Origin: Nanoarchaeum equitans Kin4-M | GTDB lineage: Archaea; Nanobdellota; Nanobdellia; Nanobdellales; Nanoarchaeaceae | Reading direction: 5' to 3' | Assembly (NCBI GenBank): GCA_000008085.1 | Contig: AE017199.1 | Span: 360,001-392,000 of the forward strand | DNA: 32,000 nt | Shown here: one piece after another, positions 1-32,000 of the stretch | How the letters are laid out: each line of letters starts with the position of its first letter | Numbering within the stretch: position 1 is the first letter of the stretch | The notes under the pieces: generated by a model | The model's input: the letters and a program-made list of their open reading frames with translations, nothing else | Database searches by the model: none | Told to the model about the DNA's origin: nothing | Translations under genes and position numbers: made by a program

Positions 1-798
1 TATAGGTATTAACGCAACTATTGGAATATCTTTTTTGTTTTTAGCTATTGCATATAGCGCCCCAATTACTGCGGCAGAACCGGACATGTCTCCATGCATA
101 TTATACATATAATCTGTGGGCTTCAACGAATAACCTCCTGTATCAAAGGTTATTGCTTTCCCAACTAAAACAATAGGGTTGTCCTTTAAATTGTATTCTA
201 AAATAACTAACCTTGGTTTGTATATACTGCCTTTGCCTACATAAACCAATAAGTTTAACCCTTCTCTTATTAAATCGTCGTAATGTAATACTTTTATATT
301 TACAGGCAATCCCTTAAATATCTCGATTATTTTCTTTTCATATGTTTCAGGATTTAATACATTTGGGGGTTCGTTAGCTAAATCCCTAGCTAAATATTGT
401 GCTTCCATTAATGTGATATATTCTTTTACCTTCTCTTTGTCATCGCAAATAAATTTTATTATTTTCTCTTGCTTTTCGCTTTTGTATCTATCAAATATAT
501 AAGATGTAGAAAGAATCCCAATAATGGCTTTATCTTTGCTCTCTATTTCTCTTAAATCTATTATAAATTCTTTGAACGGACTATTTTTTATATATCTTCC
601 TGCTAAGAAATAGGCTTTCCATTCGTCTTTTACATAAACTATTAGATAATCTCTATCTTTTTTTACAAAAATAGCATTATCTCTTTTAAAGAAATCTTCA
701 TCAACATTAGCATAGCTTTTTACTGATTCCCTATCTTTAAAGAACTTTACTATCACTCCCCCATCCGCGTGGTCTGTTAAATAAAATTTGGTTGGCAT
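1..798 (-). CDS. pepA: Leucyl aminopeptidase, M17 family (partial; N-terminal 266 codons, C-terminus lies beyond the left edge)
   Basis: My own minus-strand translation from the ATG at 798..796 is open all the way to position 1. It reads MPTKFYLTDHADGG...LARDLANEPPNVLNPE...VGKAITFDTGGYSLKPTDYMYNMHGDMSGSAAVIG. The NEPxN, TFDTGGxSLKP and MxxDMxG(A/S)AAV motifs are M17 hallmarks. It is absent from the ORF track, presumably because it runs off the window edge. Confidence 0.8.
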   Translation of the reverse strand, partial: MPTKFYLTDHADGGVIVKFFKDRESVKSYANVDEDFFKRDNAIFVKKDRDYLIVYVKDEWKAYFLAGRYIKNSPFKEFIIDLREIESKDKAIIGILSTSYIFDRYKSEKQEKIIKFICDDKEKVKEYITLMEAQYLARDLANEPPNVLNPETYEKKIIEIFKGLPVNIKVLHYDDLIREGLNLLVYVGKGSIYKPRLVILEYNLKDNPIVLVGKAITFDTGGYSLKPTDYMYNMHGDMSGSAAVIGALYAIAKNKKDIPIVALIPI

Positions 799-844
799 TA
801 ATTAATTTGATGTTATTTTATAAAAGGGTTTTTTATTATTATGT

Positions 845-1135
845 ATGATGAAGAAAAAATTCGAAGAAGCATTAACCAAATTCGAAGAGTTTGGGTTGGT
901 AACATTAGCATTAGCATTCGTTTTTTTGGTTTTAGTATTGTATCCATTGTTTATGGGAGTAGCTTTTGCTTTTGTAGGGTTAGTTTTTAACAATATACCT
1001 TATGCACATAATGCAATAGTTTATACATTAAAGCAATTTGGCTTAGATTTTACTAATAAGTTAGATTATCTAGGATTCTTCGCTGGGGTACTATTGGCAT
1101 ACCTTTCAATATTAGTAGGAGAATTCCGAAGATGA
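845..1135 (+). CDS. Hypothetical small membrane protein (about 3 hydrophobic helices)
   Basis: 96-aa ORF with long hydrophobic stretches (LVTLALAFVFLVLVLYPLFMGVAFAFVGLVF; FFAGVLLAYLSILV). It has a 4-nt ATGA overlap with the next ORF. I recognise no family. Confidence 0.5.
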   Translation: MMKKKFEEALTKFEEFGLVTLALAFVFLVLVLYPLFMGVAFAFVGLVFNNIPYAHNAIVYTLKQFGLDFTNKLDYLGFFAGVLLAYLSILVGEFRR

Positions 1136-1713
1136 TCGAGATATTAATAGCAATATTAGATATAGTTTTATCTATTTGGAACGCTTACGCTTCAGGGTAT
1201 AATAGTGTATTGCTAAGAAAATTAGAGTTTTCTAACGATTGGAAGATAACCCTATTCAGTATAGCGAACCAGTTTGCTTTAGTCTTAGCATTTGCTGGCG
1301 CAACATATGGTACAGCAATAATATTAGGATATATATTAATGTATTTGCATTATATTAGCTATAAAGCGCTAATCGCTTTATTGTCGCTAAACAATTTAGT
1401 TTTTGGAGGTTTAATAGTATTCACTGGTATAGTTATTACTATACAATCCATAGTGCAAGCATCAGTAACTAAAAAAGCTATAGATATTGGAGTGGCGATA
1501 TATAACACTATAGCGTCTTTGTTTAACCTAATACAATACATACAAGCTTTCCCCGCTTTAACAGAAACCTGGAACGAAAGCGAAGAAGAAAACAAAAACC
1601 AAGCGTTAATAGTATTAGCCTTAGCTGCTTTTATTGGAATAGTATTAACATTTTATGCCTATAAGATGGGAAGAGAAAAAGCATTAAAAGAAATAAATTA
1701 TTCAATCGCATAA
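1132..1713 (+). CDS. Hypothetical multi-pass membrane protein
   Basis: 193-aa ORF with 5-6 hydrophobic segments, translationally coupled to 845..1135. I recognise no family. Confidence 0.55.
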   Translation: MIEILIAILDIVLSIWNAYASGYNSVLLRKLEFSNDWKITLFSIANQFALVLAFAGATYGTAIILGYILMYLHYISYKALIALLSLNNLVFGGLIVFTGIVITIQSIVQASVTKKAIDIGVAIYNTIASLFNLIQYIQAFPALTETWNESEEENKNQALIVLALAAFIGIVLTFYAYKMGREKALKEINYSIA

Positions 1714-2396
1714 TTTATTGCTTCTCTTAGATTTTTAACAGGTATTATAGTGAAATTAAATTGTTTAAAATATTGGACCAAATCTATTTGCTTTGGCTCT
1801 AATACCATTGTACAAGTTTTTATCCCTAATATTGTGTGGCACTTCTCTTTATACAAATAAACAGTATAATATCTGTTTTGCCACGGTATTATAAAGCAAT
1901 TGTATTTTTGCATAACTGCTTTGGCTTTTTCTATTATACCCCCAACAGGGTAAACATTACCATAACTATCTACTACTCCTGTGGCAACACAATTTTTTAG
2001 TTTTTTGTCCAATAGCAATGCACTTACCCCTAAAGCTACTGCCAAACCTGCTGAGGGCCCCCCAATTAAAGAAGTATTAGCTTTAACCGATATTGTAAAA
2101 TCATATTTTTTGTTGGATTTTGTTACAAAGTAAGCGGCTTTAACAGCATTATAAAAGCTTTGTTGTGTTGTTGGTTCGGAAAAGGGCTTTATATCTAAAT
2201 ATATATGCCCTTTTCCTGGTTTAGCAGTAATTTGGATTTTAGTTAATACTCCCCCTCCATCAGCAATAGCTACCGCTGGTACTTCAATTAGTTTGCTTTC
2301 GTTTATTTCTATAGATTTATCAAAGGATTTTGCGAAAAAATACCCTAGAAAGAAAAATATAATGGGTAATAAATTCTTTAATGTGTTAAGCTTCAT
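1698..2396 (-). CDS. Membrane-anchored Lon-type (S16) serine protease domain protein without an AAA+ module
   Basis: An N-terminal hydrophobic anchor (LLPIIFFFLGYFFA) is followed by the Lon proteolytic-domain motifs: LIGGPSAGLAVALGV (catalytic Ser in GPSAG) and PVGGIIEKAKA (catalytic Lys in GGxxEK). Confidence 0.65.
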   Translation of the reverse strand: MKLNTLKNLLPIIFFFLGYFFAKSFDKSIEINESKLIEVPAVAIADGGGVLTKIQITAKPGKGHIYLDIKPFSEPTTQQSFYNAVKAAYFVTKSNKKYDFTISVKANTSLIGGPSAGLAVALGVSALLLDKKLKNCVATGVVDSYGNVYPVGGIIEKAKAVMQKYNCFIIPWQNRYYTVYLYKEKCHTILGIKTCTMVLEPKQIDLVQYFKQFNFTIIPVKNLREAINYAIE

Positions 2397-2731
2397 TTTT
2401 CAAACTTCGCTTTGAATTCAAAGCTATCCATGTTCTTTAATAGCTGGGCATATTGCTCTAATATTTTATTTAATTGCCCACTCCTCATTAGTTTTAATAA
2501 CTGTTTTTGTAATTTCTTTTTACATTTTTTATGCATATATAGGGTTGTGCCTAAAACTTCTAAAGTTTCGTAATCATTTTCCCCTACGGGGTTTCCACAT
2601 ATAAAACATATCTTATTGTCGCTAAGTTCTTTTAGTTTTTCCATTGCTTTGTTTAAAGTTTCATCATCTAACCCCATGGCTTTTAGATTGTCTATTTCTT
2701 TTTCCTCTTTCTTTTTCTTAAAGGGCCACAT
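2393..2731 (-). CDS. Hypothetical protein with a CxxC...HxxC putative zinc-binding motif
   Basis: 112-aa ORF with a 4-nt overlap onto the downstream Lon-like gene. It contains CFIC (x21) HKKC and is Lys/Glu-rich. I recognise no family. Confidence 0.5.
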   Translation of the reverse strand: MWPFKKKKEEKEIDNLKAMGLDDETLNKAMEKLKELSDNKICFICGNPVGENDYETLEVLGTTLYMHKKCKKKLQKQLLKLMRSGQLNKILEQYAQLLKNMDSFEFKAKFEK

Positions 2732-2755
2732 ATAAATTAGGTAAACAATAATTTA

Positions 2756-2808
2756 AAATGATGAAGGTGATCCAGCCTGAATTATGATGACGAGAGGGTT
2801 AGCTGATT
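2756..2808 (+). ncRNA. C/D box sRNA (2'-O-methylation guide); D' guide complementary to the SSU rRNA 3' terminus
   Basis: Textbook archaeal architecture. C box AUGAUGA is at 2758-2764, followed by a 12-nt guide AGGUGAUCCAGC and D' box CUGA at 2777-2780. After a 3-nt linker come C' box AUGAUGA at 2784-2790, a 12-nt guide CGAGAGGGUUAG and D box CUGA at 2803-2806. Flanking AA/UU can close the terminal stem. Confidence 0.85.
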
Positions 2809-4320
2809 GGGCAAGTCTTCTATTTTTACTCTAACTTGTTTCATCGTATCTCTATCTCTAATTGTTACGGTATTGTCCTCTAAAGTTTGGTAATCTATTG
2901 TTATTGCATAAGGTACCCCAATTTCGTCTACCCTTCTGTACCTTCTCCCTATAGAGCCTTGTTCATCATAAATTATTGGGTAGAAATAGTTTTTTAGCAT
3001 ATTATATACTTCTTTGGCCTTCTCTATTAGTTCTGGTTTTTTCAATAATGGGAATACTGCCACTTTTATTGGGGCTAGATGTTTTGGTATCTTTAGTACA
3101 ACTCTTTTTTCCTTAACTTTTTGATTATCCCTCTCTATTTCGTACTCTTCTTCAGTTAAGAACAAATCTATTAGAGCTAATACATTCCTATCAACACCAA
3201 AAGATAATTCTAAAACATGGGGGATAAACTTTTTATTGTCTTTTTGCACAGTTAGGTCTTTGCCAGAAACTTTCATATGGCCCGACAAATCATGGTCTGT
3301 TCTATAATGGATACCACCAACTTCTTTCCATCCATAGGTTGGGAAATTTATTTCTATATCAACATGGTATTTATTATAAAATGCTTTTTCTTTTTCGCTT
3401 AACTCTCTAAACCTAAGCCTTTCTTCGGGGATTCCCAATCTTTCATAGAATTGCTTTACTTTCCCTACAAAATAAGCATAAAACTCTGGGAATGGCAAAT
3501 CTTTTACTTTAATTCTTTTGTAATTCCCTTCTTTGTCTAAAAAGTTTAATTCTACATCTTTTACTTCATTTATATCGAATTCATTATCTTCAGGATCAAA
3601 AAATATTTGTAACTCTGCTTGTGTGAACTCTCTCAATCTTAATAATAATTGCCTAGGACTAATTTCATTCCTAAAAGCTTTTCCTACTACTGCTAAACCC
3701 AAAGGAAGCTTTTGTCTATGTAAAATGAATTCTCTTTTAAACATAACATATGGGCCTTGGGCCGTTTCTGGCCTTAAATAAGCTTCATTTTCAACCATTT
3801 TTTTAACTCTTTCGATAATATCTTTTATATATTGTTCGCTCACATTTTCTTTTAGGTTTTTTAATAGGTTCAATGCCTCTTGGGAATCGGGCCCAATATA
3901 AATGGGAAACATCAAATTGAACCATTTTACTTTTCCTAATGGTGCATTACATATAGGGCATCTAACATTTTTTAATAGCTCTTCCATTTCTGATAAAGAC
4001 AGACCTTCCGCTTTTATGTTTAGCTTTTCCTCTATTAGATGGTCTGCTCTAAATCTATGGCCATTTTTACATTCAACAATCGGGTCATTAAAATTCTCTA
4101 AATGCCCACTCGCGATAAACACTTCTTTAGGCATCACTATTGCGGGATCTACTTCCCAAAAGTTAGGATGCAATCTAAGAAAATAGTTTTTCCATTCATT
4201 AATAAAATTGTTTTTTAATAGTGTGCCCAAATAACCATAATCATAAAAACCGGCTATACTATTATAAATTTCGGAAGCCGGGTAAAAAAACCCTTTTAAT
4301 ACATATTCCTTTAGATCCAT
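2782..4320 (-). CDS. glyS: Glycyl-tRNA synthetase (archaeal/eukaryotic class II type)
   Basis: 512 aa. The N-terminus FFYPASEIYNSIAGFYDYGYLGTLLKNN, then YLRPETAQG, GKAFRNEISPR and ELSFGVDR, match GlyRS class II motifs and its anticodon-binding C-terminus. The last 9 codons and the stop are antisense to the C/D sRNA. Confidence 0.9.
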   Translation of the reverse strand: MDLKEYVLKGFFYPASEIYNSIAGFYDYGYLGTLLKNNFINEWKNYFLRLHPNFWEVDPAIVMPKEVFIASGHLENFNDPIVECKNGHRFRADHLIEEKLNIKAEGLSLSEMEELLKNVRCPICNAPLGKVKWFNLMFPIYIGPDSQEALNLLKNLKENVSEQYIKDIIERVKKMVENEAYLRPETAQGPYVMFKREFILHRQKLPLGLAVVGKAFRNEISPRQLLLRLREFTQAELQIFFDPEDNEFDINEVKDVELNFLDKEGNYKRIKVKDLPFPEFYAYFVGKVKQFYERLGIPEERLRFRELSEKEKAFYNKYHVDIEINFPTYGWKEVGGIHYRTDHDLSGHMKVSGKDLTVQKDNKKFIPHVLELSFGVDRNVLALIDLFLTEEEYEIERDNQKVKEKRVVLKIPKHLAPIKVAVFPLLKKPELIEKAKEVYNMLKNYFYPIIYDEQGSIGRRYRRVDEIGVPYAITIDYQTLEDNTVTIRDRDTMKQVRVKIEDLPNQLTLSSS

Positions 4321-4337
4321 AAAAAATTTGTTCTATA

Positions 4338-5603
4338 CTATTTTATAAATTTATCTACAGAAACAATTTGTTGCCCCTTTAGTTTAGATCTAATATTTTT
4401 TAATATATCCAACGCGCTTAGTTTTATGTTATTAATGTTATTCTCCATTTCTTGTACTATGTTTACTGAATGTGGCTCTATTTCTTTTAAAAAGTCTTCG
4501 AATTTCATTTCTCTGCCTTCATATATTACAATACTATCCTTTAAATCTATAGTTTCAATTCCTTTTTTGCTACCCCTAAATAGCTCTTCTACTCTCCCAT
4601 CATTATATAGGCAAAAAGATTGAAATGCTGTAGCACCGCTACTTAGATCAAATTCTTTTCTATTATCGAGATGTCCCTTTATTATTTTTTTGGGCGATGT
4701 TCCGTAAGCAGAAATTTTAGCACTAACCAAAGAACATTCTTCTCCGGGATGTACCCTAATAAAGAAACTAACAAATTTATCATCTTTCTTAGCAAATAGT
4801 GGTTCCATATAAGCTTGCACCAAAGCTATTGGAGGCAAATCGTTTTCTTGTGCATATAACACAAAACTTTCTAATGCCTTAGCAAACCTATTTTTGTTTT
4901 TAGCCACTCCAACAGAATAACCCCCAGATTCTTGACCAAAGGCCGGTTTTATTACTAAATATTTGCTATTTAACATATTAGATATTTCGTCGAACTTTTT
5001 GTTGGCAAAATCCTTAATATCATATATATCTTCTAAATTGACTAAAACTGCTTTAGGCAAAAACTTTGGAGCTATTAAATATTGGCCCAATTTACTAGAC
5101 AAACCATAAGATTTTGATGCATCTCCTTCTTTTCCATGCATATACATTAGAGATTCCATAATTTTTTTGCCAGGTCTTAGATTAGAATTATAGAAATCGC
5201 TTAACGATGGCTCTTTATTTAAAGTATGTATAAATGGTTGTTCTCCTTCCTCCACAGCTTCTTTATTGTATATTTTCGCGGGTATTAGCTCTTTCATTGT
5301 CATATATTGGCCAACTTTCTTTGGTTTGTTATAAACAAAAATAGCAGACCCAATTTGTTTTTTGTTAGATAAATAATTGTAAATATTCTCTGCTAAATCA
5401 GTATTTCCTTCATATACAACAAATACAGACCCAATTGGCTCATTTAACTTTTCAATAGGTAATAGCTTCTCTATTAAATCTGGTTTGTTCCCTAGATTCA
5501 AAATTATATCCCCTGATGTTAGATTTGTTTCATATATTTTGTCTTTACCTACTTGTTCTGCTGTTTTGAATAGGTTTATCTTACCGGTTCTGTATACCTT
5601 CAT
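4338..5603 (-). CDS. Hypothetical protein with weak ATP-grasp-like resemblance
   Basis: The 421-aa ORF is clean and fills the gap between glyS and polD. The segment KYLVIKPAFGQESGGYSVGV ... LVQAYMEP ... FFIRVH resembles the phosphate-loop, hinge and central-strand pattern of ATP-grasp ligases. I cannot verify this without a profile search. The confidence value refers to the CDS, not the function. Confidence 0.6.
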   Translation of the reverse strand: MKVYRTGKINLFKTAEQVGKDKIYETNLTSGDIILNLGNKPDLIEKLLPIEKLNEPIGSVFVVYEGNTDLAENIYNYLSNKKQIGSAIFVYNKPKKVGQYMTMKELIPAKIYNKEAVEEGEQPFIHTLNKEPSLSDFYNSNLRPGKKIMESLMYMHGKEGDASKSYGLSSKLGQYLIAPKFLPKAVLVNLEDIYDIKDFANKKFDEISNMLNSKYLVIKPAFGQESGGYSVGVAKNKNRFAKALESFVLYAQENDLPPIALVQAYMEPLFAKKDDKFVSFFIRVHPGEECSLVSAKISAYGTSPKKIIKGHLDNRKEFDLSSGATAFQSFCLYNDGRVEELFRGSKKGIETIDLKDSIVIYEGREMKFEDFLKEIEPHSVNIVQEMENNINNIKLSALDILKNIRSKLKGQQIVSVDKFIK

Positions 5604-5623
5604 TGCAATAAAAGTAGTAACAC

Positions 5624-5636
5624 CATTATTTAAATG
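5624..5636 (-). promoter_or_regulatory. Putative TATA/BRE box for the 4338..5603 gene
   Basis: The minus strand reads CATTTAAATAATG, 21-33 nt upstream of the ATG at 5603. This fits a leaderless or short-leader archaeal promoter. Confidence 0.4.
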
Positions 5637-5707
5637 CTTTAATTGTCCGTGTTATATTTTAAAAAGCCTTTGCCGTTTTAGCATTTAATAGGTTTTCCAT
5701 CCATTAA

Positions 5708-8700
5708 TTGGTGTATTATGATATACTAGCTAAGGAATTAGAAAAACTATATGAAATTGCTGAAAAAGCTAGAGCACAAGGATATGATCCAAAGGACATT
5801 GTAGAAATACCATTAGCTAATAACATGGGGGAAAGGGTAGCCCATTTAATTAGTGCTATCCATGAACAATTAGATGTAAAAAAGACAGCCGAACTAATAT
5901 TAGAATTAGAAAAACAGTATGGCTTTTTGGATTGGCGTGTTGGTTTAAAATTAATAGATTACGCATTAGAAGGAAAGCTAATTCCTTATGATGATATACT
6001 AAAAAGAATTGACTTAGGAGTAAGATTAGCCTTAGGTTATATAACTATGGGAGTTGTCTCAGCTCCTTTGGAGGGGTTAGTAGAGCTTAGGATAAAAAAG
6101 AGAAAAGATGGAAAACCTTATTTGGCTTTATACTATGCTGGCCCCATAAGGGGGGCTGGTGGTACTGCGGCAGCAGTTAGTGTTTTATTTGCTGATTATG
6201 CTAGAAAAAAAGCCGGTTTATATGAATATGACCCAACAAAAGAGGAAATAGAGCGCTATAAAATAGAAATCGATTCTTACCATAACAAAGTTGCGAGATT
6301 GCAATACAAACCATCAGACGAAGAAATAGAGTTCTTAGTAAAACATATACCTGTGGAAATTAATGGAGACCCTACTTCTGATAAAGAAGTACCTTCCTAC
6401 AAAAATCTAGAAAGGGTAGAAACTAATAGAATTAGGGGAGGGATGTGTTTAGTTATTGCTGAGGGTATAGCGCAAAAAGCCAAAAAGATCTATGGTAAAA
6501 TAACCGAGTGGGGTAAAGAATTCGGTTTAGAACATTGGGAATTTTTGGGAGAATATTTAAAATTGCAAAAAGAGATACAAGCCAAATTAGCTGCAGAGTC
6601 TGGAGGTGAAATAGAAGGTAAAGAAATAAAAAGAAAAATAACTTTGTTTTTAGATGAAATAAAAAAAGAAGAAATAACAGTTAAATATCCCACTCCTGCA
6701 GGTAAATACTTACAAGAAATAACCGCAGGGAGACCAATATTTTCTTTGCCTATGGCCATTGGAGGGTTTAGATTAAGGTATGGTAGATCTTTCGCTACAG
6801 GTTTTGCTACCTCTGGCATACACCCTGCGACTATGTTTTTAACCTATGGATTTTTAGCTATAGGCACACAAATGCGTGGGGAAAGGCCTAAAAAATCAAC
6901 AATAGTTACTCCTGTAACTTCTTTGCATCCCCCAATAGTTAAACTAAAAGATGGCACAGTAAAAAAAGTTCATTCTGTTGTCGAAGCAATAAAAATAGCA
7001 AATGATGTTGAAGAAATACTATTTTTAGGCGATATTTTAACAGCTTTTGGAGATTGGTTAAATGAAAAAGCTAATCTAGTGCCTTCCCCTTATGTTGAAG
7101 AATGGTGGATACAAGAGTTTGATAGGGCAGCAATGAAAAAAACCGATTATAAAATAGAATTCGATGTAATGAAGCCAAGAAAACTATTCAAAATAGAAGG
7201 GTTGGAAAATTTGTCTCAATATTTAGGAATTCCCAAAGATAGATTAGAAGAAATAATTAGGAAACCATTCTCTAGGAAACCAACTATTGATGAAGCAATA
7301 ACTATTAGTGAAAAGCTTGGAATTCCATTACATCCAGAGTATACTCCATTCTGGGTTCATATAACAAAAGAAGAGCTAATAAAATTAATAGAAGAGCTTA
7401 GGAAAGCTAAAATTCAAAATAACAAAATATATTTCCATGAATCGCAAAAAGAGCTAAAAGCAATATTAGAGAAACTGTTTATTGAACATTTTAGGGAAGG
7501 AGAGTACTTTTATATAAACGAAAGTATGACAAAATCTTTGTTATACCAATTAGATAATCTAAATTTAGAAAAGGCAAAAAAAGAATTCGATAATGCTATA
7601 GACGCTTTAGATTTGGTTAATAGGTTATCCCCAATAGAGATAAGGGATGTTGCCGGAGTATATGTAGGGTTTAGAGCGGGAAGACCAGAAAAAGCTAAAA
7701 TGAGAGAAATGACTGGTAGGCCCCATGGGCTATTCCCTGTTGGAGAAGAAGGTGGAAAAATGCGTAATGTTATAGAAGCCTATAACAAAGGCTATGTTAA
7801 AGCAGAATTTGCTTTGTATTATTGTAATCATTGTAAGCGCTATACTATTTATAGAAAATGTGAAGTTTGTGGCAATAAAACTAAAGAGGTTTATGTTTGC
7901 AAAGAAATAATAAATAGACTAAAAACCTCTCTATTCAAACAATATAAGGATTGGAAAAAAGTTGAAGAAGAAATAGCTTCCCATCTATGGGCAGAGGCCG
8001 TAACACATTCTAAAAATAATTGTAGAGAGCCTAAAAGATATAGTCTAATAAAACTAAACATAAAGCATTATGTAGATAGAGCTGTTCAAAAGTTAAAACT
8101 ATTTAATATACCAAAATTAGTTAAAGGAGTTAGAGGTACATCAAATAAAGACCATATAGTTGAAAGGCTAGAAAAAGCCTTTTTAAGGTCTGTAAGTGAT
8201 GTTTATGTAAACAAAGATGGCACTATAAGATATGATGGTACTCAAATACCCTTAACACATTTTAGGCCAAAAGATTTAATTGGTGTTACAATAGAAAAAC
8301 TAAAAGAATTGGGTTATACACATGACATATATGGAAACCCATTGGAAAGGGAAGATCAAATATTACAACTAAAACCCCAAGATATAATATTACCCTATGG
8401 TATATTAGTTAAATCCCGTTTAAATAAAAACAAAATAGTAAGAACAGATGCGGCAGAAGCATTTAAGAAAGTAGCAAACTTTGTTGACGAAGAATTAAAG
8501 AGGTTATACAACTTAGAACCTTATTATAACATAGAAAAAGCCGAAGACCTAATAGGAAAAATAGTTTTTGGTATTGCTCCCCATACATCTGCAGCTGTAG
8601 TAGGTAGAATAATAGGGTTTACCCCAATACAAGGGATAATTGCCCACCCGATATGGCATGCGGGCCAAAGAAGAAATTGCGATGGAGACGAAACCGCAGT

Positions 8701-9439
8701 AATGCTTGGGTTAGATGCGTTAATCAATTTCTCTAGAGAATATTTGCCCGACAAAAGAGGGGCAAGAACAATGGATGCACCTTTGGTATTAACATTAAAA
8801 TTAGAGCTAAAAGCTGTAGACGATGAAGTACATGATATGGATATTGTTTATAATTATCCTTTGGAATTCTATTACGAAACATTAAAGGGCTCTCCCGCAA
8901 AGGATGTTAAAAAACAATGTGGTATACTAACATTGGGTGATTTTCTAAAAGAAGAAGACATAAGTAAAATACCAATAGGCTTTACCCATCCAACAAAAAG
9001 TATTAGGCTTGGTAATAAGGTTAGCCTATACAAAAGGCTAAAAACTATGCAACAAAAAACTGAATGGCAATTAAAATTGGCAGAAAGAATTAGGGCAGTA
9101 GATGAAAATATTGTTGCAGAAATAGTTATAGAAAAACATTTCATGCCAGATATAAAGGGTAATCTAAGAGGGTTTAGTAGCCAAGTCTTTAGATGCACTA
9201 AATGTGACACCACATACGATAGAGTCCCATTAAGTGGGAAATGTCCAAAATGTGGAGGCAATATAGTATTTACTGTACACGAAGGGACTATAAAGAAATA
9301 TTTGCCTACTTCTCTCTATTTAGCTAGGAAATACAAAATAAAGAAATTCACAAAACAAAGTTTATTCTTATTAGATAGAAGAATCAAACAAATATTCGGG
9401 GGAGAAAAGAAAAGCTTGGCAGATTTTATAAATAGCTAA
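5708..9439 (+). CDS. polC: DNA polymerase II (PolD) large subunit DP2
   Basis: 1243 aa. The N-terminus ...YEIAEKARAQGYDPKD..VEIP aligns to the known DP2 N-terminus. The C-terminal CTKCDTTYDRVPLSGKCPKCGG zinc finger and the internal CNHC..CEVCG finger are present. The length is normal with no intein. The start must be TTG (5708) or GTG (5711), because no in-frame ATG exists near the conserved N-terminus. Confidence 0.92.
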   Translation: MVYYDILAKELEKLYEIAEKARAQGYDPKDIVEIPLANNMGERVAHLISAIHEQLDVKKTAELILELEKQYGFLDWRVGLKLIDYALEGKLIPYDDILKRIDLGVRLALGYITMGVVSAPLEGLVELRIKKRKDGKPYLALYYAGPIRGAGGTAAAVSVLFADYARKKAGLYEYDPTKEEIERYKIEIDSYHNKVARLQYKPSDEEIEFLVKHIPVEINGDPTSDKEVPSYKNLERVETNRIRGGMCLVIAEGIAQKAKKIYGKITEWGKEFGLEHWEFLGEYLKLQKEIQAKLAAESGGEIEGKEIKRKITLFLDEIKKEEITVKYPTPAGKYLQEITAGRPIFSLPMAIGGFRLRYGRSFATGFATSGIHPATMFLTYGFLAIGTQMRGERPKKSTIVTPVTSLHPPIVKLKDGTVKKVHSVVEAIKIANDVEEILFLGDILTAFGDWLNEKANLVPSPYVEEWWIQEFDRAAMKKTDYKIEFDVMKPRKLFKIEGLENLSQYLGIPKDRLEEIIRKPFSRKPTIDEAITISEKLGIPLHPEYTPFWVHITKEELIKLIEELRKAKIQNNKIYFHESQKELKAILEKLFIEHFREGEYFYINESMTKSLLYQLDNLNLEKAKKEFDNAIDALDLVNRLSPIEIRDVAGVYVGFRAGRPEKAKMREMTGRPHGLFPVGEEGGKMRNVIEAYNKGYVKAEFALYYCNHCKRYTIYRKCEVCGNKTKEVYVCKEIINRLKTSLFKQYKDWKKVEEEIASHLWAEAVTHSKNNCREPKRYSLIKLNIKHYVDRAVQKLKLFNIPKLVKGVRGTSNKDHIVERLEKAFLRSVSDVYVNKDGTIRYDGTQIPLTHFRPKDLIGVTIEKLKELGYTHDIYGNPLEREDQILQLKPQDIILPYGILVKSRLNKNKIVRTDAAEAFKKVANFVDEELKRLYNLEPYYNIEKAEDLIGKIVFGIAPHTSAAVVGRIIGFTPIQGIIAHPIWHAGQRRNCDGDETAVMLGLDALINFSREYLPDKRGARTMDAPLVLTLKLELKAVDDEVHDMDIVYNYPLEFYYETLKGSPAKDVKKQCGILTLGDFLKEEDISKIPIGFTHPTKSIRLGNKVSLYKRLKTMQQKTEWQLKLAERIRAVDENIVAEIVIEKHFMPDIKGNLRGFSSQVFRCTKCDTTYDRVPLSGKCPKCGGNIVFTVHEGTIKKYLPTSLYLARKYKIKKFTKQSLFLLDRRIKQIFGGEKKSLADFINS

Positions 9440-9965
9440 CCTTCTTAAAATTTTTAACTAAATATTCAGCCAAATTTTTATCCAATATTGCAATATCTCC
9501 TTTTTCGAAAGGCCCATAGAAGTTACCATCCTCCCAATAGAATTTCTCTATATTAGTATCTATATAGATTATTTCGGGCATCTCTATTTGTTCTGCTTTT
9601 TCTCCATTTAGTATCATGGTTATTGTTTTCCAATATTTGCTTAATACTTCGTATAATTCGTTATACAAAAGTTTTTCTTCAGGTAATCCATTAATCTCTA
9701 CTTTTGTTTCTGTTATTACTGAAGATAAAGCAGTTTCTATTATTTTTTTGATTCTTTTCACGAAAAGTTTTTGCGCTAAAGATCTTATTTCTCCATATTT
9801 TTTGGATAAAGCCTGTTGGGTTTCAAAATCAACTTTAGACATGTCCTCTTTTATAGTTTTAATCGTTGAGACTAAATCGTATAAAAAATTTTGATCTAAT
9901 TCGATTAGCTTTTTGCTTTTACTTTCCTGTTCTAAATATTCTTTTAGTTCTCTAATGGAGACCAT
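9426..9965 (-). CDS. Putative GINS subunit (Gins51/Gins15-like)
   Basis: 179 aa. The helical N-domain begins IRELKEYLEQE..KKLIELDQNFLYDL, and the small C-terminal domain contains GNFYGPFEKGDIAILDKNLAEYLVKN. Together these match the archaeal Gins51 pattern (..L.eLp.dFy.. / ..YGPf.kGDv..lp...a..L). It converges on polD with a 14-nt overlap. Confidence 0.5.
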   Translation of the reverse strand: MVSIRELKEYLEQESKSKKLIELDQNFLYDLVSTIKTIKEDMSKVDFETQQALSKKYGEIRSLAQKLFVKRIKKIIETALSSVITETKVEINGLPEEKLLYNELYEVLSKYWKTITMILNGEKAEQIEMPEIIYIDTNIEKFYWEDGNFYGPFEKGDIAILDKNLAEYLVKNFKKVSYL

Positions 9966-9966
9966 C

Positions 9967-9978
9967 CATTTTTAAATG
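9967..9978 (+). promoter_or_regulatory. Putative TATA box (CATTTTTAAATG) for the 9997 ORF / ABC ATPase pair
   Basis: The 12-mer CATTTTTAAATG lies 19-30 nt upstream of the ATG at 9997. The identical 12-mer, on the other strand, precedes the tRNA half at 20406-20417. Confidence 0.4.
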
Positions 9979-9996
9979 CCTTAGAGTTTAAATAAA

Positions 9997-10215
9997 ATGA
10001 AAGTAGGAAAAGATATAATTTTATTAGTTCTAGCGGGGGTATCTTTAATTATAGTAGGAAGCTATATGCTAATGCAAAACCAACCAAATGAAAAGACCAA
10101 TAATGTAACTAATGTTAATAATACTAATAACAATAATACTACCAATACCAATAATGTTGATGAAGTTAATGCTACTCTAAAAGCTCTAGAAGAATTATTA
10201 AATGAAAGTCCTTAA
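9997..10215 (+). CDS. Small single-pass membrane protein with an Asn/Thr-rich low-complexity ectodomain
   Basis: 72 aa. An N-terminal TM helix (IILLVLAGVSLIIVGSYML) is followed by NNVTNVNNTNNNNTTNTNNVDEVNAT, which carries multiple N-x-T sequons. It has a 14-nt overlap with the ABC ATPase gene. Confidence 0.45.
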   Translation: MKVGKDIILLVLAGVSLIIVGSYMLMQNQPNEKTNNVTNVNNTNNNNTTNTNNVDEVNATLKALEELLNESP

Positions 10216-10894
10216 ATTAGAAGGAATTAGAAAATCCTATAATGATTTGGTAGTTTTGGATAATATAAATTTAGATATAGATGAAGGAGAGTTCGTTTCT
10301 ATAATGGGGCCGAGTGGTTCTGGAAAAACCACGCTATTAAATATAATGGGTTTGTTAGATAAACCGGATAAAGGCAAAATAATAATAAAAAACAAAGATG
10401 TTACTAATATTTATGATGATAATATTTTGTCCTACATTAGAGGGAAAGAAATAGGTTTTGTTTTTCAACATAGCTATTTAATACCTGTATTAACAGCTTT
10501 GGAAAATGTTTTGTTACCATCAATATTTATTGGGAGTCCAAATAAAGATAGAGCTAAAAAGTTATTGGATTTGGTAGGCCTAAAAGGTTATTATAATCAT
10601 TATCCCAACCAACTTAGCGGAGGACAACAACAAAGAGTGGCAATAGCGAGAGCTTTAATGAATAACCCATCAATTATTTTAGCTGACGAGCCCACAGCGA
10701 GCTTAGATGTAAAAACAGCAAAAACTATTGTCAACCTATTCAAAGAACTAAACGATAAAGGCCATACTATAGTTATGGTAACCCATGATCCAAATATAGC
10801 GAAATACTCGAAAAGAATTGTTGTATTGTATGGAGGAAAAATATTATCGGACAATGCCTCTTTAGAGGAAGCGTTGAAATTGATTGAACAATGA
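10202..10894 (+). CDS. ABC transporter ATP-binding protein (LolD/MacB-like family)
   Basis: Walker A GPSGSGKTT, Q-loop, signature LSGGQQQR, Walker B IILADEPT and H-loop VTHD are all present. Confidence 0.88.
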   Translation: MKVLKLEGIRKSYNDLVVLDNINLDIDEGEFVSIMGPSGSGKTTLLNIMGLLDKPDKGKIIIKNKDVTNIYDDNILSYIRGKEIGFVFQHSYLIPVLTALENVLLPSIFIGSPNKDRAKKLLDLVGLKGYYNHYPNQLSGGQQQRVAIARALMNNPSIILADEPTASLDVKTAKTIVNLFKELNDKGHTIVMVTHDPNIAKYSKRIVVLYGGKILSDNASLEEALKLIEQ

Positions 10895-11544
10895 TATACT
10901 TAATTGGTTTGGGCATAAGAAAGGGCGATATATCATATAGAGCAATAGAATTGTTAAAAAATTTGGATAAAATATATTTAGATAGCTATACCGTTTACAT
11001 AAATAGCTATTACAAAGATTACATAAAATGGTTAGAGAACATTATTGACAAAAAAATAATTTTTGCCGATAGGGCTTTGGTTGAAGAGCAATTAGAAGAA
11101 ATTGCTAAAAAAGAAGATGTTGCTTTATTAACGATTGGGGATCCCTTGTTCGCCACTACTCATATATATCAATTCAAAGATTTAATAAAAGATATAATAC
11201 ATGCGCCTTCAGTTTTGAATTATATATATAATTTGGGCCTAAGCCCATATAGGTTTGGTAGAATAATATCTATTCCCCACCCATCTAAAGGGTTATACGA
11301 CATAGAAAGTAAAATAGAGGTAAATTTAAAAAATGATTTACATACTTTAATTTTGTTAGATACAGATCCCGTTTTAGATTACAAAACTGCAATAAAAGTA
11401 TATAATTTAGACAAATATTGCACTATAGCAGTATCTATTGGGGAAAAAATAGTCTATGGCAAAGAAATAGATGCGCCTCCCCCACATGCTTTAATAATAC
11501 CCGCAAAACTTATGCATTATGAAAAAGATTTCATCCAATGTTGA
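10891..11544 (+). CDS. dphB: Diphthine synthase
   Basis: MIYLIGLGI..., GDPLFATTH, IHAPSV, LHTLILLD and PPHALIIPAKLMHYE match archaeal diphthine synthase (Dph5) motifs in order. At 217 aa it is somewhat shorter than typical homologues. Confidence 0.85.
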   Translation: MIYLIGLGIRKGDISYRAIELLKNLDKIYLDSYTVYINSYYKDYIKWLENIIDKKIIFADRALVEEQLEEIAKKEDVALLTIGDPLFATTHIYQFKDLIKDIIHAPSVLNYIYNLGLSPYRFGRIISIPHPSKGLYDIESKIEVNLKNDLHTLILLDTDPVLDYKTAIKVYNLDKYCTIAVSIGEKIVYGKEIDAPPPHALIIPAKLMHYEKDFIQC

Positions 11545-11896
11545 GAGAGAAATACAATCTTTAATATGGGAAAAGGGTTTTGCTTGCTTAAGGATAGCAG
11601 GCTCTGGCTCCTCTCGATATCCAGCGGCAGATTTAATAGCCAAAATAAAGGACTTATATATTATAGAGGTAAAATATACTCACAAAGATTATGTTTATAT
11701 AAAAGATGAGCAATTAGAGCAAATTGAATTGCTATGCAAAAAATTTGAAGCTAAACCTTTAATAGTGATAAAGTTTTCCCGAAAAGGAATCTATTGTACT
11801 ACGAATTTGCGAAATAAATATACTATAAATGATGGAGATTTAGTTAATTTTAAAGAATGGCTATCTGCAGCGCCTGGTTTCTTCACTAATCAGTAA
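11519..11896 (+). CDS. hjc: Holliday junction resolvase Hjc
   Basis: VEREIQSLIWEKGFACLRIAGSG...ADLIA....YIIEVKYT...VYIKDEQLEQIELLCKKFEAKPLIVIKF matches the Hjc core, including the catalytic E, D and EVK. It overlaps the dphB end by 26 nt. Confidence 0.8.
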   Translation: MKKISSNVEREIQSLIWEKGFACLRIAGSGSSRYPAADLIAKIKDLYIIEVKYTHKDYVYIKDEQLEQIELLCKKFEAKPLIVIKFSRKGIYCTTNLRNKYTINDGDLVNFKEWLSAAPGFFTNQ

Positions 11897-13187
11897 TCGG
11901 CAAACTCTTCATTGCTTTAATTTCTATACCCCTCTTTTTTAAAGCTTTCTTTAAGGTTAAAGCTAAAGTACCCTCTTTACAATAGATGCAATCTCCTTTC
12001 TTAGTTCTAATAAATTTCCAAATAGATATGGGGTTTTCGCAATAATCTAATTCCTCTTCATAACTTTTTATAGGCAAATTAGTTTTCGCTTCTTTTATTA
12101 AGCTATCTATATTTATGTCAATTTTGTCCAACCATTTTTTTATTATCTCTTCTTTAGGTTCTATAACAGTTTTCCTACCTAATGCACACATCTCTTTAAC
12201 TTTAATAACATAATCATATAAGCCCAATTCTCTTATATACTCTATTACTTCTTCTTTGTCTAATCCCGCTATAGGTCTAAATACACTTATGCTATCTAAG
12301 GTTAAGCTATCAATAGTTTCTAAGCTTTTTAGGGTTTGAGTACTTTTTTGCCCAATAGATTCCCCAATAAAGATAGATTTTAAACCTAATTTTTTTGCCA
12401 AAGCTTTAGCAGTCTTATGCATTATTATCTTAAGTAAGATTTGCCTGTATTTTTCTTCCACATTCATTAATAATTGGTAATAAACTTCGCTAAATGGTAT
12501 AGAAATAAAAATCGAATCTGGGGAGAATTCTTTTATTTTTTCATAAACTTCATATACAGTTTTTTCTATAAAATCGTCGAAAGGGTTAAAATAAACTATT
12601 ATTGGTATAACCCCCCTTTTGATAGCAAATATAGCTGTTAAAGTGGAATCAAACCCCCCAGAAAATAAAGACAAAGCTTTGCCTTCACTACCATAGGGCA
12701 AACCTCCTAGACCTTTTTCTTCCGAATAATAAATATAAACTTTATCTCTTATGTTTATTCTTATTATATTGTCAGGATTTTTTAGATTAACTTTTTTATC
12801 ACTATTTTTTTCTATATAAGAACCGACAATTTTGGCTATCTCTAAACTATTGTAAGGAAAATTCTTATCTGCTCTAATAACTTTTATTTTGAAAGTTTTT
12901 CTTGGTAGCCTTTTAGCCAATTCCAAAGCATATTTTTTTATTGATTCTAAATCTTTTTCTACTTCTAATGCAGGGTATATTTTATTTATTCCAGGAACGA
13001 GCTTTAGTTTTCTTATTATTTCTCCTACATCTCCTTTGAATATAAATAAACCCCTATCTATTTTTAACACATCGTAGGGAACTTTCCTTTTTATATCTTT
13101 AATTAATAGTTTAAGCAAACCTTTTTTGCTTCTTTCCCCTTTTAAGAATATTTCTCCCCAACTAGCTAGTACAGCATTATAGAACAT
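11886..13187 (-). CDS. thiI: tRNA 4-thiouridine synthase ThiI (THUMP + PP-loop ATPase)
   Basis: The N-terminus ...WGEIFLKGERSKK is a ThiI/THUMP-type start. A PP-loop SLFSGGFDST is present. 433 aa. Confidence 0.8.
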   Translation of the reverse strand: MFYNAVLASWGEIFLKGERSKKGLLKLLIKDIKRKVPYDVLKIDRGLFIFKGDVGEIIRKLKLVPGINKIYPALEVEKDLESIKKYALELAKRLPRKTFKIKVIRADKNFPYNSLEIAKIVGSYIEKNSDKKVNLKNPDNIIRINIRDKVYIYYSEEKGLGGLPYGSEGKALSLFSGGFDSTLTAIFAIKRGVIPIIVYFNPFDDFIEKTVYEVYEKIKEFSPDSIFISIPFSEVYYQLLMNVEEKYRQILLKIIMHKTAKALAKKLGLKSIFIGESIGQKSTQTLKSLETIDSLTLDSISVFRPIAGLDKEEVIEYIRELGLYDYVIKVKEMCALGRKTVIEPKEEIIKKWLDKIDINIDSLIKEAKTNLPIKSYEEELDYCENPISIWKFIRTKKGDCIYCKEGTLALTLKKALKKRGIEIKAMKSLPITD

Positions 13188-15321
13188 CTTTTTTATTTTT
13201 CATCTTCTTTAAAGTTTGCTCGTACATTTTTAGGTTTCCATCGATATAATGCTTTCTAAACAATTCATTTGCTATTACTACTTCTTTGCCTTCTAAAATA
13301 TTATATTTAACTAGCAAAGATAATTGCCATTCTTTAGCTTTTAAATAAGACAATAGCGAGACAAAATCTTTGAAATGTCTTACTCTTTTTATTATCTCTC
13401 TTAAGGTATAACTATTGGACAAATCGTTTATTATTGTTTTGTCGCTTTTAGAATCGTATATTGCCAAATCTATAAAGGCATTTTCTTCCAATGGGTCTTT
13501 CTCCCAATATTTGGTTAATTCTGTAATTTGTACTAGTTTTCTTTTAAGTTTAAGCCCATCAATTATTTTGTTTAACATAACAATTATATCTACTGCTTTA
13601 AATGATGTTTTAGGCACTCCTAAATCATTAACAACTCTATCATACAAACCATAAGGGGTTTCAGCATGGATTGTGCCTAAAACGCTATGGGCCAAAGCTC
13701 CAACCCTCATCGCTTCAAACAAAGCTATTGCTTCCTTAGATCTAACTTCTCCCAAAACTAATGCTGAATCGCCCAATCTAAGGGAAGCCCTAATTCCATA
13801 CTCTGCTGGCAATTCTTTTGATTCTATAGATAATGGAGATTTTACTTTTAGAGATAATACATTATAACCTATTCTTTGCAAATATTCTGTTGGTATCTCT
13901 AATACATCTTCTATTGTTATTATTCTAGTACTTAATGGTATTTCCAATAACAAAGCCGTTAATAGAGAGGTTTTGCCTGCCCCTCTTGGGCCAGCAATTA
14001 ATATGGTTCTACCAAATTCTACAAAAAAACTTAATAGGGCTGCAGATTGGTAATCCAGCATTTCATATTTTATTAATAATGGCAAAGTCCATGGTTTATC
14101 TCTATGCCTTCTAATGGAAAACCCATAGCCATATGGAGATAAAGGTTTTGTTACTGCCGCAACCCTAATTCTATTGTTTTTTATTTTTAACTCTGTATCT
14201 AATATTGGGTTTGCTTCATCCAATGGTCTGCCTGAATAAAGTTTTAGCCTTGTAACTAATATTTCTGCTTCTATAGGAGTTAGTTTTATGTTGGATTCCA
14301 AATAACCATACTCTGTATGGTAGACAAATATAGGGTTTTCCCCCGTTGGAGGGTTAATAGATATGTCCTCAATATTTTTATCCTCTAAAATTGTTTCAAT
14401 AATCCCTAAGCCTGCAGTGTACTTTAATAGTATAGAGGAGAGTTTTTCCAATTTATCTTTAGTTAGGTTTATCCTATAATATTGGGCTAGCCTAATTAAG
14501 GTATCTTTTCCTAATTGGTAAAAAACATCTCTTAAATTTGATGGTTCTATTAAATTGGACTGCAACGGATTATAGCGAGACAATTGGTATCTAGCTTTGG
14601 AAAGCAAATCATACTCTTCGGGAGACAAAGAAAACTCTATAGGGATCAAATGGTATTTCAATTTAATACCGGTATCAACAATATATATGTTTGCTTCATT
14701 AGTTTTATAAAAATCTATAATTTTTGATTTAGACGGGATTTGGGTTATTAGCTTAACATACATAAAGCTTGGCTTAATTAATGGGTAAAACAATTCCCTA
14801 TATATAGTTCTATCCCCTATTTGGTATCCAATAAGTTTGTCCTTTACTAAAGAAATCATTTTTGTATTGTCTAAAGATTTAATGGCTTTTTTGACTATAG
14901 ATAATAGGTTAACCAATTCTTTACTATTAGTTTTTTCGATCTCTATTTCTATTTTTTTCTCTAACCTTTTCAAAGAAACATAAGAGCTTATTGGATCTCT
15001 AGGTAACAATGTTATTATAGTATGGTATTGTTCAAAATATTTATCTATATATGGTATACCCGTGGGCCTTGGTATAAACATATACAAATCACTATATATT
15101 TGGGCGATCTCTTTTAACAACGCTAATTGGTTATAATCATATTCGTAACTATCACCTTGTTCAAATATTATCGAATAAACATCGGGAATTTGCGTTAATA
15201 GCTTTATAGTAAAATCCATTATATTGGGGTTGTCTTCTATTAATGGTATGTCATTATAATTGTTGGCATCAACAATTACTATTTTTTTATCCTCTGTTTC
15301 CTCTATTTTATATGGTAACAC
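13177..15321 (-). CDS. Type II/IV secretion-family ATPase (FlaI/VirB11/GspE-like) with a long N-terminal extension
   Basis: Walker A is in LIAGPRGAGKTSLL, followed by RIITIEDVLEI, SLRLGDSALVLGEVRSKEAIALFEAMRVGA and GTIHA, which is a FlaI-like core. At 714 aa it is longer than typical FlaI. It uses a GTG start (RC of cac at 15319-15321). Confidence 0.75.
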   Translation of the reverse strand: MLPYKIEETEDKKIVIVDANNYNDIPLIEDNPNIMDFTIKLLTQIPDVYSIIFEQGDSYEYDYNQLALLKEIAQIYSDLYMFIPRPTGIPYIDKYFEQYHTIITLLPRDPISSYVSLKRLEKKIEIEIEKTNSKELVNLLSIVKKAIKSLDNTKMISLVKDKLIGYQIGDRTIYRELFYPLIKPSFMYVKLITQIPSKSKIIDFYKTNEANIYIVDTGIKLKYHLIPIEFSLSPEEYDLLSKARYQLSRYNPLQSNLIEPSNLRDVFYQLGKDTLIRLAQYYRINLTKDKLEKLSSILLKYTAGLGIIETILEDKNIEDISINPPTGENPIFVYHTEYGYLESNIKLTPIEAEILVTRLKLYSGRPLDEANPILDTELKIKNNRIRVAAVTKPLSPYGYGFSIRRHRDKPWTLPLLIKYEMLDYQSAALLSFFVEFGRTILIAGPRGAGKTSLLTALLLEIPLSTRIITIEDVLEIPTEYLQRIGYNVLSLKVKSPLSIESKELPAEYGIRASLRLGDSALVLGEVRSKEAIALFEAMRVGALAHSVLGTIHAETPYGLYDRVVNDLGVPKTSFKAVDIIVMLNKIIDGLKLKRKLVQITELTKYWEKDPLEENAFIDLAIYDSKSDKTIINDLSNSYTLREIIKRVRHFKDFVSLLSYLKAKEWQLSLLVKYNILEGKEVVIANELFRKHYIDGNLKMYEQTLKKMKNKKDVL

Positions 15322-15338
15322 TATAACTTTTCAATAAC

Positions 15339-15350
15339 AAAAAATAAAAA
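15339..15350 (-). terminator. Oligo-T tract (T5-A-T6) downstream of radA and the C/D sRNA; may double as the TATA region of the FlaI-like gene
   Basis: The minus strand reads CUGA-AA-UUUUUAUUUUUU directly after the sRNA D box. Archaeal RNA polymerase terminates at oligo-T. The same tract lies 18-29 nt upstream of the GTG at 15321. Confidence 0.4.
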
Positions 15351-15403
15351 TTTCAGTTTGTAACTCTCTCGTCATTACTCAGCACGCCAAGAATTCATCA
15401 CTC
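15351..15403 (-). ncRNA. C/D box sRNA immediately 3' of radA, sharing its stop codon
   Basis: On the minus strand, C box GUGAUGA is at 15401-15395, followed by a 12-nt guide AUUCUUGGCGUG and D' box CUGA. After a 3-nt linker come C' box AUGACGA, a 12-nt guide GAGAGUUACAAA and D box CUGA at 15356-15353. The first UGA of the C box is the radA stop codon (15400-15398). Confidence 0.82.
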
Positions 15404-16354
15404 TGGGTCTCTTATACCTTCTTCAGTAATAACGAATGTTGTTTCTCTCTCTGGTAAGTGGGGCGAATCTACTAATCTGGCAATTCTTATACCTTTTTTA
15501 CCCTTTCTTAAGAATACTCTATAGGTTGATGCATGTGCTAATACATGCCCTCCAACGGCTTGTACTGAATCTAGGCCTGGAATAAAAGAATCTGGTTTAG
15601 CCATTACTTGGTTTGTTACATATATTGCCACATTATATAATTCGGCTATCCTTAATAAATCATGTACATGCCTTCCTAATTTGTGTTGCCTTTCTGCTAG
15701 CTGTCCTCTTCCTGTATATTCAGCTCTAAACAAAGCTGTTAAAGAATCTACTACAATTAATTTTATTGGTTCTCCTTTTCTTATTAGCTCTTCTGCTTTT
15801 CTCGCAGCAAGCATTTGGTGGTCTGTGTTAAATACTTTCATATGATACACATTTTTTAAAGCTTTCTTTGGATCTAAATCTAATGCTTCGGCCATCTGTT
15901 TTATTCTTTCTGGCCTAAATGTACCTTCTGTATCTATATATACGGCTTTCCCTTCTAATCCTCCTTGTTCTGGGGGTAATTGCACATCAACGGCTAATTG
16001 GTGGCCTACTTGTGTTTTACCAGAACCATATTCTCCATAAAACTCTGTTAATGCTGCGGTTTCTATACCTCCCCCCAATAGGGAATCTAAGTTTTTGGAC
16101 ATAGTCGTTATTCTAGCAGTTTTTTGCCTTTCCTCTAATACCTCTTCTGCTGTTTTAAATTCCAATAATCCTAATCTCTCCATCGCAGCTTCAATAATTT
16201 TTCTGGCTGTAGCTTCCCCAATATCTGCAGCTTCCATTAGTTCTTCTACACTCGCGGAAGCAATTTTTATTAATGAATCGTAACCAGCACTAATTAGTTT
16301 TTCAGCAGTTTTTGGGCCTACCCCAGGTAAAGATCTAATATCATCCTTAGACAT
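15398..16354 (-). CDS. radA: DNA repair and recombination protein RadA
   Basis: The N-terminal HhH motif ([17 protein letters not shown]), Walker [10 protein letters not shown], and [13 protein letters not shown] are present. I place the start at the ATG at 16354 ([13 protein letters not shown]). The ORF-track extension to 16375 begins with TTG and adds 7 non-conserved residues. Confidence 0.93.
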
Positions 16355-16396
16355 AGGATTAGCTAAAAATAACAAATTAAAAAGGTTGTAATAAAT

Positions 16397-17521
16397 TTAT
16401 TTGCCTAATTTTTTCTTTAGTTCTTCGAACTTCTTTTCGTCAAAAACTAATTTAATTCTACCTGTTCCCATGGGGGCGGGTTGGTTAATTAGGACATTTA
16501 CTATTACAGCCCTTAGATCATCTTTTTCTCCTAGCAAAGCAGCATCTGCCAGGTTTTTGAATGGTACTTCGAATGTAGCTCTCTCTAGTGGGGATGGTTT
16601 CCTCTCCATTAGCCCATGCCTGGTAAATCCCAATACTTCTCCATAGTATGTCATTACATCAGCAATTAATAACAGATATCTAACATCTATTTCTAAACCT
16701 TGTTCTTCCAATACTTTTTGTATTTCCTCTATTATTGCTTCTCTAGCCGCATCTATTCCTAAAACTTTTGCAATTTCGTGTATATCATTAGTAGTAGTAC
16801 GGGTTTTGTCTATACCTTTCATTTTTAATACCTCTTTTAAATTGGAACCGAAGGTTTTTATTACTAATTCATCATTTTCCCTAGTAATCATTGCGTATTT
16901 GATACCTTTAACCCCTTTTATATGTAAATCTTTTATTTTGTTTTTTAACAGATACAACTCTTTGGGCCTTTTGTTTCCTGCCTCTATAGTAATAGTATTA
17001 TTTTCAATTTTGGCTTTAAGCTTTGCAGATTTGAACGCTTTTTCTAAATCTTTTTTTGTTATGTCTTTTTCTTTAACTAATTGTTGATCTAATTCTATTA
17101 TAATTCTTTTGTTAATAACATCGATCGATATTGATTTAGCAATATCCGATAGCTTTACTTCAATTAGTTTGTTTACTAACTCTTCTGCTAATTTTTCATC
17201 ATTTTTTTCTAAATATATGGTCATTGAAGGTATAGTAGGTTTTTTCTTCGCATTTAATATTTCTATCAACCTGGGTAAACCTGTAACCAATTGTAATTCT
17301 GATACCCCCGCAAAATGGAAAGCGTTTAATAGCATCTGAGTTGCAGGTTCTCCAAAGGATTGTGCAGTAATTATTCCAATGGGCTCTTGAGGATCAATTA
17401 GAGAATTCAAATATTTCTCTTCTAACTTTTTTAACAGTTGTTCCTTCTTTTTTCCCCTAATTTTATATTTTTTTGCCATCTCTTCAAATTCCTGCAAAAT
17501 TTTCTCTGGCAATAGGGACAC
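16397..17521 (-). CDS. rpoA2: DNA-directed RNA polymerase subunit A'' (Rpo1C)
   Basis: GEPATQMLLNAFHFAGV and the C-terminal ...LGEKDDLRAVIVNVLINQPAPMGTG are A''-specific. The start is either GTG at 17521 or ATG at 17479. Confidence 0.9.
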   Translation of the reverse strand: MSLLPEKILQEFEEMAKKYKIRGKKKEQLLKKLEEKYLNSLIDPQEPIGIITAQSFGEPATQMLLNAFHFAGVSELQLVTGLPRLIEILNAKKKPTIPSMTIYLEKNDEKLAEELVNKLIEVKLSDIAKSISIDVINKRIIIELDQQLVKEKDITKKDLEKAFKSAKLKAKIENNTITIEAGNKRPKELYLLKNKIKDLHIKGVKGIKYAMITRENDELVIKTFGSNLKEVLKMKGIDKTRTTTNDIHEIAKVLGIDAAREAIIEEIQKVLEEQGLEIDVRYLLLIADVMTYYGEVLGFTRHGLMERKPSPLERATFEVPFKNLADAALLGEKDDLRAVIVNVLINQPAPMGTGRIKLVFDEKKFEELKKKLGK

Positions 17522-17567
17522 ACGGGTTTACAAATATAACTTTTAAATATTTTGTTATGGTAGCCTA

Positions 17568-17744
17568 ATGGGAAAAGCAAAACCATTAAATAGGAAAATT
17601 AGATTACTAAAAGAAAACAGACATACTAAATATGCCCCAATCTGGGCAGTAATAAAGAGGTATGGAAGGTTTAGCCCATTATTGAGAATGTTAATGACTA
17701 GAAAGAAGAGACATTGGAGGAGAGATTCAACTTGGATACACTAA
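17568..17744 (+). CDS. rpl39e: 50S ribosomal protein L39e (missed by the ORF track)
   Basis: My own translation is MGKAKPLNRKIRLLKENRHTKYAPIWAVIKRYGRFSPLLRMLMTRKKRHWRRDSTWIH (58 aa). It matches the L39e pattern K..L.k....n...P.W....t.......kRRHWRR. A TATA-like CTTTTAAATA lies about 25 nt upstream. Confidence 0.82.
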   Translation: MGKAKPLNRKIRLLKENRHTKYAPIWAVIKRYGRFSPLLRMLMTRKKRHWRRDSTWIH

Positions 17745-18041
17745 ACTTTTTCTAGCGATTAAAATTTTTCTTCCTCTTATATCGATTATTACACCGCTTT
17801 TCAATTTTTCTTGCAGTTGTTTTGCTATGTTAAATCTATCTTCCATTCTTAATATGTTTTTGTTTATAGTTACTTTTACTACTTCTCTAACCTTTAATTG
17901 GTTCTCTATTTGCTCTATAACTTTATCGATTCCGGATTTTCCAATGTTTATTGTAGGCTTAATATCATAATATTGGCTCCTTAGCTTTCTAAGAATTTTC
18001 CCTTTTGGTTTATTCTTCAAAACCTTCGTTAGCCCCACCAT
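17727..18041 (-). CDS. YhbY/CRS1 (CRM-domain) RNA-binding protein
   Basis: LRSQYYDIKPTINIGKSGIDKVIEQIENQLKVREVVKVTI matches the YhbY core (LR..ah.lkP...IGK.G......i...l..hElvKv). 104 aa. Confidence 0.7.
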   Translation of the reverse strand: MVGLTKVLKNKPKGKILRKLRSQYYDIKPTINIGKSGIDKVIEQIENQLKVREVVKVTINKNILRMEDRFNIAKQLQEKLKSGVIIDIRGRKILIARKSLVYPS

Positions 18042-18465
18042 ATACGGATTCTTTTGCTTTTATATATTGCCTTACCGCATTATCAAATTCATCAAAATTA
18101 TCGGTAACTTCTAATAGCTCTCTCCCTATATATTGGGCATCCTCGATAACAGAATTAAATACGAAATTAGTATGATCTACTGCTTTTTTGTAAAAGGTTA
18201 AATAATCCCTAACCATTTCCTCAATAGTTTCATAATCTTTTTCATCTAGCTGTTTTCTGAATTTCTCTACTACTTCTTCATAATAAGAGCGAGCATCCTC
18301 TCTTTTTGTTTCATCCACCTTTACAAACCTATCGAATACTTCATTTTTCTCAACACTTTTTAACCTTTCTCTTATTACTTCTTTCATGGACTTTTTCCCA
18401 AACATGTTATTATATTTGTTACTTTTATAAATAGCCTTATAACTATTAGTTAATAGTAAAGACAT
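18010..18465 (-). CDS. Hypothetical acidic helical protein
   Basis: 151-aa ORF. The real start may be the internal MFGKK, or the Met six residues further on (MKEV). It overlaps the YhbY-like gene start by 32 nt, so the two are probably an operon. I recognise no family. Confidence 0.5.
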   Translation of the reverse strand: MSLLLTNSYKAIYKSNKYNNMFGKKSMKEVIRERLKSVEKNEVFDRFVKVDETKREDARSYYEEVVEKFRKQLDEKDYETIEEMVRDYLTFYKKAVDHTNFVFNSVIEDAQYIGRELLEVTDNFDEFDNAVRQYIKAKESVYGGANEGFEE

Positions 18466-18493
18466 ATTTAATTAACCAATTCTTATAACCTTA

Positions 18494-19786
18494 ATGCCAT
18501 CTCTGTGGGATTACCTAAATAAAGATAAAAAACCTGTTATAAAAAAGGTTGAACCTCCAAAAAAGAAAGAAATAAAAAGAGACATTCCATTGTTCATAAA
18601 ATATAGGCCAAAAACTTTAGATGAAGTGGAGAACCAAGAGCAAGCGAAACAAATTTTAAGAGATTATGTAATAAACTATAAGAAAAAATACAAAGGAAAA
18701 GCTTTATTATTGTATGGCCCACCAGGGACAGGCAAAACTTCCTCTGTATACGCTTTAGCCAATGAATTAGGCTATGAAGTATTGGAAGTTAATGCCAGCG
18801 ATGAAAGAGATGCTATACATATTCATCATATAGTAGGGGAAGCATCAAAAGGGAAACCTTTGTTTCATAAAGGTAGAATAATTTTGGTTGATGAAGTAGA
18901 CGGGTTAAGTGGTAAAGAAGACAGAGGGGGAGTAGGTGCATTAGTTAATATAATAAAACAATCATCATGGCCAATAATTTGTACTGCCAATGATCCGTGG
19001 GATCAGAAATTGAAAAAACTAAGGGAAATCTCTATAATGGTTGAATTCAAAAGGCTATCACCAAAACATGTATATAATGTGCTAAAAAAGATAGTAACTA
19101 ATGAGAAAATAAAAATTAGTGACAAAATTCTATGGGATATAGCCTATAAAAGCGGGGGCGATTTAAGAGCAGCAATAAATGATTTGGAAACAATAATAAA
19201 ATCTGGAATAATTGATGAAAACTTTGTAAAAGCTTTAGGAAATAGAGAACAAGAAATAGATATTTTCAAAGCATTAGGTATAATGTTCAAAACCGAAAAC
19301 CTCGCCACAGCAGTTTCAGCTTTTAACAATGTTGATTTGGAATTTGACGAAATATTCCCTTGGTTAGAGGAAAATATACCTGTGGAATATAAAAGGTTAG
19401 ACGATATTTATAGGGCATATTATTGGTTAGGAAAAGCAGACATATTTAGAAAAAGAATAATAAAAACACAACATTGGAGATTGTTGGTTTATGCCCAAAT
19501 CGATGCTTATGGGGGGATAGCTTTGGCTAAAAACAAAAAATATCCTGGTTTTACTAGATACCAACCGCCGAAAAGGTTAAAACTTCTAGCTCAAATGAAA
19601 GAAAAGCTAGAAAAACTTAGAGAGCATGTATCTAAATTGAGGGAAAAACTACATATGAGCAAAAGAGATATAATAAAATACTATGTTAGTTTTGCGTTAA
19701 AACTAAAAAACCTAAACAAAACAGTAGCAGACAAGTTCTTAAAAGCGATTGGGTTATCATTAAAAGAAATTGAAGAAATTCGCTAG
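18494..19786 (+). CDS. rfcL: Replication factor C large subunit
   Basis: The sequence runs KYRPKTLDEV, LLLYGPPGTGKTSSVYALANELGYEVLEVNASDERD, ILVDEVDG, then a Lys-rich C-terminal tail. This is the archaeal RFC-L order of motifs. 430 aa. Confidence 0.88.
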   Translation: MPSLWDYLNKDKKPVIKKVEPPKKKEIKRDIPLFIKYRPKTLDEVENQEQAKQILRDYVINYKKKYKGKALLLYGPPGTGKTSSVYALANELGYEVLEVNASDERDAIHIHHIVGEASKGKPLFHKGRIILVDEVDGLSGKEDRGGVGALVNIIKQSSWPIICTANDPWDQKLKKLREISIMVEFKRLSPKHVYNVLKKIVTNEKIKISDKILWDIAYKSGGDLRAAINDLETIIKSGIIDENFVKALGNREQEIDIFKALGIMFKTENLATAVSAFNNVDLEFDEIFPWLEENIPVEYKRLDDIYRAYYWLGKADIFRKRIIKTQHWRLLVYAQIDAYGGIALAKNKKYPGFTRYQPPKRLKLLAQMKEKLEKLREHVSKLREKLHMSKRDIIKYYVSFALKLKNLNKTVADKFLKAIGLSLKEIEEIR

Positions 19787-20366
19787 ATTTATAGGAATAG
19801 ACGATGGTTATTTCGTTAGAAATGTACATAAAAAAACAAAACTAATAGGAGCAATCACAAAGCATACGATATTGGATGGAGTATTGTCTAGAGAAATAAC
19901 AATAGATGGTGACGATGTTAGCGAAAAAATAATTGATATGATAAAAAATAGTAATCATTATTACCAAATTAGGGGGATAATTTTGTATGGCATAACCTTT
20001 GCCGGATTTAATATAGCGGACGTGGAATTAATATACAAAAATTTGGGTTTACCTATAATAATAGTAATGGAGCGCCCTCCGAAAGATATATTCTATAAAG
20101 CTATAGAAAAATACAAACCTAATGGGATAGAATTAATAAAAAAGGCTGGCCCCATATATAAAACAAAAACTCCTTTCGGTTATACATATTACCAAGTTTA
20201 TGGTATCGACAAAGACACTGCTTCTAATATAATAAATAATTTAGCAATAGTATCAAAAATACCAGAGCCTGCTAGGGTTGCTCATATGATTGCTAGAGGT
20301 GTAACTAAAGGGGATTCATCAAAACCACGGGCCGGCGGGGATTCGAACCCCGGACCTGCGGGTTAA
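19770..20366 (+). CDS. DUF99/UPF0215 family protein (EndoV-like fold)
   Basis: The N-terminus FIGIDDGYF and the overall size are typical of UPF0215. It has a 17-nt overlap with rfcL. The last 13 codons and the stop (..PRAGGDSNPGPAG*) are the antisense of the tRNA 3' half. Confidence 0.7.
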   Translation: MKKFARFIGIDDGYFVRNVHKKTKLIGAITKHTILDGVLSREITIDGDDVSEKIIDMIKNSNHYYQIRGIILYGITFAGFNIADVELIYKNLGLPIIIVMERPPKDIFYKAIEKYKPNGIELIKKAGPIYKTKTPFGYTYYQVYGIDKDTASNIINNLAIVSKIPEPARVAHMIARGVTKGDSSKPRAGGDSNPGPAG

Positions 20367-20390
20367 GAGCCTCGGCGGCCATCCCCCTGG
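20328..20390 (-). tRNA. Split-tRNA 3' half precursor: 27-nt GC-rich leader (20390-20364) plus tRNA positions 38-73 (20363-20328); most consistent with tRNA-Lys
   Basis: The minus strand reads CCAGGGGGAUGGCCGCCGAGGCUCUUA | A CCCGC AGGUC CGGGG UUCGAAU CCCCG CCGGCCC G, followed by UGGUUUU. It has a perfect T arm (5-bp stem, UUCGAAU loop), a 5-nt variable loop AGGUC, a 7-nt acceptor 3' strand and a discriminator G. There is no D arm or acceptor 5' strand anywhere upstream, where the sequence is AT-rich. There is no encoded CCA, and an oligo-U follows. The acceptor strand (implying 5' GGGCCGG), the G73 discriminator and a CUCUUA motif suggest Lys(CUU). Confidence 0.8.
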
Positions 20391-20405
20391 TTTGTATTTG
20401 TTAGC

Positions 20406-20417
20406 CATTTAAAAATG
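20406..20417 (-). promoter_or_regulatory. TATA box (CATTTTTAAATG on the minus strand) for the tRNA 3' half
   Basis: The UUUUUAAA core is at 20415-20408. This is about 25 nt upstream of the first G/C-rich leader nucleotides at about 20390, the spacing expected for an archaeal TATA-to-TSS distance. Confidence 0.55.
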
Positions 20418-20476
20418 TTTGTATTTAATTTTTGGTATTGATAGCCTTTTATTAAAGAGTTTTTCTACCAAATAAT

Positions 20477-20731
20477 ATGTATGTATTATATTTTGCGTTA
20501 GGTATAATAATAAGTGCTTTAACCATAATAGACCCTTTTGGGGGTTTAATAATTGGTATAGCATTATTAGCCTCCATTTATGTTAAAAGTTTTATAGAAA
20601 ATAGAATCGAGCATTTCCTTACAATGCTTCTAGGTTTTATCATAGGAATACTATCGCAAAGCTTTGGGCCTATAGCCTATGGAATTGCCATGTTAATAAC
20701 AATTTTGTTAGCGATACTCGATAGTTTATAA
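20477..20731 (+). CDS. Hypothetical small membrane protein (3 TM helices)
   Basis: 84-aa ORF that is almost entirely hydrophobic (ALGIIISALTII, LIIGIALLASIYV, IAYGIAMLITILLAIL). A TATA-like TTTTATTAAA lies about 25 nt upstream. Confidence 0.5.
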   Translation: MYVLYFALGIIISALTIIDPFGGLIIGIALLASIYVKSFIENRIEHFLTMLLGFIIGILSQSFGPIAYGIAMLITILLAILDSL

Positions 20732-20752
20732 AAAGAAATTTTCTAACCACAA

Positions 20753-21718
20753 ATGCCACAACATGGTAGGCATGCCCCTAGAAGGGGTTCTATGGGATTT
20801 TGGCCTAGAAAAAGGGCTTCTCGTATTTATCCTAGAATAAAAACTTGGCCTAAAATAGAGGAAATAAAACCATTAGCTTTTGCAGCTTATAAAGTAGGGA
20901 TGACTCATACAATATTAAACATAAATGGGGAAAGAGTTTTTACTCCAGTTACCGTTTTAGAAGCTCCTGAATTATTAGTTATTGGAGCAAAAGCATATAA
21001 AAAGGAGAACGGTGCATTAAAAGAAATAAGCTCTTTATATTTTAATGACTTACCCCAATATGTCTTTAGAAAAATCCCAAAACTAAAGAATTATAATTTT
21101 GAAGAAAAGAAAGAACAATTCCTATCTAAAGCAGACAATGCTGATGAAGTAAAAATAATAGTTTCTACTCAACCATGGAAAATAAAGCTAAAGAAAACCC
21201 CAGAGATATTTGACATACCAATTGGAGGAAGCGATGTAAATAAAAAATTAGAATATGCTTTATCTTTATTAGGAAAAGAGTTATCTATTAATGATGTGTT
21301 TAAAGAGGGGCAATATGTAGATGTTATTGCAGTTACAAAGGGCAAGGGCTTCCAAGGTGTAATAAAAAGATTCCATGTGCATAGAAGGCAACACAAATCT
21401 GAAAAAGGTGTTAGAAAAGTTGGAGCTATTGGTTCTAGAGGACCCGGTAGAATATTTCCAACAGTTCCAATGCCCGGCCAAATGGGATACCATAGAAGAA
21501 CAGAGTATAATAAACTAATCATAAAAATAGGAGAACCACTAAATGTTGAAGGCGGTTGGGTGAGGTATGGCCAAGTAATTGGGCCTACAATATTATTAAA
21601 AGGCTCTGTTCCAGGGCCAAGAAAAAGACTAATAATCCTTAGAGAAGCTATAAGACCTCCAAGAAAACAAGAGAAAGTTGAAGGGATAGAATATATAAGT
21701 TTGTCTCCCAAAAACTAA
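20753..21718 (+). CDS. rpl3: 50S ribosomal protein L3
   Basis: HAPRRGSMGFWPRKRA, AYKVGMTH, TKGKGFQGVIKRF and GQMGYHRRTE are canonical archaeal L3 motifs. Confidence 0.93.
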   Translation: MPQHGRHAPRRGSMGFWPRKRASRIYPRIKTWPKIEEIKPLAFAAYKVGMTHTILNINGERVFTPVTVLEAPELLVIGAKAYKKENGALKEISSLYFNDLPQYVFRKIPKLKNYNFEEKKEQFLSKADNADEVKIIVSTQPWKIKLKKTPEIFDIPIGGSDVNKKLEYALSLLGKELSINDVFKEGQYVDVIAVTKGKGFQGVIKRFHVHRRQHKSEKGVRKVGAIGSRGPGRIFPTVPMPGQMGYHRRTEYNKLIIKIGEPLNVEGGWVRYGQVIGPTILLKGSVPGPRKRLIILREAIRPPRKQEKVEGIEYISLSPKN

Positions 21719-22305
21719 ATTCTTAATATTTTATACAAAATAACTCTGGGTATTCCCAAATAAGGAATAACGAAGCTAACTTTCCCTTCCACTTCTTTGT
21801 ACGTTATTACAAAAGGATCTATAGTGGGATTATTATCGCCCTTAGTGATTAAAGTGCAATTTTTATAATCTTTGATATAAACAAAATCTTTTATTGTTTT
21901 GTTCCCACATCGTAAGCCTATAACCCTATGTACTAATGGGTATTTCAAATTTGCTTTCATTACTAATACATCGCCAACTTTAGCATCTTCTTTAGAAGTG
22001 GAAATAACAATGTCACCAACATTTATACCTTGGCTAAATGGTAATTGTTTAAACTTTTTTTCACATTCGATTAAGGATAAATTCCAATATTTGCAATACC
22101 ATAATAAGTTAAAATTGTTATGCTGCATAGATGGAGTTAATATAACCAATATAGGGTTTTCAGATTTGGTTATAAATTTTAGTATAGGAGTAAAAATAAA
22201 ATTATAAAATACAAAAACGAATACAATAAAAGCTAAATAACTTTTGGGATCATTACTAAATAAAAGCCAATTGAAGAATTTTTTAAGCTTTTCTAATTCT
22301 TTCAT
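21715..22305 (-). CDS. Signal peptidase I, Sec11/archaeal type (S26B)
   Basis: An N-terminal TM helix is followed by LTPSMQH (catalytic Ser region), PLVHRVIG (catalytic His as in Sec11) and TKGDNNPTID (the GDNN box). Confidence 0.72.
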   Translation of the reverse strand: MKELEKLKKFFNWLLFSNDPKSYLAFIVFVFVFYNFIFTPILKFITKSENPILVILTPSMQHNNFNLLWYCKYWNLSLIECEKKFKQLPFSQGINVGDIVISTSKEDAKVGDVLVMKANLKYPLVHRVIGLRCGNKTIKDFVYIKDYKNCTLITKGDNNPTIDPFVITYKEVEGKVSFVIPYLGIPRVILYKILRI

Positions 22306-22423
22306 TGTGAGATTTTAATAAATGCCTTAAAAATTGCTTTTGGTTAGCAAATACATGCCCACAATATGGGCATCTTAATAGTTTTATGCCTGCTCTTCCC
22401 TCTATTTTAATGGCTTTTGCCAT
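22283..22423 (-). CDS. 46-aa single C2H2 (TFIIIA-type) zinc-finger protein (missed by the ORF track)
   Basis: My own translation is MAKAIKIEGRAGIKLLRCPYCGHVFANQKQFLRHLLKSHNERIRKA. It fits the classical consensus C-x2-C-x3-F-x5-hydrophobic-x2-H-x4-H exactly. A-T-rich TATA-like tracts lie 5-29 nt upstream. It has a 23-nt overlap with the signal peptidase start. Confidence 0.6.
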   Translation of the reverse strand: MAKAIKIEGRAGIKLLRCPYCGHVFANQKQFLRHLLKSHNERIRKA

Positions 22424-22455
22424 TCACTTTTATAAAAGTTTGTTTTAAAAAATAG

Positions 22456-22508
22456 CTATGAAGAAAGCCGCTACTCTGAATTTATGATGAAGAGCCTGGA
22501 TGCAGATC
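22456..22508 (+). ncRNA. C/D box sRNA with a variant C (AUGAAGA) and D (CAGA) pair, overlapping the 3' end of the reverse gyrase helicase-half gene
   Basis: C box AUGAAGA is at 22458-22464, followed by an 11-nt guide AAGCCGCUACU and D' box CUGA at 22476-22479. After a 4-nt linker come C' box AUGAUGA at 22484-22490, a 12-nt guide AGAGCCUGGAUG and D box CAGA at 22503-22506. The two deviations fall on the two nucleotides that face each other in the k-turn (U-U becomes A-A). Confidence 0.65.
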
Positions 22509-24209
22509 TATTCCTAATAGTTTAAGCTTAAACTCTAATGCTCTCAATAGTTTTTCATTATCGCTTAGAATTATAGATAAACCTTTAGTAATCCCTCCCG
22601 GATACATACGAGATGTTCTACCAGAGGCTTGTATGTAGGTTTTAACATCTGGTATTAGAATGTTAATACCATCTCCTCTCTCTAAAGCAATAAAGGGATT
22701 TTCTTCCAATTTTTTAATTATGTCTTCCCTATTAATTAATTCGAAAGATTTGTCCCTTAGATAAATAATATTTTTCCTTAACTCTTCTAAAAAGCCATCC
22801 AACTCTTTGTTTTGTTCTATAGCTTCTTCAACCATCTTTAGTGCACCAGTAGAAACCCTTTTTATCATATTATAGGTAGTATTTAATTTTTTCTTAAACT
22901 CTTCATCAGCGTAGTCAGATAATGTTGATGCTAATAACAATATTCTTCCTATTTTTGTTTCTTTCTCTTTTGCGCTAAACCTAAACCTTGGGATGCCAAC
23001 AAATATGGCATATTTAACTACATGGGGCAAATCTATACCTCTAACGATTAACCCATAATAATGAGCTACCCCTACTAATACATCTAATTCTTTGTTGGCA
23101 TATTTGTCTAATAATTCTATAGATTTACCTGAGTAAAATGCTTCTGCTTTTATGTTGTTTTCTTTTAAATATTGGGCTATTTCTTCTGCTTTTTCAATAC
23201 CATAATCTGTTGGTACAAAAACCAAACCACCGTTTCCCAATTTTTTAATTAATTCTAAAGTTTGTTTTTTATAGTCTCTCATCTCTGTATAAACATCAAT
23301 TATGTTTCTTATTGTTGTTTTAGCAGCTCCAACTTCGAAACCTAATAGTTCTCTAAATAGTTTTACCCTTAGCCCTCTCATAGAACCAGTTGCAGATGCC
23401 GCTATTAATATACCTCTTTGTTCTTTTCTAACTAATTCCTTTAATTGTTCTTCCATTTTTCTTATTTTTTCTAAGTCTTTTCCTGAAATTTTTAGCTTTA
23501 TTAATTGCATCGCTTTTTCTATTGTAGTTTCACTAAATCCTAATAGATATAAAATGCGATCGATATTTTTACTGCTTTTCATTATAGAATCTACATCATC
23601 GGCAAAAATTATATCGAAATAATTGTTTTTTAGCAAATCAAAATTCCTGCTTAAGAATTGGTTCGATGTTATTAGTATAGAAAATGCCCCATCTTTGATT
23701 AGCTCTTTTGCTTCTTTCTTTTGCTTGTTATTTCCATAGTATGCCACAATAATATTATCAAACCCAACCCTCTCGGCAAAAACATTTATCTTTTCATATA
23801 ATTGTTTAACCAAAGTTCTAGTTGGCACTATAATATATACCTTTTTACCTTTTTTACCCCAATATAGGGCATTTACTAAAGCGAAAGTGGTTTTTCCCAT
23901 TCCAGTAGGGGCTATTATAGAAAAAGAATATCCCTTATAAGCTCTAATGAACCATGCTCTTTGTGCAGACCAAGGTTTATTGTTTACAGCTTTGTAAAAG
24001 AATTCTTCAAATTCTTTTTTGGCTTTTTCTATGTTATAAATATTGGCCCAATCTTTTAGTTTATTGTTTTCCTTTAGATATTCGTAAACTTGTTCAATTG
24101 TGCCTTCCTCATAAGGGTAATCGTTTTCACATGGCAAACCCTTAATTAATCTTTCATTAGATATTCTCCCAGAACAATTGGGGCAAACATTATTATAATA
24201 GATTTTCAT
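22482..24209 (-). CDS. rgy: Reverse gyrase, helicase-like N-terminal half only (split gene)
   Basis: The N-terminal zinc finger CPNCSGR is present. PWSAQRAWFIRAYKGYSFSIIAPTGMGKTTF (Walker A), FADDVDS (DDVD box) and IQASGRTSR (motif VI) are co-linear with the first ~550 aa of full-length reverse gyrases. The ORF stops after 575 aa, and no Toprim/topoisomerase IA domain follows in any frame. Confidence 0.9.
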   Translation of the reverse strand: MKIYYNNVCPNCSGRISNERLIKGLPCENDYPYEEGTIEQVYEYLKENNKLKDWANIYNIEKAKKEFEEFFYKAVNNKPWSAQRAWFIRAYKGYSFSIIAPTGMGKTTFALVNALYWGKKGKKVYIIVPTRTLVKQLYEKINVFAERVGFDNIIVAYYGNNKQKKEAKELIKDGAFSILITSNQFLSRNFDLLKNNYFDIIFADDVDSIMKSSKNIDRILYLLGFSETTIEKAMQLIKLKISGKDLEKIRKMEEQLKELVRKEQRGILIAASATGSMRGLRVKLFRELLGFEVGAAKTTIRNIIDVYTEMRDYKKQTLELIKKLGNGGLVFVPTDYGIEKAEEIAQYLKENNIKAEAFYSGKSIELLDKYANKELDVLVGVAHYYGLIVRGIDLPHVVKYAIFVGIPRFRFSAKEKETKIGRILLLASTLSDYADEEFKKKLNTTYNMIKRVSTGALKMVEEAIEQNKELDGFLEELRKNIIYLRDKSFELINREDIIKKLEENPFIALERGDGINILIPDVKTYIQASGRTSRMYPGGITKGLSIILSDNEKLLRALEFKLKLLGIDLHPGSSS

Positions 24210-24235
24210 TTAACAATAACTGAGAGCAATATTAA

Positions 24236-24286
24236 AAATGCTGAACATCGGGTATACTGAATAGTGATGATTAGCTGTAAAGTTCT
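24236..24286 (+). ncRNA. Degenerate C/D box-like element (possible decayed or half-functional sRNA)
   Basis: It has the same 7-12-4-3-7-12-4 spacing as the 2756 sRNA. AUGCUGA is at 24238-24244, followed by a 12-nt ACAUCGGGUAUA and CUGA at 24257-24260. After AUA comes GUGAUGA at 24264-24270 and 12 nt UUAGCUGUAAAG, but then UUCU where a D box should be. The internal C'/D' pair is perfect, while the terminal C/D pair is defective. Confidence 0.3.
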
Positions 24287-24993
24287 TTTATCCTTTTTTC
24301 TCTATATTGCTCTAGGATTTTCTTAATATCTATTTCTTCTTTTTCTTCTTTTCTCTCAGTTTCTATTTTAATTGTTATGGTAAGCTTTTGCATTTCTAAT
24401 AGCTGGGAAATCTTTTTTCTTAATGCCATGTTTTCCTCTATTAGAAAATCGATTTTTTGCTTATACTCCTCAATTATTGAAGAGCAATTCGGGGTAGGAA
24501 GCGATTTCTTTTTAATTTCTTTTTTCTCTTCTATTTTAAATTCGCTATCCAGAACATCGGTAATGGAAATGCCATTTTTTATTATTTTTTCAAATATACT
24601 ATCTACAGTTAGCTCTTCCAGTTTTTTCTCTATCTTTTTGATTAATGGGCTATAATAGTTCAAAGCGAATACTGCTGAGGCAATTGCATCTCTTTCGTGG
24701 TTGTCATTAGGGCTATAATCTTTTGCTAATTCTTTTTTTAATGATACTGGTAAATCGTCCTTTGGAGAGAATATTTTGCTTTTTAATTTCATGGCTAACC
24801 TTTCTACAGCTTTAGGGATAATTTTTTTGTCTGTAGCAATAACTAAAGGTTTCCCATACCTATGGATTACTGAAATTATTTCTTCCTCTCTGAAATCCTT
24901 TTTAGATATCTTATATAATAGGTTTCCTTTTAAGTCAAATATCGCTATAGCGCTGTATTCCCCAGGGTCGTACCCTATAATTAGACCTCTCAC
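24271..24993 (-). CDS. DUF460-like predicted RNase H-fold (RuvC/YqgF-like) nuclease with a coiled-coil tail
   Basis: The N-terminus LIIGYDPGEYSAIAIFDLKGNLL...KPLVIATD...ERDAIASA resembles the DUF460/COG2433 N-domain, with acidic residues at RuvC-like positions. The C-terminal half is Glu/Lys-rich coiled coil. Confidence 0.5.
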   Translation of the reverse strand: MRGLIIGYDPGEYSAIAIFDLKGNLLYKISKKDFREEEIISVIHRYGKPLVIATDKKIIPKAVERLAMKLKSKIFSPKDDLPVSLKKELAKDYSPNDNHERDAIASAVFALNYYSPLIKKIEKKLEELTVDSIFEKIIKNGISITDVLDSEFKIEEKKEIKKKSLPTPNCSSIIEEYKQKIDFLIEENMALRKKISQLLEMQKLTITIKIETERKEEKEEIDIKKILEQYREKRIKELYS

Positions 24994-24997
24994 TTAG

Positions 24998-26395
24998 TTA
25001 ATGTTTTTTATGAGAATTTAAAAATTCTAATACCCTTTCTAATGCTCTAATATATGCAGGCCTCGTTATAAATGCCCCAATTATTAAACCTATTAATGTT
25101 GTTAATGCAAAACCTTTCATTAACGATGCAGCAGCAAAGGCCAATGCTATTAATGCTAAACCTGTAGTAACGAATGCTCTAACTATAAATTGTAATGCCT
25201 TCTTTATACCGGTCTTTTTATGTCTAAGTAATTCATCCGTAGAAATAATTAGATAATCTACTCCAGTACCGACAGTTAATAAAATACCTGCTATAGATGC
25301 TATATCTAAAACCCAATTTATGAGAGAAGCAACAACAACAATCAAAAATATTTCAGATAATAATGCTATTCCCATTAGAATTGCTATAATAATAGAAACA
25401 ATTAAGTCTTTATATACTAGGGCGTATCTAACTAATATAAATGCTATAACTGCTATTAGAGCTATAGCTAAATCTTGTAACACATTTTTTAGAAAGGATT
25501 GGCCCGCACTCGGTATTATATTTTCTTCACTAACTATTTCAGGTTTTACAGGGAAAGACCCACTTAATAATATGGTTTGTAAATATTTCATTCTTCCGTA
25601 GGCATTTTTTATCGCATCGATCTTTGTTTCTCCTACTCCAAACCCAGTAATAGAGAACACAGTCGCTTCTTTTCCTTTTAAAGAAGGATCTATATTAAGC
25701 TTAGTTATTAGTTTGTTGTCCAAATAGAAGTCTATTGTTTTATTTAATGTTACTGTACCATTTTTCTCAACTATAGATAAATTTTTAGTTAATAAAGCGA
25801 ATCTTTTTGCTGCATCTTTATCAATCCATACAGCAAACCTATATTGGCATACCCATCCTTCTTTTGAAGGCTTACAAGTTTTTAGATCTACCCCACTACA
25901 GCTCGGGGATAAACATACCCTTATTATGTCTTTCCCGGTATAAACTGTTGTGTTATCAATTTTAGCTTCAAATTTACCTTCTCTTAATATAGATTTTAAT
26001 TTATCCTCTAATTCGGTAGGCAACTCTATAATAATATAATTACCGCTCTTGTATATTCTTACATCGCTTATTCCTAAGCTATTTAATCTCGCTTCCAAAA
26101 CTGTATATACCGCATCTACATCTTCTTTAGTGCCATTAACATACAATATAACCCTTTTCCCTCCTACAATATCGATACCAAATTTTATTTTGCTTTCATA
26201 AACAACCTCTGGATTTTTTATTGTTTTTACGCTATTATTTAATAAAATGGTTGCGTAATGGTCTTTTATTTCCAATGGTTTGTATAATTTGTTATTATAT
26301 TTAACATAAACCTTTGAAGGGAGAGCTAGATATATTAACCCAAAAGCGATAGCAACTATATAAGCTATTAATGGTATATCTCTTAGCTTAATCAT
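24998..26395 (-). CDS. secD: Protein-export membrane protein SecD
   Basis: 465 aa. It has an N-terminal TM helix, a large extracytoplasmic domain, and a C-terminal 5-TM bundle containing GTGVDYLIISTDE (SecD/F signature region). It has a 4-nt overlap with the upstream secF. Confidence 0.78.
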   Translation of the reverse strand: MIKLRDIPLIAYIVAIAFGLIYLALPSKVYVKYNNKLYKPLEIKDHYATILLNNSVKTIKNPEVVYESKIKFGIDIVGGKRVILYVNGTKEDVDAVYTVLEARLNSLGISDVRIYKSGNYIIIELPTELEDKLKSILREGKFEAKIDNTTVYTGKDIIRVCLSPSCSGVDLKTCKPSKEGWVCQYRFAVWIDKDAAKRFALLTKNLSIVEKNGTVTLNKTIDFYLDNKLITKLNIDPSLKGKEATVFSITGFGVGETKIDAIKNAYGRMKYLQTILLSGSFPVKPEIVSEENIIPSAGQSFLKNVLQDLAIALIAVIAFILVRYALVYKDLIVSIIIAILMGIALLSEIFLIVVVASLINWVLDIASIAGILLTVGTGVDYLIISTDELLRHKKTGIKKALQFIVRAFVTTGLALIALAFAAASLMKGFALTTLIGLIIGAFITRPAYIRALERVLEFLNSHKKH

Positions 26396-27147
26396 TGGTT
26401 CTTTTTGTTTTGTTCTTTATTAAGCAATAGCAACAAAGAGCCATTTTGGATCCAGGTATTTATTATATCGAATGTTAGCCCTACTAATAATACTAAGGCC
26501 ATACTTTTTAGTATTTCGTTTTGCGAGAATAATAATATTACTATCAAAGCTATTATGGTTGTTAATGTTAAGGACAACCCAGTAATTAAAGCTTCTTTGT
26601 AATTACCTTCTTCTAATACTTTTTCCGATAGCAATATGTTTGTATCCACAGAATAACCTACAAACATAAATAGACTGGCCAAAGAGGCTATAGAAAATTT
26701 AAATCCTATTAAATTTAGAAAGGCTAAAGTATCTATAACATTAGATACTAAAGCCAATATCGTTAATGCCGGAATCAATGGGTTTTTGAAGAAAAAGAAC
26801 AAAGAAACACCTACTGCCAAAAATGAAAATATAAAAGCACTAATTAGAGATTTATAAAAGTTGGATGCCACTGTAGGTTTGAATTCCCTATAGCTTACAT
26901 TGTATTTAGATTTGATTTTGTTTGCCTCTTCATAAGGTACATCTATTATATAATATTGGTCTGTTTCCTTTATTATTGCATTTTTGAATTCCGTTAAATT
27001 TAATGTTTGGTTTTTTGGAATATAGAATTCTACACCCCCTGCTAAGGAAACATCTTTTTTAATAGGCGAGGGAGAAGTTACAAGAACATATATGCTAAAT
27101 AATAATATAGATAGGCTAAAAGCTAGTCCTATCAATTTCTTTTTCAT
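26392..27147 (-). CDS. secF: Protein-export membrane protein SecF
   Basis: 251 aa. It has an N-terminal TM helix, a short ectodomain, and a C-terminal TM bundle containing VGYSVDTNILLSEKV. The secF-secD order is as in other archaea. Confidence 0.72.
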   Translation of the reverse strand: MKKKLIGLAFSLSILLFSIYVLVTSPSPIKKDVSLAGGVEFYIPKNQTLNLTEFKNAIIKETDQYYIIDVPYEEANKIKSKYNVSYREFKPTVASNFYKSLISAFIFSFLAVGVSLFFFFKNPLIPALTILALVSNVIDTLAFLNLIGFKFSIASLASLFMFVGYSVDTNILLSEKVLEEGNYKEALITGLSLTLTTIIALIVILLFSQNEILKSMALVLLVGLTFDIINTWIQNGSLLLLLNKEQNKKNQ

Positions 27148-27179
27148 TCACTTTTTATAGGGCTATTATTAAAAATAGT

Positions 27180-28178
27180 ATGAAAAAATTTCAATCTATA
27201 GAATTAAGAGTTTTGCTCGAAGAAAACCCTATCGAGGGTTATATAGAAAAAATATTCTTTTGCGATAACGATTTGGTTATAGCTTATTCTCATAAAGGTA
27301 AAAGATATCTAATAGTAAAACCTGGGTTAGTTTTTTATGGAGAAACCGAGATTATGTGTAACAAAAAGAAAACTAGATTCTCTTTAGTCTTAGAAAAATA
27401 TTTGGAGCACAAAAAAATATTGAATGCCAAAATAATAAATAGTGAAAGACTATTATTGATAGAATTCCAGGACTATAATTTATATATGGAGTTTTACCCT
27501 CCTGGAATTATAGTATTAACTGACAAAAACAATACAATATTGGAAACTAATATAACGAAAAACTTTGGATGGCGTGTTATAGAAAAGGGCAAACCCTATA
27601 TTTATAGGCAATCCCCAAACCCTTTTGATATCGAATCCTTCTATAAGCTAAAAGAGAGTGATAAAAAAGATTTAGTTAGAGCTTTAGCCATAGATTTAGG
27701 TTTCGGTAAAGTTTATGCTAACGAATTGTTATTAAGAACAAACATAGAAAATAAAAGCCCTAAACTTTTAACCGATAAGGAAATAGAGCTTTTGTATAAT
27801 AGTTTTATTGAATTATATAATGATAGGAAACCAGCAATAGTTAATAACGATGTGGTGCCTTTTAATCTATTATATTATAAGGATTATGAAAAAATTTATT
27901 TTCCAACCTATACACAAGCAGTAAAGGAATTTCTAAAAGAGAAAGAAGAGACAAAAATTAAACATATAGAAGAAACAATCAAAAAATTGGAGGAGCTTTA
28001 CAATTATTATAAGGAGATTGGCGATAAACTAATGCAAAACCAGTATTATTTAGAGCAACTAAGGCAAAACATAATTATTGCAGCAAAACAATATGGTTGG
28101 GAAAAAGTGAAAAAATATTTAGAAAGTAGGGGTATTATTGTTAACGAAAAAGAAGGTTATTTTGAAATAGACTTATGA
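27180..28178 (+). CDS. NFACT-N/HhH protein (N-terminal half of an Rqc2/NEMF/FbpA-type ribosome quality-control factor)
   Basis: The N-terminus SIELRVLLEEN..GYIEKIF... is NFACT-N-like. The helix-hairpin-helix LVRALAIDLGFGKVYANELLLRTNI....LTDKEIELLY is present, followed by one coiled-coil arm. At 332 aa it is much shorter than the ~650 aa typical for archaeal NFACT proteins, and no NFACT-R/DUF814 follows. Confidence 0.55.
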   Translation: MKKFQSIELRVLLEENPIEGYIEKIFFCDNDLVIAYSHKGKRYLIVKPGLVFYGETEIMCNKKKTRFSLVLEKYLEHKKILNAKIINSERLLLIEFQDYNLYMEFYPPGIIVLTDKNNTILETNITKNFGWRVIEKGKPYIYRQSPNPFDIESFYKLKESDKKDLVRALAIDLGFGKVYANELLLRTNIENKSPKLLTDKEIELLYNSFIELYNDRKPAIVNNDVVPFNLLYYKDYEKIYFPTYTQAVKEFLKEKEETKIKHIEETIKKLEELYNYYKEIGDKLMQNQYYLEQLRQNIIIAAKQYGWEKVKKYLESRGIIVNEKEGYFEIDL

Positions 28179-29062
28179 AGGGCATAGTATTAAAAGGACC
28201 AGATTATTATCTATCTTATTTCGAACTAAAAAGGGTTGCTAAAGCATATAATGATAAAATAGAAAGAGTATCTAAAAAGTTGGTTTTAGTAAATGATGGG
28301 CAATACTTCGATAGACTGGGCTTATCAAAATATTTGTTCGAAGTAAAAATAATAGAAGAACCAGACAGATTTTATTTAGATAAACCGATAAACCCTATAA
28401 TAATAAAAGAGCAAAATTATAATATATCTAATAGAATTAAAATGGATTTTAAAGGGGAAAAATGGGTTATTGTTAAATCCGACAAAGTTTATGCCGGTCC
28501 CCTATTGAAAATAAATCGAATTCCAAAGGAGCGCTTACCTCATAATAAACCATGTTTCCATCCTTCATCGATAATACCAACTTTGGCTAAAGTTCTTATA
28601 AACTTAACTGGTTTAAAAGAAGGAACAATTTATGATCCTTTTTGCGGTATTGGTGGTATTCTAATAGAAGCAGCATTGATGGGTTTCCAAGTTAAAGGTA
28701 GTGATATAGATGAAAAAATGTTGGAATGTGCGAAACAAAACCTTCTTTATTATGGGATAAAAGAATTCGAATTAGCTAAATGTGATGCTAGAGACTTATG
28801 TTTAGATGGAGATGCCATAGTTACAGACCCCCCATATGGGAGGTATAGCAAAGTGTATGGTAATATTTTAGAACTATACAAAGGTTTTTTGAGCAAAGCG
28901 ATAGAGAAAAATATAAATATAGTCTCTATGCTATATCCAGAATTTTTAAATCCTGAATTGTTTGTACCTAAGGGATATAAAATACTGTTAGATCGGCCAT
29001 GGGTTTCTCCAGGGATAAGAAGGCACTTTTTATTACTTGAAAGGAGAAACAAAAACGAATAA
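28175..29062 (+). CDS. THUMP-domain tRNA (guanine-N2) methyltransferase, Trm11/Trm-G10-like
   Basis: The SAM motif I IYDPFCGIGGILIEAAL, GSDID and the catalytic VTDPPYG are present. The N-terminal ~130 aa has the size of a THUMP-like module. Confidence 0.7.
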   Translation: MKGIVLKGPDYYLSYFELKRVAKAYNDKIERVSKKLVLVNDGQYFDRLGLSKYLFEVKIIEEPDRFYLDKPINPIIIKEQNYNISNRIKMDFKGEKWVIVKSDKVYAGPLLKINRIPKERLPHNKPCFHPSSIIPTLAKVLINLTGLKEGTIYDPFCGIGGILIEAALMGFQVKGSDIDEKMLECAKQNLLYYGIKEFELAKCDARDLCLDGDAIVTDPPYGRYSKVYGNILELYKGFLSKAIEKNINIVSMLYPEFLNPELFVPKGYKILLDRPWVSPGIRRHFLLLERRNKNE

Positions 29063-29083
29063 ATTTTGATTATACAATTTTGT

Positions 29084-31411
29084 ATGAGATCAATTTTAGC
29101 CTTGCTAATTTTAGGGATAGCTTTGTCTATAAAAATACCCTTGTTAGATTCGCTATTCGAATTCGATAAAAACACTGGAGAAATAAGAATAAAAAAGTTA
29201 ATACAAGATTTTGTAAAAATAAATAGTACCGTAAGCTTATTAAGTAACACTAGTATTGGTAAAGGCTCTAAAATAGTAATTGAAAAAGGAGGCAAATTAA
29301 TAGTGCCAAATAAAAACAAAGAAACTATTAAAGTTAAAGCCGAGTACTATATAGAATTCCCTATAGCAAGATGGATACAAAAGGTTACTATACATAATCC
29401 CAACAATTACGCTATAAATAATTATACCTTAATTATTAATATTGATTCAAAATTGGGAAAAGCGAAAGAATTATTCGCAAACTCTGCAAATAGTGAATTA
29501 AAGCAATATCAATATTTTGTTGCATTTGATAGTAAGGAAGTTTTGCCTTTCTGTTATTTAGATAGCGAAGGTTTTTGTACTGATACAGTAACAAATAAAA
29601 TAGCTGTTAAGATTGATGAATTAAAGCCAGGACAAACTTACACATTTTACATTGGTTTAACAAACAAAGATTATTCTTCTCCTCCAAAAGATGTGTTTCT
29701 ATTCTATGCTGATTTTGAAAATGATATAAATAACCTTGCATCGCTTAGAGAGTATTTTGATGTGTATGCAAATAACAACCCTTGTATAACTGCATGGGAT
29801 TCAAATGGTCTTCCTTTGACTTGCGGGGGATATAGCCAAGTTACAACAATTTCACCAAAAGTGAATATTTCATTGGAGACACCATTAGAAATAAAAGTAA
29901 AATACAAAGCAATAAAAATTAGGGATTATGTTGCAGACGGCTTCGCTGTTAGTTTATTTAGGAAATGCTCAACACATAATTCGTTACCTGGAGAATCCTT
30001 AGGAACATGTTACAACAATAATGGTATTATAGTAGAAGAAGACTTCTGGCAAAATTCTGAAGACCCAACTGCTCACCATTTCTCAATAGACTACAACCAT
30101 GTGCATAATATCGTATCCTGGGTTGATTTGGGAAGCTTCATAGATGGCAATAGAACAATGGTTATAAAAATAAAACCCAGTTCAAGAGTTAGAGTAGATG
30201 CGGCTTTGTATTATAATGATAATTGGTATAATATTAGTGCCGAATTGGATAAACCAAATGGAGATGCTATAACATTTTCTGCTGCCACTGGAGGAGAAAT
30301 TTCAAAAGTATACCTAAAGAAAATCGCTATACTAAGAAATGACGATGTTTCAGTTAGTACTTCAATTATTAAGCAACCCGACAATGTTAACTTTGATTAC
30401 CAAATGAATACCACGCTATATACATTCTCTTCTAAATGGGATAGGTTTACTGTAACATTTAATGAATACAGCTCCCTCTATAGATTGGTAAATGACGATA
30501 GTTTAAACATTGCCCCGGGCTGTGTTATGCATTTATATGGATGCAATGACCCATCTTCAATAAAAGTGGGTAAAACAATATTTAAAGTGAAAAACGGGGA
30601 TTATATTAGAATACCATGGGGCACTGAGCCCAGCGATGAACCTAATTCTATTTACGACTATTATATAGATGGTAACAACTTCTTTGATTTAGTAAGTATA
30701 TACGATCTTTCCTGCCCTAGCTCTCCAAAATGTTGGAACAACCCAGCAAGCTATTGTGAAAAAAGAAGAGATAACATATATCCTACATATTGGAATAGCT
30801 ATGTAACTTATGTAAATATAAGAAGCAACGGCAATTGTGGTACTGCTATAAATAATAAGACAACTTATTGGGTTTGCGGAGAAATAATAAAATTCCCATT
30901 TGGTTTGGGAGATTATGAAGAAATCGATTTAAGTTATAGGGCCAAAGAGTATAGATGGAATTCTAATTTTGTATGGTATTTCCCAGGAAAAGAAGTTGCA
31001 GGTTTTGTGGCTTGGAACAACCATAATATAAGGGTTGGCGATATAGATAGTGGGGTACCACATAGCAACATCCGCTATATACAATACTATATTAAATACA
31101 AGAACAATATATTGAGCGTTAGCACATCGCACGGGTTGCCTACTTTTAGCAAATATTATACAGGTAATTTAGATAGACTATATCTAAGAACTGGTACTCA
31201 TATGTGTTCAAGTGAAAGCGGTAGAAACTGGTGGTATATATTCTTTGTTGCAAAAAGGAAAATTGGGGACATAAAAAGTGAAAAACAAGCGCCATTAGTA
31301 TACAAAGTTAAAGTAGGCGGTACTATAGAAGGGGACAAAGATTATGTCAAAAAAATGATAGAAAAATACAAAAACTATGTAAAAAACATAAAAGTATATG
31401 TAGATATCTAG
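29084..31411 (+). CDS. Large Cys-rich secreted/surface protein with a DUF2341-like domain and a probable LamG/concanavalin-like domain
   Basis: A signal or anchor peptide MRSILALLILGIALSI is present. I prefer the ATG at 29084 over the TTG at 29066 used in the track. The segment WIQKVTIHNPNNYAINNYTLIINID...FDSKEVLPFCYLD...IAVKIDELKPGQTYTFYIGLTN fits the DUF2341 pattern (W.yr..itI.N.....L.nY.v.i.id...F.d.dg..Lpy..e....a.iwVk...l..g.t.t.y.yYGN). It is followed by VFLFYADFEND, typical of an adjoining LamG-like domain. The protein has more than 20 Cys and many N-x-S/T sequons. Confidence 0.65.
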   Translation: MRSILALLILGIALSIKIPLLDSLFEFDKNTGEIRIKKLIQDFVKINSTVSLLSNTSIGKGSKIVIEKGGKLIVPNKNKETIKVKAEYYIEFPIARWIQKVTIHNPNNYAINNYTLIINIDSKLGKAKELFANSANSELKQYQYFVAFDSKEVLPFCYLDSEGFCTDTVTNKIAVKIDELKPGQTYTFYIGLTNKDYSSPPKDVFLFYADFENDINNLASLREYFDVYANNNPCITAWDSNGLPLTCGGYSQVTTISPKVNISLETPLEIKVKYKAIKIRDYVADGFAVSLFRKCSTHNSLPGESLGTCYNNNGIIVEEDFWQNSEDPTAHHFSIDYNHVHNIVSWVDLGSFIDGNRTMVIKIKPSSRVRVDAALYYNDNWYNISAELDKPNGDAITFSAATGGEISKVYLKKIAILRNDDVSVSTSIIKQPDNVNFDYQMNTTLYTFSSKWDRFTVTFNEYSSLYRLVNDDSLNIAPGCVMHLYGCNDPSSIKVGKTIFKVKNGDYIRIPWGTEPSDEPNSIYDYYIDGNNFFDLVSIYDLSCPSSPKCWNNPASYCEKRRDNIYPTYWNSYVTYVNIRSNGNCGTAINNKTTYWVCGEIIKFPFGLGDYEEIDLSYRAKEYRWNSNFVWYFPGKEVAGFVAWNNHNIRVGDIDSGVPHSNIRYIQYYIKYKNNILSVSTSHGLPTFSKYYTGNLDRLYLRTGTHMCSSESGRNWWYIFFVAKRKIGDIKSEKQAPLVYKVKVGGTIEGDKDYVKKMIEKYKNYVKNIKVYVDI

Positions 31412-31950
31412 TCTTCTTCAAAAATTTGTCCTTCGAAAACATATACTTCGGTTTTTGGGTCTAACCAACAATCCATTGGTAAGCCTGCTTTTAAGCAGCC
31501 ATAGGATAAAAACTCTTTAGCGTCCCAACCTTCTTCTATAGGAACTTGGGGCAATAATAAACCGGAATATGGGCCCCTTTTAATTATTATACCATGTTTG
31601 CCGATTTTTATTTTTTCCAAATACTCTAATGGGTTATTAACTATTAACTTTCTTGGAGGGGTTAAAACAGTAACCTCAAATTTCACATTATCTAACTCTT
31701 CTTTTTGTAATGGTGGAAACCTTGGATCTTCAAAAGCGGCCATTAAAGCGCTGTATTTTAGGGATTGCCATAGAGGGTATATTGGATATGGTATCCCCAT
31801 ACAACCTCTTAATTGGTTGTCCAAAGTTTTTATCGTTGTAAACGCACCAGCTTTATAGTTTAGTTTTTCTTTTATTTCATCGGGTATTTCGTAATCTTTA
31901 CCTTCTAAAGCGTATTCAACTATTTTTCTCGCTATCTTCGCTAGGTTCAT
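31408..31950 (-). CDS. AMMECR1 domain protein
   Basis: AGAFTTIKT...LRGCMGIPYP..PL......SALMAAFEDPRFPPL and ...HGIIIKRGPYSGLLLPQV are canonical AMMECR1 motifs. 180 aa. Confidence 0.85.
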   Translation of the reverse strand: MNLAKIARKIVEYALEGKDYEIPDEIKEKLNYKAGAFTTIKTLDNQLRGCMGIPYPIYPLWQSLKYSALMAAFEDPRFPPLQKEELDNVKFEVTVLTPPRKLIVNNPLEYLEKIKIGKHGIIIKRGPYSGLLLPQVPIEEGWDAKEFLSYGCLKAGLPMDCWLDPKTEVYVFEGQIFEED

Positions 31951-32000
31951 TGTTTTTATTGTCTCCCATATTTAAAGATCTTTTAAGACCATAATAAGCT

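Follow-up and report, generated by a model that had tools for sequence, protein, structure and literature searches.

Neq sR20, encoded in the stretch of Nanoarchaeum equitans DNA analysed here, is almost certainly a double-guide archaeal C/D box sRNA whose D' guide directs Gm1530 in 16S rRNA and whose D guide directs Cm1920 in helix 69 of 23S rRNA. The stretch (the window; 32,000 nucleotides, positions 360,001-392,000) belongs to a genome of one contig, with 490,885 bp and 31.6% G+C. sR20 is already known down to its modified nucleotides. Randau 2012 (PMC3491384, Additional file 2) lists it as sRNA20 at 362755-362808, with an RNA-seq coverage of 5,300 and in the context NEQ416<-sRNA20->NEQ417<-, and Dennis et al. 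2015 (PMC4644070, Additional file 1) as NeqsR20, with identical sequence and coordinates; neither gives a target prediction for it. Since the sRNA, the evidence that it is expressed and its two methylation sites have all been published, the novelty implied by the earlier note is unsupported. Its reading of the locus as a C/D box sRNA is borne out by four consensus boxes and by the sequenced transcript (coverage 5,300 at 362755-362808; PMC3491384), the RNA of about 50 nt that it had called for; the start it placed at 2756 moves to the published 5' end at 2755. The features are as follows, in window coordinates.

2755..2808 (genome 362755-362808), + strand: C/D box sRNA Neq sR20, 54 nt, identical to the published sequence and coordinates
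2758..2764, + strand: box C, ATGATGA in the sequence, consensus RUGAUGA
2765..2776, + strand: D' guide AGGTGATCCAGC, 12 nt, facing 16S nt 1526-1537 (E. coli numbering)
2777..2780, + strand: box D', CTGA in the sequence
Between box D' and box C', + strand: spacer ATT in the sequence, 3 nt
2784..2790, + strand: box C', ATGATGA in the sequence; on the opposite strand, two Ser codons and the stop of glyS
2791..2802, + strand: D guide CGAGAGGGTTAG, 12 nt, facing 23S helix 69, N+5 base C1920 (genome 396014)
2803..2806, + strand: box D, CTGA in the sequence
2782..4320, - strand: glyS (NEQ417, glycine-tRNA ligase, 512 aa), an open reading frame matching NCBIfam PRK04173 with 515.8 bits (cut-off 312)
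2393..2731, - strand: NEQ416, 112 aa, no NCBIfam family; its start lies 24 nt upstream of sR20
11860-11917, - strand: sR21, published, recovered by the four-box pattern
15354-15406, - strand: sR22, published, recovered by the four-box pattern
22458-22509, + strand: sR23, published, recovered by the four-box pattern
24218-24278, + strand: sR24, a published, permuted C/D sRNA

All four boxes of sR20 agree with the C/D consensus, with box C near the 5' end and box D near the 3' end. A strict four-box pattern is found at 18 sites in the genome, all of them inside published sRNAs, versus none in 15 order-3 Markov genomes that preserve its 4-mer statistics. At gathering thresholds, an Rfam scan of the window reached no family; the best match of sR20, snoPyro_CD (RF00095), scores 37 bits, below the 45 bits required for membership. 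The genes for the box proteins are present, with all matches above their cut-offs (fibrillarin, PF01269, E 1e-95; Nop, PF01798, 5e-63; L7Ae, PF01248, 1e-34). A scan of the locus for promoters and terminators found nothing; its model is bacterial and the host is an archaeon. A TATAAA motif at 2731-2736 lies 19-24 nt upstream of sR20 and overlaps the start of NEQ416. Its distance from the RNA is shorter than usual for archaea, and we claim no promoter here.

The D' guide forms 12 of 12 pairs with the N. equitans 16S rRNA, as the earlier note had predicted from the conserved 3' end; the organism's own sequence leaves the duplex undisturbed. The exact reverse complement of the guide occurs once in the genome, at 433811-433822, within the 16S gene (432326-433825). 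A perfect 12-mer match in 16S plus 23S rRNA is expected by chance 2.7e-4 times, and none of 300 shuffled D' guides reaches such a match. The N+5 base, held in a C-G Watson-Crick pair, is G1490 of the N. equitans 16S rRNA, which aligns to E. coli G1530 and so confirms the approximate number given before. G1530 adjoins helix 45, just 5' of the anti-Shine-Dalgarno sequence. Among 26 published sRNAs sR20 alone fits this site, the runner-up guide reaching a run of 4 bp. In line with the prediction, MALDI-MS by Seistrup et al. (PMC5389701) detected (Um)G(Gm)AUp at 16S 1528-1532; they confirmed Gm1530 by RiboMeth-seq, the check that had been proposed for the 16S 3' end, and assigned its guidance to sR20. 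sR20 is thus a good positive control, in which a measured modification is predicted to the nucleotide from sequence alone.

The D guide, which the earlier note had left without a target, is assigned to C1920 when both guides are aligned to rRNA and tRNA. We scanned both rRNAs and 38 tRNA predictions with G-U pairs permitted; the longest duplex comprises 10 bp (8 Watson-Crick, 2 G-U) with 23S rRNA at C2037. This nucleotide lies in helix 69 and aligns to C1921 of E. coli rrlA (2,905 nt); in rrlB, which sets the standard numbering, its equivalent is C1920. The N+5 pair is a Watson-Crick G-C, and one of the G-U pairs adjoins the target base. Taken alone the duplex is not significant, as 43 of 300 shuffled guides equal it somewhere in rRNA. 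The sR20 D guide is the sole fit to C1920 among the 26 published sRNAs (runner-up 6 bp), and the five further genomic 12-mers that fit the site have neither a CUGA box D nor a box C upstream. An 11-nt match of the D guide at genome position 254,893 was rejected: it falls in a protein-coding frame, which we take to be MCM-like, with the guide in the same sense as the mRNA. In Methanococcus and Sulfolobus, sR104 and sR20, respectively, are likewise predicted to target the C1920 equivalent, alignment position C2186, given A1912 at alignment position 2178. According to Seistrup et al. (PMC5389701), both methods also confirmed Cm1920 in helix 69 ("data not shown"), a mark that they assign to sR20. 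Since the prime marks are missing from the consulted text of PMC5389701, the pairing of D' with G1530 and of D with C1920 is our own calculation.

In archaeal C/D particles, L7Ae settles on the box motifs, Nop5 and fibrillarin follow, and the ribose opposite guide position 5 is methylated. By analogy, L7Ae would bind the C/D and C'/D' boxes of sR20 and be joined by Nop5 and fibrillarin; each guide would then pair with rRNA, and fibrillarin would methylate the 2'-OH of the rRNA base opposite guide position 5, counted upstream from box D or D'. The D' guide would in this way direct Gm1530 in 16S rRNA, and the D guide Cm1920 in 23S helix 69. The transcript, both duplexes, Gm1530 seen by two methods and Cm1920, stated with data not shown, are the observed parts of this scheme; complementarity points to sR20 itself as the cause of the two marks, and the two guides probably act independently on the two nascent rRNAs.

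The D guide could have a second or a different real target, and the best candidate is C39 of tRNA-Ser(CGA). There it would form 9 bp, 8 of them consecutive Watson-Crick pairs, at -16.6 kcal/mol compared with -12.4 for the 23S duplex; both guide bases that form G-U pairs with 23S rRNA have proper partners in the tRNA, and in archaeal tRNA-Trp position 39 is known to be methylated under C/D guidance (PMC7994747). However, the match is not above chance, since a tRNA site as good as this one turns up for 66 of 1000 shuffled guides; guide positions 1-2 are mismatched and position 3 forms a wobble pair; the target strand is base-paired within the anticodon stem; and among the tRNA-targeting sRNAs of Pyrobaculum dual guides are uncommon (PMC7994747; Lui et al.). 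Cm1920 needs a guide and no other guide fits, which weighs against a tRNA as a different target, and we consider this reading quite improbable. The glyS mRNA offers itself as another partner, because the last 8 codons of glyS (NQLTLSSS) and its TAA stop are antisense to sR20 over 27 nt; the convergent overlap with the last 9 codons described earlier holds if the stop is counted. The overlap includes the whole D guide and is perfectly antisense, and Lui et al. raised mRNA action as a possibility for antisense overlaps in general. sR20 might then regulate the mRNA or methylate it at the second base of the Thr508 codon (N+5, window 2798). Yet the complementarity is an automatic consequence of the overlap, archaeal C/D sRNAs commonly overlap the 3' ends of open reading frames (Lui et al.), and both guides already have rRNA sites reported as methylated (PMC5389701), which makes an action on glyS very improbable. 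An artefact is next to impossible. Thirteen bases, the D' guide and the C of box D', are indeed antisense to the conserved 16S end that universal primers also use, and might suggest that a primer or a fragment of antisense 16S DNA had entered the assembly; but the match ends at the boxes on either side, glyS runs through the stretch as an unbroken reading frame, the genome is a single contig, and the transcription of sR20 (PMC3491384) together with the predicted methylation (PMC5389701) has already refuted it.

A further reading adds to methylation and does not replace it: sR20 might also act as an assembly chaperone or checkpoint, a possibility raised by Seistrup et al. (PMC5389701). It would mask 16S nt 1526-1537, with some of the anti-Shine-Dalgarno sequence among them, and might tie the helix 45 region to helix 69 across the interface between the subunits. 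G1530 and C1920 belong to different subunits, yet they are close in the 70S ribosome, where the 16S G1530 region and helix 69 approach each other across the interface (Seistrup et al., PMC5389701). N. equitans contains no full-length match to RsmA (its PF00398 matches span only profile positions 22-75 of 263), its 16S A1518/A1519 are unmethylated (PMC5389701), and in a related genome, G401, described below, a G1530-type guide is partnered with a guide whose fit lies at the base of helix 44, around nt 1396. Against this, guide pairing requires single-stranded targets, which would be unlikely once the subunits have joined, the 16S and 23S genes lie ~38 kb apart, and a C1920-type guide was not found in 20 genomes of N. 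equitans' order; we regard the additional role as unlikely. A broader version, in which sR20 is multi-target (tRNA-Ser(CGA) C39 or glyS mRNA) or physically links the 16S 3' end to helix 69 while the subunits mature in a lineage that lacks RsmA, strikes us as distinctly unlikely. Were it multi-target, the two departures from pairing on 23S rRNA might be kept because the D guide also methylates C39 or the glyS mRNA. Seistrup et al. (PMC5389701) pose the wider question of whether nanoarchaea, in which the RsmA/Dim1 checkpoint is missing, make up for it with sRNAs that bind the 16S 3' end. In all 21 genomes of the order that were searched, matches to the RsmA family (PF00398) extend at most over profile positions 6-108 of 263. 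The lack of a full-length RsmA in these genomes fits the published loss of RsmA in nanoarchaea.

As to glyS itself, the best stretch of the PRK04173 match ends at GlyS residue 505 of 512, and the residues that overlap the sRNA lie beyond it. At 2782-2790 the sequence TTATGATGA (spacer and box C') reads Ser-Ser-stop on the opposite strand. glyS and the gene antisense to sR23 (22458-22509) both end in Ser-Ser-Ser-stop because TTATGATGA has this reading. The stretches retrieved from relatives for a comparison of the glyS 3' end did not include the GlyRS C-terminus.

A pattern of box C, G1530 guide and CUGA, which requires a consensus box just upstream and from which degenerate cases escape, is confined to N. 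equitans among 400 genomes of the phylum. Its 90 matches in 185,579 species genomes were treated as chance, as a second C/D half is missing from every one of them; among the matches listed (80 of the 90), all are bacterial except one in a Nitrososphaerales MAG. An orthologue of sR20 with both guides was not found in the relatives searched, nor was a C1920-type guide in the 20 other genomes of the order. A looser search of the order recovered one real case, a complete C/D sRNA in genome G401 (L112:1468-1515; G401:C3), which is 89% complete and belongs to the same order and a different family. Here the G1530-type guide sits at box D and the D' guide is different, and a convergent gene overlaps the sRNA with its 3' end. 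G401 is without assembled rRNA, and its guides were matched against the rRNAs of other genomes only: on N. equitans 16S rRNA the box D guide forms 10 bp (9 Watson-Crick) at the G1530 site; the D' guide forms 8 bp in the vicinity of nt 1396, and an alternative site elsewhere suits it just as well. Judged by this match, the box D guide probably targets a G1530-type site, a small new pointer that the site is guided beyond N. equitans. In three genomes of the larger sister family (G415, G247 and G315; L118, L119, L120), the 16S rRNA continues after helix 45 with GCUGGAUCUAGUU and is without the CACCUCC anti-Shine-Dalgarno tract. An sR20-type guide could therefore not pair fully there, and this 16S end may explain why no such guide was found in that family.

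Two other sRNAs of N. equitans have D or D' guides with tRNA matches. The D guide of sR19 (genome 359412-359470) forms 12 bp with tRNA-Leu(TAA/GAG), and the D' guide of sR7 (genome 145962-146019) can pair with tRNA-Gly and tRNA-Val around position 10 over as many as 11 bp; Dennis 2015 (PMC4644070) gives no rRNA target for either guide. The sR22 D guide is directed at U1917 in 23S helix 69, 3 nt from the sR20 target, and its D' guide is unrelated. When up to 2 mismatches are allowed, the 15-mer ATGACGAGAGGGTTA in the 3' half of sR20 (2787-2801) matches a single further place in the genome, sR22 (14 of 15). Guide duplication with a shift is a possible explanation, and the likeness mostly follows from the shared target and box.

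Compared with known systems, the locus is identical to the published Neq sR20 (PMC3491384, PMC4644070, PMC5389701) in coordinates, sequence, flanking genes and both targets. It resembles archaeal C/D sRNAs (snoPyro_CD and the Pyrococcus sR families) in its length of 54 nt, its C, D', C' and D boxes and its two 12-nt guides, and it likewise follows the N+5 rule and overlaps the 3' end of a gene. It scores below every Rfam gathering threshold (best 37 versus 45 bits) and so falls under no named family, and it has only the name in common with Rfam "sR20" (RF01140; 13.9 bits). The targets of sR20 lie in two subunits, whereas the rRNA-targeting sRNAs of Pyrobaculum mostly have both targets less than 100 nt apart (237 of 327; Lui et al.). 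A counterpart at the 16S 3' end is Neq sR13 of the same genome, which guides 16S Am1408 and Am1534 with a duplex that overlaps that of sR20; sR13 has both targets in 16S rRNA and was proposed as a substitute for RsmA in a study that treats sR20 as a side note (PMC5389701).

Follow-up and report, generated by a model that had tools for sequence, protein, structure and literature searches.

What is encoded by the short GC-rich element at 20328–20387, where the minus strand resembles only the 3′ part of a tRNA? The window (the whole 32,000-nt stretch of DNA that was analysed) is NC_005213 (AE017199) 360001–392000 of Nanoarchaeum equitans Kin4-M, such that a window coordinate is the genome coordinate minus 360000, and it contains proteins that exactly match NEQ430 (RFC large subunit), NEQ433 (ribosomal protein L3) and NEQ434 (the reverse gyrase helicase half). 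The original prediction, made from the letters alone, had read the element as a stand-alone 3′ tRNA half of the trans-spliced N. equitans type, preceded by a very GC-rich leader. Indeed, 20328–20387 has a GC content of 75%, compared with a mean of 31.5% (sd 6.5%) over all 60-mers of the window (z = 6.7), and ranks first among them, the next-best reaching 57%. The GC-rich element is no chance feature. The second most GC-rich 60-mer (57%) lies at 6123–6182 and contains CCCC/GGGGGG runs.

ARAGORN detected no complete tRNA in the whole 32 kb, and the half gene is the sole tRNA-related sequence in the window. Likewise, no Rfam family reached its gathering threshold anywhere in the window, and permissive scans returned only sub-threshold matches anchored on the T arm (mascRNA, tmRNA and tRNA). 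The Rfam tRNA model scored 14.9 bits against a gathering score of 29, which is low because half of the molecule is missing. The lack of an ARAGORN tRNA and of any Rfam match at gathering score, together with sub-threshold matches confined to the T arm, is as expected of a half-tRNA.

Read along the minus strand from 20413 to 20321, the locus consists of TTTAAA, a spacer, GGGGGATGGCCGCCGAG (20387–20371), GCTCTTAACCCGCAGGTCCGGGGTTCGAATCCCCGCCGGCCCG (20370–20328) and TGGTTTTGATG. The exon, GCUCUUAACCCGCAGGUCCGGGGUUCGAAUCCCCGCCGGCCCG, spans 43 nt (20328–20370, minus strand), ends at the discriminator and corresponds to positions 31–73 of tRNA-Lys(CUU), in line with the published start and size. 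In this exon, G31 pairs with C39, and C32-U33-C34-U35-U36-A37-A38 form a canonical 7-nt anticodon loop (CUCUUAA, 20369–20363, minus strand). The anticodon CUU (positions 34–36; 20365–20367, minus strand) is given by the sequence itself, by ARAGORN on a completed construct and by the published isotype. The perfect T arm that had been recognised at the outset, CGGGG-UUCGAAU-CCCCG, occupies 20352–20336 on the minus strand (positions 49–65), where the T arms of the Rfam models also align. It is followed, again as first read, by the acceptor 3′ strand CCGGCCC (positions 66–72; 20335–20329, minus strand) and the discriminator G73 at 20328, both of which have these roles in the ARAGORN cloverleaf. 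CCA is absent from the encoded 3′ end. The sequence 3′ of the discriminator is UGGUUUUGAUG, and a T-run (UUUU, 20321–20324, minus strand) ∼3–4 nt past the discriminator is likely to act as an archaeal terminator. A segment that includes the T arm, AGGUCCGGGGUUCGAAUCCCCGC (20357–20335), is identical to sequence upstream of sRNA8 in the N. equitans tRNA-Tyr.

The numbering of the half was examined by joining the 43-nt exon to a synthetic 32-nt 5′ part, upon which ARAGORN called a tRNA-Lys(ctt) with a standard cloverleaf; the 5′ part was designed solely by complementarity, with a generic archaeal D arm added, and the call therefore tests the numbering of the 3′ half and not the real 5′ half. The element encodes a partial tRNA that completes a canonical cloverleaf.

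Counted back 43 nt from discriminator G20328, the exon begins at 20370, and window 20370–20328 is genome 380370–380328 on the minus strand. For the N. equitans Lys CUU 3′ half, Chan, Cozen and Lowe (2011; PMC3218864, Table 1) give a 5′ start at 380370(−) and sizes of ∼60 nt (precursor) and 43 nt (mature). Their entry for the 5′ half is 308963(+) with ∼44/32 nt for precursor and mature part, and they place the ligation site of this tRNA at 30/31 (PMC3218864). Since strand, length, anticodon and coordinate all agree with the published entry, the window element is almost certainly the N. equitans split tRNA-Lys(CUU) 3′ half gene, joined in trans to a distant 5′ half. Organism, strand, 5′ start, mature size, precursor size, anticodon and junction are all identical, with no difference between the two, and the published 5′ half lies ∼71 kb away. 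The half coincides to the base with the published gene and is of the type that had been proposed. The locus is already known and, as anticipated should the source prove to be N. equitans, this is a rediscovery that adds no new biology. The 3′ half gene was reportedly described by Randau, Pearson and Soll in 2005 in FEBS Lett. Contigs carrying the locus from other samples (L001–L004) are 100% identical to the window; they represent the same strain and give no comparative signal.

A TATA box had been predicted upstream of the half, and a box A/TATA-like TTTAAA is present at 20413–20408 on the minus strand, separated from the leader by a 20-nt AT-rich spacer. G20387 lies exactly 26 nt downstream of its first T (20413). 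In N. equitans, the genes for tRNAs and tRNA halves have TTTAAA in their promoters at 26 nt upstream of the start, and a T-stretch downstream serves as terminator (Randau 2012, PMC3491384). With about one TTTAAA per 744 nt of the window, the exact 26-nt spacing is unlikely to be accidental. Judged by motif and position, the tRNA-Lys 3′ half appears to have its own archaeal promoter at the published spacing. RNA-seq found all 11 N. equitans tRNA-half precursors and mapped their termini, and the 5′ end of the 3′ tRNA-Lys half fell short of the annotated GC-rich stretch by a single nucleotide (A) (Randau 2012, PMC3491384). This end corresponds to a start at G20387, a 17-nt leader and a 60-nt precursor, in agreement with the sizes of Chan et al. 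2011. The leader is accordingly GGGGGAUGGCCGCCGAG (20371–20387, minus strand), the same 17 nt that remain when the 43-nt mature part is subtracted from the ∼60-nt published precursor. The mature spliced tRNAs were characterised earlier (Randau 2012, PMC3491384).

The extent of the exon and leader is where the original prediction went wrong. It had taken the half to be split at 37/38, containing positions 38–73 only and preceded by a 27-nt leader that starts with CCAGGGGG. A cut at 37/38 is the natural default, as four of the six trans-spliced tRNAs of N. equitans have it (PMC3218864), and neither reading alters the T arm, acceptor strand or discriminator. However, GCUCUUA, assigned to the leader by the 37/38 split, supplies G31, which pairs with C39, and the canonical loop bases C32, U33, CUU and A37. 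In addition, the published mature part, ligated at 30/31, has 43 nt instead of 36 (PMC3218864), and the RNA-seq 5′ end is the purine G20387, not C20390 (PMC3491384). The 37/38 anatomy was rejected, as the published 30/31 junction refutes it, and we regard it as very improbable. The half instead comprises positions 31–73, including G31 and the whole anticodon loop with CUU, and the leader is 17 nt (20387–20371); the 27 nt took in the untranscribed CCA (20390–20388) and seven exon bases. The leader length was wrong because a canonical 37/38 split was assumed and GCUCUUA was given to the leader. For the same reason, the partner search pattern that was suggested (positions 1–37 followed by GGCGGCCAUCCCCC) would be misdesigned, since the junction is at 30/31. 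A trans-spliced tRNA half can thus be recognised from raw sequence, and its anticodon content was missed through the 37/38 assumption.

A partial tRNA might also be a dead, functionless fragment left by an integration (att) site or by a tRNA gene that has decayed. Archaeal partial tRNAs of similar extent exist, covering ∼27–76 or 32–76 (Chan et al. 2011, PMC3218864, Table S3), among them partial tRNAs of positions 32–76 in Aeropyrum pernix. Such an origin would not account for the correctly spaced promoter and GC-rich leader that precede the half, for its detected transcript (PMC3491384) or for the published matching 5′ half (PMC3218864). Furthermore, a full-length orthologue exists in the nanoarchaeon Nst1 and the tRNA is therefore needed, and no integrase or repeat was noticed beside the half. 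Taken with this evidence, a dead fragment is more improbable still than the 37/38 split. The idea that the GC-rich stretch is just the 3′ end of the plus-strand ORF 19770–20366 (Endo_dU family), with an incidental likeness to tRNA, draws on mechanical ORF and gene callers that extend through 20328–20366 on the opposite strand, but is scarcely credible given that the Pfam domain has reached its end by residue 178 of 198, that the tail TKGDSSKPRAGGDSNPGPAG is low-complexity, as expected of the translated antisense of a GC-rich tRNA, that a perfect T arm with UUCGAAU, an acceptor strand and an anticodon loop are not products of coding constraint, and that even against coding regions the GC content stands out as extreme.

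The Endo_dU-family ORF (NEQ431-like, 19770–20366, plus strand) encodes 198 aa, with the Pfam domain at residues 5–178 and a G/P/S-rich tail of 20 residues that gives the C-terminal peptide ...SSKPRAGGDSNPGPAG. It is convergent with the tRNA-Lys half, and its last 12 codons and stop are antisense to the exon, with the TAA stop (20364–20366) complementary to U35-U36-A37. Gene callers likewise give 198 aa for this ORF in other assemblies, and the absence of any stop before the anticodon loop is probably the sole reason for the tail. Going by geometry, antisense pairing or convergent transcription at this overlap might couple how the two genes are expressed; alternatively, the free 3′ half might have a role of its own as a tRNA-like minihelix (GGGAUGG/CCGGCCC). 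We see only a slim chance of either.

The minihelix pairing also underlies one of the sub-threshold Rfam matches. The mascRNA-menRNA model aligned at 20329–20385 (minus strand) with 22.6 bits (gathering score 42.5), because GGGAUGG of the leader can pseudo-pair with the acceptor strand CCGGCCC to give a tRNA-like minihelix. The minimum-free-energy fold does not use this pairing, which is probably incidental to the GC-rich content. By itself, the 60-nt precursor was not more stable than shuffled sequence (z = +0.79). This lack of excess stability is expected of, and consistent with, an RNA that needs a partner, and it adds no independent support.

The trans-spliced 3′ half requires a 5′ partner, and the claim that none is encoded nearby held up: in the 32 kb, no 5′ half or leader complement was found, with pattern scans matching only the antisense of the element itself. 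A scan of a genome collection for the leader complement beside an acceptor strand gave no N. equitans among the matches listed (at least 120), which were high-GC bacterial chance matches. In metagenomes, a scan for a promoter, the acceptor strand and the full 14-nt complement yielded 0 matches. A redesigned metagenome scan based on the bulge-helix-bulge (BHB) geometry yielded 15, all chance matches on contigs of 53–77% GC. Either the collection lacks that part of the genome, or the predicted position of the junction is a little inaccurate. The neighbours of the 309-kb region are NEQ348 (histone), LonB, GatA, S28e and small orphans, and a query with the histone HMfB recovered only Methanobacteria among the matches listed (at least 120).

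To describe the junction, we modelled the 5′ half from the leader. A canonical hBHBh′ motif has two 3-nt bulges and a 4-bp central helix, with cleavage after the second bulge nucleotide. On this pattern, 20387–20377 (GGGGGAUGGCC) would form the trans-pairing helix h′, 20376–20373 (GCCG) would contribute to the central 4-bp helix H, and 20372–20371 (AG) together with G31 would make up the 3-nt bulge that holds the 3′ cleavage site. When applied to the leader, the hBHBh′ rules require exon 1 of the model 5′ half to end in G22-A23-G24/C25-G26-G27-C28/G29-G30 (GAG-CGGC-GG). The same end is required independently by the anticodon-stem complement (27–30 = GCGG) and a standard D stem (22–25 = GAGC). 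The model 5′ exon, of 32 nt, would end ...GAGCGGCGG, and the model trailer, one bulged base plus GGCCAUCCCCC, comes to 12 nt, equal to the published 44 minus 32. Drawn from this model 5′ half, the hBHBh′ contains standard pairs only. A canonical BHB is stated for the N. equitans tRNA-Lys junction (Chan et al. 2011, PMC3218864). For the complementarity of leader and trailer and the BHB junction of the tRNA-Lys halves, we draw on this literature, with which our model is consistent.

We propose the following route to the mature tRNA. Transcription would start at G20387, 26 nt downstream of TTTAAA, and run to near the T-run, giving a precursor of ∼60 nt that consists of the 17-nt leader and positions 31–73. 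The leader would pair in trans with a complementary trailer of ∼12 nt on the 5′ half, which carries positions 1–30 and is expressed from its own promoter (308963(+)). The acceptor stem and the remaining tRNA body would then form across both RNAs, with a bulge-helix-bulge at 30/31 in the anticodon stem. Removal of leader and trailer is predicted to fall to the heteromeric splicing endonuclease NEQ205/NEQ261, and an RNA ligase would join G30 to G31. CCA would be added afterwards, post-transcriptionally, because it is not encoded at the locus. A heteromeric (alpha-beta)2 endonuclease of N. equitans (NEQ205, NEQ261), able to cut relaxed BHB motifs, is known from published work (PMC2761253), and neither of its genes is in the window. 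We likewise rely on published work for where the 5′ half lies, for detection of the transcript, for endonuclease cleavage and for the joined, mature tRNA.

The window also contains a known split protein gene: NEQ434 (22482–24209, minus strand, 575 aa) encodes the stand-alone helicase half of a split reverse gyrase, and its partner, NEQ318, is ∼100 kb away. Five C/D box sRNAs, sRNA20–24, map to 2755–2808 (+), 11860–11917 (−), 15353–15406 (−), 22458–22509 (+) and 24218–24278 (+), each at its published genome coordinate less 360000 (Randau 2012, Additional file 2), with sRNA23 and sRNA24 flanking the split reverse gyrase gene (Randau 2012, PMC3491384). The preceding sRNA19 (genome 359412) is absent from the window. 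The Rfam scan of the window at gathering threshold reported none of the five.

Six N. equitans tRNAs are made by trans-splicing from 11 half genes (PMC3491384; PMC3218864). Like the other halves, the tRNA-Lys 3′ half has a promoter to itself and a GC-rich flank (here the leader), which by the published account is complementary to the partner and to no other half; the heteromeric splicing endonuclease and ligase would process it as they do the rest. It differs in the position of the junction. The junction is at 37/38 in the His, iMet and Glu(UUC/CUC) tRNAs and at 32/33 in that for Gln (PMC3218864), whereas the tRNA-Lys junction is in the anticodon stem (30/31) and not one base 3′ of the anticodon. 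As a consequence, the 3′ half of tRNA-Lys carries the whole anticodon loop. The split of tRNA-Lys in N. equitans is lineage-specific, since the sister nanoarchaeon Nst1 has full-length tRNA orthologues (∼85% identity) and no split tRNAs.

A close counterpart is the tRNA-Lys(CUU) that is split in Staphylothermus marinus and S. hellenicus and which shares the isoacceptor, the 30/31 junction and a canonical hBHBh′ (PMC3218864). Its halves, of ∼48/31 and 65/43 nt, are similar in size to those of N. equitans, and its trans-helix is 13 nt (PMC3218864). In contrast, Staphylothermus belongs to the Crenarchaeota, distant relatives of N. equitans, and its halves are ∼4.8 kb apart compared with ∼71 kb (PMC3218864). 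The shared 30/31 junction may reflect either common descent or convergence. Split tRNA genes lie at the heart of debates over how tRNA and tRNA introns arose, and their discovery, attributed to Randau and colleagues in 2005, is said to have been a landmark. Compared with the cis-spliced introns of archaeal tRNAs, the tRNA-Lys halves would use the same endonuclease motif (BHB) and ligation chemistry, the leader and trailer together amounting to an intron broken in two. Unlike cis-spliced exons, the tRNA-Lys exons of N. equitans reside on separate transcripts from distant loci, and a stable intermolecular helix is therefore needed to unite them.
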